This document shows, piece by piece, positions 1 through 64,000 of a DNA stretch of 64,000 nt. Made by a program: the position numbers and the translations under genes. The notes below the pieces were generated by a model, which saw only the letters and a program-made list of their open reading frames with translations, ran no database searches and was not told where the DNA came from. The stretch covers positions 9,681 to 73,680 of the IMG/VR virus record IMGVR_UViG_3300017963_000257; one strand, given 5' to 3'. Origin of the DNA: a virus. Each line of letters opens with the position of its first letter. Within the stretch, counting starts at the first letter, position 1.

Positions 1-462
1 TCAGACGAGATTGTTGCCTTTGAAAGATGGCTCAGGTGGGACTTCTGGGGAAACATCTTCTTTCTGAAATCAGAAATTGCGGGGTTTCCGAAGACCTTTA
101 CCGTTGAAGAGGCGATTGATTTTGACAAGAACCAGGAACCGATTTTCAAGGAAATTCAAAAAAAGCCGGAGAGATGTATCGAGACAACCTTCCCGGTGTC
201 CCAGATAGAAAACATTGAGAGTATGGCGAAGGCGATGTTGGGCGTTAAGCATGGCAGTTTGAACGATACGGCAGGCATTCCGAACGAAGACATCCTGAAG
301 AGGTTAGGATTCAGAGGATACAAGCGGCTGAGGCTTAAAAAAGCGACGGAAGACAAACGGTTCCCCAAGACGATTTTGGCGGTGGACCAGGAAGCACACC
401 AAGAATCAACCGAAGCCGAACCCCCGAAAAAAGGGAAGAAGGCTTCACAACAGGATCAATAA
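1..462 (+). CDS. Probable portal protein, C-terminal part (5' truncated by window)
   Basis: Frame 1 is open from base 1 (SDEIVAFERWLRWDFWG...) into the listed 196..462 ORF; it lies immediately upstream of protease/capsid genes. The function is inferred from synteny. Confidence 0.5.
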   Translation, partial: SDEIVAFERWLRWDFWGNIFFLKSEIAGFPKTFTVEEAIDFDKNQEPIFKEIQKKPERCIETTFPVSQIENIESMAKAMLGVKHGSLNDTAGIPNEDILKRLGFRGYKRLRLKKATEDKRFPKTILAVDQEAHQESTEAEPPKKGKKASQQDQ

Positions 463-531
463 CGCCAGGGTGATCCTCCCAACAACCGGACCCTGTTTCG
501 ACGGTAGGCCAGCCTGAAAAAACGGGGAGTG

Positions 532-586
532 AGCGAAAGGGCAGAATAGTGGGCCGCCCACACCTACTACTCTGCCCTTCGCTTTT
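532..586 (+). promoter_or_regulatory. Strong hairpin with short U-tract upstream of the head protease gene (terminator/attenuator-like)
   Basis: AGCGAAAGGGCAGA (532-545) pairs with TCTGCCCTTCGCT (571-583), followed by a short T run. Confidence 0.5.
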
Positions 587-606
587 CCGGGACAGGGGAA
601 TAAGCG

Positions 607-2127
607 ATGAGCACAAATTTTGATATTGCGGCCCACGATGAGTTCTTTGGGGTTACACCAGAAGAACGCGAATCTTTCGCTACGAAAGATGATCGCAAAA
701 AGCCGGGCGGATCCAATGCTGGCACTTACAAAAAGGGACCGTTCTGCGGACCAAGCGGCGGGGCCCCAAAAGGCACATACCCGGTGGATACCCGAAAAAG
801 GGCCATTGCCGCCATTGCTTATGCGCGTCACGCACCTAACCCTGCGGGAATTAAAAAGTGTGTTTGCAGACATTGGCCGGACTTGCCGGCCTGCAAGACC
901 AGCAAGAAAAAGGAGAAGCAGTCCATGGAAGTTGAAATGAAGGTCCCGAAGTCAGCCCTTCATTTTATGGATCATGAGGGGTTCGCAAGAGCTGTAAGCC
1001 GTGGCGACGAGGAAGGGTTCCAGATGGTTGCGTACAGCGGAGGGATAATCCCAAAGCATTGGTATTGGGGTGATCTCCTGATTGACCTGTCTGGAATGAA
1101 GTTTCCGAAATCAACCTATCCCATTCTCGAATCCCACGATACCAACCGTAAAATCGCATTTGCAAAAAAGCCAGACATTTCCATGGGGGCGATTGAGTTC
1201 AATTCGGCGCAATTTGTTGACACTCCTGTCAGCGAAGAATTCCGAAAGCTATCGAAATTAGGCTTCCCCTATGAGGCAAGTATATACGCAATGCCAACAG
1301 CAGTCGAAAGAATTGAGGCCGGTGAATCCGGAGAGGCTAACGGCCTTACCGTGAAGGGCCCGGCGTCAATATGGCGGAAATCAGTATTCAAGGAAGCCTC
1401 TGTTTGTGTCTTTGGGTACGACTCGAATACTCGGTCAACCGCTTTTGCGGATGAAGACGTTGATCTTACCGTCGAATCGGTCGGCGGTTTCCACAAAGAA
1501 CAGGCCCAGAAGGGGGCCACCAAAAAGGAGGTGAAGGTAATGCCGAACACCATTGAGGAACTCAAAGCCGAAAGCCCGGATTTGTATCAGGAAATCAGGG
1601 ATGAGGCCGAGCGGGATCTTAAAGCCTCCTTCGAAGCCGTTAAGAAAGGCCTCGAAGACCAGGTTGCGGATCTCAAGGACCAACTTCAGCAAAAGGACGT
1701 GGAGAAGGAACAGTTGGAGGAGCGGATTCTGAAGTTGGAAAAGTCGGATTACATCCGCACGGAACAGGAGAAGCGCAACCGGATTGACAGTGCGGCCGAC
1801 CGTATCTGGACCAGGGCACTTTCTGCGTGTGACATTCCTGAACACATGCACGAGAAGGTTCAGAAGATGGTCAAGGCCGATGCGTTTGTCAAGGACGGAG
1901 CACTGGATGAGGAAGTCTTCAGCCAAGCCGTCCAGGCGGAAATTGAGGAATGGGAAGGCAAGGGCATGACCGTATCCGTTCTGGGTACGGGCTTCAGTGG
2001 AGACAAGGACGGTCACGAAACTGATCCTGACGCCAAAACTGCCAAGCAAATGGAAGAGGAAGACGACGCCTGGGTCAAGGAGATGCAAGCTCTCGGTGGC
2101 CAGGCAGAGGAAGGAGGTGAAGCGTAA
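607..2127 (+). CDS. Prohead protease-scaffold fusion with N-terminal Cys/Gly-rich extra domain
   Basis: AYSGG...IDLSGM...PILESHD and YEASI/EASVC motifs of phage head-maturation proteases; acidic coiled-coil C-terminal half; precedes decoration and capsid genes. Confidence 0.75.
   Translation: MSTNFDIAAHDEFFGVTPEERESFATKDDRKKPGGSNAGTYKKGPFCGPSGGAPKGTYPVDTRKRAIAAIAYARHAPNPAGIKKCVCRHWPDLPACKTSKKKEKQSMEVEMKVPKSALHFMDHEGFARAVSRGDEEGFQMVAYSGGIIPKHWYWGDLLIDLSGMKFPKSTYPILESHDTNRKIAFAKKPDISMGAIEFNSAQFVDTPVSEEFRKLSKLGFPYEASIYAMPTAVERIEAGESGEANGLTVKGPASIWRKSVFKEASVCVFGYDSNTRSTAFADEDVDLTVESVGGFHKEQAQKGATKKEVKVMPNTIEELKAESPDLYQEIRDEAERDLKASFEAVKKGLEDQVADLKDQLQQKDVEKEQLEERILKLEKSDYIRTEQEKRNRIDSAADRIWTRALSACDIPEHMHEKVQKMVKADAFVKDGALDEEVFSQAVQAEIEEWEGKGMTVSVLGTGFSGDKDGHETDPDAKTAKQMEEEDDAWVKEMQALGGQAEEGGEA
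1540..2127 (+). CDS. Nested in-frame scaffold protein (internal start)
   Basis: Strong SD AAGGAGGTG upstream of the in-frame ATG at 1540 (MPNTIEELKAE...), at the start of the coiled-coil domain. Confidence 0.55.
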   Translation: MPNTIEELKAESPDLYQEIRDEAERDLKASFEAVKKGLEDQVADLKDQLQQKDVEKEQLEERILKLEKSDYIRTEQEKRNRIDSAADRIWTRALSACDIPEHMHEKVQKMVKADAFVKDGALDEEVFSQAVQAEIEEWEGKGMTVSVLGTGFSGDKDGHETDPDAKTAKQMEEEDDAWVKEMQALGGQAEEGGEA

Positions 2128-2822
2128 TGTACGGATCTCAGCCTTATGGAACTGTGTTGACGGGCGCAACTGATCTTCGCGCCCTGTTTAAAAGCCCCCC
2201 GGAGCAGGCAAGGATCAAGGACATCTCCATCCCTGCCGGGTATGGTGTGATCCCTGCCGGTACCGCAATGGGGATCATTACGGAGTCCACGAATCGGGCA
2301 GGAATGTACGTCCCGTATGTGTGTGCCGATAACGGCCTGTCCGCTGGGTTGACCACCTACCCTGGACTTGCATACCTGACAGCAGACGTTTCTGCAAGCA
2401 CAACGATCTATATGACCATGGATGACAGCTACAAGTTCGCGGTGGGGGACCATCTGGGTGGTGGTGACAGCACCTATGATGGCGCTTCAGGTATTGACTG
2501 CGGGGCCATTTCGTCCATTGATCGAACCACGTATTCGCACATTGCGGCGATTGTGGTTGCGAATACGATTACAGCCTTGACCATGACCCTTGGTGCGTGC
2601 GTGTGGATCCAAACCAAAACGGCAGCCCCATTTGTTCAAGCGAAGGGATTCCTTGCTGGCGCGGTTGATACCGGAACGGGCGAGAATGCAAAAGGCGGTC
2701 AGGGCAACTTGGTATTTGGAAACGCTGAACTTTATGAGGGAGCCTTGTACGGCTATGACGCTGAGGTTTTAGCTGACCTCAGTGGCGCAGCTGACATGGG
2801 CACGACCATCTATCTGCCGTAA
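2127..2822 (+). CDS. Head decoration/cement protein
   Basis: Lies between scaffold and capsid; GYGVIPAGTAMG motif typical of lambda gpD-like decoration proteins. Confidence 0.6.
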   Translation: MYGSQPYGTVLTGATDLRALFKSPPEQARIKDISIPAGYGVIPAGTAMGIITESTNRAGMYVPYVCADNGLSAGLTTYPGLAYLTADVSASTTIYMTMDDSYKFAVGDHLGGGDSTYDGASGIDCGAISSIDRTTYSHIAAIVVANTITALTMTLGACVWIQTKTAAPFVQAKGFLAGAVDTGTGENAKGGQGNLVFGNAELYEGALYGYDAEVLADLSGAADMGTTIYLP

Positions 2823-2843
2823 ACTGGAAGGAGGTGAAGCAGA

Positions 2844-4067
2844 ATGACCATTCGAGCAAGTGATTTTCCTGATCTTCGACTTTCAAGACTTCAGAAACTC
2901 ATCGAAACGTGGCAAACGCCTCCTTCGCTGTTTCTCTTGAAGTTGTTCGGTCAGGACAACTGGGAGTCTGACAACATCAAATGGGAAACCCAGATCGGAA
3001 ACCGGGGTTTGACGCCTTTCGTAGCGCCCGGGTCTCCGTCCCCGACCACAGCCCCTATGGGCGTTGGCGCCGGGGCGGCCTTTGCGGCTTTCTGGAAGGA
3101 AAAGATTCCGTTCGGTGAGGAGTTTTTGAACAACCTTCGTGAGCCTGGAACGACCGCCAAGTACATGACGGCCAAGAAACGTATTGCCAAGGAAACCCAA
3201 TCCCTGAAGAACCGTTCGGAGCGGCGCAGGGAATGGATGTTCGCAAAGATGATGTGCGGGGCCTCATTCACCTATTCGGTGATGAACGGCTTGAAATACA
3301 CCATCGATTACAATGTCCCATCTGACAACGTGGTCACCCTTGCGGCGGCCGATCAATGGGATGACGGTGCGAACGCGAACATCGTTGAGGACATCTTTGA
3401 TGCCCGAAATGCGATGCGGAAGGCGAACGGCGGGATCATCGATTACGCCATCTTCACGACCGACGTTTTGAAGTACATGATTCTGGACACATCGATCCAG
3501 AACCTTCTCACGAAATCGGCCTTTGGAGACGGTGACCTTTTTACAAGGTCCGCACAAACCCTCGGCGCCCTCCTGAACATCAAGAACATGGTCGTTTACG
3601 ATGAAACGTACCAGATAAGGTCATGGTTGACTGCGGTGGTGACTGCCGATTCGACCACCACGATCAGCGTGGACGATGCGACGGACTTCGAGGCCGGAGA
3701 TACACTGTCCTTCTATGATGTGTCCGCTCGCACCAAGGAAGCGGAGACCATCTCAAGCGTAGACGTGCAGGCCGGTACCGTCACGGTTTCATCGGCGCCA
3801 TCGACTTCCTACAAGTCGCAGGAAGATTACGTTTACACGAACAAAAACTACATTCCAACGGACAAATTCGTGATGTTCTGCTCTACCGTTGAGGACAACA
3901 AAATCGCTGAATTTGCCAATGCACCGTTCGACCTGGATAGGCATTACGGCCTGAAGGTGGATAGCCATGTGGAATGGGATCCGGACGCTATTGTCGTTCG
4001 AGTCCAGAACAAGGGAATCCCGGTACTTTATCAGGAAGACGCCCTCTACATCCTGGATGTGGCTTAA
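2844..4067 (+). CDS. Major capsid protein (lambda gpE-like family) with beta-rich insertion
   Basis: TPFVAPG, RREWMFAKMM, YTIDYNVP, QWDD...NIVEDI motifs; strong SD; synteny. Confidence 0.85.
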   Translation: MTIRASDFPDLRLSRLQKLIETWQTPPSLFLLKLFGQDNWESDNIKWETQIGNRGLTPFVAPGSPSPTTAPMGVGAGAAFAAFWKEKIPFGEEFLNNLREPGTTAKYMTAKKRIAKETQSLKNRSERRREWMFAKMMCGASFTYSVMNGLKYTIDYNVPSDNVVTLAAADQWDDGANANIVEDIFDARNAMRKANGGIIDYAIFTTDVLKYMILDTSIQNLLTKSAFGDGDLFTRSAQTLGALLNIKNMVVYDETYQIRSWLTAVVTADSTTTISVDDATDFEAGDTLSFYDVSARTKEAETISSVDVQAGTVTVSSAPSTSYKSQEDYVYTNKNYIPTDKFVMFCSTVEDNKIAEFANAPFDLDRHYGLKVDSHVEWDPDAIVVRVQNKGIPVLYQEDALYILDVA

Positions 4068-4099
4068 CGCCCCTCCGGGGAGAAAGGAGGTGATTTCCG

Positions 4100-4579
4100 A
4101 TGGCAAAATCGAGAAAGTACAAGGGACCAAATCCAAATCCAGGGTTTGCAAAGCAGGTAAACGAAGTCGTTGAACCCACGCTGAAAGCTGTTTTCTCCGG
4201 TGAGATTACCAATACGATACGCGGTTATCCTCTGGGTGCTGCCAAGTATGCCGGTAATGTGTCGGATGTTTGGATGTCGGCTTTGGCAAGCGGGAAAGAT
4301 GATTCCAACACGCTGCAGGTGGCCCTTGATGTAAAGATCAATGGCACAACCTGCCTGACAACCCAGCCGGTCATTGCACATGTATCCGGTGAAGCGTCAA
4401 CAAACAAAACAACCAAAGAAAGTGGTGATACGGGTATCACCCAGGCGGCTCTCAGTTCGTCAAAGAGTTACTCGCCGGGCGATATGTTCACCTGCGATCT
4501 GGTGCTAACCAGAACTTCTACGCCAACGACTGAGATGTCGAATGTTGCTGTGGTTGTGGATCTGGAACCCAGCAACTAA
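4100..4579 (+). CDS. Virion structural protein (beta-rich, putative minor capsid)
   Basis: SD AAGGAGGTG; follows the capsid gene; Thr/Ser/Gly-rich. Confidence 0.55.
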   Translation: MAKSRKYKGPNPNPGFAKQVNEVVEPTLKAVFSGEITNTIRGYPLGAAKYAGNVSDVWMSALASGKDDSNTLQVALDVKINGTTCLTTQPVIAHVSGEASTNKTTKESGDTGITQAALSSSKSYSPGDMFTCDLVLTRTSTPTTEMSNVAVVVDLEPSN

Positions 4580-4613
4580 TCCCACAATCCTCTAAATTGC
4601 GAGGAAACGAATC

Positions 4614-4802
4614 ATGGCTATCCGATTGAATGTCTTTTGTAATGGACAGGTTGCGCAGAACCGCAACTATTTGGATAAGTTTGACCGAGTGAAATGGAAC
4701 CCGGGAGCCGTCAAACGTGACGCTCTCGGGATTCCTATTTCTTATGGTCGGAAAGATATGCCGATGAGGGAGGTGGGAAAGGATGCCGACTTACAGAAAT
4801 GA
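4614..4802 (+). CDS. Hypothetical protein
   Basis: SD GAGG; in late operon. Confidence 0.45.
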   Translation: MAIRLNVFCNGQVAQNRNYLDKFDRVKWNPGAVKRDALGIPISYGRKDMPMREVGKDADLQK

Positions 4803-5214
4803 TTCAACGACAACTACGTACCGTATCCGGGACATAGACGGAAACCCCCAGAATGTCATTCCAGGGCACACCGTTCAGACGTTCGCAAGAACCGTTCCGG
4901 ACGATTTCACGAAAACAAGCGATTCGCCTTATTGCGAGCGCAAAATATATGCGAGTGGCGAGGATGTGTTCACTGAAGCTGTTTGCCCGAAGGGCCACTT
5001 CAACACCAGTGTGAGCGGAGAGTTTACGGGGACCGTCCGACTGGAAAGATCATTCGATGGGTTTGCCACAGCCAAGACAATGGATACGTTCACATATCCG
5101 CTTGAGGATGACTACAACGACGAGGACCCAAACGCACAGTACAGACTGGGTGCCAGAGCCAATGAAATCACGGCCGGGTGCGTTACTGTTGTATTGAGCC
5201 TCCCAGAAAGATAG
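4783..5214 (+). CDS. Hypothetical virion protein
   Basis: SD GGAGGT; SVSGEFTGTVRLERSFDG motif common in small phage beta-sandwich proteins. Confidence 0.55.
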   Translation: MPTYRNDSTTTTYRIRDIDGNPQNVIPGHTVQTFARTVPDDFTKTSDSPYCERKIYASGEDVFTEAVCPKGHFNTSVSGEFTGTVRLERSFDGFATAKTMDTFTYPLEDDYNDEDPNAQYRLGARANEITAGCVTVVLSLPER

Positions 5215-5226
5215 GAGGGCAAGAGG

Positions 5227-7233
5227 ATGAAAAGGCTCTTTTCGACCATCATATTTTTCACAATCCTTGCGATTGCCGGGCAGGTTTTCGCAGAACGCCC
5301 ATCTTTTATCAGAAACAGGGATACCCCGCAAACGTATGCTGGTGAAGCCGGGAAGGTCCCTGTTGTCAAGAGCACTGAGGACGGGCTTGAGTTTACGGGT
5401 GGGCCTACTTGGACATCGTTATCTCTCGACCATAACACTGAAACACTTACCGGAGATAAAACCTTTGCGACAACCGATGTCCCAGTGCATTTTCTTGATC
5501 CAGGCGGGGCAGATAGAAACATAAACCTCTTTGCTGAAACAGCTGGTAAAGACAGACAGTTCATTATCATTAATACTGCTGACGGCTCTGGAGAAGATCT
5601 TACCGTCAAGGACGATACACCATCCACCCTTGGCATTATCGGCCCCAAAATGGGGGCGCTGGTTTCCTGCGATGGAACGTATTGGAAGATGGTGTCATTC
5701 GTCACAGGCGATGGCACAACTCTCTATATTGACGGGGTAGCCGGAACAATTACGGTCAACGGTGCAACCATAGCAGGTGGGACCAATACCTTCTCAATCA
5801 CCAATGGAACCGCCTCCCTGGATGTTGCGGCGGCGGCGGTTGTGGACATCGACAAGTCCCTGACCGTGGACGGTCAGAAGACCACGATTACAGGGGTAAC
5901 TCAGGCAAACACCCTTACCCTGAACGAATCTTTTGCTGTCGGGGATGGATACAGTGGAACCCTGACGTTCTCGGGGTCTGGCAAGACGTTGACGGTGGAG
6001 GATACATCTGCTGTCAATCAAGACCTGACCACAGATGCTTCCCCAACATTCGTTACCATAGACCCCACAGGCGTAACCGACAATAACATCCCCAAGGTAG
6101 CGAGTGGCGCAGCGGGGTTTGCCGACTCCCCCCTGAGCACAGACGGAACCACAGTCTCAGCGACCGGACCTATCGCTTCCGGTGCTTCCCCAACCCCTAC
6201 TACCAACTTCAAAGATAACGACTGCGAAGATGGCGATGTCAATGCCAAGATTTATGGCAATCTGTCAGATCCATCGGCTGGTGCACAATATATGGATATG
6301 TTCTGGCAAGCCCAGATCAATGGCATACTTACTACCTTCATGGCTTTTGATGCATCCGGTTCATATTTGTATTCGGTGTACGGTATTGGAATTGGAACAA
6401 CAACCCCTGACACCCTGTTAGAAGTCAGTGAGGACAGTGCTGATTCGGAAGTAACCATATCGGCGTATCATGACACAGAAGCTACATCACCAACATTGGT
6501 TACAAGAAAAGCCGAAGGTACGGAAGCCTCTCATGCCACTCCGGTAGATGATAACGCCGTTTTGGGCACATGGAAAATGCAAGCCTACGATGGAGATTCA
6601 TGGGCCAATGGCGCATACATTCAGGCTCGTGTGGACGGTACGCCAGCCGATGGTGATATGCCGACTGAGGTTGTGATTGCGACAAGTGCCTCTGGTTCTG
6701 AAACCCCAACAGAGCGGCTTACAATCGACCCTGCTGGTTTAGTGAAAGTCACCACTGCAAACATAACTGCCGGATCTGGCTCTGGAGTAACGGTTAACAG
6801 CACGGGAAATCTTAATTCGCATCTCTACAAAGTTACGACCACTTATGCTGCCTACTCGGATACGGATACCACCAAGGGGATTGTTATTGCTACCCTTCCG
6901 GCCAAGACCAAGATTATCGGATTTTATGCAGACACGACTGCGGCGTACACTGGTGGTACTGTGTCAGCGGCCACGCTGGAAGTCGGAATCACGGCAGAGG
7001 GAGCAGCAGAGATATTAGCTGCTCACGATGTCCTTTCCGGCGCTGTCACGAAAGGTTTGGCAGATGCCGACATGGGTACAGGCATGACAAGGGCTGCGGC
7101 TATACAGGGCGGTTATCTGCCAAGCTGGACAGGAACCACTGAGATTTATGCAACGATTGACACGACAGACGGGAACACCAACGCTTTAACGGCAGGATCA
7201 ACGACTTTTTATGTCGAGACTGAAAGATATTAA
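5227..7233 (+). CDS. Fibre-like beta-rich protein with N-terminal signal peptide
   Basis: MKRLFSTIIFFTILAIAGQVFA signal-like N-terminus; GIGTTTPDTLLEV and ERLTIDPAGLV fibre repeats; Thr/Gly/Ala-rich. Confidence 0.7.
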   Translation: MKRLFSTIIFFTILAIAGQVFAERPSFIRNRDTPQTYAGEAGKVPVVKSTEDGLEFTGGPTWTSLSLDHNTETLTGDKTFATTDVPVHFLDPGGADRNINLFAETAGKDRQFIIINTADGSGEDLTVKDDTPSTLGIIGPKMGALVSCDGTYWKMVSFVTGDGTTLYIDGVAGTITVNGATIAGGTNTFSITNGTASLDVAAAAVVDIDKSLTVDGQKTTITGVTQANTLTLNESFAVGDGYSGTLTFSGSGKTLTVEDTSAVNQDLTTDASPTFVTIDPTGVTDNNIPKVASGAAGFADSPLSTDGTTVSATGPIASGASPTPTTNFKDNDCEDGDVNAKIYGNLSDPSAGAQYMDMFWQAQINGILTTFMAFDASGSYLYSVYGIGIGTTTPDTLLEVSEDSADSEVTISAYHDTEATSPTLVTRKAEGTEASHATPVDDNAVLGTWKMQAYDGDSWANGAYIQARVDGTPADGDMPTEVVIATSASGSETPTERLTIDPAGLVKVTTANITAGSGSGVTVNSTGNLNSHLYKVTTTYAAYSDTDTTKGIVIATLPAKTKIIGFYADTTAAYTGGTVSAATLEVGITAEGAAEILAAHDVLSGAVTKGLADADMGTGMTRAAAIQGGYLPSWTGTTEIYATIDTTDGNTNALTAGSTTFYVETERY

Positions 7234-7236
7234 GCC

Positions 7237-8691
7237 ATGAAAAAATATCTCATAGCAATAGCCGTCCTGCTCTTCTCTGCTACATGGGCATGGGCGGGTA
7301 TAGAAGCACCTGTAGACCACTGGCCGCTGACTCAAGATTGGATGGAATCGAGTACGGTTGTCTCAGACGTAGGCACAGGTGGCAATCATGGGACGCTGGT
7401 GAATGCGCCGGTTGTGGGGGCCACTTATACAACTTTTGATGGTGTAAATCAAAATGTAGTTGCTGCATCAGTTTTTGGGGATGTTGATTTCAAGGCAACG
7501 GCATTTTCCATATCGATGTGGCTCAATCAGGATTGTTCTGATGGCGATTATAGCATGTTTGTTAATTTTGGGTGTGCAACTGGTACAAACTTCAGAATAA
7601 TAGCGGTTATCAATAGTAAAACCTACATTAAGTTTATATTCCATCGGGCAGACAATAATACGCTTGGCCGTATTGCTATTGAGGGATTAAACACTTTTAC
7701 CTGCGGATCGTTGCATCATGTTGTCATCACACATAACGGTGGGGCACCAAGCACCACAAACACGAAGATTTACATGGATAATGTCGATGTTACAAATACG
7801 ACAGGCGTTGGGACTTTTGATGCCTATCAGGTAAATGCCATCAAAATATCATACGGCGATGCCAATGGTTTCACCGGCTTCATCTCCGATGGTCGCATCT
7901 ACCCCCACGCCCTATCCGCTGACGATGTAGCCGCCCTGTACGCTCTTGGGCGAAATTCATTACCGGCAAGCGGGGGGAATACTGTGGAGGGCGTAACCAC
8001 AAGCCTCGTCCAGTTCGACGACCAGACCGCCTACATTGACGCTGCGGGGGATGGCGGGGAGTTTTTGTGGTTGCCAGACACAGACTTGAGCCAGTACTCT
8101 TCCCACACGCCACGGTATAAAGTCGTAGTCTATGATGTGACCAACGACAAGTACCTCATTGGCTATGCCGGTGCTGCTGGGGGCGGGGAGGCTCTGGGTG
8201 GAGATTTACTTGCTGGTTGGAATTTAACGGTGGGATGGACTGAATCAGCAGCAATAATAAACGATGCTGATACTTTCACTACCTTGGGTGCAGGTGCAAT
8301 TTATAAAAATGCAAACGTACTTTCTGCGAAAGAATTATATAAAATTTCCACAGTTGGTGCGAGTACAGCATCGACAGTGAATTGGTATGCCATGTATTAT
8401 GGAGTTGGAATTTATTTAATATCAAGCGGCGTTACTGGGTCAGATTACCATACCGGATTGGCAAATTACACAAAACTATATATTAAAAACATGTCTGCCG
8501 GAGTAACTGATATAACTTCAATGACTCTCAAGCGTGTCACCGACTGCGCCACAACCGGACTCCACATCTATGATGCAGCCACGGGCGGCTCACGGGGTTG
8601 GGCGTCTGCCGAGTCGGGTTTTGACTACAATGCAACCAATCTGCGGGTGATGATTTACCCCGCTGGCACGGGAAACGCAGTGAGTTTTTAA
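7237..8691 (+). CDS. LamG/concanavalin-like lectin domain protein with signal peptide
   Basis: MKKYLIAIAVLLFSATWAWA; HWPL...GNHGTL, FSISMW, HHVVITH, FTGFISDGRIYPHALS LamG motifs. Confidence 0.75.
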   Translation: MKKYLIAIAVLLFSATWAWAGIEAPVDHWPLTQDWMESSTVVSDVGTGGNHGTLVNAPVVGATYTTFDGVNQNVVAASVFGDVDFKATAFSISMWLNQDCSDGDYSMFVNFGCATGTNFRIIAVINSKTYIKFIFHRADNNTLGRIAIEGLNTFTCGSLHHVVITHNGGAPSTTNTKIYMDNVDVTNTTGVGTFDAYQVNAIKISYGDANGFTGFISDGRIYPHALSADDVAALYALGRNSLPASGGNTVEGVTTSLVQFDDQTAYIDAAGDGGEFLWLPDTDLSQYSSHTPRYKVVVYDVTNDKYLIGYAGAAGGGEALGGDLLAGWNLTVGWTESAAIINDADTFTTLGAGAIYKNANVLSAKELYKISTVGASTASTVNWYAMYYGVGIYLISSGVTGSDYHTGLANYTKLYIKNMSAGVTDITSMTLKRVTDCATTGLHIYDAATGGSRGWASAESGFDYNATNLRVMIYPAGTGNAVSF

Positions 8692-8716
8692 CCCATCAAA
8701 AATAGAAAGGGGAGCT

Positions 8717-9136
8717 ATGAGAGTACAACTTTTAACGTCGATTAAGGCGAGGATATCACAAGGAGAAGGAGAGGAACGCCAACTGCTATCAAAGACGTGG
8801 CCGAGAGATAAAATATTTGACGATGCAAATGAATCCATCCCAGAGCCCATTCTTGAGCTGGTAAATTTAAAGGATCCATCCGTAATGGTATTGGGTGATC
8901 TTGGCAGTAACTCTCCCAATGCTGAAAATGATCGTTTGAAGGCAGAGCTTGCACAGGCCCTGAAGATCATCGATGATCTTGAGAAAAAACTGGAAGCTGA
9001 TGTTGAGGCTAAACCCAAAGAGTTTCCATGCCCTGTCAGTGGTTGCGATAAGGTCCTGCGGACACAGCAAGGCCTGAACAGTCACTTGACGCAGATGCAC
9101 CCTGATTTCAAGTGGGACGGGCCTGAAGGAGATTAG
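8717..9136 (+). CDS. Protein with coiled coil and C2H2 zinc finger
   Basis: CPVSGCDKVLRTQQGLNSHLTQMH. Confidence 0.7.
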   Translation: MRVQLLTSIKARISQGEGEERQLLSKTWPRDKIFDDANESIPEPILELVNLKDPSVMVLGDLGSNSPNAENDRLKAELAQALKIIDDLEKKLEADVEAKPKEFPCPVSGCDKVLRTQQGLNSHLTQMHPDFKWDGPEGD

Positions 9137-9595
9137 ATGACCGAAGCTGAACTCATTGCCAGGGTTACGCGGGAAATCATGGGCCTATCGGACAGCTTTG
9201 ATTCCGACAACTATGCCGATGCCGTTGATATGGCCGAAGCCGAAACAGGGTTCACGTGCCCTGTTACTTCTTCTTTCCAGATTATGTGGCTGATCCAAAG
9301 AACCAAGCGAGCACTGTTCTTTATGTTGACTTCTGGCGCTTCCAAGAAGGTCCGATTCGAAGATGTCCACCGCCAGCAAGAGTTTGAAAACCTGCGCAAG
9401 CTTATTAAGGACATGGATGATGATTTTGAAAGGGCCAAGAAGGACAGCGTATATGAGTTTGCTGGGGTTTCGGCCGTCCATATTTTCGGGACCAAGATTG
9501 ACGCTGGCTTCCAGTATGAGGACAGAACTGGCGCCGAGGCTACTTACCGGGACGATAATAAGGTAATCGTGAGTCCCAGTGATGGGGAGTCATGA
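9137..9595 (+). CDS. Putative head-tail adaptor
   Basis: Helical 152-aa protein in head-completion position. Confidence 0.45.
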   Translation: MTEAELIARVTREIMGLSDSFDSDNYADAVDMAEAETGFTCPVTSSFQIMWLIQRTKRALFFMLTSGASKKVRFEDVHRQQEFENLRKLIKDMDDDFERAKKDSVYEFAGVSAVHIFGTKIDAGFQYEDRTGAEATYRDDNKVIVSPSDGES

Positions 9596-9680
9596 CCGCC
9601 CACAACCGAGATCTTTTGTTGTGGTAACAACCGTTAACGAGCAACTAACCCTTTAGCTTCTTCCATGAGGGAAGGGCTTC

Positions 9681-10301
9681 ATGACAATCGGATCAGAGAT
9701 CACGAGTATGCTGGCAGGTGTGGGGGCGGCGTACACGATTGTACGCGATGCCGGAAACATATCCGGTGAATACGCGACTTACCGCCATACTTCCCAGGCC
9801 ACAAAGCCGATCACGCTGGAGCATTTCAAGAGGGCCAGGATAGCATATAACACCTCCGCTGAGGCTGGGGATGTCATCGAGTTTGACGTGAGTACCGAAC
9901 GGTTTCTCGTCACAAATATGCTCCCAAAGATATTTGAAGGAAACCTGGCGTGGTACGATTCCATCCTCTATAAGTGCAATGTCAACAGCGGCGAACTCAT
10001 GCGGCCAAGCGGTGAAGTGAGAGACCCCAACACTTACCTGAAGGAGACACAGTGGCAAAGCGTCAAGGATAACTGTGATGCAATGCAGGTGGCGGCCCTA
10101 TACGGAAACGAGCTGGAGGATGAACAAGAGCTGGCCCTGTTGGGCCTATCCAAAAATGAGGTCTATCTGCCTCATTCATATGGGGCTCAAGTGCTCGACC
10201 GGTGGAAACCTGCATCCGGAGAATACTACCAGGTGAGCATAGTGGAAACGCGCCGGTTTCCTAATATAGACGTGTTAACCGTGGAGGAAGATCATAGATA
10301 A
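9681..10301 (+). CDS. Putative head-closure/stopper protein
   Basis: Two beta-barrel-like halves; synteny. Confidence 0.4.
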   Translation: MTIGSEITSMLAGVGAAYTIVRDAGNISGEYATYRHTSQATKPITLEHFKRARIAYNTSAEAGDVIEFDVSTERFLVTNMLPKIFEGNLAWYDSILYKCNVNSGELMRPSGEVRDPNTYLKETQWQSVKDNCDAMQVAALYGNELEDEQELALLGLSKNEVYLPHSYGAQVLDRWKPASGEYYQVSIVETRRFPNIDVLTVEEDHR

Positions 10302-10320
10302 ACACCCATTGGAGGTGAAA

Positions 10321-12372
10321 GTGAAAAAGAAAGTTCTATTCGTGGGCCTGCATCCACATAGCGGTATAGGGAATGGAAATATGATGTCCGCTATTACATC
10401 CCAGGTGGATACCGAAAAGTATGAGTTCTCCTGCTTTTGTGCCGAAAACGTCGATCCAATCGGAATTGCTTTCGACCCTCTCCCCTATACCCTTATAGGC
10501 GCTACATCACGAAACGATTACTGGGGCAAGGCACGTCTGATAAGCCTTCTCCAGCGATTGGACCTGGACATTGTGTGTTTTGTTGGGATCGATATCTGGC
10601 AGTATTATGAAATTTGGAAGAACATTATCCAATTACGTGATTCCAGAAAATTTAAGATCGTATATATCTTCCCATACGATGTGCAAATGATCAGGTTGGA
10701 TTGGGTCAAGTGGATAAACGATTGCGATATGCCGTGTGTTTACTCCCAATACGGGTTTGACACACTGAAAGATCATGTTCCGAACCTGCGGTACTTTCGG
10801 CCTCCGCTTCTGAACAGCGAGAAATTCATGAGGCTTGAAAACCGGAATGCGGTGAGAAAAACACTTTTTCCAACGGTTCCGAGTGACAACCTGGTCTTTG
10901 GATATGTTGGCGTGAACTGCGTAAGGAAGGCCCCGGAGCGATTGCTGAAGGCGTTTACCGAAGCTAAAAAGCAATATCCGAAGATGAATCTTTACATGCA
11001 TACAAGGATTGACGGGTATCACAACTTGAGGCAACTCGCCAAGGATTTTGGGGCGCGGTCTGGTGATTTGATCGTGAAGGTTCCGGGGACGTACAATATA
11101 GACAAAATGGTTGGTCTGTATAATGCCATGGACTGCTTGGTAAACTGCTCGATGCAAGAAGGGCTATCGTGGACCCCACTGGAAGCCATGCTGTGCGAAA
11201 CGCCTTGCATTCTGACGGATACGACAGCTCAAACGGAGTTGGGACTGGGCGTTGCCGAAATGGTGCCATGCAACGACGATGCCTTTGTCCCCATGGTAAC
11301 GGAAGGGGGAGAGTCTGAAATCGAGGCGAAGGCACCCCGCGTTGCGGATATCAGGAGGGCCATATTGAGGGTTGCCAGGGATCCTGAGTTGAGAAAGGGC
11401 ATGGCCGAAAGGGGGCTTGAGAGGGCCAAAGAATGGGTTGCCGGCGTTGACGATATCAACGATGTTTTCAGCGACATTGTGAACCAAAAACCAAAGCCGA
11501 AAATACAGAAGGTGTTGTTCGCCCAGCATTCATCGGCCGGAGATGTCCTCATGACAACCCAGTGCCTTAAGGGGATTAAAGAGAGACATCCCAACATGAA
11601 GTTGACCTACATGACCCAGTCTATTTACACCGATATCGTTGAGGGAAATCCGTACATAGACGAAATCATTGACTGGGATTACCAGCTGTTGAACAGGTAT
11701 CAGGTTGTTTACTCCCCTCATGAGGATCACATTCTGCCGGGCGGTTTCAATAATCTGGATGTCAAACTTTACTCCATGTACCCGTATTTCTGCAAGGTGG
11801 AGGCGGATGAGATATTTATCAAGCCTGAAATGCCAGACCTGAAGATGTTTGGAGATTTATTCTGGAAAGCCGATCCAGACAGAGATGTTGGAGCATATGG
11901 ATATAACGATTTCATCGTAGTACACACAACCGGAGGAAGCCGGATGTACCGATCGTATCCTCACATGGATATTGTCCTGAAGGGGATCGGTCTTCCAATC
12001 GTCCAGTTAGGCGGTGCCTCAGATATCAGGTGTAAATCAGATCTGGATCTGTGTGGAAAACTGACCTTTAGGGAGAGTGCATGGGTCATGAAGCACGCTA
12101 AGGCTGCCGTTGTGATTGACAGCTTTCTGTCCCATTTGGCCGGTGCTGTTGGGACCGATGCCGTATGTCTGTATGGCCCGGCGCCTGCGAGAGTGGTTGG
12201 CCCCAGGGCGCAGTACGGAGCCAGGATCATCAATCTTCAACCGGATATGCTGGCCGTGTGCAAAACCATGAGTCACTGTTGGGGAACCAACCCGCAATGC
12301 ACTTCGCCATGCATCCACTCAATCTCACCGTTGAAAGTGAGAAAAGCTTTGGAGGAACTATTAAATGGTTAA
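10321..12372 (+). CDS. Fused glycosyltransferase (GT4 N-terminal + GT9-like C-terminal)
   Basis: YVGVNCVRK, EGLSWTPLEAMLC (GT4); SAGDVLMTTQ, NPYIDEI, IDSFLSHLAGAVG (GT9/heptosyltransferase-like); GTG start after SD GGAGGT. Confidence 0.85.
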   Translation: MKKKVLFVGLHPHSGIGNGNMMSAITSQVDTEKYEFSCFCAENVDPIGIAFDPLPYTLIGATSRNDYWGKARLISLLQRLDLDIVCFVGIDIWQYYEIWKNIIQLRDSRKFKIVYIFPYDVQMIRLDWVKWINDCDMPCVYSQYGFDTLKDHVPNLRYFRPPLLNSEKFMRLENRNAVRKTLFPTVPSDNLVFGYVGVNCVRKAPERLLKAFTEAKKQYPKMNLYMHTRIDGYHNLRQLAKDFGARSGDLIVKVPGTYNIDKMVGLYNAMDCLVNCSMQEGLSWTPLEAMLCETPCILTDTTAQTELGLGVAEMVPCNDDAFVPMVTEGGESEIEAKAPRVADIRRAILRVARDPELRKGMAERGLERAKEWVAGVDDINDVFSDIVNQKPKPKIQKVLFAQHSSAGDVLMTTQCLKGIKERHPNMKLTYMTQSIYTDIVEGNPYIDEIIDWDYQLLNRYQVVYSPHEDHILPGGFNNLDVKLYSMYPYFCKVEADEIFIKPEMPDLKMFGDLFWKADPDRDVGAYGYNDFIVVHTTGGSRMYRSYPHMDIVLKGIGLPIVQLGGASDIRCKSDLDLCGKLTFRESAWVMKHAKAAVVIDSFLSHLAGAVGTDAVCLYGPAPARVVGPRAQYGARIINLQPDMLAVCKTMSHCWGTNPQCTSPCIHSISPLKVRKALEELLNG

Positions 12373-12574
12373 TTGGAAAGATTACAATAATATCTGGCTT
12401 GGTGACAGCGAAGTAGGCCAGGCAGAAGCCAAGAAAGCACTCTCAGAACTGATTGAGAGGTGTAAGATCGTAAGAATTTCATCCAAAGATGATTTTGCCC
12501 CAAACCCAATTGAACCCCACACGAAGTTTACGGGGAAACGTTACGTCTTTTTGGAGGTACTGGAACCATGCTGA
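12365..12574 (+). CDS. Hypothetical protein
   Basis: Translationally coupled within operon. Confidence 0.5.
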   Translation: MVNWKDYNNIWLGDSEVGQAEAKKALSELIERCKIVRISSKDDFAPNPIEPHTKFTGKRYVFLEVLEPC

Positions 12575-13308
12575 TTGGAATGAAGGGACTCGATGAGGAA
12601 AAAATGGTCAAGCCCGTCATTGGGGACATCCATGACGAGCCATGGGTAAGCCGGATCATTGTGATCGATGGTTGGAGTTCAGACGATACCGTCATTGAAT
12701 TGAAGGAGTTCCCAAAAGTCGAGGTTTATTCCCACAAGTGGGAGAAATGGTTTCATGCCCAGGAGATCATTCAGTCGAATATCCTGCTCCAGTATATTCC
12801 TCTTGGGGAGATCTTTTTCATCCTTGATTTTGACGAACAGTGCTCTCCTGAACTGAAGGTGTTGCTTGCCGATATCGACAAAAACGGTATGCCGGACGAT
12901 GTGGACTGCGTTCATGTATCCCGGAAATCCTATGAGCTTATGAGGTTCGATGATTCACCGTTTGCTATGCCCGACCCTGATACCGGATTCTGGATCAAGT
13001 CTCACCAGATTGGCCAGTACCCCGATTTTCAACTCAGGATTATTCGGCGGAAACTGGGGATGCAATGGGTCAACTCCCCTCATCATGTCATGTGGGGGTT
13101 TGAGGAGGGCCTATGGACCAACAGGAACATCGAGGCTGACCTGATACACTACCATGGCAAAGAGGATGCCAGGGACAGATACGGCATTGAGCGTCAATGG
13201 CTGAGACATCAAGCCCGAAGGAAGGAATTGGGCCTGGAGGCAGATGTTTTCGAGTGCGATCCAAAACCAGAGATGGCCCGGTACGCTGATCCGGAGTATT
13301 GGAGGTAA
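12568..13308 (+). CDS. GT2-family glycosyltransferase
   Basis: IIVIDGWSSDDT, ILDFDE (DxD), YPDFQLR. Confidence 0.8.
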   Translation: MLIGMKGLDEEKMVKPVIGDIHDEPWVSRIIVIDGWSSDDTVIELKEFPKVEVYSHKWEKWFHAQEIIQSNILLQYIPLGEIFFILDFDEQCSPELKVLLADIDKNGMPDDVDCVHVSRKSYELMRFDDSPFAMPDPDTGFWIKSHQIGQYPDFQLRIIRRKLGMQWVNSPHHVMWGFEEGLWTNRNIEADLIHYHGKEDARDRYGIERQWLRHQARRKELGLEADVFECDPKPEMARYADPEYWR

Positions 13309-13312
13309 TCCT

Positions 13313-13504
13313 ATGAAATTTGCAACCGGAGGTGTTGTCCCTGAAGTTGATAAGGCCGAAATACTCCAATCCATCATATTGGAACGAGGGACTGTTTTTG
13401 TTCCAAGGTCTACCCTGTCTAAATATGGGGAGGTGTTCCTCAAGAAACTCAATGGTGGAGACCCTGAAATTGTTGTGATTGATGAGGAAGGAAACGCTAA
13501 ATGA
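13313..13504 (+). CDS. Hypothetical protein
   Basis: SD GGAGGT then ATG 13313 (MKFATGG). Confidence 0.45.
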   Translation: MKFATGGVVPEVDKAEILQSIILERGTVFVPRSTLSKYGEVFLKKLNGGDPEIVVIDEEGNAK

Positions 13505-14355
13505 AGCCCATTTATGAAATGTATATCTGCAACATCGACATTACGAACTACTGCAATATCGGGTGTATCTATTGTTCGAGGCATATCCGACACGTCCGGA
13601 AAGATCAGCGGTATCACATGAGCCTTGGGGATTTCAGGAAGGCCCTCGAATCCCTGGTGGATTGGCCCGGGCAGATCGGAATCAGCGGCGGGGAACCGAC
13701 CCTGCACCCTGAATTCGATGGAATCTGCGAGATCATACGGCAATTCCCGCGGCCTGCAGGAAAGCAATACCAGCTTTTTACCGCGTGCGGTCCCCGATAT
13801 GAGAAATTCAAAGAGATGTGCAGGGGCACCTTCTGCTGTATCCACGAAAATCCGCATGATGATATGCAGAAGGAAATATGTCTACATCAGCCCTCCCTCG
13901 TATCAGTTGGGGATGTTGTCAAAAGCAAAGTCCTCCAGGAGAAGCTGATCGATGACTGCTGGGTGCAGGCGAATTGGGCACCCATTGTGAACTCGAAAGG
14001 CGCTTTCTTCTGCGAAATAGCCGGGGCGTTCGACATCATCCTCGATGGTCCAGGGGGATGGCCAGTTGAGCCCGGATGGTGGAACAAGACGCCGGATGAG
14101 TTTAGGGATCAGAGAGACCGGTATTGCCACAAATGCGGTATGCCCGTCCCGCTGAAAAGGCAACTTTTAAATGACGATATGGAGTGGATCTCGGAAGGCC
14201 TATTGAGCGAGTTCGAAGACAAAGGATTACCCGGTACAAAGAGGATGAGGCCGTTTGCAAGAACCCTCATGAACAGGGAGATTGAAAAGAACAGGGAGAC
14301 CTGGGACCCCGGCAACTATCGTCAGGATTTGAGAAAAGACAAGTGGCAAACATGA
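13501..14355 (+). CDS. Radical SAM enzyme with auxiliary Cys-rich domain
   Basis: CNIGCIYC, GGEPTLHP, C-terminal CW/FFCE/CHKC. Confidence 0.85.
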   Translation: MKPIYEMYICNIDITNYCNIGCIYCSRHIRHVRKDQRYHMSLGDFRKALESLVDWPGQIGISGGEPTLHPEFDGICEIIRQFPRPAGKQYQLFTACGPRYEKFKEMCRGTFCCIHENPHDDMQKEICLHQPSLVSVGDVVKSKVLQEKLIDDCWVQANWAPIVNSKGAFFCEIAGAFDIILDGPGGWPVEPGWWNKTPDEFRDQRDRYCHKCGMPVPLKRQLLNDDMEWISEGLLSEFEDKGLPGTKRMRPFARTLMNREIEKNRETWDPGNYRQDLRKDKWQT

Positions 14356-14879
14356 GAAAGAACTTTTACGAGGTGTTCGGGTACACAAACCCCATGGAAT
14401 GCATGACGCTACAAAGATTCGGCTTAAACGGATCGTGCCTTGAGATTGGGGCGTTCTACGGGAAGTCCACGGTGGCCATGGCGGAGGTGGCCATGATCGT
14501 CTATACAGTGGATACCTTTAAGTCGGATAAGATGGGAGAACGACAACTGGATGTTATAACGACCTACGACCAATTCATCCAGAACATTAAGGGTTACGAC
14601 AATATCGTTATTGTGGAAGGTATGTCCTATGACGTTGTTCCAAAGATCCAATTGAAGTTTGACCTTGTGTTCTTGGATGGGCTTCACACATATGAAAACA
14701 CGGCCATGGATATCAGGATATGCTGGCCGAAACTAAAGCGCGGTGGAACAATGGCCCTTCACGACTATGGGTTCTATAAACACCCCGGGTGCAAAGAAGC
14801 GTTCAATGAGCTGCTCGGGGAACCAGAGGGAATCCAAGACACGGTAGCGTGGGTTACCAAAAGGAGAACGTCCCTGTGA
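14352..14879 (+). CDS. Class I SAM-dependent methyltransferase (Methyltransf_24-like)
   Basis: LEIGAFYGKST, FDLVFLDGLHTYE, GGTMALHDY. Confidence 0.85.
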   Translation: MRKNFYEVFGYTNPMECMTLQRFGLNGSCLEIGAFYGKSTVAMAEVAMIVYTVDTFKSDKMGERQLDVITTYDQFIQNIKGYDNIVIVEGMSYDVVPKIQLKFDLVFLDGLHTYENTAMDIRICWPKLKRGGTMALHDYGFYKHPGCKEAFNELLGEPEGIQDTVAWVTKRRTSL

Positions 14880-15616
14880 AAATCTCAGTTATAACGGCAT
14901 GGGGAAGCGAACCGCAGTTAGCACCCTACTTCTGCAGGCACTATGCCTATGCCGATGAGATTCTTGTCCTAATGGGACCAGGGGAATGTGAGGAAACAAT
15001 CGAGATCCTATCGAAGTTCCCGAATACGCACTATCGTCTGATCGAATATCCCGATGGTAAATGGGATATGTACCGCAAACAGAAAGAGTTGTCGTGGGCG
15101 GCGCATAACGAAGCTCAGGGGGAGTGGGTTATTCTGGTGGATGCCGATGAATTCGTGTTTCCGATGGCCGGAGATAAGATCCCCATAATTGATCCGCGAG
15201 TGTTCCTTGGGATGGTCAATGATGGAAACGTTCTGTGCGCGTTCATGTGGCACGTTTACCGGAATGTCGAAGACACGGATTTGGATCCTGAAAGGGCGCC
15301 GCTGTTTCAACGGCGGCATGGTGATCCAGAGATAGAGCATCATTACATCAAACCGATTGTGGTTAAGCCAAATGAGAGCCATATCGAATGGCACATCGGA
15401 GCCCATAGATATTTTGATAACGAACACCTTAAAGTGTCGAGCAAGCGATTCGCGGGAGTTCACTGGCACTGGGCCGATGCTGACATAGCCATTGCGAGAC
15501 ATAATATGACGGCAGGTAGGATAATCTCTAAGCAGCAATGGTTGACCGATCCAATAGACGAAAACGTTATCCGTGCAAGGTGTGACGCACACAGGAACGA
15601 TCCGAGGTTGTTCTGA
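14876..15616 (+). CDS. GT2-like glycosyltransferase
   Basis: YFCRHY, WVILVDADEFV (DxD). Confidence 0.75.
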   Translation: MKISVITAWGSEPQLAPYFCRHYAYADEILVLMGPGECEETIEILSKFPNTHYRLIEYPDGKWDMYRKQKELSWAAHNEAQGEWVILVDADEFVFPMAGDKIPIIDPRVFLGMVNDGNVLCAFMWHVYRNVEDTDLDPERAPLFQRRHGDPEIEHHYIKPIVVKPNESHIEWHIGAHRYFDNEHLKVSSKRFAGVHWHWADADIAIARHNMTAGRIISKQQWLTDPIDENVIRARCDAHRNDPRLF

Positions 15617-15617
15617 C

Positions 15618-16094
15618 ATGAAATTAGATTATAGCGTAAAATGCACAAATGACGAATGTGATTGGGATGGAAATTCGAGCGATTGTAAAGGCCTTGATAA
15701 TCGTAACTGCCCAAAATGTAATTCCATTGTTAAAGAACAGACAGAGAAAGAGGCTATACCATGGAGAAAGCAAGGCCTATGGATAGAACCAGATACGCTT
15801 TTAGAGTCCTCCTGCATCATAATATGGGCGCAAAGAATTGATATTAAAACCGGCTCTTTCATGCCATGGACAGAAATAGCATGCATGCCAATAAGCGAAG
15901 AAGCTTTAAAGATAATCAAAAAAAGTGCTGTGGCTGGAACCTATATTACTTGCGAACGCCCCTGGAGAGATCACTGGGGAATTTGCCATCATGAATGGGT
16001 GGAGACAAAACAAGATGTGTTCAAATGCACAAAATGCGGAGTGTTTTGTGAGGATGCTATTGTTGTGAAAAAAATAAAAGAGTATTTGGAGTGA
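15618..16094 (+). CDS. Cys-rich (zinc ribbon) hypothetical protein, AT-rich insertion
   Basis: CTNDEC, CPKC, CTKC; visibly more AT-rich than neighbours. Confidence 0.55.
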   Translation: MKLDYSVKCTNDECDWDGNSSDCKGLDNRNCPKCNSIVKEQTEKEAIPWRKQGLWIEPDTLLESSCIIIWAQRIDIKTGSFMPWTEIACMPISEEALKIIKKSAVAGTYITCERPWRDHWGICHHEWVETKQDVFKCTKCGVFCEDAIVVKKIKEYLE

Positions 16095-16101
16095 AGATTG
16101 A

Positions 16102-16626
16102 ATGATCGAACAGCTTTACAAAGAACGTTGCGAAAAAGTAACGGACATTAACCAGCACCTCCCCCTTTTAAGGGAGCTGGCAGAATCCGTCAATCATGTG
16201 ACGGAGTTTGGCGTCAGGTTCGGCAACTCAACCGTTGCATTAGCCGCGGCCCAGCCAATGATGCTGGTATCCTATGATATCGAACCGATTCCGAAAGACC
16301 TTGAGGCTAAGATCGTGGCGGGGATGCCAAGGTTTGGATTCCGGTTTATCCAGGCAAACGTGCTTGAGGTTGAGATTGAGCCAACAGACATGCTGTTTAT
16401 CGACAGCCACCACACGTACAAACAGCTCAAAGAGGAATTGAGGCTTCATTCTGGAAAGGTGGCCAAGATCATTGCGTTGCACGACACGGAATTTTTCGCA
16501 AAGGTCGGACAGGACGGATCAACCCCAGGCCTGTGGCAGGCGGTAGAGGAATTCATGGCTGGAGGTAAATTTACCAACATGGACCATTACAGCAACAACA
16601 ACGGCTTAACGGTGCTTTGGCGATGA
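16102..16626 (+). CDS. Class I SAM-dependent methyltransferase
   Basis: TEFGVRFGNST, DMLFIDSHHTY, ALHDT, NNNGLTVL. Confidence 0.8.
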   Translation: MIEQLYKERCEKVTDINQHLPLLRELAESVNHVTEFGVRFGNSTVALAAAQPMMLVSYDIEPIPKDLEAKIVAGMPRFGFRFIQANVLEVEIEPTDMLFIDSHHTYKQLKEELRLHSGKVAKIIALHDTEFFAKVGQDGSTPGLWQAVEEFMAGGKFTNMDHYSNNNGLTVLWR

Positions 16627-17297
16627 AACTGATTGAAGCGGCACAACAGAGAGAGAAAGGTCAGATCCTCAGATGGACACATTATTTTGAGGCCTATGAC
16701 TTCCACTTTCAAGGACTGAAGCCCAAGAGACTCCTTGAGATTGGCGTCATGGGTGGAGGGTCCCTATGGATGTGGAAACGGTACTTCCCGGGTGCGGAAA
16801 TCGTTGGGGTTGATATCGATGAGAAGTGCCGGCAATGGGAGGATGAGGTCAAGGGGGTCAAGGTTTTTGTCGGTGATCAGGGTGACGTCGGTTTCTTGAA
16901 GAATCTTAACGAAATTGTTGGCCCGTTCGACATCATTATTGACGATGGAAGTCACAAGATGGACGACCAGCAAACCTCATTGGCTTTACTATTCCCCACT
17001 ATGCCGGATGGAGGAATTTATGTAATAGAAGATCTCCATACGTCTTATTGGCCTACTTGGGGAGGGTCTGTCATTGGTGGTAACACGACTCTTTCATTCC
17101 TAAAAAACATTATTGGATTTATCCATAACTGGGCAAAAAGATCACACGAAGCCCAAACTTCCAATGACTACCTTGTCCCGGATAATTACTGGGAAAAGAA
17201 CGTATCCTCCATGCACTTTTACGATTCCATCTGTTTCATCTACAAGACTGGCCATGGCCAGAACAAGCTGGGCGAGGGAGGGGAATGGCATGGGTAA
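16623..17297 (+). CDS. Class I SAM-dependent (sugar O-)methyltransferase
   Basis: LLEIGVMGGGSL, GVDID, DIIIDDGSH, GGIYVIEDLHTSYW. Confidence 0.85.
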   Translation: MKLIEAAQQREKGQILRWTHYFEAYDFHFQGLKPKRLLEIGVMGGGSLWMWKRYFPGAEIVGVDIDEKCRQWEDEVKGVKVFVGDQGDVGFLKNLNEIVGPFDIIIDDGSHKMDDQQTSLALLFPTMPDGGIYVIEDLHTSYWPTWGGSVIGGNTTLSFLKNIIGFIHNWAKRSHEAQTSNDYLVPDNYWEKNVSSMHFYDSICFIYKTGHGQNKLGEGGEWHG

Positions 17298-17862
17298 TCC
17301 ATTTATAGAGGTCGTTATCCCGTATGAGCCCTGCAAGAACGCTGGGAAAGCGTACAACCGGGCGATGGAACATGCATCTGACTGGGTTCTTATTTTGGAT
17401 CATGACTTATTTCTGTGCAACCCAAACTGGTACGAAGCGGCCCTTGACGCCGTAATGAAGATTGGACATAGGGCCGGGTGGATCTCTGCGGTTACAAACA
17501 GGACCCCTTGTGGAGTTCAAAAATCTTCCGGGTGCCCGGAAGGAAACGACAATCTGATTGACCATATCAGATGGGCCGAAAAAGTGTGGCGGCAGCACGG
17601 AAGTTCCACTATTCGCCATGATGGCCTTGGGTACACCGGATTTTGGATTCTGACCCACAAAGAGGCCTGGTCAAAGGTTGGTGGGTTTCCCGAAACCAAA
17701 GGTTTTCACGTAGATGGGGATTACTGCAAGGCCCTTTGTAATGCGGGGTACGAGTTTCATGTAATGCCAGGGGTTTACGTCTATCATTTGATGGACCGAA
17801 AGAACGAAGTCTGGAAATGGAATCACTGGAAAAACTACGGGGTTGATTGGAGTGTGCTGTAA
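17290..17862 (+). CDS. GT2-like glycosyltransferase
   Basis: GKAYNRAM, WVLILDHD, KVGGFPE, YVYH. Confidence 0.75.
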   Translation: MGNPFIEVVIPYEPCKNAGKAYNRAMEHASDWVLILDHDLFLCNPNWYEAALDAVMKIGHRAGWISAVTNRTPCGVQKSSGCPEGNDNLIDHIRWAEKVWRQHGSSTIRHDGLGYTGFWILTHKEAWSKVGGFPETKGFHVDGDYCKALCNAGYEFHVMPGVYVYHLMDRKNEVWKWNHWKNYGVDWSVL

Positions 17863-17888
17863 TGCTTGTGGCATGAGGAGGCGATCTT

Positions 17889-18170
17889 ATGTTTTGGATA
17901 TGTAAAATGTGCGGCCGGTCAGTACGGCAGGAGAAAAAACCGAAATGCTGTTATGCGGATTGCATGGATAGCATTGAGAATATCAGCGATGAGGACGCCG
18001 GGAAGATGGGGCTCTTTATCCCTGAGGGTGAGAGGTTCGAGTTTCCGGGTGATGTCCGATGGGATCCGGATACCGGCAAGAGAATCGAGGCCCCGCTGGA
18101 TTATGCGCAGGGGCAGTTCTACACCCAGCGGGAGTTCCAAGAATCCATAATGGAAAGGGTGAGGGCATGA
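17889..18170 (+). CDS. Hypothetical Cys-containing protein
   Basis: SD GAGGAGG; CKMC...CCYADC. Confidence 0.5.
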   Translation: MFWICKMCGRSVRQEKKPKCCYADCMDSIENISDEDAGKMGLFIPEGERFEFPGDVRWDPDTGKRIEAPLDYAQGQFYTQREFQESIMERVRA

Positions 18171-18385
18171 TCTCTGATGTTTTACAAGAACTTTTCGAAA
18201 TGAAGGCTGGAAACAAAGAGATGGCCTTTTTCTACGATCCAGAGAGTGAAGACTGGGAGTGCCATTTTGGAAATACAAGCGAATTTGTAATGCTTGGTGA
18301 GGCATCGGGTGAATTTATAACTTCAGGCAAAAGTTTGCTGGAAGCTGCCGTCAATATGAAGTTTCTTTTGAAAGGATCAGCATGA
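18167..18385 (+). CDS. Hypothetical protein
   Basis: ATGA overlap with upstream gene. Confidence 0.45.
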   Translation: MISDVLQELFEMKAGNKEMAFFYDPESEDWECHFGNTSEFVMLGEASGEFITSGKSLLEAAVNMKFLLKGSA

Positions 18386-19221
18386 TCTCAATCGCCATAA
18401 ACCTCGATACTCGCCCCGGTTTCCTTGAGCAAAAGACCGAGCAGGGGACCATGCTCAACGGGACCCGATCTCTCGATTTCTTCACCGATGGGATCTTGAA
18501 TAAGGTACGGTTCTTTGAGGGTCACGACATTGAGGTGACCGTGTTCATTGATGTCCATGACCCATTGCCAACTGAAACAGAAGAATGGCTTTTGACGCAG
18601 CATTTCAGAGGACTGATCAATAACTTGGTATTCAACAAGCACACAGAACAGTATCTTGGAGAATTTTTTCCAAAATTCAATGACCTCAATTTTCTGAATG
18701 CCATGATCCTAACAAGAGGTGACTACCTCGTGCATTTCGATGGAGATATGGCGGCCTTCATTAAGGACAGGAATGTCATCAAAGAGTGGCTATCCTGGCT
18801 TGACAGTGGCCGATTCGATTTCATCTGCTATCCAAGCCAGTATTCCCCGGCGCCTGCAGTGGATGGCCGGTACAAATCGTACTGGTGGAGCAGCACTCGT
18901 TTTTTCATCTGCAAGAGGGAATTCATTGATTACACAGAAATCATTAAATGTTTAAGAAGTTCAGAGTACCTGTATGGAAAGTACGGCACTGAAAATGAAC
19001 CACGTAACCCATGGCTTGAACACGTGCTCGGGATGATGGCTGGAGGACAGGAAAGAGTCTTCTATCCCCCGATTCAATCAAAAAGGTACCTGATGTTTTC
19101 ATGGTCGAGATACTTTTCTGGAGTTTTAGCGAAGCTGAATGAATGGCCTTACGAAAAGGTCGTTGAGTATGTTGGCGGGATTAGCTATCCATGCGATGTT
19201 TCAGCAAAGGAGATGAGATGA
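18382..19221 (+). CDS. Probable GT-A fold glycosyltransferase
   Basis: GDYLVHFDGD (DxD); context. Confidence 0.55.
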   Translation: MISIAINLDTRPGFLEQKTEQGTMLNGTRSLDFFTDGILNKVRFFEGHDIEVTVFIDVHDPLPTETEEWLLTQHFRGLINNLVFNKHTEQYLGEFFPKFNDLNFLNAMILTRGDYLVHFDGDMAAFIKDRNVIKEWLSWLDSGRFDFICYPSQYSPAPAVDGRYKSYWWSSTRFFICKREFIDYTEIIKCLRSSEYLYGKYGTENEPRNPWLEHVLGMMAGGQERVFYPPIQSKRYLMFSWSRYFSGVLAKLNEWPYEKVVEYVGGISYPCDVSAKEMR

Positions 19222-20294
19222 AAATAGCACTCACAGGGAATGTCTTCCCGTTCGGAATCGGCCATGCTTATGGTGGCGAAAGAATCCTCGGGTATCTGGC
19301 CAAAGGGTTGGTCCGGTTGGGCCATGAGGTTTATCTATTCGCAAGGGAAGGAACCAATGTTCCAGAAGCGACAGATTACATCCCGGTAGGGCCCCTGACC
19401 AATGCGTATGATGTCCACTTTGAGGCGGCCAAGGAGTATTTTGAAAAAGCCGGGTTTGAACCTGATATTTATTTCTGCGGATACTTCGGGGAGGGCTGGT
19501 ATCCGGAAACGCAAGAGCGATGGCCATACTGTGAACTCACATGGAATGTCTGGTGTCATGCGGCGTGGCAGCTACAACAGGTCCCGTTTAACGTGGTGTC
19601 GTACTCCTGCGTTCTGCAGTCAGATTTCAGGGTGCAGGGGATTGAAACCACGATGATCCACTATGGGATACCGCGAGACCTGTATGCTTTTCAGCCAGAC
19701 AAGGATGACTATGCCTGCTGGATCGGCAAGCTGGAGGGGGGAAAGGCTCCGCGTATCGGGATTGAACTGGCCAAGGCTGCTGGCGTTAAGCTGGCAATCA
19801 TGGGACCGCCGTATAACACAGGCACATTCTGGAACGAGGTTTGCCCTTTCATCGATAACGAGAACATATTCTGGGTGCGCGGTGTTGATGACGGTATGAA
19901 GTACGAAATCATGAGCAAGGCCAAATGTTTGATCTACACGAATGACAACACATGGAAGGAGCATTTTGGGATCATTATGGCCGAGGCCCTGGCCATGGGA
20001 ACCCCGGTTGTGGCTATGAACCGGATCAATCAGGACTGTTCGGTTGTGGTAGACAAAATCATCGACCACGGAAAGCACGGATTCATCCTCAATTATGGGG
20101 ACTCCACCAATCTCCAGGAGATCCTCGACACCGGCGTACCCCTGATCAACCGGATTCACGAGATCGACCCTGCGGATTGCCGGGAACAGTTTGAGAAAAG
20201 GTTCACGGCCGAGCTGATGTCCAGGCGTTATGAATGGCTGTTTGAACGAATTGCACAGGGCGAACGATTTACCAGCGTGGAGGTGCCGTTTTGA
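19218..20294 (+). CDS. GT4 glycosyltransferase
   Basis: YGGERI...GHEVYLF, EHFGIIMAEALAMGTPVV. Confidence 0.88.
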   Translation: MKIALTGNVFPFGIGHAYGGERILGYLAKGLVRLGHEVYLFAREGTNVPEATDYIPVGPLTNAYDVHFEAAKEYFEKAGFEPDIYFCGYFGEGWYPETQERWPYCELTWNVWCHAAWQLQQVPFNVVSYSCVLQSDFRVQGIETTMIHYGIPRDLYAFQPDKDDYACWIGKLEGGKAPRIGIELAKAAGVKLAIMGPPYNTGTFWNEVCPFIDNENIFWVRGVDDGMKYEIMSKAKCLIYTNDNTWKEHFGIIMAEALAMGTPVVAMNRINQDCSVVVDKIIDHGKHGFILNYGDSTNLQEILDTGVPLINRIHEIDPADCREQFEKRFTAELMSRRYEWLFERIAQGERFTSVEVPF

Positions 20295-20509
20295 AATTGA
20301 ATCATTTCATTTGTCCATCGTGTGGACACGATTTTTATGCAGAGGGGAGTTGCTCAAAATGTGATGCGTGCCAACGAGTATTTTATTTGTCCGAATCTGT
20401 AGCAAGCCGGAAAATAAACTTATCCATAGAGCGCGGATGTCAAGTTGACCCATGCTTACTGATCGATCCAGACTTCTTTAGGGAAGGGACAACGGGGGGA
20501 ACACCTTGA
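20291..20509 (+). CDS. Zinc-ribbon hypothetical protein
   Basis: CPSC...CDAC; coupled to neighbours. Confidence 0.45.
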   Translation: MKLNHFICPSCGHDFYAEGSCSKCDACQRVFYLSESVASRKINLSIERGCQVDPCLLIDPDFFREGTTGGTP

Positions 20510-21219
20510 TCTACGATGCCCAAATAGAAACCCGGCCGGACGGTGACATGAGGGTACTCAAGTACCTTGAGGGTAACGGGTATTACAACTGCATTGACTT
20601 TGGAGGCGTCCAGAGGCCTTGGGCGGCCAGGCACGTGACAACCTATGTTGACCTGACAAAGCCAGAGGACTGGGAAAAACGGTTTCCGGATATGTACGAT
20701 AACTATCCTGAGATATGGAAATCGAAGGTCGTCAATGCAGACATTGACCGTAGCGATACCTGGAGCCAGCTTGGAGAATACGATTTTGCCATCAGCACCC
20801 ACACACTGGAACATCTTGCGAATCCCAGTGAGTTCCTACGGAGACTGCCGAGGGTGGCCAGCCGGGGATACATCGCCATCCCCAATAAGGTGTTTGAACT
20901 TGGCCGTGGACGCGAGATGACGGAGGAAGGCCTTACCCGTTGTGGGCTGATCGGGTTTTACAGGGGGGCCATGCCCCACAGGTGGATCTTTACGATCAAA
21001 GAAAATGTCCTATGGATATTCCCGAAGCTCGGATCCCTTGATCTGGTTGAGTTTCCATTCGAGGATGAGCTGCGGCACTACAAGCCGATAAAAGACGGGC
21101 AGCTGGGATTTATGTGGGAGAAGGATATCCCGTTCAGGTATGTGACGGACAAAGACATTGTTCCGAATCCCCAACGTGCAATCGAATTCTACAAGGAGCA
21201 TTTAAATGAGGGTTTATAA
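20506..21219 (+). CDS. Methyltransferase-fold protein
   Basis: IDFGG, YDFAISTHTLEHLANP, RGYIAIP. Confidence 0.7.
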   Translation: MIYDAQIETRPDGDMRVLKYLEGNGYYNCIDFGGVQRPWAARHVTTYVDLTKPEDWEKRFPDMYDNYPEIWKSKVVNADIDRSDTWSQLGEYDFAISTHTLEHLANPSEFLRRLPRVASRGYIAIPNKVFELGRGREMTEEGLTRCGLIGFYRGAMPHRWIFTIKENVLWIFPKLGSLDLVEFPFEDELRHYKPIKDGQLGFMWEKDIPFRYVTDKDIVPNPQRAIEFYKEHLNEGL

Positions 21220-21988
21220 CATCGTATTGACGTCCCAACCGAATGTTGGCGACAAGATGGCCAGCCCACTTGATTATTTCAAGTTCCCAGTGCCTGCTGA
21301 AAAAATCGATACGTCCAGTGGCATGAGCTTCTTGAATGATCAGTTCATCATATACGGAGGCGGGGGCCTCATTCACCTTCCAGCGGCAGATTACAACGGA
21401 GGGGTGATGGAATACCTTGAGGACATTTGCACACTATCGCGCTGGATGGTGTCGTGGGGAGTTGGTCATAATATTCACCACATCCGGGAGATAGAGTACC
21501 CGAAATCATTTGTAACGAAGTTCGCACTTCATGGCGTGAGGGATATGTATCAGGCCCTGCCCTGGGTTCCCTGTGCCAGTTGCATGAGCCATTTATTTGA
21601 TTGGGAGTATCCCATAACCAGGAAAATCATGGCTGCAGGCCACCATCTTGATTCCTATGAAAGCCTGGATGGCTTGCCAAAAATGGAGCATACCCAAGTA
21701 ACGCCAGCCGAGGCCGTGAAGGAACTTGCGTCGGCAGAAACAGTCATAACCAACTCGTATCATGGCGCCTACTGGGCGGCCCTGCTTGGCAGAAAGGTGA
21801 TTGTTTTCGATCCGATGTCGTCAAAGTTTTTTGCCATGCCATCCAGTATCGTCATTGCGTCACCGACTACGTGGATGACGAAGATTCCCCACGAAAACAA
21901 GATTTTGCTTGATCTATGCAGGAGAGTAAACACTGAATATTACAACAAGGTTTTAGGCTTTTTAGAGGAGGTAAAAAATGAAAGATAA
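21206..21988 (+). CDS. Polysaccharide pyruvyl transferase-like protein
   Basis: NVGD, IYGGGGL, WGVG, GVRD, VITNSYHG...AALLG. Confidence 0.75.
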   Translation: MRVYNIVLTSQPNVGDKMASPLDYFKFPVPAEKIDTSSGMSFLNDQFIIYGGGGLIHLPAADYNGGVMEYLEDICTLSRWMVSWGVGHNIHHIREIEYPKSFVTKFALHGVRDMYQALPWVPCASCMSHLFDWEYPITRKIMAAGHHLDSYESLDGLPKMEHTQVTPAEAVKELASAETVITNSYHGAYWAALLGRKVIVFDPMSSKFFAMPSSIVIASPTTWMTKIPHENKILLDLCRRVNTEYYNKVLGFLEEVKNER

Positions 21989-22736
21989 ACTGATACTTGG
22001 ATGCGGGATTGGAAGATGCGGGACTAGCTTTTTGTCCTACTTCATGTTTCTGAATCCACGTATTGCCGTATGGGACGGCCCCGGTATGGGGGAATTGTTC
22101 GAACGGATAAACAGGTCTCAGGGGAAGCTACTCCTTTCGGACCTTCATTCCGTGTGGGGCGATGAATATCAAGAGTCCACTCATGGCAACACATGGTACG
22201 GTGCCAGCCAGTTCGAAGCGTACTACAATAAACGGATCAAGGAGCGACGGGACGGGGATACATATTTCATATCCCACGTCATGGGGGAAAGATGGTATTC
22301 GGTTTATAGGGACAGCTTCGACTGCGACCTCTTCGTGATCTATTGCGGCCGGGATATGGTCGAGCATTACCGGTCTTTCAAGAAATGGTACTACGTTGAG
22401 GGATGGAATGCGGAGGCCTACCTGGATCGAATCAGGGGATCCCTGATTGAAATGGACAAAATCCTCAGTGCCGGCATCCCCGTAACGGCCATTAATGTGG
22501 CCGACTACACGTTGCCGGATCTAAGGAAGAGAATGGGCAACGTCATGAAAAAGGTCGGCCTGTCTCTCAGTGCGGAGCAGACAAACTTCATGAGGTACAG
22601 AAGGAAGCTTGGTCCCTCGAAACCTGATGTCAATCACCAGGCCGACGATGAGCTTTTTTCCGAGTTGAAAAAGGTTAAGGACTTTGAGGTATTGAAGGCA
22701 AAATACGATGCTCTGAGGACCAAATATGAAGCCTGA
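21978..22736 (+). CDS. Sulfotransferase-like (P-loop) protein
   Basis: GIGRCGTSFL 5'-PSB-like motif; RD...S 3'-PB-like motif. Confidence 0.6.
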   Translation: MKDKLILGCGIGRCGTSFLSYFMFLNPRIAVWDGPGMGELFERINRSQGKLLLSDLHSVWGDEYQESTHGNTWYGASQFEAYYNKRIKERRDGDTYFISHVMGERWYSVYRDSFDCDLFVIYCGRDMVEHYRSFKKWYYVEGWNAEAYLDRIRGSLIEMDKILSAGIPVTAINVADYTLPDLRKRMGNVMKKVGLSLSAEQTNFMRYRRKLGPSKPDVNHQADDELFSELKKVKDFEVLKAKYDALRTKYEA

Positions 22737-23901
22737 CATTACATTGATCTTTCCGTCGAGCCCGTTTCTCTTGAATCAGGCGGTGTTCCCTCCGCTGGGA
22801 ATACTGTACCTGTCGGCCTATCTCAAGGCGCACGGCCTGTCCGTCCAGTGTCTTGATATGGGCCTTGGACATACACCAGACATGGCCGAGTCTGAAACAA
22901 TAGGAATTTCGCTGACAACCCCGCAGAGATTCGAGGCGTTTAGGTTGGCGAAGCATTTCAAGAGTCAAGGGAAGAGAACTATTGCTGGTGGCCCTCACGC
23001 AACCCATATGGCATGGGAGTGTCATGAGAATGGGTTTGATTACGTCATTCCGGGCTACGCTGAAAGGCTGCTGACGGAGTTTCTTTCGGTTGATAGCACA
23101 CCGATCGATGTTTACCCTGACCGCTATGCGCTGCCCATAGGCGATTACCGCTACGAGATTGACGGTAAACCGGCTACACCGATCATGACGTCACGCGGAT
23201 GTCCCTACCATTGCAGTTATTGCGGGAAGATTAATAGCGAATTTTACCTTCAGAGCGCCGAAAGAACCGTTGCTGAGATCAACCAGATCTATGACAAATT
23301 CGGGTTTGAGGCCTTCATGATTTATGACGACGTGTTCATTGCCAGCAAAAAGCGGTTGGCCAAGATGGTCAACATGATCGGGGATAGAAGATACACGTTC
23401 CGGTCGTTTGCCAGGAGCAACCTTCTGGATGACAAGACGTGTTCGATGCTCAAAAAGCTGGGGATGGTAGAGGTCGGCATTGGGATTGAGAGTGGATCCG
23501 ACGAGGTGCTGCAGCTTAACATGAAGGGAACGACGCGCAAGATGAATACGAGGGCCGTGGAGAGGCTCCACAGGCACGGAATCAGGGCCAAAGCCTTTCT
23601 GATTGTGGGTCTCCCAGGGGAAACCACGGAAACGATCACCGAAACCGCGGACTGGATCGAAGAGGCTCAACCCGATGATATTGACATTTCAGTATTTCAG
23701 CCGATGCCGGGCTCACGGATATTCGCAGAACCCGAGAAGTGGGGGATCCATTTTACGTACAATGGAAAACCAGGATGGTACAAGGGGACCCCCGGGATGT
23801 ACGAAGCGAATGTGTATGTAGGCGATCTGACCGGAGAAGAGATTGTCCAGTGGAGGGACCTGCTGGAAAAAGAATTCAAGAAACCGGAGTTATTGAGATG
23901 A
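22726..23901 (+). CDS. B12-binding radical SAM enzyme (class B methylase-like)
   Basis: PPLGILYLSAYL, GGPHAT, TSRGCPYHCSYC, GIESGS, GLPGET. Confidence 0.9.
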   Translation: MKPDITLIFPSSPFLLNQAVFPPLGILYLSAYLKAHGLSVQCLDMGLGHTPDMAESETIGISLTTPQRFEAFRLAKHFKSQGKRTIAGGPHATHMAWECHENGFDYVIPGYAERLLTEFLSVDSTPIDVYPDRYALPIGDYRYEIDGKPATPIMTSRGCPYHCSYCGKINSEFYLQSAERTVAEINQIYDKFGFEAFMIYDDVFIASKKRLAKMVNMIGDRRYTFRSFARSNLLDDKTCSMLKKLGMVEVGIGIESGSDEVLQLNMKGTTRKMNTRAVERLHRHGIRAKAFLIVGLPGETTETITETADWIEEAQPDDIDISVFQPMPGSRIFAEPEKWGIHFTYNGKPGWYKGTPGMYEANVYVGDLTGEEIVQWRDLLEKEFKKPELLR

Positions 23902-24113
23902 TAAGGTGGTTTTGTAATCATTGTGGTCATGAAAATATCGAAAAGGGTGAAAGCCCTGCCAAAGATGCCGAGTGCAAGAATTGCCATCAACCGATAGGCG
24001 ACGTAATGCGCGTGTTTTGGTGGTACAGGCCGAACGAACCTGATCCAAGGTTTACGACGGGTAACGTAAGTTATTTTCAGGAACGACAAAATGCTGACCC
24101 TTTTTGTTGTTAA
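23898..24113 (+). CDS. Zinc-ribbon hypothetical protein
   Basis: CNHC...CKNC. Confidence 0.45.
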   Translation: MIRWFCNHCGHENIEKGESPAKDAECKNCHQPIGDVMRVFWWYRPNEPDPRFTTGNVSYFQERQNADPFCC

Positions 24114-24483
24114 AAGTTGCGCTGACGAGAAAGATCCAGGTCCGACAGTGAGTTCATTCGATGGTCTGGTGAATGAAATCTATTTCGTTCCCAACATCCA
24201 GGCAATCAATGAACATACCGTGAAGAACGAATGGTACGCCGTGATTCATGACGATGAGCATATTGACGAACCGCTCATGGAAGGCCTCAAGGTCTTTATC
24301 AAAGAGAGCCCGGCCGATGCCTTGGTACTGCTGAAGAAGGACGGCGACGGTAAATATTCCAGGTGTCCGAGGTTGTTCAGGCGAAACGTAATAATCAGGA
24401 AGGATACCCTGTTGCCGGATCAGGTAGGAGTAACTTTCGATACCGTATTGAATGGGTTTGTCCATGATAACAGTCACGTTTGA
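24091..24483 (+). CDS. Degenerate GT2-like protein
   Basis: EWYAVIHDDE, PRLFRR. Confidence 0.45.
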   Translation: MLTLFVVKSCADEKDPGPTVSSFDGLVNEIYFVPNIQAINEHTVKNEWYAVIHDDEHIDEPLMEGLKVFIKESPADALVLLKKDGDGKYSRCPRLFRRNVIIRKDTLLPDQVGVTFDTVLNGFVHDNSHV

Positions 24484-24982
24484 CCAGAAAGATTTATCCA
24501 GGTGGCTGTCTGCTTTGATGAAAGTCGAAGCGTCTGCAAGGACCTTTGGCTTGGATGAAATGCAGAGACGGTGTGCCATAGACTATTACCAACTCGTGGT
24601 GAAGAATATTTTTAAGAGGCACTTCCCGAGGCCGGCATATAGCAAGCGCTATCGGAGCTGGAAGTATGAGTATGGCTGGATGGGATACCCGTCCCCCTGG
24701 AGATTGAGGGGTGATTTGGTGAACAGCCTGAGGGCATTCAAGAACCCAAGGGGCGGTTGGATTGGCGGTGTACCATTTGGAGCAACTGACTCAGGCGGAA
24801 AATCGTGGTTCGGGAAAGGACGCAAGGGCCCGGTAGCAGGTAGCAAGAAAATTGCAATGTACGGATCCGTTGAAGAGGCCAGGCGACCGATCTTTAAGCC
24901 TTCCGCCGAAGAATACGCTGGCGCTGGATGGAAAAAGAGAGGGCTGGAAGCGGTTGCCGAAATGAGAAAGGCTTGGAGGTGA
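24464..24982 (+). CDS. Tail completion/neck protein (basic, HK97 gp10-like position)
   Basis: Highly basic; RRPIFKPS motif; precedes terminator/tail tube genes. Confidence 0.55.
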   Translation: MITVTFDQKDLSRWLSALMKVEASARTFGLDEMQRRCAIDYYQLVVKNIFKRHFPRPAYSKRYRSWKYEYGWMGYPSPWRLRGDLVNSLRAFKNPRGGWIGGVPFGATDSGGKSWFGKGRKGPVAGSKKIAMYGSVEEARRPIFKPSAEEYAGAGWKKRGLEAVAEMRKAWR

Positions 24983-24983
24983 T

Positions 24984-25199
24984 ATGCAGGTACTTGAAAT
25001 AGCCCCGAAGGACATCCACGTTACAATTGATCTGTCCGCTACTGAGGTAAGGGCATTGGAGATGGCCATAGGTAATGCCAAGATTGATTATGACGGGAAA
25101 GAGCACCCCGAAATGGTGGGGGCTGTTAAGGTCATAAAGGATTTTTTCAGCCTACTGAAAGAGGTGTCGGATGGATTACCTAAGCATCCAACAGCGTAA
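24984..25199 (+). CDS. Hypothetical protein
   Basis: SD GGAGGTG. Confidence 0.5.
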   Translation: MQVLEIAPKDIHVTIDLSATEVRALEMAIGNAKIDYDGKEHPEMVGAVKVIKDFFSLLKEVSDGLPKHPTA

Positions 25200-25365
25200 G
25201 GCTGCCCTGGACGATCTTATCTATCGGGAGGTCCGGCGTTTTGAAAAGGATACCGGTGAAGTCGTGTCAGAAGTTCGTGTGACCCATTTAGACAACAGGT
25301 GTACCAGCGTTTCTGTCCACACGCAATTATGGTCATTAGGAGAACAATATCGTGACAGATCTTGA
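25171..25365 (+). CDS. Hypothetical protein
   Basis: SD GAGGTG. Confidence 0.4.
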   Translation: MDYLSIQQRKAALDDLIYREVRRFEKDTGEVVSEVRVTHLDNRCTSVSVHTQLWSLGEQYRDRS

Positions 25366-25831
25366 TGCTACTGCAAAAAAGGCGAACGTTAAGGATAGTT
25401 TGAAAAAGTATTTTGTTGATAACCTTGAGACAACAGAAGGCCTGAACCTTACGTTCGATAAGTACCTCTCAACCCCGAAGGTGCAGGGGCATGAGGTTGA
25501 TAGATGGGTGGGCTTGAGGTTTGGCAGCACAGAAATGAGTGTCATGGGGCATCAAATGCTCGATATTTATAACTGTACCAGGTCGGACGCGGAGGGATTC
25601 AAGCTGGCTCAGCAACGTGACAAGATCTTTAAATATTTGACAGACAGTTCTCAGACAGACGGAATGGCCAGGATACCTTTTTACAGAAGCCGGGCGGATG
25701 GAAACTGGACGCTTTTGGCTGGAGGATTTGTTGTCCAGAAGCCTGTTATTGAATCTGACGAGATCGACGCGGACGATGGGACCAAATTTCAAATTTTGAC
25801 AGTAACCCTAAGATTTTCAAGCAAGGTGTAA
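25352..25831 (+). CDS. Putative tail terminator
   Basis: Size, position and alpha/beta pattern ending in ILTVTLRF. Confidence 0.5.
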   Translation: MTDLDATAKKANVKDSLKKYFVDNLETTEGLNLTFDKYLSTPKVQGHEVDRWVGLRFGSTEMSVMGHQMLDIYNCTRSDAEGFKLAQQRDKIFKYLTDSSQTDGMARIPFYRSRADGNWTLLAGGFVVQKPVIESDEIDADDGTKFQILTVTLRFSSKV

Positions 25832-25834
25832 AAA

Positions 25835-26206
25835 ATGGGAGATGAAGAACAAAACTATTCAGTGATTGTTGTGAATTGCCAAAAGTGTGGACTCCCGCTT
25901 ATCCAGCGGTTGCCGAACGGCTTGTGGAAATTCAAGTGGGGCATTGCCAAGCAGTTCAATTCGGACACGGGTAAGGTATCCGTAGATCCAGAGGCATGGG
26001 CCCCAATTGAGATGCTTATCAAGGGCAGTATCAGGATGAAGTGTTTTAGAAAAAAGTGTGCCCACTGGAACGATCTGTTTTTTATGCCAAACCCGAAAGA
26101 CGGGATCACCGAGGGCATCGCAAAAGATGCGACTGCGATAAGTGTTTTGTCGGACAAAATTGCTAAGATAGCAAAGCAAATCGTCGATCAATCAGCGTTA
26201 CGCTGA
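25835..26206 (+). CDS. Com-like zinc-ribbon regulator
   Basis: CQKCGLPL...IRMKCFRKKCAHWN resembles Mu Com-type zinc ribbons. Confidence 0.5.
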   Translation: MGDEEQNYSVIVVNCQKCGLPLIQRLPNGLWKFKWGIAKQFNSDTGKVSVDPEAWAPIEMLIKGSIRMKCFRKKCAHWNDLFFMPNPKDGITEGIAKDATAISVLSDKIAKIAKQIVDQSALR

Positions 26207-26209
26207 CCC

Positions 26210-26261
26210 TTTCAATCGGTCTATCCGAAAAATAGCCTTTCAATCGGTCTATCCGAAAAAA
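26210..26261 (+). repeat. Direct repeat TTTCAATCGGTCTATCCGAAAAA x2 upstream of major tail gene
   Basis: Copies at 26210-26232 and 26239-26261. Confidence 0.85.
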
Positions 26262-26324
26262 CTCCGACAATATTTTTTCGAAGAAATCGTGTGTGGATTT
26301 TAATCCACAGAAAGGAGGTGCCAC

Positions 26325-26909
26325 ATGGCACGTTATGGACCGATTGCAACTGATACCAGCACTGTAGCCCTTGGCCTTGCCCAGGTCCGTGTTGGTAGCT
26401 CATCTGATTACATCACTTCTCCCGGGGCGGCCCTCAGCTCTACGGATTCCATTGGTTCCCTTGCGAATACCAAATTCACGGGGAATACCGACTGGTACAA
26501 GCTGGAGGGTGGATTCCCTCTGATCGAGGAATTTACGACCCCGATCCGAGAGGGCGCCATGCTTGAGTGCGCGTTCAGGGAAATCACACCTGAAAACCTG
26601 TCGATTGCCCACGGAATAGACGTGAGCAGCGGGTCGTATGAGGTGCATTCCGGTGAAGTGGTGCTCGGTGGAAGAACCGCGCCCGAGTATGTTCGGATGG
26701 AGGCGGTTTACACGTACCCCAATGGGAGCAACACCATGACCATCATCTTCCCGAGGGCTCAGGTATCCGCGAATGTGGAGATCGACCTGCAGGCTGAAGA
26801 TGCGGCCGCTGTTCCCATCACCTTTGAATCCAAAAACGCTTCGAGCGATGTGTCTGGCGGAGACGCCGTTTGGGACGATAAACCCCTCGGTCATATCATC
26901 TGGGCGTAA
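26325..26909 (+). CDS. Major tail (tube) protein
   Basis: SD AAGGAGGTG; ALGLAQVRVG, EITPENL, IIFPRAQV, VPITFE; precedes chaperone and tape measure. Confidence 0.8.
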   Translation: MARYGPIATDTSTVALGLAQVRVGSSSDYITSPGAALSSTDSIGSLANTKFTGNTDWYKLEGGFPLIEEFTTPIREGAMLECAFREITPENLSIAHGIDVSSGSYEVHSGEVVLGGRTAPEYVRMEAVYTYPNGSNTMTIIFPRAQVSANVEIDLQAEDAAAVPITFESKNASSDVSGGDAVWDDKPLGHIIWA

Positions 26910-26918
26910 AACCAATCT

Positions 26919-26940
26919 GCGGGGCCTTAACCGGCCCCGC
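26919..26940 (+). terminator. GC hairpin after tail tube gene
   Basis: GCGGGGCC-TTAACC-GGCCCCGC; A-run rather than U-run follows on +. Confidence 0.45.
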
Positions 26941-26954
26941 TAGAAAAAAGGAGA

Positions 26955-27455
26955 ATGAAAATGTCGGAGCAAGAAAGATTAAATCCACAGGTTGCGGAAA
27001 TCGATGTCGGTATCCGCAACCTACGGAAAGTCAAAGTGTACCCGTTGTCCATGGCAGACGAAATGAAAATGACAAAGATGATCAGCGATTCCATAAAGGA
27101 ACGGTTTGGTGGCGAAGTAGAAGCTGAAAATATCACAATGATTGAGATGGTTGACTTCATTCTCGATATGCTGAAGGAGAACTTGCCGAAAATCCTTACG
27201 CTATCAACAGATGAGGATGGCGATGACCTCATGGGCGAATTGTCCAACCTTCAGGCGGCTGAAATAGCAGAGAAAATTTATGAAACGAATTTTGAACAAG
27301 TAACAAAAAACTTCAAGAGCCTCTTCGGGAAAATCACGAGTCTATTTCTTTCGGGGAGGCCGTCACCGCCGTCTGTGAGCGATACGCCGGATACCGGCTC
27401 GACGACTTCTACAGAAAATCCTGGAGAGAAGGAGGCGCCACCCTCGGACAGCTGA
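26955..27455 (+). CDS. Tail assembly chaperone (gpG-like)
   Basis: Between tail tube and tape measure; slippery A AAA AAC at 27305-27311. Confidence 0.75.
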   Translation: MKMSEQERLNPQVAEIDVGIRNLRKVKVYPLSMADEMKMTKMISDSIKERFGGEVEAENITMIEMVDFILDMLKENLPKILTLSTDEDGDDLMGELSNLQAAEIAEKIYETNFEQVTKNFKSLFGKITSLFLSGRPSPPSVSDTPDTGSTTSTENPGEKEAPPSDS

Positions 27456-27751
27456 TTGCCATGTTTGAGCATTCGGAAAAGCGGCTTGGGGACATGATGA
27501 AATTTCAGGCGGCGATCCATGGTGCTGAGATTAACGATGATGAGCTTTTCGACGGGGGCAGGACTACCGAATCCGAAACGGTCAAGCCAAGGAAGGACAA
27601 GGGAAGTGGCATATTCAAGTTTGGCGATCCCGCAGATTATGAGCATCTGCCGATGGAGGAGCGCGAAAGGTTAACGCAGCAGATGATGGGCCAGCACAAA
27701 AGATGGGAAAAGTATAAAAAGCCCATGGGGAGAGGGGTAGGAAATGGCTGA
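27311..27751 (+). CDS. Tail assembly chaperone -1 frameshift extension (gpGT-like)
   Basis: The -1 frame is open from the slippery site through the listed 27461..27751 ORF. Confidence 0.65.
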   Translation, partial: LQEPLRENHESISFGEAVTAVCERYAGYRLDDFYRKSWREGGATLGQLIAMFEHSEKRLGDMMKFQAAIHGAEINDDELFDGGRTTESETVKPRKDKGSGIFKFGDPADYEHLPMEERERLTQQMMGQHKRWEKYKKPMGRGVGNG

Positions 27752-30700
27752 TGACAGTATGTTGACTCTTGGGACGTTGTTTAAGGGTAAAATTGATTCT
27801 ACCTTTATGACGGCAACTCGCCGGTTGAGCACTCTCATCACTGAGCTTAACAAATCTATGGCTGGCCTTACGAAAACGACGGGCATAACCACGTCTGCCA
27901 TGAAATCCCTCGGCAGCGAAACAACTTCCTACCAAAAAGTGATGGGCAATGCCGTTGAGGAACAGAGTAAATACCGTCAAGGGCTCGCCAGGATGACCGA
28001 GCTTTTCGGAAAACAGGGAACGGCTCTCAAATTAGCGAAGCAAGCCACTGACAAGGCGGAAAAGAGCATCCAATCCCATGCGGCTGCAATTCGCAATAAT
28101 AATGTCCTTGGCGAACGCGCCAATGTAATCGCCAACCTGTATGCCAAAAACGCGGACAGGGCTGCACTGGCCAACCTTCAAAGATTTGCTGCTGAAAATA
28201 AAGTTTCAAAGTCTGTCTCAAGCGTTTCAACTCAAACTGCCAATGCTACCATGGCAACCAAAAAAGCATCGACAGAGTACCAGGGTTTCAATAAGCAACT
28301 TTCAAGGATTCACGGTGGACTTGAACGAGTTAAGGCCGCCTTTAAAGTCACTGCAAGTTACGGCATTGCTGCAACAGCAATTTATAGCGTGATAAGTGCT
28401 TTTAAGACCGGTGCTCAAGCCATTGTTGATTACGATCAATCACTGAAAAACCTTCAAGCAATTACTGGTGCCACTGACGCTGAAGTTCTTGCCATGGGGA
28501 CCACCATAAAAAACGTAGCAAGGACAACTAAATTTTCAACATCAGAAGTTGCAGAGGGGATGGTTCTATTGGGCCAGGCAGGGTTTAACGCTGGCGAATC
28601 GATGAATGCCATGCAGGCAACCGCCGATCTCGCAACCGGAACCTTGTCTGATATGAAACTTACCACAGACCTTCTCACGACAACCATTAGGGCGTTCAGC
28701 CTTAATACGATTGAGTCCGGGCGTGTTGCCGATGTCATGGCCAATGCCATTAATAAATCCAAGCTCACCATTGACAAGTTAAGAATATCTTTTAACTACA
28801 TAGGCGCTACGGCTGCACAGGCTGGACTGGCACTTGAAGAAACGGCTGCGTCTATGATGGTATTAGCCAATAATGGCTTACGGGCAAGTACGATTGGTAC
28901 TGGAATGAGGCAGGTGTTGTCACGGCTATTAAGCCCAAATAAGAAACTTCGTGAAGCATATGAATCCCATGGTATTGCATTAGATCAAATAAATCCCAAA
29001 ACGGTTGGATATCAAACCGCCCTTAAAAACCTTGCCTCTATTCTCTTTAATACGGAGACAAAAAGCGTAAATATGACAAAAGCCTTTGAACTGTTCGGGC
29101 TTAGAGGCGCACAGGCCGCCGCCATTTTAGTAAAGGGGTTTATGTCAGGGGAATTCAACTCTGCCCTAAAAAATGTGTTTCAGGTTGGAACCGCCGCAAG
29201 CATGGCTGCTACACAGGCTGAAGGGTTAGGAGTTAAATTCAAGAACCTTGCAGATAGAGCCAAATTAGTCGCCGTTGAGTTTGGAGATGCAGGCGTAACT
29301 GGCATAATGAATACGTTTCTTGATGTACTCAAAGGTATCACTATTGGCTTGGAGACATTTGCGTCAAGCACGATAGGTGCTGTGATTGTAAAAGTTACAT
29401 TACTGACGAGTGCTTTTGCTGCCCTTTCTGGAGTGTTTAAAATCTTAAGAAGTGCGATAGTAAGCCTTACGGTTGTTCGCATGGCTGTGTCCAATTTCGA
29501 ACTTCTTACAACTGGTACGGCAGCGTTTACATCTGTTCTGACGGGGAAATTGATACCGGGAGTTGCTGGCCTTACCGGAGTAATTGGTAAATTGCGGGCG
29601 GCCCTTACTGTGCTGTGGGCTATGATAATGTCTCACCCAATTTTGGCATTAGTCGCAGGGGTTGCTACATTGCTTCTGGCCCTCAATGAGTGGATAGGCC
29701 AAAACGCAAAAATAGCCAAACAGCTGGAGGTTCAATCTGTAGAACTTGGAAAAGCGTCAGAGAGTATAGGCCTTTATGCAAAGTCCTTGGCTGCGTTAGA
29801 AAAAGGTTCAGACGCATATAACGCAACGCTTCAACGATTTATAAACGCTCATCCGGAAGCTACGAAAGAAATAATGCGAATGACGGGAGCTGTTGATCTT
29901 TCAACTCTATCCGTTGAGCAACTTACGCGAGCAATGAAGGCTCTCGCAACTTCAAGGGCTTGGGATTCTTTTAAAAAAGCAGGCGAAGCTGTAGAGCAAT
30001 TCAAAAAGTCGTTGGAGCGCGAAACATTTATGTGGTTTGCAAGGTGGCTTGTTGCGTCTGCCGAAACTGCATCTGAATTTGAAGCAAAACTAAGAGGCCT
30101 TAATGATGCCCAAATGCAACAGATCCAATCCCTAAAACAACTTGTAACTCTCGGGGCAATAACCTTAGAGGATGCGCTAAAAAGGATTGATACCCTTGGA
30201 TTGGAGGTGAATGCAGCAAAACAAGCTAAAGAAGCGTTTAAGCAATATTTTGAGCAGATGAAGCTGTCATCTAAGGACGCTGCAGATGCCGTAAAAATAT
30301 CATGGGAGGATCTTCCATCAAAGTTTAAGGAGCTTTACGATAAGCTTGATGCAGCAAGAAGATCGGATATGGTTAAGGCTATCGCAGGCATAAACAAGAA
30401 GATCGCAGCTCATAGAAAAATGTGTAAGGACATGGGGCTTGGGTATGCAGATACGGAAGCTCAAATAGCTGCAATACGTGAAAAGGGTTACCAGAAATTT
30501 GTAGAAGACTTGGACAAGAAAACAAAGGAGGAAAAAAAGGCAGCCAAAGAGCGTGTAAAGAATGAAAAGTGGGTATGGGACCAGATCCATGAATTGGATG
30601 AAAAAAAGGAGGAACTCGATAAGTCCAGGCGTCAAAGGTATATGAAGGATGACAAAAAGCTCAAAGACGATATTGTTGAAGCCGAGAAAGAGTTGAACGA

Positions 30701-32480
30701 TGCGCTCGATGCCCTTGATAAGGCTCAGGGAGAAGAACAGACGCGAAGGGCCAGGGAGCGTGTTGAGAGGGCAATCAAGGAATGGGATAAGATCAGGGAT
30801 GCAGCTCAATCTGCAAATGAAAGTATTAGAAAAGACTCAGCCAAGACCGCAACCGCTATTTCAAGTATGTGGAACGCTTCGTCTGAGAGCGTGCAGGAGT
30901 CTGGCAAGGTCACTATGAAAATTACCAGCACCGTTGCAGACGATGCTACCAGAAAGCACAAGAAGGCTGCGAATGCTTATAAAGATGCTTGGGATGAGGC
31001 TTATGACAGGGTGAAGAAGAAGTTGGAGGAGTTTGCAAAGAAAATTGGAGAGACAGATGCGGCAGCAACCAAGAAAAAGGATTATAATATTAGCACGGAG
31101 AGTGCTCAACAAAGTGTTAAAGCAATAAAGGAACAAGTAGATGGGTTAACCGAAAGGGTGACGAAATCCCACCAGTTAAACCTCAATCCGTGGCCTTTCA
31201 TCCAAGCGGTTTCTCTTGCGATAGATTATGTTGATAGACTTATTAGACGAATTGCTGCAATACCCAGAAGTATCACTATTAAAGTGAATTACGAGGGTAC
31301 GGGCTCAACGACAAAGCCTCTCACTGAAAAGATTAAAGAGATTAACGAGGCCATGAAATCGACCCAAGACCTGGCCGGAGAAGGCGCAGAGTTCTTGGTT
31401 GACTTTCAGGGTAAGGGGTCAACCCAAAAGCCGTTGACTGAAAAGTTCAAGGACATGGCGGCGGTTATCAAGAAATATGCTAACGATTGGAAGCTCGGTG
31501 CCCAAGAGCTTGCCGCTGCATTGACCAATATGTCTGAAGCCTTTGGTGAGAAAACTGAATATATGGTTATTGAATACAGTCACAATCTTCAAAAATATCG
31601 CAAGATTTACAAGGCTATTCTTAATGAGTGGACCGGTGACATTGAACGGTGGGCACTTGTAACGGCCCAAAAAGTAGGCGTAATAAGTGATACGCTTAAT
31701 GCCTATCTAAGGCAGTCGAGGAATGCATTTTTTGGGAACAGGAGCACTGATATTTTTGTCCCTGATTGGGCTAAAGCTCAAACCGGAGGCCAGATCTCCG
31801 GCTACGGTGGCGGGGATACCGTACCAGCCATGCTGGAGCGTGGGGAGTACGTCATAAATAAGGACGCTGTCAGAGCGTATGGGACAGGCCTATTCGACTC
31901 TCTTAACTCAATGGTCGCAAGGTTTGCAAGCGGTGGTTCGGTGCAAAAGCTGGCAACTGGTGGCATAACAGGCGTTTTGCAAGGAATAAGCACACATGAA
32001 TGGAAACCTAATGGCTGGGGCATGCGGCCAAAGTCTCAAAGCGATTATGCCAAAGAATGGTGGGAGTCGTTTAAGGAGTCAACAGAGACCGCGCAAGAGA
32101 ATATTTTGGCATGGCTGATAGGTAACGCTCGCCTGTCTGGCGGACCGAAAAAAGAATACACCCTCAAAAATTATAAGAAAATGCTGGAACGGATGGAGGG
32201 GCTTGGCGTTACAGAGAAGCATCTTGAGAGTGTAATGAAGCATTGGGTGACGTATCTGGCAAAGCAAAGTCAGAATAAGTTCTTTTATTCTGGTGGAGGT
32301 CGAGTGGGACCTTCAGCCCGTAGATTTCAGTCCGGTGGACCGGTAACAGCAAGTGGCCCCACATACAACATCACGATAGCCCCACAGTTTATGACCGGAG
32401 ACAAAAACAGCATAAAACAAGCCGCAGCGGCATTGAGAAGCGAGCTTGCGAATATTGACCATCGTTACGGAGCACACTAA
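27744..32480 (+). CDS. Tape measure protein (TP901-type domain)
   Basis: 1578 aa, Ala-rich helical; TKFSTSEVAEGM...LGQAGF, RVADVMA, ASTIGTGMR, GGGDTVPAML.RGEYV. Confidence 0.92.
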   Translation: MADDSMLTLGTLFKGKIDSTFMTATRRLSTLITELNKSMAGLTKTTGITTSAMKSLGSETTSYQKVMGNAVEEQSKYRQGLARMTELFGKQGTALKLAKQATDKAEKSIQSHAAAIRNNNVLGERANVIANLYAKNADRAALANLQRFAAENKVSKSVSSVSTQTANATMATKKASTEYQGFNKQLSRIHGGLERVKAAFKVTASYGIAATAIYSVISAFKTGAQAIVDYDQSLKNLQAITGATDAEVLAMGTTIKNVARTTKFSTSEVAEGMVLLGQAGFNAGESMNAMQATADLATGTLSDMKLTTDLLTTTIRAFSLNTIESGRVADVMANAINKSKLTIDKLRISFNYIGATAAQAGLALEETAASMMVLANNGLRASTIGTGMRQVLSRLLSPNKKLREAYESHGIALDQINPKTVGYQTALKNLASILFNTETKSVNMTKAFELFGLRGAQAAAILVKGFMSGEFNSALKNVFQVGTAASMAATQAEGLGVKFKNLADRAKLVAVEFGDAGVTGIMNTFLDVLKGITIGLETFASSTIGAVIVKVTLLTSAFAALSGVFKILRSAIVSLTVVRMAVSNFELLTTGTAAFTSVLTGKLIPGVAGLTGVIGKLRAALTVLWAMIMSHPILALVAGVATLLLALNEWIGQNAKIAKQLEVQSVELGKASESIGLYAKSLAALEKGSDAYNATLQRFINAHPEATKEIMRMTGAVDLSTLSVEQLTRAMKALATSRAWDSFKKAGEAVEQFKKSLERETFMWFARWLVASAETASEFEAKLRGLNDAQMQQIQSLKQLVTLGAITLEDALKRIDTLGLEVNAAKQAKEAFKQYFEQMKLSSKDAADAVKISWEDLPSKFKELYDKLDAARRSDMVKAIAGINKKIAAHRKMCKDMGLGYADTEAQIAAIREKGYQKFVEDLDKKTKEEKKAAKERVKNEKWVWDQIHELDEKKEELDKSRRQRYMKDDKKLKDDIVEAEKELNDALDALDKAQGEEQTRRARERVERAIKEWDKIRDAAQSANESIRKDSAKTATAISSMWNASSESVQESGKVTMKITSTVADDATRKHKKAANAYKDAWDEAYDRVKKKLEEFAKKIGETDAAATKKKDYNISTESAQQSVKAIKEQVDGLTERVTKSHQLNLNPWPFIQAVSLAIDYVDRLIRRIAAIPRSITIKVNYEGTGSTTKPLTEKIKEINEAMKSTQDLAGEGAEFLVDFQGKGSTQKPLTEKFKDMAAVIKKYANDWKLGAQELAAALTNMSEAFGEKTEYMVIEYSHNLQKYRKIYKAILNEWTGDIERWALVTAQKVGVISDTLNAYLRQSRNAFFGNRSTDIFVPDWAKAQTGGQISGYGGGDTVPAMLERGEYVINKDAVRAYGTGLFDSLNSMVARFASGGSVQKLATGGITGVLQGISTHEWKPNGWGMRPKSQSDYAKEWWESFKESTETAQENILAWLIGNARLSGGPKKEYTLKNYKKMLERMEGLGVTEKHLESVMKHWVTYLAKQSQNKFFYSGGGRVGPSARRFQSGGPVTASGPTYNITIAPQFMTGDKNSIKQAAAALRSELANIDHRYGAH

Positions 32481-33220
32481 TGTCGCAAATAAAACTTTAT
32501 ACTCGGAACATTCTGGAAGATGGAACGGTAACGGTAACCGGTGACGCCGATACCGGGTACCCAGAATCAAGGCTGTACGATCGTGATATTTCATTTTTCT
32601 GGAAATACACTGCTGTTGGGGCAATCGAGATCCATGTTGACCAAGGGGCTACAACCAATGAATCCGTGGATGCATTGTTTATCCCGAAGCATAATTTTAG
32701 TGGAGAGGACATGACATGGCAGTACTCGGATGATGATGCTGGATGGACTCCCGCTGTGGCAGGATGGAACCAGGGAGACAATAACGCCATAGAGAAGCTT
32801 TTGTCTTCAGCGGTAACTGCAAGGTACTGGAAAATAACCGTGTCCTCCATGAGCAACCCTCAGTGTTCCGAGATCTTCATGAGCTACGGGTATGCTTTCA
32901 ACTTTACATTTACGAATACTCCAGTATTCGGCGGCCAACCCAATGTCGTATGGACCGAAACAGTAGGAGGGCTTGAAAGGTCAACCAAGCTGGGGAATGA
33001 GCGTCGAACCAGGGCATACACGGTATTTCTGCGAGAAGCAGAGAGTGAGTTGACCAACTGGAGGGCGGCCATGGCTGATCTCGATGAATATTCCCTCCCG
33101 TTCTATTTTAAGGATCATGAGGCCAATTATTTCATGGCACGATTACTGGAACGCCCTCCAGAGCCGTACATGACCGAAGGGCATCTTGAGGTATCTATAA
33201 GCGTTATCGAGAAGCTGTAA
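32480..33220 (+). CDS. Distal tail-like protein with carbohydrate-binding-like N-domain
   Basis: Directly after tape measure; TARYWKITV motif. Confidence 0.55.
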   Translation: MSQIKLYTRNILEDGTVTVTGDADTGYPESRLYDRDISFFWKYTAVGAIEIHVDQGATTNESVDALFIPKHNFSGEDMTWQYSDDDAGWTPAVAGWNQGDNNAIEKLLSSAVTARYWKITVSSMSNPQCSEIFMSYGYAFNFTFTNTPVFGGQPNVVWTETVGGLERSTKLGNERRTRAYTVFLREAESELTNWRAAMADLDEYSLPFYFKDHEANYFMARLLERPPEPYMTEGHLEVSISVIEKL

Positions 33221-33233
33221 GGAGGGGGAGATA

Positions 33234-33722
33234 ATGTCCACACCATTTAGTTTCGCAACATTGTTGAAAAATTCTTACCACATTGGAATGGCCAAAACCG
33301 CTGCATTGGCCGGAAGTAGTACTCAGGCAGACTATTACCCGCAGTGGCAAGGAGAAGATATAACGAACCCGAGTGATCAAGCCTATTTTTTCGCAGTAAT
33401 TGCTCCGGGACATACAGGCGTAACCTCAGAAATAGAATATTTCTTCAATGTTCTCTGGCAAGATATCGGTAACGTTGCTTCTGAACCGGATAGTTATATA
33501 TGGGAAATAAAACCTTACGGTGGTGCTTGGGCAACATTCCTTGATGTTCCAAGTCCATCATTTACCATAGCTAATACGTCTTATCATAATGGTATTTACA
33601 CAACGGCCGCGGCACTTCCTGCGCTACTTAGGCTGTCTGTTACAGCGGCAGCAGGCACAGTTGCTGCACGAATAGGTGGCGATTATATCTGTTCAGTTAA
33701 CTGTTTTGGAACGATATCATGA
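33234..33722 (+). CDS. Tail-associated hypothetical protein
   Basis: SD; tail-tip context. Confidence 0.5.
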   Translation: MSTPFSFATLLKNSYHIGMAKTAALAGSSTQADYYPQWQGEDITNPSDQAYFFAVIAPGHTGVTSEIEYFFNVLWQDIGNVASEPDSYIWEIKPYGGAWATFLDVPSPSFTIANTSYHNGIYTTAAALPALLRLSVTAAAGTVAARIGGDYICSVNCFGTIS

Positions 33723-36442
33723 AAAACCTGGTAACATCTTTCAATGAAAACGCCATTGACAGATCTCGTGTTTCGCCTATCAATCTATTTAAGGTCGAAT
33801 TGACGGGCCTGACCCTCTCTCTTTGTGACCGAGGGTGGGGAACTGGTGAGAGTTACTGCCGATATGACGCTCAGTTGTATGAACCCCTTGTCGTGTCCTG
33901 GGAAGATAACATGGGGGACATCAACCCGTCAAGCTTGATCACATCCCCTGGGAGCATGACAATTGTTCTCGACAACAATATGACCGTTGGAGGCCAAGAT
34001 AACATTGCAAAGCTGGCTACGGTCTATGACTTCTATTATGCAACCGTTACACATTCGTTGATATTCGAGGAAGCTCAAACGCCAAGGCTGCTTGCGGAGG
34101 ATGGTGGATTTATTCTTCTTGAGTCTGGAGAATATCTACTGCTTGAAAGTGGCCAGAAAAAGATTGATCTGTTCAAGGGCAGCATAGAGGAGGTTCAAAA
34201 CCTTTTATCTTCTCAAGTCACACTGACCTGCTCTGGATATGAACTACAGATTCTCAACAAGTTTTCTCACGAAATAATAGATGAAACCAACTTTCCTTAT
34301 GCGGACCCGGATGCCATTGGCAAGATGTTACCGCTGACCTGGGGTCGCGTTAGAAAAGTTCCGTTTAGGCCCATAGACGTTGGAGGGCTATCGACGTTAT
34401 CCGCAGACCTGACTGCTTCAGCCACGTCTGTCCAAATTTCAGACACAACAAAATTCTCCGATTCAGGGACGATCCTCATTGATTCAGAGGAGATCCCATA
34501 CACCAATAAGAGCGAGGGTACATTATGGGGGCTTACAAGACCGTCTGGAGCAGTAGTCCATAATAAGGGTGCCATGGTTGGAGAAGTCAAGTCAGAGTAT
34601 GTTTATGCCATAGGCAACGCAATAAACGCTTTTAAAGCTGTTTACGTTGAGAACATAAAGCAAGACGAATCGTTATATACTGTGTACACAGGGCAGTCTG
34701 GGGATGAACACGGGACGTACACCGGAAGGGCTGTAATTGCATTCAGTGAATGGCCACAGATTAAACGAGAGGTGAACCTGACCACTGCCGCAGACTATGA
34801 TATGTTCCGCGAGGCAACGAATGTTCCAATAGGAAGGGTTAAGTCGCTAGACCACAATGGCCTTATCCTGGATTATGATGATTCCACAACGATAACATTT
34901 CAGTCTGAACCTTCCGGCAACCACTCAAATATTTACGTAGAATACGAGTTTGAGTTCAGGCATTTTGGAACGGTATCTGAAAACTGGGATTTCTATCTTG
35001 ACGGCACCCTTATCGCCAGTTGGCAGGACGAAGAGTTCACGCAGTTTGTGACATCTCCATTACGAGTTGCCAAAAGCTCATGGCCTGTTTCAGCCACAAA
35101 GACCACAACCTACCGAGGGGCCGGGATGAACGGAACGGCCTTTATGGTCACGTCTGCAAAGGTGTACGCTGATTCGGACGAAGACGATTTGCATATAAGA
35201 GGATCTGGAATTACCAAAGATTCCAGCAATGTCCCGCTTGGTGCAATTACATCTGAGACTGCCGTTGGAACAGGAACAAGCTTGACATTCCCCGCGGCAC
35301 CAGATGGAAACCTGTCTGACGTTGAAATATCAATAAGTTGGGAACTGGAAACCTGGGGGGATTGGATCTTACCGGGTAACCAGGCATTCCATGTATCCAT
35401 CGATGATATCAATGTGGCTTGTATTAACGAAGACGGAACTATCACGGCCCTCATGCCGTCCACCTTCACGGTTCTCAAAAGTTCATGGCAGACATCCATT
35501 ACGAAAACAGCGTCAATACTTGATTCCTTTAGGCAGGGATTCGCCCTTACTATAACGTCGGCTACACAGTCCTGCCATACGGACGATTACTCAGAGGTTG
35601 TTAATCTATCCGGGAACTCCATGGCTGATTCTATCATTGGAGGAGAGGTTTCCGCAGACCTTTATGGGTATCAGGATGATTCAGACGGTACCTATACGGG
35701 CACACCGGATCAGCTTATTGAAAGACCCAACAGAATCCTAAAGCATCTTCTCATGGAACATTGTTCCTCCACGTCTGGAGAGATCCATTCACCTTCGCAT
35801 GGTGCTGTAGAAGCGTTCTTCGAGCAGCAGGATTATAAGTTGGGGGTAGTCATAACAGAAAGGCCAAATGTCCCAGACGTTATATCGGAGATTGCGTTTG
35901 AATCAAAATGTATCCAGTTCTGGGAGGCTGGAGAACATCATCTCGTTCATGTGCCATCGGGTGAAATACCAATAGATAAAACATTGACCAAGCAGCATGT
36001 TGACAAGGATAGCCCAAGCATTGAGTTTACCCCGAGGATTGATCTACTGAATACATTTAACGCCAAGTATGATCTTGATTGGGCGAACAATGAGTTCTTA
36101 ACATCTGTTGTCGATTTAGACGAAATAAGCGTTGGTAAATATGGGACCCTCGAAAAAAATGTTGCAGAGTATCCTTATGTCAGTGGACAGAATATGGCAA
36201 CGGATATTTTGAGATGGCAGAAAGATTGTTGTTCCGAGGTTAGACTGATTGCTGAATTTCAAGGAGGATATCCCCTTTCCGAGCTTGAGCGCGGTGATGT
36301 AATCGCTTTCGATGTTGACAATTATCCAGAGCTTGATACTGCTTTGGGCAAGATCGTCCCATCTACCAAAAAGTTTAGAGTTTTAGGAGTTAAGAATACG
36401 AGTACAACGAAAACTATTAAAGCGTTGGAAACGATCTCATAG
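33719..36442 (+). CDS. Tail tip/baseplate hub protein
   Basis: 907 aa; LFKGSIE, IGKMLPLTWG, ISVGKYG, LERGDVI motifs typical of hub proteins. Confidence 0.7.
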   Translation: MKNLVTSFNENAIDRSRVSPINLFKVELTGLTLSLCDRGWGTGESYCRYDAQLYEPLVVSWEDNMGDINPSSLITSPGSMTIVLDNNMTVGGQDNIAKLATVYDFYYATVTHSLIFEEAQTPRLLAEDGGFILLESGEYLLLESGQKKIDLFKGSIEEVQNLLSSQVTLTCSGYELQILNKFSHEIIDETNFPYADPDAIGKMLPLTWGRVRKVPFRPIDVGGLSTLSADLTASATSVQISDTTKFSDSGTILIDSEEIPYTNKSEGTLWGLTRPSGAVVHNKGAMVGEVKSEYVYAIGNAINAFKAVYVENIKQDESLYTVYTGQSGDEHGTYTGRAVIAFSEWPQIKREVNLTTAADYDMFREATNVPIGRVKSLDHNGLILDYDDSTTITFQSEPSGNHSNIYVEYEFEFRHFGTVSENWDFYLDGTLIASWQDEEFTQFVTSPLRVAKSSWPVSATKTTTYRGAGMNGTAFMVTSAKVYADSDEDDLHIRGSGITKDSSNVPLGAITSETAVGTGTSLTFPAAPDGNLSDVEISISWELETWGDWILPGNQAFHVSIDDINVACINEDGTITALMPSTFTVLKSSWQTSITKTASILDSFRQGFALTITSATQSCHTDDYSEVVNLSGNSMADSIIGGEVSADLYGYQDDSDGTYTGTPDQLIERPNRILKHLLMEHCSSTSGEIHSPSHGAVEAFFEQQDYKLGVVITERPNVPDVISEIAFESKCIQFWEAGEHHLVHVPSGEIPIDKTLTKQHVDKDSPSIEFTPRIDLLNTFNAKYDLDWANNEFLTSVVDLDEISVGKYGTLEKNVAEYPYVSGQNMATDILRWQKDCCSEVRLIAEFQGGYPLSELERGDVIAFDVDNYPELDTALGKIVPSTKKFRVLGVKNTSTTKTIKALETIS

Positions 36443-36452
36443 GAGGTAAAAC

Positions 36453-37766
36453 ATGAAAAAGGTATCCTTTCTTTCAATCTTTTGGATGATTGCTTTCGTA
36501 GGGTGTGCATATGCAGACTCCACTATCAGCAATCTGGATGAACTGACCGCAGCAGATTCCGCAGACGAAATGATTATCGTTGATGATTCCGCTGGAGCCA
36601 CAAAAAAGATCACCAAGGCAAACTTGTTTGCATCTCCAGATCCTATAGGGAGCACTACGCCAAGCACTGGAGCTTTTACGACAGTCGGTATCGGGACAAC
36701 GACCGTCCCTCACGGTGGAGTAGGTGCTGCTAAGCTGGCAATTGATGGAGCCTCTCCTCAAAACATACAGATATCAACCACCACTGATGATTATCCAATA
36801 TTCCAATTTCGGGCATCTGCTCACGACGGTGCATCAATAGGCTTGGATTGTTATTTTGATGGATCATGGAAATCATCTGATGCTGGATCGAACTTTCTTC
36901 TTTTAAAGGCAAGCGATACGTTTACCACTTATTACGATTCCGGTGTAGCGCAAGGTGGGGCGGTCACATGGAACACGGGTATTTCGCTTGATACATCAGG
37001 GAAGTTAGGCATTGGAACGTCCACGGTCCCCCACGGCGGGGTAGGTGCTGCTCAAGTTGCTATTGACGGGGCAACACCATTTCTGCAAATAACAACCACA
37101 GCGGATAATTACCCGGTCTTAGGTTTTCGTCCGGCAGCCCACGATGCCGTTGGATTATTGTTTGACTGTTATCATGATGGTGCGTGGAAATCGTCTGATG
37201 CTGGATCGAACTTTCTATTACTGAAAAGTAGTGATTTGTTAACTTTCTACTATGATGCAGCAGTGGCCCAAGGGGGCGCAATAGGATGGAACACGGGAAT
37301 TACACTGAATGCATCGGGGATTGTATTTATGCCAGCCGTGGCGGTCCATGATTTAGCGGGTGACGATAACGAAACAGCCCTTTATATCGACCCTGACGAT
37401 GGGGAGATGGGGTACAATTCCTCTATCGCTGCATCAAAAATCAATATCCAAAATCTCACAGACTCAAGTTGGATTTATGCCCTAACACCCCGTAAATATA
37501 ATCGACGTGTCAAATTATCAGACGCACACTGGGACGAATCGGGCGAAGTCAGAAAGTTTGTCCCCGCAAAATACTCTAATACGGAGTTCACCCAGGCTAC
37601 CGAAATGGGTCTGATTGCAGAAGAGGTCTATGGGGTCAAACCGGAATTGACGTTCTCAGTGGACGGGAAATTGATGGGTGTGAACCTTGAAAAACTCATT
37701 GTACCCATATTGGTAGAAATGCAAAAGCTGAAGGCTGAAATCGAACAACTAAAAGCACAGAAGTAA
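36453..37766 (+). CDS. Tail fibre-like protein with signal peptide, internal duplication and C-terminal S74-type chaperone
   Basis: MKKVSFLSIFWMIAFVGCAYA; 2x GIGT.TVPHGGVGAA...SSDAGSNFLLLK; SS...K.NI, MGLIAEEV, coiled-coil end. Confidence 0.75.
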   Translation: MKKVSFLSIFWMIAFVGCAYADSTISNLDELTAADSADEMIIVDDSAGATKKITKANLFASPDPIGSTTPSTGAFTTVGIGTTTVPHGGVGAAKLAIDGASPQNIQISTTTDDYPIFQFRASAHDGASIGLDCYFDGSWKSSDAGSNFLLLKASDTFTTYYDSGVAQGGAVTWNTGISLDTSGKLGIGTSTVPHGGVGAAQVAIDGATPFLQITTTADNYPVLGFRPAAHDAVGLLFDCYHDGAWKSSDAGSNFLLLKSSDLLTFYYDAAVAQGGAIGWNTGITLNASGIVFMPAVAVHDLAGDDNETALYIDPDDGEMGYNSSIAASKINIQNLTDSSWIYALTPRKYNRRVKLSDAHWDESGEVRKFVPAKYSNTEFTQATEMGLIAEEVYGVKPELTFSVDGKLMGVNLEKLIVPILVEMQKLKAEIEQLKAQK

Positions 37767-37833
37767 AAGAGAGGTAACCACGAGGTCTTTTGTATGGACG
37801 GGGTAAAATGGCGGGGAAAAGAGGAGGTCTCTC

Positions 37834-38262
37834 ATGTCTCATATCGATCCCACACTAATTGAAGCTGGATTGGTTCTCGGAAGTTTTATAGGCGGTGCCT
37901 TGGGAGGTATTTTGGGGGGGTACAAACTGTCTGCCAGAAAAAATAATGGAAGGGTTCATGCCTCTTCAGAACTCACGCTTGTACGAAATGAGATAGAGGG
38001 ATTAAGGAAAGCCATTGAGAATATCCCGGTTATTGAAAGGTCGAAAAAAACCTCCGGTGCCTTACACATATCAGAGGAAGGCCTTCAAAAGCATGACGAT
38101 CTAAGAACCCTCTTGACCGAAAAGTATATAACAATAGACACGCATACCCTGCTTTGCGAAAGAACGGCTGCCAAGTTTGAAAAGGGCATTGCTGACGCCC
38201 TGAAAAATAATAATACGGAACTGCTCAAAATTCTAAAGGATAATGGTGTTGTCCCCCAATGA
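37834..38262 (+). CDS. Membrane protein (possible lysis gene)
   Basis: N-terminal Gly-rich TM segment; SD GAGGAGGT. Confidence 0.5.
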   Translation: MSHIDPTLIEAGLVLGSFIGGALGGILGGYKLSARKNNGRVHASSELTLVRNEIEGLRKAIENIPVIERSKKTSGALHISEEGLQKHDDLRTLLTEKYITIDTHTLLCERTAAKFEKGIADALKNNNTELLKILKDNGVVPQ

Positions 38263-38495
38263 GCACCAAGGAAATCGAACAAAAAGAGGCTGAGAACGGG
38301 ACGCTTTCCATACAGCACATCCTTCGTAACGGGCTTTATTCGATGCGCAAGACTCTGAATGACGCCAGGAAAGCCATTGATGAAACGGATCAACGGGTCG
38401 AGTGCATGATGGAAAGCCTTCAGCTACTGGTAGATGAGGAAAGGAGGCGCCGGGGAATTGGTACCGATCAAGAAGGCCAAGGAACCGAGGTCTGA
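38259..38495 (+). CDS. Hypothetical coiled-coil protein
   Basis: ATGA coupling. Confidence 0.45.
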   Translation: MSTKEIEQKEAENGTLSIQHILRNGLYSMRKTLNDARKAIDETDQRVECMMESLQLLVDEERRRRGIGTDQEGQGTEV

Positions 38496-38643
38496 ATCGG
38501 TCAAGTGCCAATGTGGTGGTACTTATCGCCAGGTGTATGCTGTATCCGGAACTCTTTATGAGTGTGATCAGTGCGGCGACCGGATCCAGACCCTGGCCGA
38601 AGTGCGAAAAGGAAAAACTCCGGATATGATTTGGTTTGGATGA
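38434..38643 (+). CDS. Zinc-ribbon hypothetical protein
   Basis: CQCGG...CDQCG. Confidence 0.4.
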   Translation: MRKGGAGELVPIKKAKEPRSESVKCQCGGTYRQVYAVSGTLYECDQCGDRIQTLAEVRKGKTPDMIWFG

Positions 38644-38748
38644 CACACGGTAACAACCCAAACTGTGCTCCCGCCAGTGAATGACGCCCACGATGACGGT
38701 GGGGGAAGGTGAGAAACGGGGAGCACAACAACGAAAGGAGAAAGAGCA

Positions 38749-38997
38749 ATGGGATTTTCATCAATGTTTAAATATTTCGGGCTTGCGATGGAAGTGGCAG
38801 AAGAGGCCGCTGAAGTGCTGGTAAAGGTTAAGGGGGTAACCGCAGATGATTCCCCTGGTGGCGAGGAAATCACGGATGAAGAGATGAAAGCTCTCGTCGA
38901 GTCTCTTGACGAAAATTTTTCGAACGTCGTGACGACGATCTGTAGGGAATGCGGGCTTCCTGTTAAATCCGTTTCCGTAAAAGTTGACATGGAATGA
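38749..38997 (+). CDS. Hypothetical protein
   Basis: SD AAGGAG; DSPGGEEITDEE. Confidence 0.55.
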   Translation: MGFSSMFKYFGLAMEVAEEAAEVLVKVKGVTADDSPGGEEITDEEMKALVESLDENFSNVVTTICRECGLPVKSVSVKVDME

Positions 38998-39008
38998 CAT
39001 GATTTGAC

Positions 39009-39194
39009 ATGGAATGGATCGCCCTAAATTGGTGGTGGATTTCGCCCATTGCAATACCAATCGTATTGGGTGGGCTGAAGTACACCGCCAAGAAAACAAA
39101 ATGGGTGTGGGATGACAAGGTAATTACCCTACTCGCTGGTGTATGGGATATGTCCAGAGGTTTGCAGCCAAGAAATATCACAGGTAAAAAATGA
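39009..39194 (+). CDS. Holin-like small membrane protein
   Basis: One TM segment then KKTKWVWDDKV motif and basic tail. Confidence 0.5.
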   Translation: MEWIALNWWWISPIAIPIVLGGLKYTAKKTKWVWDDKVITLLAGVWDMSRGLQPRNITGKK

Positions 39195-39598
39195 AGCTTC
39201 CCGAAATCAATGAAATCGTTACGACCGACCATGCCCTTGAATTGTGCCGACACTTTGGTCTGGATTACCTAGTGGACCGAATCGAGGCTGATCCAGATCA
39301 ATTCAAGAGCTGGAAATTTGACGGCTGTTCGTGCCTGCCCGATAAGGTGATGGGCCTGTTTACCGGTTGCGATTGGCGGGATATCACTTATAAGTGCTGC
39401 CTACCGCATGACCTGTGCTATGCCTATGGTGATCCGGGAAACGACGCCGAACGCGAACGGGTCGATAAGCAGTTTTGTGCCGATCTGATTGCCAAGGCAA
39501 AGATGATCCCTTGCATCGCCAATACGTTTATGATGGCTGTTCGTTATGGCGGGGCTGAAGAATTTGGCCTGTCGTTTTCCTGGGGCTTTGCAAGATAG
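39191..39598 (+). CDS. Phospholipase A2-motif protein
   Basis: FDGCS...CCLPHDLCY...RVDKQFCADL matches the sPLA2 CCxxHDxCY motif plus downstream Asp. Confidence 0.6.
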   Translation: MKLPEINEIVTTDHALELCRHFGLDYLVDRIEADPDQFKSWKFDGCSCLPDKVMGLFTGCDWRDITYKCCLPHDLCYAYGDPGNDAERERVDKQFCADLIAKAKMIPCIANTFMMAVRYGGAEEFGLSFSWGFAR

Positions 39599-39601
39599 GG
39601 C

Positions 39602-39643
39602 GCGATCTGGGGGGATCGGTCAGTCACCGAGCCCCCCTATCGC
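39602..39643. terminator. Hairpin between convergent late and RecT operons
   Basis: GCGAT..GGGGGGATCGGT-CAGTC-ACCGAGCCCCCC.ATCGC. Confidence 0.6.
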
Positions 39644-41227
39644 CTATTGTTCGGTTAGCGCTGCGTCCATGTCCTGCAGGACGAGATCGAATTCGTCCGG
39701 GGGGACGTCATTGATTTCGGCGTACTTCCCCTTTCGTAAAACCTGGAGAAACTTTGCCTCGCCCAACTGCTCTTTGTATTGCAGCATTGCAGACTGGAAC
39801 GCCGCTTTCATTCGGTTTTGCTGCTCTTTCTCTTTGAGCTTAGGGTCGTCCTCGTCTTCCCCATCATCCATGCCTTGGAACAGGTTGGATCCTATCTGTC
39901 CCTCGTTCTGGGGAGGCGGTTCTTCTTCGGTTTGAGGCGGTTCTGCCTGCCCGGTAGAGTCTTGGGGCGGTGGGGCGCTGGCACGAGGCTTATACCCGGG
40001 CTGGCCCTCGGCTCGATAACCCGCTCCCATGACACGGCGCCACTTGTCAAAGAAGAAATCTTTGTCCTCTGGGGATAGGCCATCAATCTCACCACGATGC
40101 TTCTCTTCCCATGCTTTCAGACCCGTTTTCTTGAGGCCTCCAATATCATCCTTCAGGGTTTTCTGCTCTTCTTGAGGCGGGGTAGATCCACCCTCCCCCT
40201 TTGGCGGATAGTTGGTTGCCTCCCATTCCTTAAACGCCTTCGTGAATGCCTGCGGATCTCCCAGCGCATCATCCATGATCTCGCTTTCCGCCCTGCCATA
40301 CTCTTCCGTGCATGCAGAAATGAACTTGTCCACATGCTCCTTCGAAAGGTTCTCGGCCTGGATCAACTTGGAAAACTCTTCGCCCATATCCGGTGGCTGT
40401 GGGGGTTCGGTAAGGTCTGCAGGACCGCCTCCCAAGGCTCCACTTAGGAACGGGTTGAAGCCGCCCCCTGTCTGCCCCATATCAGTTTCATTGTCGAAGG
40501 AAACTGCCTTCATGAACTCGATTGATGCCGGGACCATCTTGGATGAATGCTTGAGCACGGTCTTTAGGTTCATATCCTCCGGCCATACCAGCCACGGAGA
40601 GTCCTCGTTTTTATATTTGATTGCGTTTTGGTACGCTTGGGACCGGTCACGTCTCTTGTGAATGTCATCGATGAACATGAATTCGGGGTGCTTGGTACCG
40701 TCCTTGAGGACCCACACACAATAAGCCCCGAATATTTCACCGCTGGCACCACTTTTTCTCTTTTCACGGTCGAGGTACCACGGCCTATGAATGATCTCCC
40801 GCTCGGTGCCATATTTAATGTCGAATTCATCGTTTTCGTAAACGTTGAACCCATACACGTCAGAAATGGTACCGGTTCGCCTGGCTAAATCGATCAGGCC
40901 CTGATAGCCTAACTGGAACTGGCATTCGAGAACCTTTTGCCATCTCCCCCCTATCTGCTTGTTGTTGTTGTACGGAATGAGATATGCCCGTCCCAGTACG
41001 GGTTCCGTTCCGAGCTGGGCCGCCTGCATTATCGCCCCAAAGATGCTCTCTCGGGTGCAATCGAGGATGCGCGGGTTTTTTAATGCCGTCGTAAACACGA
41101 TCCTGAGCAACCGTTCTGCGTCCATCCATTTAGGCATGGCAGCCTCAAATTGTTTCTGTTTGGCGAACAGTTCCTCCCTCAACGAAATTGCCTTTTGCTG
41201 TACCACTGTTAGTTGCTGTGTTGCCAT
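39644..41227 (-). CDS. recT: RecT-family single-strand annealing recombinase with long acidic/Pro-rich C-terminus
   Basis: AAQLGTEPVLGRAYLIPY, CQFQLGYQGLIDLARRTG, VYENDEF, SPW...EDMNLKTVLK. Confidence 0.88.
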   Translation of the reverse strand: MATQQLTVVQQKAISLREELFAKQKQFEAAMPKWMDAERLLRIVFTTALKNPRILDCTRESIFGAIMQAAQLGTEPVLGRAYLIPYNNNKQIGGRWQKVLECQFQLGYQGLIDLARRTGTISDVYGFNVYENDEFDIKYGTEREIIHRPWYLDREKRKSGASGEIFGAYCVWVLKDGTKHPEFMFIDDIHKRRDRSQAYQNAIKYKNEDSPWLVWPEDMNLKTVLKHSSKMVPASIEFMKAVSFDNETDMGQTGGGFNPFLSGALGGGPADLTEPPQPPDMGEEFSKLIQAENLSKEHVDKFISACTEEYGRAESEIMDDALGDPQAFTKAFKEWEATNYPPKGEGGSTPPQEEQKTLKDDIGGLKKTGLKAWEEKHRGEIDGLSPEDKDFFFDKWRRVMGAGYRAEGQPGYKPRASAPPPQDSTGQAEPPQTEEEPPPQNEGQIGSNLFQGMDDGEDEDDPKLKEKEQQNRMKAAFQSAMLQYKEQLGEAKFLQVLRKGKYAEINDVPPDEFDLVLQDMDAALTEQ

Positions 41228-41239
41228 AAAATCTCCTTT

Positions 41240-41950
41240 CTATGCCCTCAACTTACTTTTCGGAACTTCCTTGATATCCAACCCAGGCTGTGGGTTCCTA
41301 AGCCCAGCATCCACAGCCTCTTGGATTTTCTTTGGGTCCGGGGAACACAAAACCCTATCAACCTTGTCTGGATTAGTGATCTCTGCAACCCATACCATTT
41401 CGATGCTCAAGCTGCTTCCTGATTCCGTGCGCGTTTGGAGTTTCTCTTTTTGTTCAACGGGTACCTGTGGAAGTGTAACCTTTTCGACGCCAGCCGCTTC
41501 TGCCTGAGCGTTAAGCTCCGCCTGCCTCTTTTCCGCAAGTCTTCTTTGTTTTTTCTCTTCTTCCCGTTTCTTCAATAATTTATTGTAGGCAAACGCCTCT
41601 GTTTTTTTCCGAAAAATGTCAACCGCTTCTTCCGCAGGCTGAGAGAACGCTTTTGCGAAAGAAATCAACTTCGTCCTATAATCGTTGTGCGGCCGGAGTT
41701 TTTTGTCCTTCAGGCTCGTAACGGCCTTCGATAGCGCCCTCGCCTGCCCCATCATCGTAACGGCTTCAGCATTGGTAGCATCGTCTACCACCTCAAAAGC
41801 TGTGGCAATTTCTTTCATGGCCAAAATCTTTTTGCGATATGGCTCAAACTCCCGCTTGGCCGCATCCACGTCAAACGGCCTGATCCTTACGGGAAGATCC
41901 TCCGGTTCCTTACTCTTGGATTGACCTGGTGCATAATTGAACGCCATCAT
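41240..41950 (-). CDS. Coiled-coil phage recombination-region protein
   Basis: Long coiled coil; C-terminal EITNPDKV...KIQEAV...PGL. Confidence 0.6.
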   Translation of the reverse strand: MMAFNYAPGQSKSKEPEDLPVRIRPFDVDAAKREFEPYRKKILAMKEIATAFEVVDDATNAEAVTMMGQARALSKAVTSLKDKKLRPHNDYRTKLISFAKAFSQPAEEAVDIFRKKTEAFAYNKLLKKREEEKKQRRLAEKRQAELNAQAEAAGVEKVTLPQVPVEQKEKLQTRTESGSSLSIEMVWVAEITNPDKVDRVLCSPDPKKIQEAVDAGLRNPQPGLDIKEVPKSKLRA

Positions 41951-42125
41951 ACCTCCCTTCTGTGCCCTGGGTAACCTGCTGCAATACCATCTGTTCCTGG
42001 TCTTCCGGAACGTCGTTCATGCTTCGAAATCCAAGGGACCTCAGTTTCGTCTTATAGGACATTGGGTTTTGCCGGTACGCCTCCATCATATCATTGAGAA
42101 AGTAAAATCGTCGGTTCCAAGTCAT
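41910..42125 (-). CDS. Hypothetical protein resembling the RecT C-terminal domain
   Basis: NDVPEDQEQMVLQ vs NDVPPDEFDLVLQ. Confidence 0.5.
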   Translation of the reverse strand: MTWNRRFYFLNDMMEAYRQNPMSYKTKLRSLGFRSMNDVPEDQEQMVLQQVTQGTEGRYDGVQLCTRSIQE

Positions 42126-42140
42126 GTCCAGTCATACCTT

Positions 42141-42719
42141 TCAGGGTTGATTGAAAAAATTATGCGCGATTAACGCCCCATAGAAAGCCGCCCAGTAGGC
42201 GATCCGGTTTTCCGTGAACTCATCGAATCTCGCTATTTTGCCCTCAGGGCTCAAGCGTAAGGCCCCTATGCGGTCAACCTTCGGGATCTTATACTTGGGG
42301 TCCTCCTTTAACAGGTTCTCGTATCCGGCCATCTGAGCGCCCCAGGGCTTGCGATGAAGGGCGGCCGGCGTCTTCCAGTCTGGAAGAATGATCCCCCCAA
42401 GTTTATTGGACCTGATGCAAAGATCGGGATGCCCACAGTAACAGAGATCGTGATCCTCCAGCTCCTGCTCGACCAGAATCACATCGTCAACGAACATCTC
42501 GATCCACAGCCTTGCGGACTCAACGTATCCGGCATATTCCGCAGGTGGAGAAGGCGCCCACTTTCCCAGTAGGATGGCCGCGTTATGGGCATGTACGATC
42601 CTTCCCCTCTCCGCGGCCTTCTCCAAATTCCATGGGGGGACCTGGTCATACCCAGAATACGGAGATAGGATCTGCGTGACCGACGGATAGTCACTATCCT
42701 TGTGGTACTTTCCTGACAT
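42141..42719 (-). CDS. PD-(D/E)XK (Cas4/YqaJ-like) exonuclease
   Basis: YPSVTQIL, AAERGRIVH, YCGHPD, DWKT, QMAGY. Confidence 0.85.
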   Translation of the reverse strand: MSGKYHKDSDYPSVTQILSPYSGYDQVPPWNLEKAAERGRIVHAHNAAILLGKWAPSPPAEYAGYVESARLWIEMFVDDVILVEQELEDHDLCYCGHPDLCIRSNKLGGIILPDWKTPAALHRKPWGAQMAGYENLLKEDPKYKIPKVDRIGALRLSPEGKIARFDEFTENRIAYWAAFYGALIAHNFFNQP

Positions 42720-42924
42720 TCTCTCCGTAAACCTTCTTGATGCTGCTATGGAAATGGGATCCGATCGAGGGGGCTCCCCGCAAAACCTCATATTCCTCAA
42801 CCGGTACGTCCGGGTATTCATAATCATTCGACCCTTTATGGAATCGAATCCTTAGGGTGCGAGTTTCTTGGTCGTATCCAATATGGCTGATCATACTGGA
42901 CTCGACTGACTTCATGTGGATCAT
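42694..42924 (-). CDS. KTSC domain protein
   Basis: VESSMISHIGYD...LRIRF...YEYPDVP...APSIGSHF. Confidence 0.88.
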   Translation of the reverse strand: MIHMKSVESSMISHIGYDQETRTLRIRFHKGSNDYEYPDVPVEEYEVLRGAPSIGSHFHSSIKKVYGENVRKVPQG

Positions 42925-42955
42925 GGTTGCCTCCTTTCTTGGTTTTTGAGGCCTT

Positions 42956-42983
42956 ATTATGCACTTTTATTTGTGACTGTCAA
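42956..42983 (-). promoter_or_regulatory. Sigma70-like leftward promoter for recombination operon
   Basis: TTGACA-N16-CATAAT on the minus strand. Confidence 0.55.
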
Positions 42984-43001
42984 GCACTTTTTTGTGTCGG
43001 G

Positions 43002-43043
43002 CACAAAAAAACCAGGAAACCGATGGGTGCCTGGCTCTTTGTG
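43002..43043 (-). terminator. Terminator after repressor gene
   Basis: CCAGG/CCTGG stem with T7 tract on the minus strand. Confidence 0.5.
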
Positions 43044-43109
43044 AAAACAGGAGAATTGGTTCGGTTATTTTTTAGGGGATTGGTGGCAACGGCGGGGATT
43101 GTTCGATGT

Positions 43110-43550
43110 TTAGGAGGCGCTTTCCTGTACCATTTTTTTTCGGGGTCCCTTACCTATGCCCAATTTCAATACGGCATACTCAAGGCATCTCTGAAGAAAC
43201 CCAAGGTCCTTATCGTCCCCATCGTTTGCCACGAGATTTGCGGTTAAGATTACCTGCTCCAGATACGGAAATCGTTGCCGTGCGGCCTCTTCAAGGCCGA
43301 TGGCATGATACGCCTGCCCCATGCTCGGGCAGCCCAGCAATAGGTCAGGTAAGGTGATTTGCGGGTATGCGTTCATGATACTTTCCAGGTCCTCCAGGGT
43401 GATCGGCGTAGTCCCCACTTCCTTTTTTGTATAGCCCGTTCTCTGAAGCCCCATGGCCGCGGCAAAATCGTCTTGGTTGACCTTTAACACTTTTCGAATG
43501 CGGTACAGGTTCTTCCTTACGCATTGCGGCAAATTTGCTTTATCTTGCAT
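43110..43550 (-). CDS. CI-like HTH (XRE) repressor
   Basis: RIRKVLKVNQDDFAAAMGLQRTGYTKKEVG; SD GGAGG; divergent from cro-like gene. Confidence 0.8.
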   Translation of the reverse strand: MQDKANLPQCVRKNLYRIRKVLKVNQDDFAAAMGLQRTGYTKKEVGTTPITLEDLESIMNAYPQITLPDLLLGCPSMGQAYHAIGLEEAARQRFPYLEQVILTANLVANDGDDKDLGFLQRCLEYAVLKLGIGKGPRKKMVQESAS

Positions 43551-43606
43551 GGTTACGTCCTCCGTCAAATTATTCAACATTTTTTTACTGGGGCCACATT
43601 TTGTGC

Positions 43607-43635
43607 TTGACAGGCCCATTTTTTTAAATTATGAT
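43607..43635 (+). promoter_or_regulatory. Rightward lytic promoter (PR-like)
   Basis: TTGACA-N17-TATGAT, 8 nt before cro ATG (near-leaderless). Confidence 0.7.
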
Positions 43636-43643
43636 CCTTTTCC

Positions 43644-43859
43644 ATGAAACTAAGAGCCTCACGACACAAACGAGATCGACCTACCGCGGTGTGGATGCGG
43701 GATGCCCGGCGAAGACTGGGGCTTACCCAACAGGAACTCGCGGATAGGGTGGGAAAGAAACGAGATAATATTGCAAAATATGAGACGGGGGCAAGCAACG
43801 CACCGGGTGAGGTTGTTATCGCCGTCGAAAAGCTTTTAAAGCTCGATCTCCATATTTAA
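43644..43859 (+). CDS. Cro-like HTH protein
   Basis: ARRRLGLTQQELADRVGKKRDNIAKYETG. Confidence 0.85.
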   Translation: MKLRASRHKRDRPTAVWMRDARRRLGLTQQELADRVGKKRDNIAKYETGASNAPGEVVIAVEKLLKLDLHI

Positions 43860-43871
43860 CAAGTCCACGCA

Positions 43872-43900
43872 ATACTATCTTATCTTCGACCCTTTGTCAA
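43872..43900 (-). promoter_or_regulatory. Leftward promoter downstream of cro (PRE-like)
   Basis: TTGACA-N17-TAGTAT on the minus strand. Confidence 0.45.
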
Positions 43901-43953
43901 CAAAATAGTGCGTTATGCGCACAAAGTCAAGACGGAGGTGAATAGAATTCATT

Positions 43954-44145
43954 ATGTTTTACAAATTAAAAGACCACCTTACCTCTTTGTTGGCCGTCCA
44001 GAAAGATAACGTTTTCCAGATGGCCCTCGATCATCCCGAAAGTCTTTGTCGGGATCCGCAATTCTTCGCATGCAAATCAAAAATTGAGTTTTTGGTCGAT
44101 ATCCTCGATGAAGCCGAAAGGATTGAGGGGACGGCTTCTCTGTAG
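43954..44145 (+). CDS. Hypothetical protein (cII position)
   Basis: SD GGAGGTG. Confidence 0.45.
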   Translation: MFYKLKDHLTSLLAVQKDNVFQMALDHPESLCRDPQFFACKSKIEFLVDILDEAERIEGTASL

Positions 44146-44152
44146 GTGTAGC

Positions 44153-44182
44153 TTGACAATTTCGGACAAGCGTAAATATGAT
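44153..44182 (+). promoter_or_regulatory. Integrase promoter
   Basis: TTGACA-N18-TATGAT. Confidence 0.5.
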
Positions 44183-44215
44183 AGTTCCTTTTATCAACCC
44201 GTAGGAGGAACTGTC

Positions 44216-45412
44216 ATGAGCGGAATTATTTGGACTTATCAGCGGTGTCCCAGGTGTGGCGGTAGGTACCCAACCTCAAGGGGCGGGTACCCTATTGTTT
44301 GCGATAAATGCAAAACGCAACCAACCAAATTTATTATTAAAATTCCGTTCCAAAAAAGAAGGTTGGCAATAAGCCACGATAGGGACGGCCGAACCGTCCA
44401 TGACTTTAATCGGGCGAACAATCTTCTTGGCCAAATCAGGTCGGAAATCCAGACAGGGATATTCGACCCGGAAATCTATAAACAGCAGTCGGCCACTAAG
44501 CTTGATCGGTTCTGGGGGTATTTCGAAAGTAAATATGAAAAAAGCCCTGGAACCTATGCCAAACTTTCTACCATCCGAGAACACCACTTGGGTTGTCTAG
44601 GAAAACATCAGATGCGAGACGTCCGAGCATATCATCTGAACGAATGGTGGAGGTGGCTTAGAGAAAAAGAGCTATCACCACATTATTTAAATGATATCCA
44701 TCAGTGGGTTAAACGATTTTTTAATGAAGCCTACGAGTTAGACATCATTGAGAAGGTCCCTCATTTTCCAAAAAGAATAGTCGATCCAGTCCAGCATATT
44801 GAATGGCTTACCGCGGAGGAACAGGAAAGTGTTCTGGATCATTTACCAAAATACGACAGGCCTATATATGAATTTTTATTCATAACAGGGTGTCGTGTTG
44901 GAGAAGCTATAGCCCTGCAACAAGGCGATATTGATCTCCAAAAGGGAAAAACCGTTATTTCAAAAACCATTAGAAGAGATGGTACCTTTGGGCCAACTAA
45001 GGCCAAAAAGCCAAGGCTTATTCCGCATTGCGATGATCTCTTAGCTTGCTATGTGGCTGCCAGGAAAATCAGCGGGCTCAAGGGATTCGTTTTTACCAAT
45101 TGTTGGGGGCGCCATTATTCAGACGATTATCTGCGGGATAGACTTGGGAAGGCATGTGATGCTGCCGGCATTCCTCGAATCCCCCTGAAAAACGCCACGC
45201 GGCATTCGTGGGGGATGCAACGGATACAGGATGGATATGACATTTTTACCGTATCCCAAGGTTATGGTCATTCTGATATTAAAATGACACAAAACTACGT
45301 GGAAATGCTTACAGCCCAAACCGCCAAGCTATATGGGTTGCGACAAAAGCGCGAAAAGCGCAAGTCGGACAAGGTTGTAAATATTGGAAATAACACTGGT
45401 AAGTCTGTATAG
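44216..45412 (+). CDS. int: Tyrosine integrase with N-terminal zinc ribbon
   Basis: TGCRVGE, TK, ATRHS, GHSD, NY catalytic set; CPRC/CDKC N-terminus; SD AGGAGG; adjacent att core. Confidence 0.9.
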   Translation: MSGIIWTYQRCPRCGGRYPTSRGGYPIVCDKCKTQPTKFIIKIPFQKRRLAISHDRDGRTVHDFNRANNLLGQIRSEIQTGIFDPEIYKQQSATKLDRFWGYFESKYEKSPGTYAKLSTIREHHLGCLGKHQMRDVRAYHLNEWWRWLREKELSPHYLNDIHQWVKRFFNEAYELDIIEKVPHFPKRIVDPVQHIEWLTAEEQESVLDHLPKYDRPIYEFLFITGCRVGEAIALQQGDIDLQKGKTVISKTIRRDGTFGPTKAKKPRLIPHCDDLLACYVAARKISGLKGFVFTNCWGRHYSDDYLRDRLGKACDAAGIPRIPLKNATRHSWGMQRIQDGYDIFTVSQGYGHSDIKMTQNYVEMLTAQTAKLYGLRQKREKRKSDKVVNIGNNTGKSV

Positions 45413-45561
45413 AGGGAGAGTGCCATCCTCACACGGTGGAAGCCGCGAGTTCAAATCTCGCACCGCCCACCACGCAAGAAAAACCAATAGGTTTGGTGAT
45501 AAATATGAAGTAAGAAATGATACAGAAAACAGCGTAAAAAGCGCGACAAAAATGCGAAAAG
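45340..45561 (+). repeat. Putative integrase arm-type sites flanking att core
   Basis: GCGACAAAA-NN-GCGAAAAG at 45340-45358 and 45543-45561, plus GCGTAAAAA at 45532. Confidence 0.6.
45414..45472 (+). other. attP core: 3' two-thirds of tRNA-Val(CAC)
   Basis: GGGAGAGTG CCATC-CT-CAC-AC-GGTGG AAGCC GCGAG-TTCAAAT-CTCGC ACCGCCC ACCA; the 5' acceptor strand is absent. Confidence 0.8.
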
Positions 45562-45600
45562 GCTCGGTTCCCAATATGGGTGCCGGGCCTTTTTGTTTTT
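45557..45600 (+). terminator. Rho-independent terminator after att/tRNA fragment
   Basis: AAAAGGCTCGG...CCGGGCCTTTT then TGTTTTT. Confidence 0.7.
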
Positions 45601-45614
45601 CGTGAGGGATAGGC

Positions 45615-46046
45615 GTGCAGTTTCCGTTTAAATATCGAAAGGTGGGCCGGTGCTGGATCTGCCAAACGAACGATGTCGATAAGGATGGATACGCGAGAGG
45701 TTCTTTAAATGGATCTTATGGGCATGCACACAGGTTGGTTTACGAATGGAAACATGGCCGCATCCTATCAAAAGAATTTGTTGTTAGACATAAATGTGAC
45801 AATCGAATGTGTGTAAATCCATCACATCTAAAACTGGGGACACATGCGGATAATGTTGCCGATAGGGTTAAGAGGGGAAGGTCTGCGTTTGGAGAGAAGG
45901 CTGGTCGGGCGATACTCTCTGAGGATCAAGCGAGAAGAATTAAGTACGATCAGGGCCACTCGAAGGCATCTTTGGCAAGACTGTATGGCGTTGACAGGAA
46001 AACCATTCGGTTGATTCAGCAGGGAGTAAATTGGGCGCATATTTAA
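45615..46046 (+). CDS. HNH homing endonuclease
   Basis: CWI, AHRLVY, VVRHKCDNRMCVNPSHLKLGTHADN, C-terminal HTH. Confidence 0.85.
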   Translation: MQFPFKYRKVGRCWICQTNDVDKDGYARGSLNGSYGHAHRLVYEWKHGRILSKEFVVRHKCDNRMCVNPSHLKLGTHADNVADRVKRGRSAFGEKAGRAILSEDQARRIKYDQGHSKASLARLYGVDRKTIRLIQQGVNWAHI

Positions 46047-46065
46047 AGGGTATGGAGGTAAATCT

Positions 46066-46791
46066 GTGGGCGTGATATATGAGCCTAAAGGACGGGCAAG
46101 AGAGTACAGTCCCCTCGCGGTAAACCTATATACCGGGTGCGTGCATGGTTGTAAATACTGCTACGTCCCCGGTGTCTTACGTCAATTCAGGCCAAAATTC
46201 CACACCAACGTTAAACCTCGTAAGAACATCCTAAAAAAACTTGAAAGCGACTGCAAAAAGATGGAGGGGGATCCCCGACAAATTCTCCTCTGCTTTACCT
46301 GTGATCCCTATCAACCTGAAGACCAAGTCGAGAGCATCACCCGAGAAGCCCTCCTGATCCTCGAAAGACACCATATGAACGTGACGGTTCTCACGAAGGG
46401 GGGCCGACGGGCAATAAGAGATTTTGACATCCTAAGGCAAAATGAGTGGTCATTTGGGACATCCCTGTCATTCTCCAGCAATAGGTTCGTTCGGGAATGG
46501 GAACCTGAGCCGTCTGCCAATCCACTTGAAAGGATTGAGATTATCAGGGGTGCCTATGAGTCAAATATTGCAACGTGGGTGTCCGTTGAACCGGTGATTT
46601 ATATTTCTGAGGCACTTGAAGTGATGGACACCCTTAAGGACATAGTGAACCACTGGAAGATAGGAAAGTTGAACTATTTCCCAGACATAGAGAGGACAAT
46701 AGACTGGACATTTTTCTTGAAATCGGCAGAGAGAATTCTGCAGGGCCGGTCCTACTACATCAAGAAAGACTTAGAGGCGTATCGGAAATGA
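46066..46791 (+). CDS. Radical SAM protein (SplB/photolyase-like subgroup)
   Basis: NLYTGCVHGCKYCY, CDPYQ, LTK, WVSVEP. Confidence 0.85.
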   Translation: MGVIYEPKGRAREYSPLAVNLYTGCVHGCKYCYVPGVLRQFRPKFHTNVKPRKNILKKLESDCKKMEGDPRQILLCFTCDPYQPEDQVESITREALLILERHHMNVTVLTKGGRRAIRDFDILRQNEWSFGTSLSFSSNRFVREWEPEPSANPLERIEIIRGAYESNIATWVSVEPVIYISEALEVMDTLKDIVNHWKIGKLNYFPDIERTIDWTFFLKSAERILQGRSYYIKKDLEAYRK

Positions 46792-47102
46792 CCATACTGC
46801 AACCGGGCGAAATTATTATTGGGAAGAGGTTCGTGGAGGGGCTGGAAAAGGCGAGAAGAGAGATAGCAGAAAAAATGATGGCAGAGAGGATGGAACTCTA
46901 CGCACGTCAGCTCATCTATGCCGATCGCCCACCGAATATTATTATTCAACTTCACGATAGCCCCCAAGAAAGGTCTTCGGAAGAACCTGTCACCATAACG
47001 ACTGAAAGTGTTACCTTTTCAATCGACCCCGTTGCCCTGCGCCTTGGGGAACCTAAACCCTCGTACAAGAGGATCGTCAAGAAAAGAAAGGAAGGAGATT
47101 AG
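46788..47102 (+). CDS. Hypothetical protein
   Basis: ATGA coupling. Confidence 0.5.
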   Translation: MTILQPGEIIIGKRFVEGLEKARREIAEKMMAERMELYARQLIYADRPPNIIIQLHDSPQERSSEEPVTITTESVTFSIDPVALRLGEPKPSYKRIVKKRKEGD

Positions 47103-47103
47103 C

Positions 47104-47409
47104 ATGGGAAAAATACCAATCACACTACAGATCCAAGACCCTGAAGGGAATGTGGTTAAGGAAAAGAATATCACGATCTCAACGGACGACACCCTCATCT
47201 TTCGATTTACCGATTTTCATGTGTATAACAATTTTATAAGAATGGATCCAGAAAGACGGCAAGAGATGTTTGGCACATTTAAAAAGGCCATCGATGAGGG
47301 CGGTGGAACACTGGTCTTACCCCCTTTCTGCGAACTCCAAGTCTTACACAAGCGAATTGAAGTAGAGGTAGCAGTTTCCCCAGAAGACTGGAAATCAGAT
47401 AAGAAATAG
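47104..47409 (+). CDS. Hypothetical protein
   Basis: SD AAGGAG. Confidence 0.5.
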   Translation: MGKIPITLQIQDPEGNVVKEKNITISTDDTLIFRFTDFHVYNNFIRMDPERRQEMFGTFKKAIDEGGGTLVLPPFCELQVLHKRIEVEVAVSPEDWKSDKK

Positions 47410-47451
47410 GCCCTTGCATGCGATCTGGAAACTGGGTCCCTATAATTTAGA

Positions 47452-48222
47452 ATGGCGAATCCTCAACTCGAAAATGGTCATATTAAGATTGCCAACGATA
47501 TTTGGGATGCATTGGCTAAGATTCGTATAAGCGGTGAAGAGTGGCAGGTGCTAAATGTCATTCTTCGAAAGACATACGGTTGGAATAAAAAACAGGATCA
47601 CATATCTCTGTCTCAATTTGTTTTAGCTACGGGTTTAAAGAAGCCAAATATTGTCCGAGCAAGGCAAAAGTTGTTATCAAAAAAGATAATCGTTATCAAA
47701 AAAGATAACCAGTTAAACGTAATTTACCGGTTTAATAAGGATTTTGATTCATGGAAACCTTTATCAAAAAAGATAACCGTTATCAAAAAAGATAACACAT
47801 CGTTATCAAAAAAGATACCCACAAAAGACACTGTACAAAAGACAAAAAGAAATATATGCGCAAAAACCAAGAAAAATGATGATGTAGATAACAATGAATT
47901 TCAAGTTTTCTACGAAGCCTACCCCAAAAAGAAATCTAAGGAGGCAGCATTTAGGGCATGGCAGAAAACACGAAAGGATAGACCATCGTTACGAAATCTC
48001 TTAAAAATCCTCAAAACTCACGTGGGAAGTGAAGATTGGAAAAAAGAAAATGGGAAATACATTCCTTACCCGGCTAGCTGGTTGAATGGGCGCCGGTGGG
48101 AGGATGAAGTCGAAACCACAATATCGGAAACAACTGTCACCTGTTGTAAAGCCTGCGGCCGCTCAGATTGGATGGAACTGAATGATAGAGGGATTTGCGA
48201 GAAATGCCGTTCAAACCAATAG
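47452..48222 (+). CDS. Replication initiator, lambda O-like
   Basis: ANPQLENGHIKIAN, RKTYGWNKKQDHISLSQF, YPKK.SK..AF.AW, YIPYPASWLNGRRWEDE. Confidence 0.88.
   Translation: MANPQLENGHIKIANDIWDALAKIRISGEEWQVLNVILRKTYGWNKKQDHISLSQFVLATGLKKPNIVRARQKLLSKKIIVIKKDNQLNVIYRFNKDFDSWKPLSKKITVIKKDNTSLSKKIPTKDTVQKTKRNICAKTKKNDDVDNNEFQVFYEAYPKKKSKEAAFRAWQKTRKDRPSLRNLLKILKTHVGSEDWKKENGKYIPYPASWLNGRRWEDEVETTISETTVTCCKACGRSDWMELNDRGICEKCRSNQ
47674..47818 (+). repeat. Origin iterons: 5x TTATCAAAAAAGATA(A)
   Basis: Copies at 47674, 47693, 47761, 47780, 47803 inside the initiator gene. Confidence 0.85.
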
Positions 48223-48364
48223 CAAAGCCTGAAGATTACCCAGAACGCACGCAAAGGCGGCCAAGTGGTTGGGTAACGAAGCATCAGGAAAATAATCTAA
48301 AAAGGGCCTTGGGGGATCCGTTGTGGGAATACCTTGAGGCCCTGGAAAGGAGGAAAAACAAGAA

Positions 48365-48720
48365 ATGCCTGGAAAGATTGTATGGATCGATACGGAAACA
48401 GGGGGGACAGATCCTAAAAAGCATGCTCTCCTTCAAACGGCTGTTGAGATTTTTATCGACGGGGATCTGAAGGAAATACGTAGACCGGTATGATCCCTTG
48501 GATAAGTTCGTGTTCGCAGGATACAATGCCAGGTTCGACATGGACTTTGTGAGGGCTCTCTTTGAGAAAAGCGGGGATTCGTACTTTGGAAGCTGGTTTT
48601 ACTCGGCTCCTTTGGATGTGATGTCCTTCGTTGCTGAAGCGGTTCATAGCTTCCAGCCACGATGCTATGGAGGATATCCGTGCCACAAGGAAGTTGTACG
48701 GAAAACTGAAAGTTTTATGA
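48365..48720 (+). pseudogene. DEDDh 3'-5' exonuclease, frameshifted by two apparent internal deletions
   Basis: WIDTETGG (ExoI), AGYNARFDMDF (ExoII) and HDAMEDI (ExoIII) are separated by two frame changes; total length is only ~118 codons. Confidence 0.75.
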
Positions 48721-48734
48721 GGAAGGGGGTGCGG

Positions 48735-49199
48735 ATGTCACGATACGCTGAGAAAACATCTGTCTCGGTTGAAAAATCCAAGGCTGAAATTGACAAAATA
48801 CTTCAGCGGTACGGTGCCAGCCAATTTATTTCAGGATGGGATCAGGAAATGGCTTACATCGGTTTTTATATGGCCGATAGGATGGTCAAGTTCGTTCTAC
48901 CTCTACCTCCGAAGGATTCCGATGAATTCATACGCACGCCCGGGAGAAGGACTAAGCGAACTCACGAGAAGGCCTTGGCCGCATGGGAACAGGCCTGCAG
49001 GCAGAGATGGAGGGCCTTGTCATTGGTCATTAAGGCGAAACTGGAGGCGGTTGAAACCGGGATTACCAGTTTTGAAGACGAATTCCTCGCGCATATTATG
49101 TTGCCGGATGGACGGACAGCGGGTGAGTTTCTAAAACCCCAGCTGGATGTGGCATACCAACAGAAGAAAATGCCGAAACTTTTACCATGGGGGAATTAA
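48735..49199 (+). CDS. Conserved phage hypothetical protein
   Basis: MSRYAEKTSVSVEKSKAEI...IKAKLEAVE.GI..FEDEFLAHI; SD before ATG 48735. Confidence 0.7.
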   Translation: MSRYAEKTSVSVEKSKAEIDKILQRYGASQFISGWDQEMAYIGFYMADRMVKFVLPLPPKDSDEFIRTPGRRTKRTHEKALAAWEQACRQRWRALSLVIKAKLEAVETGITSFEDEFLAHIMLPDGRTAGEFLKPQLDVAYQQKKMPKLLPWGN

Positions 49200-49204
49200 A
49201 AAAT

Positions 49205-49291
49205 ATGGATTGGCCAACTGCATTTGCTATCGTTGGGGGAGCATGGGCCATTGCGTTTGTGCTGTGGGTGATAATAAAATATGAGAAATAG
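49205..49291 (+). CDS. 28-aa single-TM peptide
   Basis: MDWPTAFAIVGGAWAIAFVLWVIIKYEK. Confidence 0.35.
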   Translation: MDWPTAFAIVGGAWAIAFVLWVIIKYEK

Positions 49292-49296
49292 CGAAC

Positions 49297-49881
49297 ATGA
49301 TCCTGTCCCTTGACATCGCCTTCAACAACATCGGTTGGTCGATTTTCCATGATAAGCAAGTGGTGGACCTGGGGGTGATAAGCGCTCCGAAGTCGGGCCG
49401 GAAGATCGTATCGGTCGCGGATGAACGCGCTGATCGGTGTGCGGCCATGACCGGTATGCTGATGGACTTAATTTTTCAGTATAAAGTTCCGGCGATCATC
49501 GGGGAGCTTTCGGCGGCATCCCAGAACGCAGCGGCTGCGAACATGCTGGGCTGGGCCAATGGGCTCGTGGTTGCCACATGCAGGATCTTGGAATTGCCGG
49601 CCGAATGGGTAACTCAACATCAGGTGAAGATTGCAACGGTAGGCAGGAAGAACGCAACGAAAGATGAGATTATGGATCGAGTGGCAGGTTATTATGGATG
49701 GGAACGGACGGAAAAGGCCGTCAATATAACGAAGGGAAAGAGGACAGGAAAAACAACGATGAAAGTAACTTATCACGTTTTAGGGAGGAAATACCCGAAG
49801 GGCACCTTTGAGGACATTGCGGATTCAATAGGTGTTTATTGGGCGTCGAAGGATAGGAATTTGGTAAGACTTTATGGTTAG
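49297..49881 (+). CDS. RuvC-like Holliday junction resolvase
   Basis: ILSLDIAFNNIGWS, IIGE, VKIATVG..NATKDEI, DIADSIG. Confidence 0.8.
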   Translation: MILSLDIAFNNIGWSIFHDKQVVDLGVISAPKSGRKIVSVADERADRCAAMTGMLMDLIFQYKVPAIIGELSAASQNAAAANMLGWANGLVVATCRILELPAEWVTQHQVKIATVGRKNATKDEIMDRVAGYYGWERTEKAVNITKGKRTGKTTMKVTYHVLGRKYPKGTFEDIADSIGVYWASKDRNLVRLYG

Positions 49882-50059
49882 GAGAATACATGGAAAGAAA
49901 AACTTTTTGTCCAAACGATGGATTCGGAGTTAGCGTGGATGAAGCCAGCTATTGATGACTTAGGCATTAAATGCGAATGCCCTGGTTGCCATAGGCTAAT
50001 TTCAATAACCGCATGCCCAATTTGTGGGCAAAAAATAACCCCGCGGAAAGGAGACAAGG

Positions 50060-50749
50060 ATGGTAAGTAGCATCGCAGGAGATTTTTATCGGTTGGAAAT
50101 TCGTTTTGCTGAAGACTTTTTGGGGACGGTCCCAAAGAGCAAGGAGGTCTATAAGAAATACATTGCCAGCAAGAAGCCGGACCTCACCGACGATGAGCTT
50201 GATGAAGAAGTGAACAGCGTTCAGGACACAGAAGAAAAGGGGTGGACAGGGTTTCACAAGGATGATAATGGCCTGTTTATCTTTGATTACATGCTAAAGG
50301 GATTCATTAAGGCATCCTTCGAAGTATGCCAGGAGATTGGCGCCATCGATAAGGTGAAGGCATACAGGAAATGGATCGACGAGCTGATCTTCATATGGCC
50401 GCGGAAAATCTATTGTGGGCAGTCTGATCCCGATAGCACCCTTGAGAGACCGTTGAGGGTTATGACAATGCAGGGACCTCGGGTTACGTTAAGCCGTTCA
50501 GACACGATGGCCGAGGGGACCCGACTCAGGTTTCTCGTTGAGGTGTTGGGGAAAAAGATCAAGTGGGAATCGATTGAGCAGGTGTTCGACTATGGTAGGT
50601 ATGTGGGGCTGGGACAATGGCGTGGGAGTGGTGGATTTGGTCGGTTCGAGCTTGAGGATGTAACCCCAATAAACAAAGAATTGGGCATCAAAGCCAAAGC
50701 GATGGCAAAGCAAAGCGACGAACAGTTTTGGCAGTGTTTGGAGCAGTGA
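50060..50749 (+). CDS. Solo Cas7-like RAMP protein
   Basis: beta1 LEIRFAEDFLG; LFIFDYMLKGFIK (RAMP alpha1-like); thumb-like RPLRVMTMQGPRVTLSRSD; GTRLRFLVEV; G-rich loop YVGLGQWRGSGGFGRF. Confidence 0.7.
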   Translation: MVSSIAGDFYRLEIRFAEDFLGTVPKSKEVYKKYIASKKPDLTDDELDEEVNSVQDTEEKGWTGFHKDDNGLFIFDYMLKGFIKASFEVCQEIGAIDKVKAYRKWIDELIFIWPRKIYCGQSDPDSTLERPLRVMTMQGPRVTLSRSDTMAEGTRLRFLVEVLGKKIKWESIEQVFDYGRYVGLGQWRGSGGFGRFELEDVTPINKELGIKAKAMAKQSDEQFWQCLEQ

Positions 50750-51121
50750 TGGCAGTGTTTAGCGCCGTTCTGTGGTGGTATTGTTAAGCACAGTGAAGTA
50801 GCGGCATGGTTTGGCAGGTCCCGGCATGGGCACAGTGTAGCATGGTAAGGTTTCGGCAGGGTAGAACCTCGTACCGCGTCGGCAATGTTCCGTGAGGTGG
50901 CGTGATGGTGTGGTGAAGCGCGATAGAGTAACGTGGCGGCATAGTCTCGTTAAGTGCAGTGTCGGCAAAGCAAAGCGGGGTAGCCAAGAGCAATGGTAAA
51001 GCACGCTTATCGCATGGTGAGGTATTGTATCGGCATGGCACAGCATGGTAGGGTCGGTAATGGTAGAGTAAGGCACCGTGTCGTGATGCAGCGGCGCAGC
51101 TCAGCGGAGTTGAGCGGAGGC
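50701..51121 (+). ncRNA. Periodic NNNGY/NNYGGY repeat array, candidate guide RNA(s) for the adjacent Cas7-like protein
   Basis: Hand parse gives 81 consecutive 4-6-nt units, 73 ending in GY; hexamers recur mostly every 26 nt. The RNA function is inferred. Confidence 0.65.
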
Positions 51122-52036
51122 AGCTTCCCAGGCTTTATACACCCTATCCCTGATCATCTTGGGGGTCGGGTGGAGATACCGTTCGCGGATTGTCTCCACC
51201 TTGTCCCCCAAGAGAAAGGCGATGTCCTCAATCCTCATGTTTCCAGTGTAGAACAGGTAGGTGGCCGTGTAATGGCGAAACGTATGAGGTCCTCTACCAT
51301 CCTTCCCGTTCTTCAGGCCCAGGTCTTGCAACATCCGTGTGATTTCAGATTTGATCTTGTCGACATTTGGGAAAAGACAGCTTGTTTTATTGTTAATCAC
51401 ACAATGTGTCTTTTTGTATTCCGCATTTGCCAAAAGTTCGGCCAACAAAACAGCTGTTTTCCTTGAGAAAACAACAGGCCGGGGCTCAGTCTTCCCCTGG
51501 ATGAAAACACACATTTCGTAAAGGTGAATATCTTCCATCCTGATCCCCGCTATCTCTCCAACCCTGGCGCCGGTTTCTACCAGTAGGCGCACGACCACTT
51601 GAAATTCTAGGGCGCGAGTGCTTGCAGTCAGGACATTCCCATTGTTAAACCGATATGCAAGACATTTCTCAATGTCTTCCTCTGTGAACCAGCGGTCCAG
51701 ATGCTTCCTTTTGTTTTCCTGCCGGTCTTTGTTGGGAATCCGGTAGGTGAACTCCGTTGGATACCCCGCCCACTTCAGGAAAATCTTGGTGCAGTTTAAA
51801 TACTGCTGTACGGATTTTCCAGACAGACCTTTGGATTCAAGATATGTTGCGAAGTCGCCAAGGTTGCTTGATACAACCTCAAATTTCTCATGACATATGG
51901 CGGCTGGACAGCCCAGCGCCGGAGATTCTTTCATGAAATTCTCAAGGTGTCCAAGCACATACCCATATAGTTCCCGCGTAGACTTCGCAAGGCCTTTGAC
52001 TTCAGGTGATTCAAGGTATTTCTGAATTATGTTCAT
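51101..52036 (-). CDS. Second tyrosine recombinase (XerC/D-like)
   Basis: SAM-like N-domain; TGARVGE, GK, HTFRH, LLGD (H to D), RY. Confidence 0.85.
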   Translation of the reverse strand: MNIIQKYLESPEVKGLAKSTRELYGYVLGHLENFMKESPALGCPAAICHEKFEVVSSNLGDFATYLESKGLSGKSVQQYLNCTKIFLKWAGYPTEFTYRIPNKDRQENKRKHLDRWFTEEDIEKCLAYRFNNGNVLTASTRALEFQVVVRLLVETGARVGEIAGIRMEDIHLYEMCVFIQGKTEPRPVVFSRKTAVLLAELLANAEYKKTHCVINNKTSCLFPNVDKIKSEITRMLQDLGLKNGKDGRGPHTFRHYTATYLFYTGNMRIEDIAFLLGDKVETIRERYLHPTPKMIRDRVYKAWEAASAQLR

Positions 52037-52848
52037 GGAACTCTCCTTTTCAATTCCTCGATCTGTTTCTGCTGGGCCTGTATGGCGCCGATCGCCATAG
52101 TCAATAACTCGTAGATATCCACACGCTTTCCGTCATTGGATAGCACCCACGTTGGCATATCCTCTGCGAGAAAACCCAGCCTCGTGGTACCGTCGCCACC
52201 AAATTCTTCTTTGTATTGATACAGGGAAGGAATCATCTTCATGATCATTTCCAACATGACAGGGTTGGCGGATTCATCCAGTTTCTGAATATTCTTTTTG
52301 TACTCGCTCGAAGAAGCGTTTACGAAACTGGTTGCGCCTACCTTCCCGTTGACGTGGAGCTTGTAGTCTGGAAAGCTCTCGCCTATACCGACATTGCCTT
52401 GGGTGTCAATTCTGAGGTATTCAGTCCCGGGGAGATATCCACCCATGAGGTAAGAAATTGAGAAGTCGTACAGCCCATATGGCTGACCCACAAGCCATGC
52501 CTCAGTGCCTTGTTTAATCAGAAGTCGAGCGCCGTTGATATTCGAGATATTGGTGAATGATGCCATAATGCCGTCTATGGAATCCGGCTTTTCGACCTCT
52601 AAGTTGTTAACCGGGTTTTCAATGGTGCCCATAGGCCCCTGCGGTCCTTCCGGCCCTTCCTCCCCCTGCTCACCTTGTGGCCCCTCTGGCCCTTGGGGGC
52701 CTATCAACGTAGCCGTTGTCTGTGTCGTACCATCTGGGAACTCTATCCCCTGCGGCGTGAGCTTGGTGCTGCCGGCGAAAGCGGTTCCGTGTAACAGTAC
52801 GATCCATACCACAAAAAATAATTGGAAAAGATGGTTTTTCATGGTCAA
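52033..52848 (-). CDS. Signal-peptide protein with collagen repeat, fibre repeat and S74-type chaperone
   Basis: ...LLHGTAFA; (GPQ/GPE/GEQ)n; GNVGIG; SS.EYKKNI, LGFLAEDM, AIQAQQKQIEEL. Confidence 0.75.
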   Translation of the reverse strand: MTMKNHLFQLFFVVWIVLLHGTAFAGSTKLTPQGIEFPDGTTQTTATLIGPQGPEGPQGEQGEEGPEGPQGPMGTIENPVNNLEVEKPDSIDGIMASFTNISNINGARLLIKQGTEAWLVGQPYGLYDFSISYLMGGYLPGTEYLRIDTQGNVGIGESFPDYKLHVNGKVGATSFVNASSSEYKKNIQKLDESANPVMLEMIMKMIPSLYQYKEEFGGDGTTRLGFLAEDMPTWVLSNDGKRVDIYELLTMAIGAIQAQQKQIEELKRRVP

Positions 52849-52854
52849 TCTCCT

Positions 52855-53127
52855 TTAAACAACTTCAAACAAGTGGAATATAAGGGTTTCATCCCTCATC
52901 TGAAAACTTCCGATGTATTCGAGTTTACTCGTAAAGCTTTCGATAATCGGATGGCCCGTTCCAGCTAATCTAAAAGCCCTCTTTTCAGGTGGCTCGATAT
53001 CATCCACCAGACACCACAATTGAGGGTTCCCGCGCTGTGTTTGCACGGTCAGACTTTTAGCACCCTTCGGAAGTTCAAGATAAAACTTGTCTATAATCGG
53101 AAAATCATACTTAAATACCCTAATCAT
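52855..53127 (-). CDS. Conserved phage hypothetical protein
   Basis: VFKY...LPKGA..LTVQ.Q...LW..VD...GTGH...YIGSFQ...FHLFE. Confidence 0.7.
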   Translation of the reverse strand: MIRVFKYDFPIIDKFYLELPKGAKSLTVQTQRGNPQLWCLVDDIEPPEKRAFRLAGTGHPIIESFTSKLEYIGSFQMRDETLIFHLFEVV

Positions 53128-53156
53128 ATCCTTCTCCTTTTCATGATTTTTTGTGG

Positions 53157-53297
53157 TTATATTCCCGGTGATCCTGGCTCTGGCATATGGGGTCCGGGCG
53201 GTTCAGGGTTTGGTGGACTTGGACTCGGTGGACTTGGGTCCGGCGCACTCACCACAACCATCAGGAATGTTGCCAGAATAATTAAAAGTTTTTTCAT
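53157..53297 (-). CDS. 46-aa exported Pro-rich peptide
   Basis: MKKLLIILATFLMVVVSA-PDPSPPSPSPPNPEPPGPHMPEPGSPGI; SD AAGGAGG. Confidence 0.55.
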   Translation of the reverse strand: MKKLLIILATFLMVVVSAPDPSPPSPSPPNPEPPGPHMPEPGSPGI

Positions 53298-53326
53298 AGT
53301 AGTAGCCTCCTTATGGCTGGGGGGTG

Positions 53327-53545
53327 TTAAATTCTGCGAACCCTCCCGTTTTTGATTCGGACCCTAAAAACAGATGTTTCATAACTAATGTTTCCAGCAG
53401 CATCGCTGTATGTTGTGTGATCGAGTTTCATGTCGGTTCTATGCGGCTGAATGAGGGCCGTCCCATCGGCCTGAGTTGATGCTACATATACTCCATCGGG
53501 TAGCGTCACCTCTCCTAAAAAATTTTTATGTCCTCGGTATTTCAT
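53327..53545 (-). CDS. Hypothetical protein
   Basis: SD AAGGAGG. Confidence 0.5.
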   Translation of the reverse strand: MKYRGHKNFLGEVTLPDGVYVASTQADGTALIQPHRTDMKLDHTTYSDAAGNISYETSVFRVRIKNGRVRRI

Positions 53546-53559
53546 TTTATCTCCTCCTT

Positions 53560-54009
53560 TCAGTGGAGAACGTTTTTTCTCCCCACATTTTTCGGTACAT
53601 GCTGGTCATACAATATCTTCTGCCTTTTCCTCTCGCCCATCCCCGGGAACAGGCATTGCGGATCTATCCCGAAAGCAACGAGCAGGTTTGCCACTTTCAG
53701 TTGACACTCCAGACATAGTCGTGTGGAATCCGGATAATCGAACGGTACCTCATTCCCGTCGATATCAGCATCGCAGAAGTAGCAGCCCTTCGGCTGGGCG
53801 TTCCGGTACATCCGGTCGATCACTTCGAAGAACGGCGCCTCATCGTACCCGACCTCACCCTCCAGGCCCCGATGAACCTCCCTGACGAAAAGATCCGTGG
53901 CGTACTTTGCTATGGCATCCCGCTCTTCCTTCGTCAGCTTGGCCATGGCATTTACAGCAATCGTGACGTATGCCGGGGTGAGTTCAACGACCTTTGATTT
54001 TTGTCCCAT
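53560..54009 (-). CDS. Hypothetical protein with CxxC pairs
   Basis: CYFC...CLEC. Confidence 0.55.
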   Translation of the reverse strand: MGQKSKVVELTPAYVTIAVNAMAKLTKEERDAIAKYATDLFVREVHRGLEGEVGYDEAPFFEVIDRMYRNAQPKGCYFCDADIDGNEVPFDYPDSTRLCLECQLKVANLLVAFGIDPQCLFPGMGERKRQKILYDQHVPKNVGRKNVLH

Positions 54010-54026
54010 AGGATGACCTTCCTTTC

Positions 54027-54464
54027 TCATAATCCTAACATATCTAAAGTGTCTGGATTCGCAATCTTGGGGTTTTTGAAATTGAGCAGGTGGTTAAATT
54101 CATGGCCGAGGATGGCTTGATTCACAACAATCTTGCCACCCACCCGTTTTCCAAAAATGTGTATCTCATTGTTGGTGTTGGCATAGCCAGCAATAGGGGA
54201 ACCGTAAGCTGCGGCCTTCTCCCAGTTAAAGTGCTTTCGGTCTCCAACGATAAAGACCTTAACCTTCTCCAACTCGACAACCTCATATACGTCAGGCGTA
54301 GTCTCGATGGAGGCGAACCCCTGCTGCATAAAATCGAACCCAATCCTTCGATAATCGGTTACATGAGAACCACACCCTGACAGAACGATAATGAGGATTG
54401 CCAACGGTATCGATGTTGCCATTATCAGGATGGGTTTCAGGATGTTAAGAGTTTTGGCTTTCAT
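54027..54464 (-). CDS. Lipoprotein with HExxH motif
   Basis: Lipobox LSGC; LGHEFNH. Confidence 0.65.
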   Translation of the reverse strand: MKAKTLNILKPILIMATSIPLAILIIVLSGCGSHVTDYRRIGFDFMQQGFASIETTPDVYEVVELEKVKVFIVGDRKHFNWEKAAAYGSPIAGYANTNNEIHIFGKRVGGKIVVNQAILGHEFNHLLNFKNPKIANPDTLDMLGL

Positions 54465-54519
54465 ATTATCCTCCTACTTTATAAACGATAAAGTTACTAA
54501 AATTATGCAAATAATCTTA

Positions 54520-55437
54520 TCACAAATTTCTTTTTTTAACCACCCTTCTTGGCACATCTCCCATAATGGGCTCAAAGAGTTGGTTCATATCAATTTCGTG
54601 TTCCGGGAACGTGATTACGGGCTCATCGCTGGCCAGGGCCTCCGCTATCAGCTGGCACTCATTTTCCCTGTTGAAGTGAAAATCGACACGGCCATTCTTG
54701 AAGAATACGGCTTTCTCTATTGGACCGGACCATACTTCGATCGTTTGAGGAAGATTCTTTTGATCGTATTGAAGATTCCAAATCGAATTTCCAATCGGTG
54801 TCCGCCCCCGCAGTTGTGTCGGAGGAACACGATGAAACATATCCTGGTTATCCAGAATCAGGCAGACGAATTTCTCGAACTGCATAACCCTACTGGCAGA
54901 ATCGTGTGACAGCCTGACGGTTTTTGGAACATGCTGCCCATTGTATCCTGTAAACGCTTTAGTAACGTCGGGATAGCACTCCCCGCGCAGAACGTTTTTC
55001 TTAACATCTATGACGTATCGCTTCTTAAGGTTTCCCCAATTGTAAGGCAAAATCTCTAAGGCACCCTTTCGAATGGTATCATATGCAACCCTTTCGGGAT
55101 TGTTCGGAAGGATCTTCTCGTTGATACGATCAATGAATTTTACAGCATCAAACTCCTGTTCTGGGAACCACTCCTCATACTTTCCAATCTTTTTGTGTAC
55201 TGGCACATTCCGGCAGAAACATTCTTGGTAACGCTGGATCAGAAAGCGGGAGAGGTTTGTTTTCACGTCGCCAACAATTCTGTCGATGTCACCATTCACA
55301 TCAAACGGATTCTCCCAACTTTCACATTCGACATGATCAGCGAACTGGGTTTTCAGGCTGTTTATTGTTGAAGCCATTTGCCTGACTTGCTGGTACATAT
55401 AGTTGAGTTTTTCGAGGGATAATTTTTCGGTTGACAT
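54520..55437 (-). CDS. Hypothetical protein
   Basis: 305-aa ORF in leftward operon; FFKNGRVDFHF. Confidence 0.6.
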   Translation of the reverse strand: MSTEKLSLEKLNYMYQQVRQMASTINSLKTQFADHVECESWENPFDVNGDIDRIVGDVKTNLSRFLIQRYQECFCRNVPVHKKIGKYEEWFPEQEFDAVKFIDRINEKILPNNPERVAYDTIRKGALEILPYNWGNLKKRYVIDVKKNVLRGECYPDVTKAFTGYNGQHVPKTVRLSHDSASRVMQFEKFVCLILDNQDMFHRVPPTQLRGRTPIGNSIWNLQYDQKNLPQTIEVWSGPIEKAVFFKNGRVDFHFNRENECQLIAEALASDEPVITFPEHEIDMNQLFEPIMGDVPRRVVKKRNL

Positions 55438-55445
55438 TGCGCCCC

Positions 55446-55781
55446 CTATCCTTGTTCAAACGTCCAGATTAAATCACTTTCTCTTTCTGGCAAACATTCC
55501 CATAGATGCATTGTGTATGGGTGCCTATTGACGTAGTGCTGAGATGGTGGTAAAGCCAGAACGAAGTGCTTGCCGAGTGGCAAGAATTGCTCTCTGGCAT
55601 GTTTAATTTCATCCCATGTCGGGATTCTGTCTGCGGTAGAAATACTCATGTGCCGCCTGCCATGATCGACTGACAAAAGGATCTGCATGCCATCATCGTT
55701 TACATACCCCCGAAGATTTTCCGACTCCGGTGGCATGAATCGTTTAAGGCCCTCTACGTTTATAGAATGATAACCTGACAT
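55446..55781 (-). CDS. Conserved phage hypothetical protein
   Basis: HMSIS..DRIPTWDEIK...LPP..HYVN.HPYTMHLW. Confidence 0.65.
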   Translation of the reverse strand: MSGYHSINVEGLKRFMPPESENLRGYVNDDGMQILLSVDHGRRHMSISTADRIPTWDEIKHAREQFLPLGKHFVLALPPSQHYVNRHPYTMHLWECLPERESDLIWTFEQG

Positions 55782-55794
55782 TGCTTGTCTCCTC

Positions 55795-56706
55795 TCAAAA
55801 CAATTTAAGTTGCCCATGCTTCCCAACTACAGGACCGGGATCAGGCTCGGTGATCGGATCCAAGAGCGAGTCTCCATGACTTACCCCTTCAGCCTTCTTC
55901 AGCCAGGGCGCCGGGCGGATCAGCCAGGGCATGTAGAGATACCCGTTCACCTTGCACGCCATAACGCAGGTGCGGTCAATATCCACTCCATACAGGTTGA
56001 CGGAGTAATTGCTGGCATGCATGAGCATCCGTCCGGTCCCCACGCATGGATCGCATACGGAAAACTCTCTCTGGTCCCGGTCACCATTATCAGCCTTCTC
56101 TGTAGGCCCTTCCATGGTCATTCTGACCATCGCTTCCACGATATTATGGGGGGTTGGGAAGAAGCCGGATCTCCGGTTGCTATCCGGGCTTCGTTCCTCC
56201 GCGTAAATATCTCCAAAATAATCTTGTGGAAACTTTATCATCAAGCCCAGGTTGAACGTCCTGTACCAGTGCTCGTTGAGGACCTCATTAACTCGGGAGG
56301 GCCTTTCCTCCTGGTCCCTATCCCCAAAGCCCCATAGGATCCATTCGAGAAGATCAGCCAGTCGGGCGCTCACCGTGTATGCGCGGTAATGATCAAGACA
56401 TTTTGAGAGCATCTTCTTGTTATCGCCTGCTGTGTTACACCCTTCTCCTATGAAAGAAATCTGCGGGATAGGCTCATCCAGGAGTTTCCCGGCTTCCAAA
56501 GTCCTTGCCCAGTACTCCCAGCGGCCCCAGAACATGGTTTCAATATCGAAGAGGAAGGGGATCAACCATCCCCTGCAGGTCCTTTCCTCGAACGTGTAAT
56601 CATCCCAGGTTTTTTCGCCCGACTGTACGGCTATGCGCTGGGCCATCCATTCGGGGACGATAGGTTCTTCTTCAGGTTCGGGAATCGGTTTCAGTTTGGC
56701 TACCAT
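55795..56706 (-). CDS. N6-adenine methyltransferase-like protein lacking motif IV
   Basis: FFPTPHNIV (motif X), DPCVGTGRML (I), GVDID (II), GDSL (III); ORF ends with no NPPF/Y. Confidence 0.7.
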   Translation of the reverse strand: MVAKLKPIPEPEEEPIVPEWMAQRIAVQSGEKTWDDYTFEERTCRGWLIPFLFDIETMFWGRWEYWARTLEAGKLLDEPIPQISFIGEGCNTAGDNKKMLSKCLDHYRAYTVSARLADLLEWILWGFGDRDQEERPSRVNEVLNEHWYRTFNLGLMIKFPQDYFGDIYAEERSPDSNRRSGFFPTPHNIVEAMVRMTMEGPTEKADNGDRDQREFSVCDPCVGTGRMLMHASNYSVNLYGVDIDRTCVMACKVNGYLYMPWLIRPAPWLKKAEGVSHGDSLLDPITEPDPGPVVGKHGQLKLF

Positions 56707-56719
56707 CTGTTATCCTCCA

Positions 56720-56941
56720 TCAAAAAAGCGTCACCCGGTATGGTTTCCACCCCTGTTTCTCAGCGTATTTCTTTAGGGCTATTTCAGCTTCCGGCTTGCT
56801 CGGGTAAAACTTGGGGATGGTCCGCGGTTTCAATCGCTGACCCCTTTGGTTTAGCTTATTCTTCCGATAGAAGGTCCAGTTTCCATATGGGCCTTTGTCC
56901 ACTACGATTATTCGGTTTTCTTTGTCTTGGTACATTTTCAA
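56720..56941 (-). CDS. Hypothetical basic protein
   Basis: Coupled ORF in operon. Confidence 0.5.
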   Translation of the reverse strand: MKMYQDKENRIIVVDKGPYGNWTFYRKNKLNQRGQRLKPRTIPKFYPSKPEAEIALKKYAEKQGWKPYRVTLF

Positions 56942-57243
56942 AAGAGCCTTTCCTGCCTTAGTTTTCGTGCATCTCCCTTCACTGCTTGCATATATCCAGC
57001 AGTTTGACTAACAGGTGTTGCCTTCCAGAACGGCCTCTCCCGGTGATCAGGATCGGCTTCCATACACGCCCTGCACGGCTGCCGTTTCCCGAAGTGCTTA
57101 CAGTCGATGCAGTAGCGTTTTTGCTCCTTCATGCTGGTTCTCAGCCTTTCGCACTCCGCGGGGTCATGCGTACATTTTCCATGGCATACCGACTCGTACA
57201 CCATTGTTTCTTTCAGTGGGCATAGGATTAGTTTATCGGTCAT
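56938..57243 (-). CDS. Cys-rich hypothetical protein
   Basis: CHGKC, CIDC, CRAC. Confidence 0.5.
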   Translation of the reverse strand: MTDKLILCPLKETMVYESVCHGKCTHDPAECERLRTSMKEQKRYCIDCKHFGKRQPCRACMEADPDHRERPFWKATPVSQTAGYMQAVKGDARKLRQERLF

Positions 57244-57550
57244 GACTTTTCTCCGCCTTGGCGATTGCAGCCTCAAGGATAGCCCTTGTGCAGGTCCCAT
57301 CACACGCTTCACCACAGTTGCACTCAGCTATATTTAGAGCGTCTTGGCAGGCATCATATAAATCCGGTGCGGCCGCAATAAGACGGGCGTTGGCGGTGTC
57401 TTCAGGGGTTGGCTTGCAAGCATCGGCTCCCTCGACCGAACAGATAAGCTCGAATTCATTAGAATCCAGTTTCCTCCCTGAGATATCGTAATGACGGTAA
57501 TCATCAAGTCCCTCGTACATATTCCATGGCCCCGGTGTAAATTTAGGCAT
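57233..57550 (-). CDS. Conserved phage hypothetical protein
   Basis: FTPGPW...ANARLIAAAPDLY. Confidence 0.7.
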   Translation of the reverse strand: MPKFTPGPWNMYEGLDDYRHYDISGRKLDSNEFELICSVEGADACKPTPEDTANARLIAAAPDLYDACQDALNIAECNCGEACDGTCTRAILEAAIAKAEKSHDR

Positions 57551-57902
57551 TCTGTTTTTCCTCCCATTCGGCAATCGTAAATGAATGTTGTAGCAATTTG
57601 GCCATGACTTTTTCTCTTTCGATTCTATTTCTCAGATCAAAAGCCGCTCTCTTTTTAAGCTCGGGCGGAAGAGAGGCAAAGTCGTATTGCTTGCCGTCCT
57701 TAAAGGCTCGGGCTTTTATACAGCACCCATCACCCACAGATACATACACGCCTGCAAGGGTGCATCCGGCCTGGGTGCCATTGAAGTAAAGGGCCGGGCA
57801 GGTACGGCCATATTTCTCTATCTTGTGTATTTCTTGACCGGTCGGACAGGTTTCACTTAGGCAGCAAAACCCGCATCGACAGCATGGGTTTGGATATTTC
57901 AT
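57543..57902 (-). CDS. CxxCxxCC (YkgJ-like) Cys-cluster protein
   Basis: CCRCGFCC...C...CPAL...C. Confidence 0.55.
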   Translation of the reverse strand: MKYPNPCCRCGFCCLSETCPTGQEIHKIEKYGRTCPALYFNGTQAGCTLAGVYVSVGDGCCIKARAFKDGKQYDFASLPPELKKRAAFDLRNRIEREKVMAKLLQHSFTIAEWEEKQNA

Positions 57903-58264
57903 GGCCACCTCACCTCCTGCACAGGTCATTCCACTTTTCGACCGGGCATGGCATGTTGTTGATAGTGCTGATTGTCAGGTGCATGTCGATTCGATCCCTC
58001 AGATCAAAATTTCTTTTCTTGGGATCATACACCGTGCCATTCTCAGGATTCCGTTTGATCGGCAGTGCTTCCACCTTTGATTTCTGCATCATCCTCTCCT
58101 TTCTTTCGTCTTACTCTGGTCCTGTAGCTGAAAACGTCTTTCCGACGTTTCCCGATCATGTCCTCTGTGATCGGGAACCATAAGCCCCACCGATGATGAG
58201 ATTCATCCCCCGCACGCATTACATCAAACAATGATAGGTAAATATATCTTGACTTTGCGCCCAT

Positions 58265-59182
58265 CTACGCCGCCTTTCTGACCACCCTCTTCGTGGTCCC
58301 GTCACTCGACAGGCCGGACAGGTTACCGATGCTCGCGGCCATGTCCTTCATGGTATCTGCGAAATCCTGCGCAAAATCCCAGTTGGTTCGAATGTCCGCA
58401 GCGTCGGTGCTTTCCAGTTCTGCACGTACTCTCAAGACCTCCGCCCTCACATCGTCCAGGTCAAAGATGTCGGCAATGTTCAGGTAATCGTCAACGATCC
58501 TCTTGGGTCTCCCCAAAGATGCAGCGGTAATCTTATCCCCAGCCTTGACCTTGTCTGCGATCTCGTTTACCGCATCAATCATGGCGACCTTGGCTTCCAA
58601 AAGAATGCCATCCTTGTATTCCTCGTAGCTCTCCTTCAGCCTTTCCTGAAATTCCCGCTTGGCCCTGACCAGTTCTTCAGGGTCGGCCTCGGATACTTCG
58701 GCCCCATGGATTTCGCATACATGGTACTTGACGGAAAACCTGCTCCTGATTTTATCAGTGGAGGGCCATTCAGCGTCAGCCAAAAGCGGGTATTTCTGGA
58801 TCATTTCTTCCTGGATGGACGGCAGGTTGTCGATCAGGTCATCCACGATAGCATCCTGGTTGTCCTGGATCTTATCGATTCCTTCCTTGGCCAGAAGGAA
58901 ATGGTTGTTGGGTATCCACCAGGCGCCCCGAATGAAGAACCTCTTTCCCAGGCTTGACATGAGGGAAGTGATCTGGGCGGCCGGCCTCAACAGTTTGAGT
59001 CTGATTTCTTCGGGCACGATTTTCTTGCGGCCCAGCTCGATGATGTCTAAGATATCCTCCGGATCTTTGCCCAGGTCCTTTGCGGTCAGTCGATCCTTAC
59101 CGGACCAACCGCTAACGGACGTGATCCAGACGGTCCCGTTTCCATAGATTTGCGCTTGCGCGTTGTGGTTGTTGTCAGTCAT
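58265..59182 (-). CDS. Hypothetical protein (DUF3150-like)
   Basis: WSGKDRLT..DL, LGRKKIVP, WPS.DKIRSRF. Confidence 0.55.
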   Translation of the reverse strand: MTDNNHNAQAQIYGNGTVWITSVSGWSGKDRLTAKDLGKDPEDILDIIELGRKKIVPEEIRLKLLRPAAQITSLMSSLGKRFFIRGAWWIPNNHFLLAKEGIDKIQDNQDAIVDDLIDNLPSIQEEMIQKYPLLADAEWPSTDKIRSRFSVKYHVCEIHGAEVSEADPEELVRAKREFQERLKESYEEYKDGILLEAKVAMIDAVNEIADKVKAGDKITAASLGRPKRIVDDYLNIADIFDLDDVRAEVLRVRAELESTDAADIRTNWDFAQDFADTMKDMAASIGNLSGLSSDGTTKRVVRKAA

Positions 59183-59345
59183 AAGTGCTCCTTTCTTTAC
59201 CAGCCCAACTGATCCCATTGAGCGTATTCTGAGTCTCTGGCAGGCTTGCATTCCTCCCAGGTTTGTTGTGTGTATTGCGCATACCACGTGGGGGAGTCCA
59301 CCTGGTGGATGCGCATCAAATTTCTTAGCCAAAGTTCAAACATCA

Positions 59346-59540
59346 TTACCACCTCCTAACAAGGTTTCCGTCTTCATCAAAAGTGTGTCCTTGGTCAAGT
59401 TTTGCGATAATTTCTGTAAGTTTTTCATACAAAGGGGAGTAGTAGTTCGTGCAACTTTGCCTGCGATCTCTTAGGAATCCAGCTATAAGCTCACGATCAC
59501 TCTCTTGTTTTAAATCTATCATCGTCCACCTACGCATCAC
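59346..59540 (-). CDS. Hypothetical protein
   Basis: Coupled ORF. Confidence 0.45.
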   Translation of the reverse strand: MMRRWTMIDLKQESDRELIAGFLRDRRQSCTNYYSPLYEKLTEIIAKLDQGHTFDEDGNLVRRW

Positions 59541-60025
59541 CAGTCACCCCCTCCGTCCCAGCTTTCCCCGCCGCCAAAGTCATCGTCATTGACGTACAGG
59601 ACCAGCTTTTTCGCGCCTTCCACGGATGCCGGAGCTTCTTCCCAGTTCCAGCCCTTCGCTTCAGCGTCCATGATGTCTGCCTGCTGCAGATACAACTGCC
59701 TGAACACCTCCCCTTGCTCTCCAAGGACTGCATTCAGGCCGCCCTCGTACCAGAAGTCACCAAGGATCTGATATTTTCCGCTGCCGGTTCTGCTTTTCAC
59801 GACCCCAAGCTCATAGTTACATCCGGGGATCCTGATTGCATACTCGCATTTCCCGTAGTCTTCCGGACTGAACCCCTCTGGTATCGCGGAGTCGCCCATG
59901 AACTGGCCATACCAACGAAAGTTCTTTTTGTCTAAGAACGGCCAGCCTTGTCTCTGGCATAATGCCTGAATGACCGGAAGCTCAAACTCTATACCCTCAT
60001 TGCTTATGTTGCTGATGTGTGACAC
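59537..60025 (-). CDS. DUF1257 (Ycf35-like) protein
   Basis: SHIS.I, YELGVV, YQILGDFW, LRQ/QLY-type C-terminal helix. Confidence 0.65.
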   Translation of the reverse strand: MSHISNISNEGIEFELPVIQALCQRQGWPFLDKKNFRWYGQFMGDSAIPEGFSPEDYGKCEYAIRIPGCNYELGVVKSRTGSGKYQILGDFWYEGGLNAVLGEQGEVFRQLYLQQADIMDAEAKGWNWEEAPASVEGAKKLVLYVNDDDFGGGESWDGGGDW

Positions 60026-60276
60026 TATTCGCACCTCCATTTATCAATGGCTTTTTCAACCGCTTCAAGGTCGTTTATCGCCCGAATGAGAAGCCTATGG
60101 GCTTCATCGAAGATCTCATCTTTATCTTCGATGTGATCCCAATCGATACCTTCATCGAGTTCAATCCGAACAAATTCAGCCAGACCATCCCCGACCTTTT
60201 CTTCTTTATCGGACGGAAAAAAATCTCCTGGCCATCCTTCGGTAATTGCTTCAAAGAAACTTTCTTTCAGTTCCAT
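60025..60276 (-). CDS. Acidic hypothetical protein
   Basis: SD GGAGG. Confidence 0.5.
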   Translation of the reverse strand: MELKESFFEAITEGWPGDFFPSDKEEKVGDGLAEFVRIELDEGIDWDHIEDKDEIFDEAHRLLIRAINDLEAVEKAIDKWRCE

Positions 60277-60309
60277 GACGTTATTCCTCCAACTTTATCC
60301 CACATAAAG

Positions 60310-60567
60310 TTATTGCCTATTCGCTGCATCTCTTAGCTGCCCAATGAAAGATTCAACCTTATCGCTGGGAATTTCCATATAACATTGTTGACTTTCCTTT
60401 CCCATAGAAGTGATAGGGCGAATCCTGACCACGTCTACCGCGAAAGGCACATTCTTTTTTGGCCGTGAAAATGTAAAACCTCTGCATTTTATGAAATGCG
60501 CCCCTGCCCCCGCTTCTGGGCAGTTGTACCAATCGTCCTTTTGGCCTTGATAACTAAAAGAAGTCAT
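60310..60567 (-). CDS. Hypothetical protein
   Basis: Coupled ORF. Confidence 0.45.
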   Translation of the reverse strand: MTSFSYQGQKDDWYNCPEAGAGAHFIKCRGFTFSRPKKNVPFAVDVVRIRPITSMGKESQQCYMEIPSDKVESFIGQLRDAANRQ

Positions 60568-60881
60568 TTCTCACCCCCTTCTTCCAGGAAGGATATTGGA
60601 AGCCTGTTTAATATACCGCAAAGCCATTCCGCATCTTCGTGGTTATTACACTTGAATGTCTTGCTCCCATCGCTTACTTCCCACCATTCCCAGAAACCGC
60701 CATCGAAGGTAACATTGTTTTCATACTCTATTTGCCACATTGGGTATCTTTTTTTCATAATTTCAGCCCAATCAGTATTTCTCCCGCATCTCTTACATTT
60801 GGGCCAAGAAGTAATATAATAGTAATCTATGTTTTCTTGACCACAGTGTGGGCATTTCCAGTGAAATTCGCGTTTTTGCAT
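60564..60881 (-). CDS. Zinc-ribbon hypothetical protein
   Basis: CPHC...CKRC. Confidence 0.5.
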   Translation of the reverse strand: MQKREFHWKCPHCGQENIDYYYITSWPKCKRCGRNTDWAEIMKKRYPMWQIEYENNVTFDGGFWEWWEVSDGSKTFKCNNHEDAEWLCGILNRLPISFLEEGGEK

Positions 60882-60896
60882 GTGATTTTAACCCCC

Positions 60897-61088
60897 CTAC
60901 CCACACAGCTTGCTCGTATCAACAAGCTCGCCGTTCTCGTAGAATTCCGGCTTGTGCGTAATCTGCTTCACCACACCATGCCGGGCCTCAATCTCCTTGG
61001 TCAACTTGAGGCATTCCTGGCCTTCCGCCCCGAACACCTCGACCTTTGATGTCCCGTCTGGGAAATACTCAATCTCGATTCTCTTCAT
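60897..61088 (-). CDS. DUF2997-like small protein
   Basis: IEIEYFPDGTSKVEVFGAEGQECLKLTKEIE...KPEFY. Confidence 0.7.
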   Translation of the reverse strand: MKRIEIEYFPDGTSKVEVFGAEGQECLKLTKEIEARHGVVKQITHKPEFYENGELVDTSKLCG

Positions 61089-61489
61089 TTTTTCCTCCTG
61101 AAAATTACAACGGCATTTCCAAATCGTGGTCTACCAGTCTTCCCGTTTTTGTCCTTAAACCAAATACGCCCTCGAATATAGCGGATTTCCCCCCTCAAGC
61201 AGTAGTCATGCCACCATGAGGTTTCTGTTCGTGCAGGGAGGAGGCATACTACCGTCGAACCATTTTGAGAAGATTCCCATGCCTTTACAACCCAGGTTGC
61301 AATTTCTTTCCCAAATGGTGGATTCATCCAACAGGCTCCAGACCATTCCTGTTTAAGCCCATCTTGCTCGGGCGTGAAGAACCGGATACATTTTGCATTC
61401 CAAGGTTCCGCACACACGTCGAGTTCAAAATGAAACTCTTTATCCAATGGGTCGAATATTTCCATGGGCGTTGACCAGTTATCGCTCAT
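61085..61489 (-). CDS. dam: Phage DNA N6-adenine methyltransferase (Dam, T1/lambdoid type)
   Basis: WSTP, FELDVCA, DGLKQEW, WMNPPFG, LLPARTETSWWH. Confidence 0.88.
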   Translation of the reverse strand: MSDNWSTPMEIFDPLDKEFHFELDVCAEPWNAKCIRFFTPEQDGLKQEWSGACWMNPPFGKEIATWVVKAWESSQNGSTVVCLLPARTETSWWHDYCLRGEIRYIRGRIWFKDKNGKTGRPRFGNAVVIFRRKK

Positions 61490-62982
61490 GCCGCCTTCCT
61501 CACTTTCCGTGTTGACCATCCGGGCTTCTCGACCTTTTCTTTCTTGTTGGCCCAGATGCAAACACCTTCAGCTTTCTGTCGGATTCTCTCCAGTTCATTT
61601 CCATGGGCCTTGCCATAGGGGATGATGTATTGTGAGGCATGTTCAGCATCACACTCCATCATAGCCATGGTTTCAGCCAGGGATGCTATGTCCCGTCCGG
61701 TGTACCCTTCAAAGTCAAAATCTTCAGGGATCTCCACTCCTTCTTTCTTGCTCCATATCTGGGCAATCCCCTGGGCCTGTTTCTCATTGGGAATGTCAAT
61801 GAAAAACTTACCCCCAAACCGGGACATGATAGCACCCCCGGATTCATGAATCAGGGGATCCAGATCGTTGCTCGTGGCCATCCAGTAGATTCCCAAACCA
61901 TGGGAGTCCTCCATTTCCCTGAGAAGTTCTTTATACAGGGTTATGCCGGTACCGCTGTCTCCCCCGGTGGATATCCCAACTGCAATGGCTTCAATTTCAT
62001 CCATGAACACCACTGACTTGCCGACCGCCCGAATAATCTTAAAAGCGGTTCTGAGTCTGCTGTGGCCTACGCCTTGGTATTTATCCTTGGCCAGGCGCAG
62101 GATGAAGCATGGCAGGCCAAACTCGTTGGCCGTGGCTTTTGCGATATGGCTCTTGGCGGTACCTGGGGCCCCTGTCATGAGGACCCCCCGGGCTTTGGGT
62201 TTCCCGATCGTGGCACGGATATAGCTCTTCAACTCTTCCGCACCATAAACCTCGTCAAAAGTTTCCTTGAAGTGACCATACTCAAGGGTTTCACTCGTTT
62301 TGATTTGCGCAGCCTTTTCCTTCAGGATCATTTTGACATCGAATTTCCCAGCCTTGGTCAAGACCAGGGCTAGGATATTCTCAGCCTCTTCCCATGTCAG
62401 GCCCCGCATGGCGTTCACGACCTTATCGGTATCCTTTGGCATCTTTTCCCCGTTATCCTCCACCATTTTCTCAAGGATTCGGGTCAGTGCTGCATCATCC
62501 GGATACGGATAGTCATAAACGGTAATGTCGTTGGCCAGCTCGGGAGGTATCTTATCCTCCGCTGACAGGAAGCAGATGGTCTTTGCTTGAAGTTTCAGGT
62601 CTGACTTAATGTTCAGGGCCGCTCGGCAGATTCCGATTTTCTCAAAAAACTTGTGAAAATCTTTCATGAAGATCATAGCGCCGGCTGGCTGATCCGTTCC
62701 TTCCTCAATGTTTACCGGCAAGAACTTCACCGCATCGATTGCAAGCTTTGGATCATCGATAGGCCCCTTTGGCCCCTTGAAGTTTGGGATTTCTGGCATG
62801 GGCCTCCATACCCATGCGCCCCCGCCGTTGCGGACAAGGGCTTGAAACCCGGCCGCGATGTCCCAGGAATAGAACTGAACATTTTCGTCCTCGAACGCCG
62901 CGCGGGTTTCCCGTATTACCCGTTCCTCTTCCGTTGTGGTAGCCCACAGGAAGGGGAAACGAGCATCATGGTGAAAACGCAT
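61486..62982 (-). CDS. AAA+ ATPase (Ycf46-like)
   Basis: Degenerate N-terminal AAA (MKDFH, IPPELA, GLT..EAEN); Walker A GAPGTAKS, Walker B FMDEIE. Confidence 0.8.
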   Translation of the reverse strand: MRFHHDARFPFLWATTTEEERVIRETRAAFEDENVQFYSWDIAAGFQALVRNGGGAWVWRPMPEIPNFKGPKGPIDDPKLAIDAVKFLPVNIEEGTDQPAGAMIFMKDFHKFFEKIGICRAALNIKSDLKLQAKTICFLSAEDKIPPELANDITVYDYPYPDDAALTRILEKMVEDNGEKMPKDTDKVVNAMRGLTWEEAENILALVLTKAGKFDVKMILKEKAAQIKTSETLEYGHFKETFDEVYGAEELKSYIRATIGKPKARGVLMTGAPGTAKSHIAKATANEFGLPCFILRLAKDKYQGVGHSRLRTAFKIIRAVGKSVVFMDEIEAIAVGISTGGDSGTGITLYKELLREMEDSHGLGIYWMATSNDLDPLIHESGGAIMSRFGGKFFIDIPNEKQAQGIAQIWSKKEGVEIPEDFDFEGYTGRDIASLAETMAMMECDAEHASQYIIPYGKAHGNELERIRQKAEGVCIWANKKEKVEKPGWSTRKVRKAA

Positions 62983-63151
62983 CGGTTTTACCCCCCTTCT
63001 TTTTGGATTTTTGAGGTACAATGATTTGAGCTTGGCCTAATCCAACAACGTAGTGGATTCCATTCTCTTTCATAAACCTCTCTAACTCATCCATCATTTC
63101 TCGCATTTTAATTTGAACATGCTTTGGTACAAGCATTTTTGGCATTGGCAT
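62966..63151 (-). CDS. Hypothetical protein
   Basis: SD AAGGAGG. Confidence 0.45.
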   Translation of the reverse strand: MPMPKMLVPKHVQIKMREMMDELERFMKENGIHYVVGLGQAQIIVPQKSKKKGGKTDAFSP

Positions 63152-63174
63152 CTAACAACCCTCCTTTCTGAAAT

Positions 63175-63274
63175 TGGTGGCGGGAGCAGGATTCGATACC
63201 TGCAAATTCTACACGCGCTGGAACCTTACCGTTCGCGACTCAGGCAAGGTGTGTCTACCTTCCACCATCCCGCC
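63175..63274 (-). ncRNA. Atypical class II tRNA-like RNA (Leu-type body, expanded anticodon arm)
   Basis: GGCGGGA/TCCCGCC-A-CCA acceptor, GTGGAAGGTAGACAC D-arm, GCAGG-TATCGAAT-CCTGC T-arm. Confidence 0.65.
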
Positions 63275-63371
63275 TCTTAATCACTCCATCCTGCCCACCT
63301 GACAAGCGAGCTGCTGCTTCCCCTTGCCCTTACAAGGAAGGAAACAACTTGCAGATGAGCAGGTGTAGGGA

Positions 63372-63587
63372 TTAAGCACCCTCGAAAAATCCAGATGAAT
63401 ATGCCCATATAGTGGGAACACATCTTAATCGGCCATCTTTATGGATATCCAAGCCGAATATCCCATCCTCATCGCCACGAGCAGCTTTATGGTCTCTTGC
63501 TACCCGATCACGCTCGTCATCCGTTGGAAACGGGCCTATTGCGTCTGGTTCCAGGTCATTTTCAACGATAATCAACCATCTCTCCAT
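63372..63587 (-). CDS. Hypothetical protein
   Basis: SD AGGAG. Confidence 0.5.
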   Translation of the reverse strand: MERWLIIVENDLEPDAIGPFPTDDERDRVARDHKAARGDEDGIFGLDIHKDGRLRCVPTIWAYSSGFFEGA

Positions 63588-63596
63588 GATACTCTC

Positions 63597-63989
63597 CTAT
63601 GACCAGAACAGATGTGACGCCCCAACCTCACCAGCCCGGGCCATAATTTCATTCACCCGTACCAAGTCGTCCTTGGTTCCCGTATATTCGGCGGCCAGGC
63701 GGTCAATGATCAGCTGTTCCAGTTTGGAATCATACCGGGGAGTCACCAGGGACGCCCCGAAGTTGTAGACCATGCCCTTCTCATACTTCCGGACGATGAC
63801 GTCGGCATCCCCATTGTATGGGTTTATCTGCCATAGCCACGCTTCCCCCTTTTCCCTGAGGACCGCGCGAACAATAGCTCGGCTGATCTTGTTGTGGTTG
63901 TGGTTGAACTCGCTTGCCCAGCCATACTCTCTGACATCACTGGTGAGTTCACTGAATTGCAGCTTCCGAAGGTCTTTCAGCGATTTCAT
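63597..63989 (-). CDS. Hypothetical protein
   Basis: SD GGAGG. Confidence 0.55.
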   Translation of the reverse strand: MKSLKDLRKLQFSELTSDVREYGWASEFNHNHNKISRAIVRAVLREKGEAWLWQINPYNGDADVIVRKYEKGMVYNFGASLVTPRYDSKLEQLIIDRLAAEYTGTKDDLVRVNEIMARAGEVGASHLFWS

Positions 63990-64000
63990 GTTTATCCTCC

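What the first reader, a model, noticed from the sequence alone, without database searches (positions are those of the whole stretch)
50060..51121. Phage solo Cas7-like protein plus a 5-nt-periodic repeat array: candidate RNA-guided system that is not CRISPR
Seen: ORF 50060-50749 has RAMP/Cas7 hallmarks, including the alpha1-like MLKGFIK, a thumb-like RPLRVMTMQGPRVTL and the C-terminal G-rich loop GLGQWRGSGGFGRF. No cas1/2/3/5/6/8/10 or CRISPR array is in the window. Starting in its last codons is a ~420-nt G-rich tract that parses into tandem NNNGY pentamers. Known: Cas7 proteins polymerise on guide RNA with a fixed per-subunit periodicity. Inference: each subunit binds one pentamer through the constant (N)GY and displays the variable bases, giving a non-contiguous guide code. 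With no nuclease partner it would likely act by binding or silencing DNA of competing phages or host defence loci. From memory this resembles reported phage 'VIPR'-type systems (Cas7-like protein plus GGY/NN repeat RNA), which I cannot verify here. This copy has a looser NGY constant and regular hexamer punctuation.
Basis: partly seen in the sequence, partly recalled or inferred. Interest (0 to 1): 0.95.

Follow-up and report, generated by a model that had tools for sequence, protein, structure and literature searches.

The report
Phage VIPR system: Vipr plus guide array
This phage carries a lone Cas7-like protein followed by about 430 bases of five-letter repeats. It is a genuine but divergent copy of the VIPR RNA-guided DNA-silencing systems first described in 2026, so it is real and tidy but not a new kind of system.

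Summary
ORF 50060-50749 belongs to a large, mostly viral family of about 200-residue proteins. Its model has a Cas7/RAMP fold (VIA-align Z 9-11 to type VII Cas7, Csm3 and Cmr4). A profile comparison aligns nearly its full length to the Vipr family of Escherichia phage SUSP1 (96.6%, E 5.5e-10).

From 50689 to 51119 the + strand holds 83 units, 75 of them well formed. The units are YNNNG pentamers, punctuated mostly every 26 nt by a YNNYGG hexamer. The parse score lies about 14 sd above shuffles.

In most of 80 homologous viral loci, the strongest 5.1-5.3-nt periodicity lies just downstream of the gene. No cas genes, CRISPR array or conserved partner gene are present.

This is the VIPR system published in three 2026 preprints, which list YNNNG as a variant repeat.

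Still open are the targets of this array (gapped searches found only chance hits), its transcription and processing, and the meaning of the regular hexamers. The hexamer spacing differs from locus to locus. This scan has already noted VIPR-like loci in more than 500 genomes. Verdict: new member of a known kind, of moderate to low interest.

The parts
50060..50749 (+). vipr gene: a solo Cas7-like RAMP of 229 aa. The conserved core is about residues 7-204. The last ~20 codons (from ~50689) run into the array, and the TGA stop lies inside the hexamer TGATGG.
   Evidence: ORF and translation. Family of 352 / 1613 clusters. AF2 pLDDT 86.3. Foldseek E ~1e-6 to Cas7-11 and Csm3. VIA Z 10.9-9.2 to type VII Cas7, Csm3 and Cmr4. 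hhalign to the SUSP1 Vipr family: 96.6%, E 5.5e-10, 181 columns. Homologues end near residue 200-205.
50689..51119 (+). Presumed vrRNA array: 83 units, made of YNNNG pentamers with a YNNYGG hexamer mostly every 26 nt. There is no inter-guide tail and no ribozyme.
   Evidence: No Rfam match. The RNA folds worse than its shuffles, z +1.84. The same architecture occurs downstream of homologues.
50747..50814 (+). Longest run of well-formed units (13 units, 'S1'). It was used as a trial guide for gapped target searches.
   Evidence: Parse. Searches gave only chance-level hits.
49918..50070 (+). Small 50-aa ORF with CxxC...CxxC (zinc-ribbon-like) that overlaps the vipr start by 11 nt. It may be co-translated, but it is not a conserved partner.
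   Evidence: Only sub-threshold Pfam hits. No tblastn relative in 80 homologous loci. No PADLOC hit.
51101..52036 (-). Tyrosine recombinase gene that converges on the array. Its last ~19 nt overlap the final array units. This is context, not a conserved part of the system.
   Evidence: Pfam Phage_integrase 3e-15 and phrog_1 7.6e-31. The same vipr-array-integrase layout occurs only in L003, at 63% identity.

Best explanation
This is a VIPR (Viral Interference Programmable Repeat) system of a temperate, uncultured phage from sediment and seawater metagenomes. It consists of a vipr gene and, directly behind it on the same strand, a tail-less array of guide (vrRNA) units.

Inferred by homology to the SUSP1 system:
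- The array is co-transcribed with vipr.
- Vipr protomers line up head to tail along the RNA, one per unit.
- Each protomer holds the constant G (published G2) and the following pyrimidine (Y3) through the conserved W187-R188 of the G-loop and the thumb.
- Each protomer presents the two bases after the Y (N4, N5) for pairing with double-stranded DNA in which every third base is skipped.
- With no nuclease partner, the complex would silence transcription of rival mobile elements.

Specific to this family:
- The first G of the published GGY is free, so the unit is YNNNG.
- This fits the loss of both SUSP1 residues that read that G. H17 lies in a 5-residue loop that this family lacks, and D177 is replaced by Gln186, which is at least 90% conserved here.
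- Every fourth to seventh unit carries one extra base and a full GG.

Shown here: the fold, the homology, the array grammar, the conservation of the gene-array pair and the predicted self-association.

Inferred only: transcription, RNA binding, the reading rule for this array, and its targets.
For: Homology and fold:
- hhalign of a 135-sequence family alignment against 33 SUSP1-type Viprs gives 96.6%, E 5.5e-10, over 181 columns and nearly full length. The smaller alignment gave 89%.
- The G-loops align as GLGQWR to GVGDWR.
- PDB entry 36pp 'SUSP1 Vipr protein' is the only RAMP among the weak sequence hits.
- The model has a Cas7 fold by Foldseek (E 1.6e-6, probability 1.0) and by VIA-align (Z 10.9, rmsd 3.5 over 136 residues, down to Z 8 across Cas7 families).

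Array:
- Across 33 distinct arrays next to homologues, 2047 pentamers read Y 92% / G 91% at the ends. The 597 hexamers end in G 67% / G 92%.
- In most of 80 viral loci the strongest 5.1-5.3 periodicity starts just downstream of the gene, on its strand.
- The preprint lists YNNNG among the variant vrRNA repeats.

Reading rule:
[quoted passage not shown] - Eight unit-order shuffles reach at most 21 of 24.
- vrRNAs aimed at rival vipr genes are in print.

Other support:
- The array RNA is less structured than its shuffles.
- Three copies of the protein are predicted to associate head to tail. The ipSAE score is 0.72 against 0.00 for the best of 3 controls, run contacts agree at least 73%, and partner pLDDT is at least 79. 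That mark was reached by 20 of 30 proteins solved as pairs of one chain and 1 of 23 solved as single chains. Resemblance to solved Cas7 filaments may contribute.
- The context is viral. The record is a 73.7-kb IMG/VR virus, 91% complete, with RepO, RuvC, integrase and tail-fibre genes.
Against: - No target of this window's own array was found. Gapped NNx searches of the phage itself, 80 related loci, IMG/VR and JGI metagenomes gave only chance-level hits without extension.
- The single cross-family match lies in a GA-rich, low-complexity stretch. It is one case only.
- No vap accessory gene is conserved next to the family, whereas the preprint calls two-gene loci typical.
- There is no 3' tail, pseudoknot or ribozyme between guides, so where one guide ends and the next begins is unknown.
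- The strict GGY motif of the characterised type II is not met.
- There is no promoter or terminator call of note.
- The fold matches are closest to RNA-targeting Cas7s (types III, VII and III-E), so DNA as the target rests on homology to SUSP1 alone.
Confidence: 0.83

Rival explanations
1. It is a Vipr-type RNA-guided complex, but it uses a different read-out from SUSP1. One version: the 21-36-nt segments between hexamers act as separate mini-guides or assembly modules. Another version: the target is RNA rather than DNA.
For: - Hexamer spacing is sharply peaked at 4-7 units rather than geometric, and its mode differs between loci (permutation p 0.0024).
- In this array the unit after a hexamer starts with CA in 11 of 16 cases against 9 of 46 elsewhere (p 0.0006). 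In L031 that unit is often TAAAG. That looks like a short constant junction.
- The nearest solved folds are RNA-targeting Cas7s.
- No DNA target was found under the published rule.
Against: - The one good guide-target match in the family spans two hexamers and reads the hexamer and post-hexamer units like any other.
- Homology to the DNA-binding SUSP1 Vipr covers the whole protein, including W and R of the G-loop and K33.
- No nuclease or catalytic partner is present.
Confidence: 0.12
2. The periodic tract is a DNA-level element rather than a guide RNA. It could be a recombination or attachment site for the adjacent recombinase, an iteron field or a G-rich structural tract. The RAMP-like protein would then bind something else.
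For: The tract abuts and slightly overlaps a tyrosine recombinase gene. Transcription was not shown.
Against: - The tract travels with the vipr gene in 80 loci, and only one of them has the recombinase.
- It is strongly strand-asymmetric, with the gene strand scoring 128 against 11 for the opposite strand over the locus.
- Its grammar is that of published vrRNAs.
Confidence: 0.03
3. It is a remnant or decoy of a CRISPR-Cas system: a captured Cas7 used, for example, as an anti-CRISPR, with no guide of its own.
For: It has a Cas7 fold and a weak PADLOC Csm3 hit at E 0.022.
Against: - There is no match to Pfam RAMPs, NCBIfam or any curated Cas7 model.
- There are no cas genes or CRISPR repeats.
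- The family has more than 1600 clusters, is conserved as a pair with the pentamer array, and is homologous to Vipr.
Confidence: 0.02

Closest known systems
Type II VIPR of Escherichia phage SUSP1 (Vipr, vap1, four vrRNAs; PDB 36pp; bioRxiv 10.64898/2026.04.26.720920 and .720927)
   Same: - It is a solo single-RRM RAMP with a thumb and G-loop, homologous over nearly its full length.
- The G-loop W-R and K33 are conserved.
- Pentamer-repeat RNA genes lie next to the gene on the same strand, in a phage, with no cas genes.
- The two bases after the pyrimidine are variable.
   Different: - SUSP1 has strict GGYNN pentamers, 9-16 per guide. Each guide ends in a conserved tail with a pseudoknot, and the guides are separated.
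- Here the unit is nGYNN (YNNNG), and the array is one unbroken run of 83 units with a hexamer about every fifth unit and no tails.
- The SUSP1 residues that read the first G (H17, D177) are absent or replaced by Gln.
- There is no vap1 homologue and no conserved neighbour.
Variant VIPR types with YNNNG repeats and 'staggered' tail-less arrays (same preprint, methods and legend of fig. S18)
   Same: The preprint names YNNNG as an alternative vrRNA repeat. It also describes continuous arrays in which the end of one vrRNA is the start of the next, offset by 1 nt. That fits a reading frame that slips by one base at each hexamer.
   Different: I could not see the figures or tables, since no supplements are held. 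The type assignment, and whether the regular hexamers are what the authors call staggering, remain unverified. The main text does not mention a locus-specific spacing of 4-7 units or a GG-YA junction.
CRISPR Cas7 backbone proteins (Csm3, Cmr4, type VII Cas7, Cas7-11 domains, Csf2)
   Same: It shares the RRM core, the beta-hairpin thumb and the glycine-rich loop. It is predicted to stack head to tail, as in a Cas7 filament.
   Different: It has no CRISPR array, no other cas genes and no curated family match. The guide period is 5 (5.2) nt rather than 6 nt. Its second RRM and other elaborations are lacking, as reported for Viprs.

Membership tests
VIPR (Vipr + vrRNA) | Protein homologous to an experimentally characterised Vipr | tested here: met
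   hhalign of A3 (135 sequences) against A2 (33 SUSP1-type Viprs) gives 96.6%, E 5.5e-10, 181 columns. A single-sequence comparison was only 58%, and the PDB profile hit to 36pp had E 0.29.
VIPR (Vipr + vrRNA) | Minimal RAMP fold: one RRM, a thumb hairpin and a glycine-rich loop | tested here: met
   AF2 model with pLDDT 86.3. Foldseek E 1.6e-6 and VIA Z 10.9-8 to Cas7 families over residues ~4-206.
VIPR (Vipr + vrRNA) | Adjacent tandem pentanucleotide repeats with constant G/Y letters alternating with variable letters | tested here: met
   83 units at 50689-51119, with Y at position 1 in 58 of 60 pentamers and G at position 5 in 57 of 60. The pattern holds family-wide.
VIPR (Vipr + vrRNA) | Strict GGY constant motif (type II consensus YNNGG) | tested here: not met
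   The position before the constant G is G in only 17 of 60 pentamers. The preprint accepts YNNNG as a related consensus, so this excludes type II, not VIPR as a whole.
VIPR (Vipr + vrRNA) | Invariable 3' tail / pseudoknot, or a ribozyme, separating the guides | tested here: not met
   No repeated non-pentamer element occurs in the array, and Rfam finds nothing, including no hammerhead. Tail-less 'staggered' arrays are mentioned in the preprint.
VIPR (Vipr + vrRNA) | Accessory vap gene next to vipr | tested here: not met
   Clustering of the ORFs around 80 loci found no conserved neighbour. The local 50-aa ORF has no relative in those loci. The preprint calls vap 'typical' and counts six vap genes for seven types.
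VIPR (Vipr + vrRNA) | Viral or proviral context without cas genes or a CRISPR array | tested here: met
   The record is an IMG/VR virus, 91% complete, with phage genes. It has no Cas1, Cas2 or RAMPs match and no CRISPR-like repeats.
VIPR (Vipr + vrRNA) | Targets follow the NN + 1-nt-skip rule | tested here: inconclusive
   One match within the family, L046 to the L002 vipr gene, gives 23 of 24 in codon phase, while shuffles reach at most 21. No target was found for this window's own array.
VIPR (Vipr + vrRNA) | vrRNA is expressed and co-purifies with Vipr | not testable with these tools
   This needs sRNA-seq and a pull-down.
CRISPR-Cas Cas7 (Csm3/Cmr4/Csf2 etc.) | Match to a curated Cas7/RAMP family model | tested here: not met
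   Pfam none. NCBIfam none. PADLOC Csm3 only at E 0.022.
CRISPR-Cas Cas7 (Csm3/Cmr4/Csf2 etc.) | Encoded with a CRISPR array and other cas genes | tested here: not met

The most novel reading that the evidence does not exclude
The regularly spaced hexamers may be a functional second layer of the guide grammar that the published main texts do not describe. In this array each hexamer is one extra base plus a full GG, followed here by CA. The hexamers recur every 4-7 units, with a mode that is specific to each locus. They might mark nucleation or processing points that cut a tail-less array into modules of about one helical turn (five protomers, 26 nt). Alternatively they might give the RNA slack once per turn so that very long filaments can form. 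The loss of both residues that read the first G (H17 loop, D177 to Q) would explain why only the hexamer units keep a full GG.
Probability: 0.3. Interest if true: 0.6.

Novelty: new member of a known kind. Interest (0 to 1): 0.35.

Why it matters
VIPR systems are a newly described route to programmable DNA recognition and a proposed ancestor of CRISPR. This locus adds a clean example from a very large environmental family of more than 1600 clusters at 50% identity. The family needs no accessory gene, relaxes the GGY anchor to GY, and writes its guides as one continuous array with a regular one-base slip.

If the slip proves functional, it would show how tail-less arrays are divided into guides or how long filaments are built. 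The D177-to-Q change, together with the loss of the loop that holds SUSP1 H17, would give a simple structural account of how the constant motif evolves.

As it stands the finding mainly confirms published work, and the array's targets are unknown.

Tried and rejected
Searches that returned nothing:
- Tandem Repeats Finder sees nothing in the tract, because the units are too variable.
- Pfam, PHROGs and NCBIfam give no family for the protein.
- tblastn of the protein against GenBank phages finds 5 distant relatives but not SUSP1.
- Rfam finds no hammerhead or other family in the locus. Two sub-threshold hits there (suhB/mmgR E 0.0057, CRISPR-DR57 E 0.89) are taken as chance. Nothing in the whole window reaches gathering score.
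- The sigma-70 promoter and terminator scan is at shuffle level, and there are no tRNAs.
- The solved SUSP1 Vipr structure (36pp) is not in either fold library, so no direct structural comparison was possible.

Target search for this array:
- Rules tried against the phage plus 80 loci were NN with 0-3 skipped bases, an extra skip at hexamers, and NNN with 0-2 skips. All gave noise.
- In IMG/VR, two scans gave 0 hits. The others gave 3, 9 and 28 hits that do not extend and that scatter over all reading frames and unrelated proteins.
- JGI metagenomes gave 2 hits with no extension.
- The 508 units of L031 against the local sequences also gave noise, equal to shuffles.
- No self-target was found in the phage.

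Expression:
- No RNA holder is listed among the public runs.
- Laying contigs of four DNA runs showed only that the stretch is present.

Local parse: it over-extends in G+C-rich loci (for example L040, L044, L052, L061, L071-74). Those loci were left out of the family statistics.

Rejected idea: degenerate units do not bound the guides in general, because L031 has about 1.6 kb with almost no degenerate unit.

Full report
**What is there**

ORF 50060-50749 (+) encodes 229 residues behind a good ribosome-binding site. It has no Pfam, PHROG or NCBIfam family.

It belongs to a large family:
- A word-indexed search gave 352 relatives.
- An exhaustive HMMER search of cluster representatives gave 1613 clusters at E <= 1e-3, 151 of them below 1e-30.
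- Members are about 200 residues long and almost all unnamed.
- IMG/VR holds at least 319 loci, whereas one-genome-per-species prokaryote contigs hold only 7, all from environmental MAGs. The family is therefore mainly viral.
- The alignment shows an invariant G-L-G-Q..G..G..F loop near the C-terminus and a conserved ERPLRxMTxxGPRV hairpin.
- The window's protein is about 25 residues longer than most members.

**Fold**

An AlphaFold2 model built on 33 sequences has mean pLDDT 86.3. Its order of elements is that of a RAMP: an RRM core with a helical insertion after strand 1, a long beta-hairpin (126-150), and a glycine-rich loop before the last strand.
- Foldseek against the PDB returns only Cas7-type proteins at the top: Cas7-11, Csm3, Cmr4 and type VII Cas7, with E from 1.6e-6 and probability 1.0.
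- An independent all-against-all structural search gives Z 10.9 (rmsd 3.5 A, 136 residues) to type VII Cas7.
- It also gives Z 10.4-9.2 to Csm3 and Cmr4, and Z above 8 to Csc2, type I-D Cas7 and type IV Csf2.

**The tract**

Starting inside the last codons of the ORF, the + strand is periodic.
- Fourier power peaks at 5.2 nt (10.3, against 0.72 +/- 0.42 in shuffles), not at 5.0 or 3.
- The non-integer period has a simple cause. The tract parses into YNNNG pentamers (Y in 58 of 60, G in 57 of 60) with a YNNYGG hexamer inserted, most often after every fourth pentamer. That gives 26-nt super-units and a lag-26 identity of 0.438.
- The parse scores 136.5 against 51.9 +/- 6 for shuffles and at most 57 elsewhere in the window.
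- A local version bounds the array at 50689-51119 with 83 units. Nothing comparable exists on either strand of the 64-kb window.
- The tract is G-rich (36.7% against 25.5%) and has stops in all three forward frames.
- The unit after a GG hexamer begins with CA in 11 of 16 cases against 9 of 46 elsewhere, p 0.0006.
- As RNA it folds less well than its own shuffles, z +1.84. That suits a single strand meant to be coated by protein.

**The pair is conserved**

- In most of 80 IMG/VR loci that encode a relative, the strongest 5.1-5.3-nt periodicity in about 8.5 kb lies just behind the gene. In about eight loci it lies just in front.
- Over 33 distinct arrays, 2047 pentamers have Y 92% and G 91% at their ends. 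The 597 hexamers end in G 67% / G 92%.
- The spacing of GG hexamers is peaked, not geometric: 4, 5, 6 and 7 units occur 71, 140, 104 and 42 times.
- The mode differs between loci. It is 4 in L004-L006 and L014, 5 here and in L031, 6 in L067, and 7 in L063. A permutation test gives p 0.0024.
- No other gene is conserved beside vipr. The local 50-aa zinc-ribbon-like ORF and the convergent recombinase are not part of the family's module. Only L003 shares the recombinase.

**What it is**

Three 2026 preprints describe these systems.
- Vipr is an ancestral single-RRM RAMP.
- vrRNAs are tandem YNNGG repeats whose GGY is buried by the protein.
- The NN dinucleotides pair with double-stranded DNA that skips every third base.
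- The result is transcriptional silencing of rival phages and satellites.
- The methods list NNNGG, YNNNG and NNNNG as variant repeats. They also mention tail-less 'staggered' arrays.

I tested the link directly.
- The SUSP1 locus was read from NC_028808. Its guides are strict GGYNN pentamers with tails.
- A profile of this family finds the PDB chain '36pp SUSP1 Vipr protein' only weakly, at E 0.29 on the G-loop.
- Profile against profile, the relation becomes clear. It is 89% with 33 sequences, and 96.6%, E 5.5e-10, 181 columns and near full length with 135 sequences.

**Reading the residues**

In SUSP1 the first G is read by H17 and D177. The second G is read by R138 and W178, and the pyrimidine pocket includes R179.

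In the alignment:
- W178-R179 correspond to W187-R188.
- K33 is kept.
- D177 is replaced by Gln186, which is at least 90% conserved in this family (invariant in the 33-sequence alignment).
- H17 falls in a five-residue loop that this family lacks.

Both readers of the first G are therefore gone, and the first G is exactly the letter that is free in YNNNG. This is an inference from alignment, not a measurement.

**Does the published code apply?**

- I searched all arrays against all fetched loci with NN and 0-3 skipped bases.
- Only the one-skip rule gave a long match. Units 7-18 of the L046 array match the vipr gene of L002 at 23 of 24 positions.
- That match is in codon phase, with the wobble base skipped. 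The fourth unit letter agrees with the wobble base in only 2 of 12 units. The match crosses two hexamers without any extra skip.
- Eight shuffles of unit order reach at most 21 of 24.
- Guides aimed at rival vipr genes are reported in print.
- The target stretch is GA-rich and this is a single case, so I count it as suggestive only.

For this window's own array I found no target. The searches covered the phage, the related loci, IMG/VR and JGI metagenomes, and all hits behaved as chance.

**Self-association**

Three copies of residues 1-205 are predicted to bind head to tail.
- The ipSAE score is 0.72 against 0.00 for the best of three controls.
- The runs agree in at least 73% of their contacts, and partner pLDDT is at least 79.
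- That mark was reached by 20 of 30 proteins solved as pairs of one chain and by 1 of 23 solved as single chains.
- The calibration used two copies, so these counts hold only roughly.
- The interface joins helix-1 and neighbouring strands of one copy to helix-2 and the G-loop of the next.
- Resemblance to solved Cas7 filaments may account for part of the score.

**Context**

The genome is a 73,680-nt IMG/VR virus record, 91% complete by CheckV, with a single vipr. The exact stretch occurs in sediment and seawater DNA runs. The module lies between the replication and recombination genes (RepO, RuvC-like) and a convergent recombinase and tail-fibre gene.

**Verdict**

The system belongs to a class already published, and this scan has already noted that class in more than 500 genomes.

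Three things remain open:
- the targets of this array
- how the array is transcribed and processed
- the meaning of the regular hexamers

The hexamers may be what the preprint calls staggering. I could not check that, because its figures and tables are not held.

Noticed in passing
L031:3000-3990 and L031:4600-6260: A relative (IMGVR_UViG_3300005541_000008) has near-perfect arrays on both sides of vipr. They total about 2.6 kb and 500 units. Most lines read hexamer + 4 pentamers, and the unit after the hexamer is often TAAAG. It is the cleanest example of the 26-nt grammar.
   Followed up: partly
L046:3037-3098 vs L002:593-628: An array of one family member spells 23 of 24 first-and-second codon letters of another member's vipr gene (peptide KKNDLDEDKVDEE). 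It is a possible guide against a rival's VIPR, but the target is low-complexity and this is a single case.
   Followed up: partly
34 arrays of loci L001-L067 and the window: The number of units between GG hexamers has a locus-specific mode of 4, 5, 6 or 7 (permutation p 0.0024). I did not test whether it follows the Vipr phylogeny.
   Followed up: partly
window 47673-47817: 19-23-nt tandem repeats (TTATCAAAAAAGATAAC...) lie inside the RepO-like gene. They are probably origin iterons, as in lambda.
   Followed up: no
window 49906-51153: In two metagenome runs the small ORF, vipr and the array form one 1248-nt Logan contig, ending within about 25 nt of the neighbouring contigs. A low-depth variant branches at 49869-49911. 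This hints that strains differ just outside the module.
   Followed up: no
window 50576-50661: Short contigs from two runs match only the G-loop coding region, with 7-13 differences. Other family members probably co-occur in the same samples.
   Followed up: no
window 51101-52036: The convergent tyrosine recombinase overlaps the last array units by about 19 nt. L003 has the same vipr-array-recombinase layout.
   Followed up: partly

What the first reader, a model, noticed from the sequence alone, without database searches (positions are those of the whole stretch)
50701..51121. Two-level grammar of the array: 26-nt units made of one NNYGGY hexamer plus four NNNGY pentamers
Seen (hand parse): gatggc aaagc aaagc gacga acagt | tttggc agtgt ttgga gcagt | gatggc agtgt ttagc gccgt tctgt | ggtggt attgt taagc acagt gaagt | agcggc atggt ttggc aggtc ccggc | atgggc acagt gtagc atggt aaggt | ttcggc agggt agaac ctcgt accgc | gtcggc aatgt tccgt gaggt ggcgt | and so on. 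Hexamers start at 50701, 50727, 50748, 50774, 50800, 50826, 50852, 50878, 50904, 50935, 50961, 50992, 51013, 51029, 51059, 51090 and 51116. Spacings are mostly 26 and otherwise differ by whole pentamers (16, 21, 31; one 30). 73 of 81 units end in GY while the leading bases are freely variable. GGCAAAGCAAAGCG recurs exactly 260 nt apart. Inference: selection keeps the phase but diversifies the content, unlike a decaying microsatellite. The YGGY(A) hexamers may mark processing sites or register shifts that define ~16 separate guides.
Basis: seen in the sequence. Interest (0 to 1): 0.85.

Follow-up and report, generated by a model that had tools for sequence, protein, structure and literature searches.

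The report
Phage VIPR guide-RNA array, hexamer-punctuated
The five-base rhythm with a one-base slip every 26-31 bases is real and is the guide-RNA array of a phage VIPR system (a lone Cas7-like protein plus pentamer-coded guides, first described in 2026 preprints), so it is a good new example of a known kind, not a new system.

Summary
In 50685-51121 (+), G and GY recur every 5.2 nt (power 31-34; shuffle maximum about 12). One-base slips at NNYGGY hexamers fall 4-6 units apart (p about 1e-6).

The tract directly follows a 229-aa ORF with a confident Cas7/RAMP fold. In most of the 80 related phage loci, the homologous gene sits beside a 0.2-1.6 kb tract with the same rhythm, on its own strand. 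No other neighbouring gene is conserved.

This matches VIPR systems (bioRxiv 10.64898/2026.04.26.720920 and .720927): a Vipr protein plus vrRNAs of pentamer repeats, including YNNNG variants and continuous "staggered" arrays.

Added here:
- The hexamer grammar holds family-wide, with junction consensus GC|AAHGGC|A.
- Related arrays differ by indels of 5, 26, 26 and about 31 nt.
- G is nearly invariant while other positions drift.
- The G-loop reads GLGQ[W/F]R where SUSP1 Vipr has GVGDWR, which fits the relaxed first G.

Not shown: transcription, cutting at hexamers, and targets.

This scan has noted the same pattern before on other genomes. Verdict: new member of a known kind.

The parts
50060..50749 (+). 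vipr gene: a lone Cas7/RAMP-like protein of 229 aa. The conserved part ends near residue 200 (about 50660). The last 25-30 codons are read-through into the first array units.
   Evidence: AlphaFold2 pLDDT 88. Foldseek PDB top hits are Cas7-11, type VII Cas7, Csm3 and Cmr4, E about 1e-7. VIA-align gives Z 10.3-10.7 to Cmr4, Csm3 and type VII Cas7. 352 homologues, almost all ending at GRFE.V. 1613 clusters at 50% identity. No Pfam or PHROG family. The G-loop aligns to SUSP1 Vipr.
50685..51121 (+). Candidate vrRNA array: about 84 units of NNNGY (YNNNG-type repeats). It is G/T-rich and C-poor, has no tail or spacer longer than 6 nt, and carries about 17 NNYGGY hexamers.
   Evidence: Period 5.2 nt. 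Parses. Folds no better than shuffles as RNA: z +1.4 on the + strand and +2.3 on the - strand. No Rfam family. No period-3 signal.
50701..50799 (+). Cassettes 1-4. Hexamers start at 50701, 50727, 50748 and 50774; lengths are 26, 21, 26 and 26 nt.
   Evidence: Cassette 1 opens with GGCAAAGCAAAGCG, which is repeated in the cassette at 50961.
50800..50903 (+). Cassettes 5-8. Hexamers start at 50800, 50826, 50852 and 50878; all are 26 nt. My parse finds an irregular AGGT/CCCGGC stretch inside 50816-50825.
50904..51028 (+). Cassettes 9-13. Hexamers start at 50904, 50935, 50961, 50992 and 51013 (my parse puts the last slip at 51003); lengths are 31, 26, 31, 21 and 16 nt. This is the least regular part.
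51029..51121 (+). Cassettes 14-16 plus the final hexamer. Hexamers start at 51029, 51059, 51090 and 51116; lengths are 30 (contains a 4-nt unit CGGT), 31 and 26 nt. The last 21 nt overlap the 3' end of the convergent integrase gene.
   Evidence: Integrase ORF 51101-52036(-).
49918..50070 (+). Small four-cysteine (zinc-ribbon-like) ORF of 50 aa, overlapping the vipr start by 11 nt. It is a possible accessory gene, but membership is doubtful.
   Evidence: Only sub-threshold Pfam hits, e.g. Prok-RING_4 at E 0.017. Similar CxxC...CxxC mini-ORFs lie upstream of vipr in only about 6 of 66 loci, so it is not a conserved partner.

Best explanation
The tract is the guide-RNA (vrRNA) array of a VIPR system carried by a 73.7-kb uncultured marine-sediment/seawater phage.

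What the published SUSP1 work shows, taken here by analogy: the neighbouring gene encodes a Vipr protein, a minimal Cas7-like RAMP. One protomer binds each 5-nt repeat of the transcript. It sequesters the conserved bases (here G-Y, against G-G-Y in SUSP1) and presents the variable bases to read a gapped DNA target in a rival mobile element, silencing it.

This locus belongs to a large clade that uses the relaxed YNNNG repeat. The clade writes its guides as one continuous array with no tails, spacers or ribozymes.

Every 4-6 units a GGY-containing hexamer adds one base. I read these hexamers as the punctuation that divides the array into about 16 short cassettes of 21-31 nt. This is the layout the VIPR paper calls a 'staggered' array.

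Shown here:
- the periodicity and its two levels;
- conservation of the protein-plus-array module, and of nothing else, across most of 80 phage loci;
- the RAMP fold and a shared G-loop motif;
- purifying selection on the phased G;
- gain and loss of cassette-sized blocks.

Inferred:
- transcription of the array;
- one protomer per unit;
- cutting or separate loading at hexamers;
- DNA targeting.
For: Protein
- Cas7/RAMP fold at high confidence.
- The G-loop ...G-L-G-Q-W-R-(4-5 aa)-G-R-F aligns to G-V-G-D-W-R-..-G-R-F of SUSP1 Vipr. This appears both against PDB 36pp and against the phiSUSP1 gene ALH47069 (hhalign E 4e-4).
- W and R are the residues that the cryo-EM paper reports stacking on G2 and holding Y3. 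The residue that reads G1 (D177) is Q in all 66 relatives, and G at the G1-equivalent position is only 8-45% in their arrays.
- Four copies are predicted to associate head to tail: ipSAE 0.70 against a best control of 0.00. The mark was reached by 20 of 30 solved homo-pairs and 1 of 23 single chains. Runs agree in at least 75% of contacts and partner pLDDT is at least 77. The pass may reflect remembered Cas7 filaments.

Module
- About 70 of 80 IMG/VR loci with a homologue have a 5.1-5.3-nt G-periodic tract of 0.2-1.6 kb beside the gene.
- All 56 arrays parsed are G-rich on the gene's strand, whether upstream or downstream.
- No other gene is conserved.

RNA-like behaviour
- The strand asymmetry above.
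- The tract is selected to be unstructured.

Grammar, family-wide
- 4576 pentamers: N-N-N-G(92%)-Y(85%).
- 1135 hexamers: N-A-N-G(75%)-G(92%)-Y.
- Hexamer gaps of 5 and 6 units occur 284 and 249 times, against 87 and 70 expected.
- Junction consensus GC|AAHGGC|A.
- Exact repeats within an array mostly start 10-11 nt before the GG and end 2-3 nt after it.

Evolution
- L004/L005: G 2% substituted against 11-29% elsewhere, with indels of 5 and 26 nt.
- L073/L078: indels of 26 and about 31 nt, the first starting right after a hexamer.

Literature
- VIPR comprises Vipr plus GGY/NN vrRNAs.
- Alternative repeats NNNGG, YNNNG and NNNNG are described, as are staggered arrays.
- The systems are mostly viral (10.64898/2026.04.26.720920).
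- The filament has one protomer per repeat (10.64898/2026.04.26.720927).
Against: - Sequence similarity to the only experimentally studied Vipr is confined to about 42 G-loop columns (hhalign probability 34%; hmmsearch E 0.5). Homology rests mainly on fold plus locus design.
- The published loci usually carry a vap accessory gene. None is conserved here.
- Studied vrRNAs have 9-16 strict 5-nt repeats and a structured 3' tail; phiSUSP1 shows period 5.0. Cassettes of 4-6 units would specify only 8-12 (NN) or 12-18 (NNN) bases.
- The preprint says the staggered arrays were not among the architectures confirmed by small-RNA sequencing. Its legend speaks of a 1-nt overlap, whereas I see a 1-nt insertion. 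I could not see the figure.
- No RNA data exist and no convincing target was found.
Confidence: 0.8

Rival explanations
1. It is still a VIPR array, but the hexamers are not guide boundaries. They are once-per-turn register corrections or nucleation marks on long, continuous Vipr filaments, so guides span several hexamers.
For: - Hexamer spacing peaks at 5 and 6 units. These are the numbers of protomers per helical turn reported for the target-bound (5) and free (6) SUSP1 filament.
- No tails or other terminators exist between cassettes.
- Cassettes of 4-6 units look too short beside the 9-16 repeats of studied vrRNAs.
- Full GGY at hexamers, against NGY elsewhere, could be a stronger binding site.
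Against: - Studied 12-repeat filaments need no extra base per turn; phiSUSP1 has period 5.00.
- Spacing is variable (16-41 nt) within one array, which a geometric requirement would not tolerate.
- The junction has its own consensus, and repeats within an array are anchored on it like a short handle.
- Related arrays differ by whole 26/31-nt blocks.
Confidence: 0.15
2. The array is not a set of guides. It is a decoy or sponge RNA that soaks up Vipr protein (its own or a rival phage's), or a scaffold for an RNA-protein filament with another role.
For: - Satellite-encoded stand-alone vrRNAs that redirect a phage's VIPR to decoy sites are published (10.64898/2026.10.15.759431, abstract).
- The variable positions are compositionally biased (A-rich) and low in information.
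Against: - The array is co-oriented with and adjacent to its own vipr gene in every parsed locus.
- Variable positions diverge quickly but not neutrally: N1 and N2 change about half as often as N3 and Y.
- N1N2 composition fits sense codon positions 1-2 best of six phase models, r 0.58. Guides copied from genes would give this; a sponge would not.
Confidence: 0.04
3. The periodicity acts at the level of double-stranded DNA: protein-binding or bending signals phased at half a helical turn (5.2 bp = 10.4/2), for example a partition, packaging or recombination site next to the integrase.
For: 5.2 bp is half the B-DNA repeat. The tract abuts the integrase gene.
Against: - There is no 10.4-bp peak.
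- The period varies from 5.1 to 5.3 between loci, following the hexamer spacing.
- Strong strand asymmetry is always tied to the vipr coding strand.
- The integrase is not a conserved neighbour.
- The slip is a specific extra G, not a spacing drift.
Confidence: 0.01

Closest known systems
VIPR systems with alternative YNNNG repeats and 'staggered' vrRNA arrays (bioRxiv 10.64898/2026.04.26.720920: Results, type-classification methods, fig. S17/S18 legends)
   Same: - Phage-borne lone RAMP protein.
- Adjacent long non-coding tract of 5-nt repeats with a conserved G/Y core and hypervariable bases.
- Continuous array in which the end of one unit is the start of the next.
- No CRISPR repeats or cas genes.
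   Different: - The legend describes neighbouring vrRNAs as overlapping by 1 nt. Here the phase moves by +1 at a GG doublet. I could not see the figure, so the equivalence is inferred.
- The preprint gives no spacing statistics, junction consensus or cassette turnover, and says this architecture was not among those confirmed by small-RNA sequencing.
- No conserved vap gene here.
Type II VIPR of Escherichia phage phiSUSP1 (KT454805; Vipr = ALH47069, PDB 36pp) and the Pseudomonas fulva prophage
   Same: - Minimal Cas7-like protein of about 195-200 aa.
- Shared G-loop G-x-G-[D/Q]-W-R...G-R-F.
- Pentamer repeats on the gene's strand in the flanking intergenic DNA.
   Different: - SUSP1 has separate vrRNAs of about 100 nt, each with 9-16 strict NNGGY repeats (period 5.00) plus a structured 3' tail, and a vap1 gene.
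- This locus has NNNGY repeats (first G relaxed, Q in place of D177), one continuous 437-nt array with hexamer slips (period 5.2), no tails and no vap1.
- Outside the G-loop the proteins are not alignable by sequence.
Class 1 CRISPR backbone filaments (Csm3/Cmr4/Cas7 on crRNA; also type IV-B Csf on non-CRISPR RNA)
   Same: Best structural matches of the protein. Expected head-to-tail filament along a single-stranded RNA with a periodic thumb insertion.
   Different: - CRISPR uses a 6-nt period with sequence-independent binding, repeat-spacer arrays, Cas6/Cas5 processing and several cas genes.
- Here the period is 5 nt with a base-specific G-Y anchor in every unit, there are no CRISPR repeats, and the protein stands alone.
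TRAP (trp RNA-binding attenuation protein) and its 11 (G/U)AG repeats (from my own knowledge)
   Same: A protein oligomer reading a short conserved motif repeated every 5-6 nt in otherwise variable, unstructured RNA.
   Different: TRAP is a closed 11-mer ring of unrelated fold that regulates one operon. It has no guide function and no arrays of 80-300 units.

Membership tests
VIPR system | Lone, minimal RAMP (Vipr) protein with an RRM core, glycine-rich loop and thumb hairpin, and no second RRM | tested here: met
   - AF2 model pLDDT 88, with a long beta-hairpin at residues 126-150 and a C-terminal G-loop.
- Foldseek and VIA-align top hits are all Cas7-type RAMPs, E 1e-7 and Z up to 10.7.
- The conserved part is about 200 aa.
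VIPR system | Sequence homology to an experimentally characterised Vipr (SUSP1, PDB 36pp) | tested here: inconclusive
   Only the G-loop segment aligns: hmmsearch E 0.53; hhalign 42 columns, E 4.4e-4, probability 34%. The key residues W178/R179 are matched, and D177 is replaced by Q.
VIPR system | Flanking non-coding tandem pentamer repeats with a conserved GGY-type core and hypervariable bases (YNNGG or NNNGG/YNNNG/NNNNG) | tested here: met
   63 pentamers NNNGY, which is YNNNG read in the shifted frame. Family-wide logo.
VIPR system | Encoded mainly by phages or proviruses | tested here: met
   The window's genome is a single 73.7-kb contig. It carries replication protein O, a RuvC-like resolvase, an integrase and tail-fibre genes. 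319 relatives lie in IMG/VR viral contigs.
VIPR system | A vipr-accessory (vap) gene beside vipr | tested here: not met
   No neighbouring ORF cluster is shared by more than 7 of 81 loci. Upstream small ORFs are heterogeneous. The paper says loci 'typically' have a vap and lists six vap genes for seven types, so this is not an absolute requirement.
VIPR system | vrRNAs are expressed and bound by Vipr, one protomer per repeat | not testable with these tools
   No RNA run holds this phage. Only self-association of the protein could be modelled (0.70 against 0.00).
VIPR system | Variable bases match rival mobile elements under the gapped (1-nt skip) rule, with no self-targets | tested here: inconclusive
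   No self-match above shuffled controls. No targets recovered.
VIPR type II (SUSP1-like) | Discrete vrRNAs of 9-16 strict GGY/NN repeats capped by a conserved structured 3' tail; vap1 | tested here: not met
   The array is continuous with no non-periodic stretch longer than 6 nt. The period is 5.2, not 5.0. The first G is not conserved. No vap1-like neighbour.
VIPR ribozyme-interspersed arrays | Hammerhead ribozymes between vrRNAs | tested here: not met
   No Rfam family reaches its gathering score anywhere in the window.
VIPR 'staggered' arrays | [quoted passage not shown] | tested here: inconclusive
   A continuous array with quantised one-base phase slips is shown. Cassette-sized indels are shown. 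The figure itself is not held, and the legend's '1 nt overlapping' wording is not obviously the same as a +1 slip.
CRISPR-Cas (class 1) | Repeat-spacer array of 25-40-nt repeats plus several cas genes (Cas5, Cas6, large subunit, adaptation) | tested here: not met
   No direct repeats of that kind: Tandem Repeats Finder finds nothing in the tract. Neighbours are ordinary phage genes.

The most novel reading that the evidence does not exclude
The GGY hexamers are a structural code, not just commas. Cassettes of 5-6 units equal exactly one turn of the Vipr filament (5 protomers per turn when target-bound, 6 when free). This clade would then work with one-turn mini-guides, or with very long filaments re-phased once per turn.

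The freed third variable base (Q in place of D177) would also be read, so that the guide spells whole codons. That would be a second, contiguous-triplet recognition rule within VIPR.
Probability: 0.12. Interest if true: 0.6.

Novelty: new member of a known kind. Interest (0 to 1): 0.33.

Why it matters
VIPR is a months-old discovery, and only the SUSP1-type design has been studied at the bench. This locus belongs to a very large, mostly environmental clade: 1613 clusters at 50% identity. The clade uses a relaxed NGY anchor and writes its guides as a continuous array punctuated by hexamers.

The quantitative grammar found here gives concrete handles for testing how such arrays are measured, processed and loaded:
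- hexamer spacing of 5-6 units;
- junction consensus GC|AAHGGC|A;
- cassette-sized indels;
- the D-to-Q change in the G-loop.

It also allows a test of whether one-turn guides of only 8-18 informative bases can silence a target. For annotation, it shows that period-5.2 G tracts beside a small unannotated ORF are a reliable marker of these systems.

Tried and rejected
Tools and data
I used the search for related loci instead.
- Expression: no RNA holder is listed for this stretch. Laying the four DNA holders gave only identical contigs, so there was no strain variation to read.
- Promoter and terminator scans around the locus were no better than shuffles.
- I could not view the preprint's figures or supplements.

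Targets
- A spaced-seed search of all 56 arrays against the 81 loci plus the phage genome gave the same number of seeds as reversed controls: 49 against 49, none extending.
- Two 10-unit NNx patterns crossing a hexamer gave 0 hits in IMG/VR.
- One contiguous 18-mer built from N1N2N3 of a 6-unit cassette gave 0 hits.
- The other (cassette at 51059) gave 3 hits. These fall in two unrelated genes: a 2183-aa fibre-like protein and a prohead protease-capsid fusion. Both read antisense in frame as IDGLSI. By my rough estimate (assumed database size), about one chance hit is expected for an 18-mer in a collection of this size, and the flanks do not match neighbouring cassettes. I make no target claim.

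Is N3 read?
- Stop triplets in N1N2N3 are only mildly depleted: 195 seen against 224 (dinucleotide model) or 248 (N3 taken from the next unit).
- Concatenated triplets do not form long ORFs.
- This is too weak to decide.

Other checks
- The three ORFs of 85-157 aa inside the tract have no Pfam family, and the tract lacks codon periodicity.
- A second periodic tract elsewhere in the genome: the next-best signal (window about 62260) lies in ordinary sequence with no GY register.
- PDB 36pp is not in the structure-search libraries, so no direct fold comparison with SUSP1 Vipr was possible.
Full report
**What is there**

The tract lies between a 229-aa ORF (50060-50749, +) and a convergent tyrosine integrase (51101-52036, -). 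On the + strand it is G/T-rich and C-poor.

A strict 5-nt Fourier test shows nothing. A fine scan gives a sharp peak at 5.2 nt: power 30.7 for G and 33.7 for GY. The shuffle maxima are 5.5-6 ± 1.4, with a largest value of about 12. The signal is confined to about 50685-51121 and is the strongest of its kind in the window.

- 72 of 80 complete units end in GY; shuffles give 12 ± 3.
- 15 of 17 hexamers fit NNYGGY.
- The spacings are as listed.
- The 14-mer GGCAAAGCAAAGCG recurs 260 nt apart.

An independent dynamic-programming parse gives 63 pentamers, 19 hexamers and 2 tetramers. Hexamer gaps are 4-6 units in 14 of 17 cases (p about 1e-6 against random placement).

The tract has no codon periodicity, unlike both flanking genes. 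It folds no better than shuffled sequence on either strand (z +1.4 and +2.3). It matches no Rfam family.

**The neighbouring gene**

The 229-aa ORF has no Pfam or PHROG family. It does have 352 close homologues and 1613 clusters at 50% identity in metagenomes. Relatives end at about residue 200, just after an invariant GLGQWRGSGGYGRF motif. The last 25-30 codons here are therefore read-through into the array.

The AlphaFold2 model (pLDDT 88) matches Cas7-type RAMPs and little else. Cas7-11, type VII Cas7, Csm3 and Cmr4 score Foldseek E about 1e-7 and VIA-align Z 10.3-10.7.

Four copies are predicted to pack head to tail through two distinct faces.
- ipSAE is 0.70 against a best control of 0.00.
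- The mark was reached by 20 of 30 solved homo-pairs and 1 of 23 single chains.
- Runs agree in at least 75% of contacts, and partner pLDDT is at least 77.
- This may simply echo solved Cas7 filaments.

**The module is conserved; nothing else is**

I fetched 80 IMG/VR loci through the protein alignment. About 70 have a 5.1-5.3-nt G-periodic tract of 0.2-1.6 kb right beside the gene. It is usually downstream, sometimes upstream or on both sides. All 56 arrays that I parsed are G-rich on the gene's coding strand.

BLAST clustering of all ORFs finds no other shared neighbour. The small ORFs just upstream are heterogeneous. Strand co-orientation plus selection against structure points to a function as a transcript.

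**Identification**

My own literature searches on Cas7-like phage proteins found nothing relevant. Earlier notes of this scan on other genomes named VIPR and gave a DOI. I then read the preprints.

10.64898/2026.04.26.720920 describes Viral Interference Programmable Repeat systems.
- A lone, minimal RAMP (Vipr), mostly in phages, is flanked by non-coding DNA that encodes vrRNAs.
- The vrRNAs are made of GGY/NN pentamers whose NN bases read double-stranded DNA with one skipped base per repeat.
- Alternative repeats (NNNGG, YNNNG, NNNNG), 'staggered arrays with overlapping vrRNAs', ribozyme-interspersed arrays and seven types are listed.

10.64898/2026.04.26.720927 shows one protomer per repeat.
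- G1 is read by H17 and D177.
- G2 is held by R138 and W178.
- Y3 sits in a pocket with R179.
- The filament has 6 protomers per turn when free and 5 when target-bound.

The unit here, NNNGY, is the YNNNG variant.

At sequence level only the G-loop aligns. The family reads GLGQ[W/F]R...GRF and SUSP1 Vipr reads GVGDWR..GRF, both against PDB 36pp and against the phiSUSP1 gene (hhalign E 4e-4, probability 34%). W and R are kept. The G1-reading Asp is Gln in all 66 relatives, and G at the G1-equivalent position is never dominant in their arrays (8-45%). That is a coherent explanation of the relaxed repeat, but it rests on two clades only.

phiSUSP1's own vrRNAs are discrete, strictly 5.0-periodic and tailed. 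This locus is therefore not type II.

**The two-level grammar**

Pooled over 56 arrays (5711 units), pentamers read N-N-N-G(92%)-Y(85%). Hexamers read N-A-N-G(75%)-G(92%)-Y, so the extra base is specifically a second G.

Gaps between hexamers peak at 5 and 6 units: 284 and 249 observed against 87 and 70 under a geometric model. Short gaps are depleted. The modal cassette is 26 nt in some loci and 31 or 36 in others. This explains why the period ranges from 5.1 to 5.3.

The junction has its own weak consensus, GC|AAHGGC|A. Part of the 100% G before the hexamer is an artefact of my parser.

Exact repeats within an array mostly start 10-11 nt before the GG and end 2-3 nt after it. In several relatives the junction thus behaves like a short conserved handle between variable bodies.

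In the two pairs of arrays that can still be aligned:
- the phased G changes at 2% of sites, against 11-12% (N1, N2), 21% (N3) and 29% (Y, mostly C/T);
- the indels are 5, 26, 26 and about 31 nt, one starting directly after a hexamer.

These facts support cassettes as units of evolution and, by inference, of function. They fit the published 'staggered' layout, although I could not see that figure, and the preprint states that this layout was not confirmed by small-RNA sequencing.

**What remains open**

No RNA data exist, so transcription and processing at hexamers are inferred.

Cassettes of 4-6 units would carry only 8-12 (NN) or 12-18 (NNN) informative bases, far fewer than studied guides. 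The coincidence of 5-6 units with one filament turn keeps alive the rival reading that hexamers are per-turn register or nucleation marks.

Target searches failed or were indistinguishable from chance. Two indirect hints suggest the variable triplets were copied from coding sequence:
- N1N2 fits sense codon positions 1-2 best of six models (r 0.58);
- stop triplets are 13-21% depleted.

Both hints are weak.

**Verdict**

This is a real and cleanly organised VIPR vrRNA array of the YNNNG, continuous (staggered-like) kind, with its Vipr gene. The system has been public since April 2026, and this scan has met the same pattern repeatedly on other DNA. It is therefore a new member of a known kind. 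The family-wide statistics, the cassette indels and the G-loop Q/D contrast are modest additions.

Noticed in passing
window 49918-50070 (+): A 50-aa four-cysteine mini-ORF overlaps the vipr start by 11 nt. Similar CxxC...CxxC ORFs precede vipr in only about 6 of 66 related loci, so it is a possible but unconserved accessory.
   Followed up: partly
window 50660-50749 (+): The vipr reading frame runs 25-30 codons past the conserved end of the family into the first array units before a stop. The protein tail (KAKAMAKQSDEQFWQCLEQ) is therefore array-encoded and probably incidental.
   Followed up: partly
window 51101-51121: The last 21 nt of the array are also the last 7 codons (antisense) of a convergent tyrosine integrase (311 aa, Phage_integrase E 3e-15). 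The integrase is not a conserved neighbour in relatives.
   Followed up: partly
L031 2069-2936 and 3557-5180; L062 1837-2244 and 3533-4460: Some relatives carry arrays on both sides of vipr. The largest is 1.6 kb with about 311 units and 62 hexamers, and 98% of its units end in GY.
   Followed up: partly
L009 and L010 (same IMG/VR contig, 58209-64790 and 85641-92222 reversed): One 150-kb viral contig holds two identical inverted copies of the vipr locus. This could be a real duplication or an assembly artefact.
   Followed up: no
L050 and L054 arrays: In these relatives the hexamer junction extends to a 12-15-nt conserved motif (for example GCAGCAAAGGCA) repeated through the array. Whole cassettes are also duplicated, which looks more like a miniature repeat-spacer design.
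   Followed up: partly
L083 3703-5742 (-): A 679-aa ORF that I read, from remembered sequence motifs only, as a prohead-protease/major-capsid fusion with a long acidic linker. It contains one of the chance-level 18-nt matches to the cassette at 51059.
   Followed up: partly
window 52033-52848 (-): A 271-aa protein with a signal-like N-terminus, collagen-type GxP repeats and a C-terminal S74 intramolecular chaperone domain (tail-fibre-like). It lies directly downstream of the integrase.
   Followed up: no
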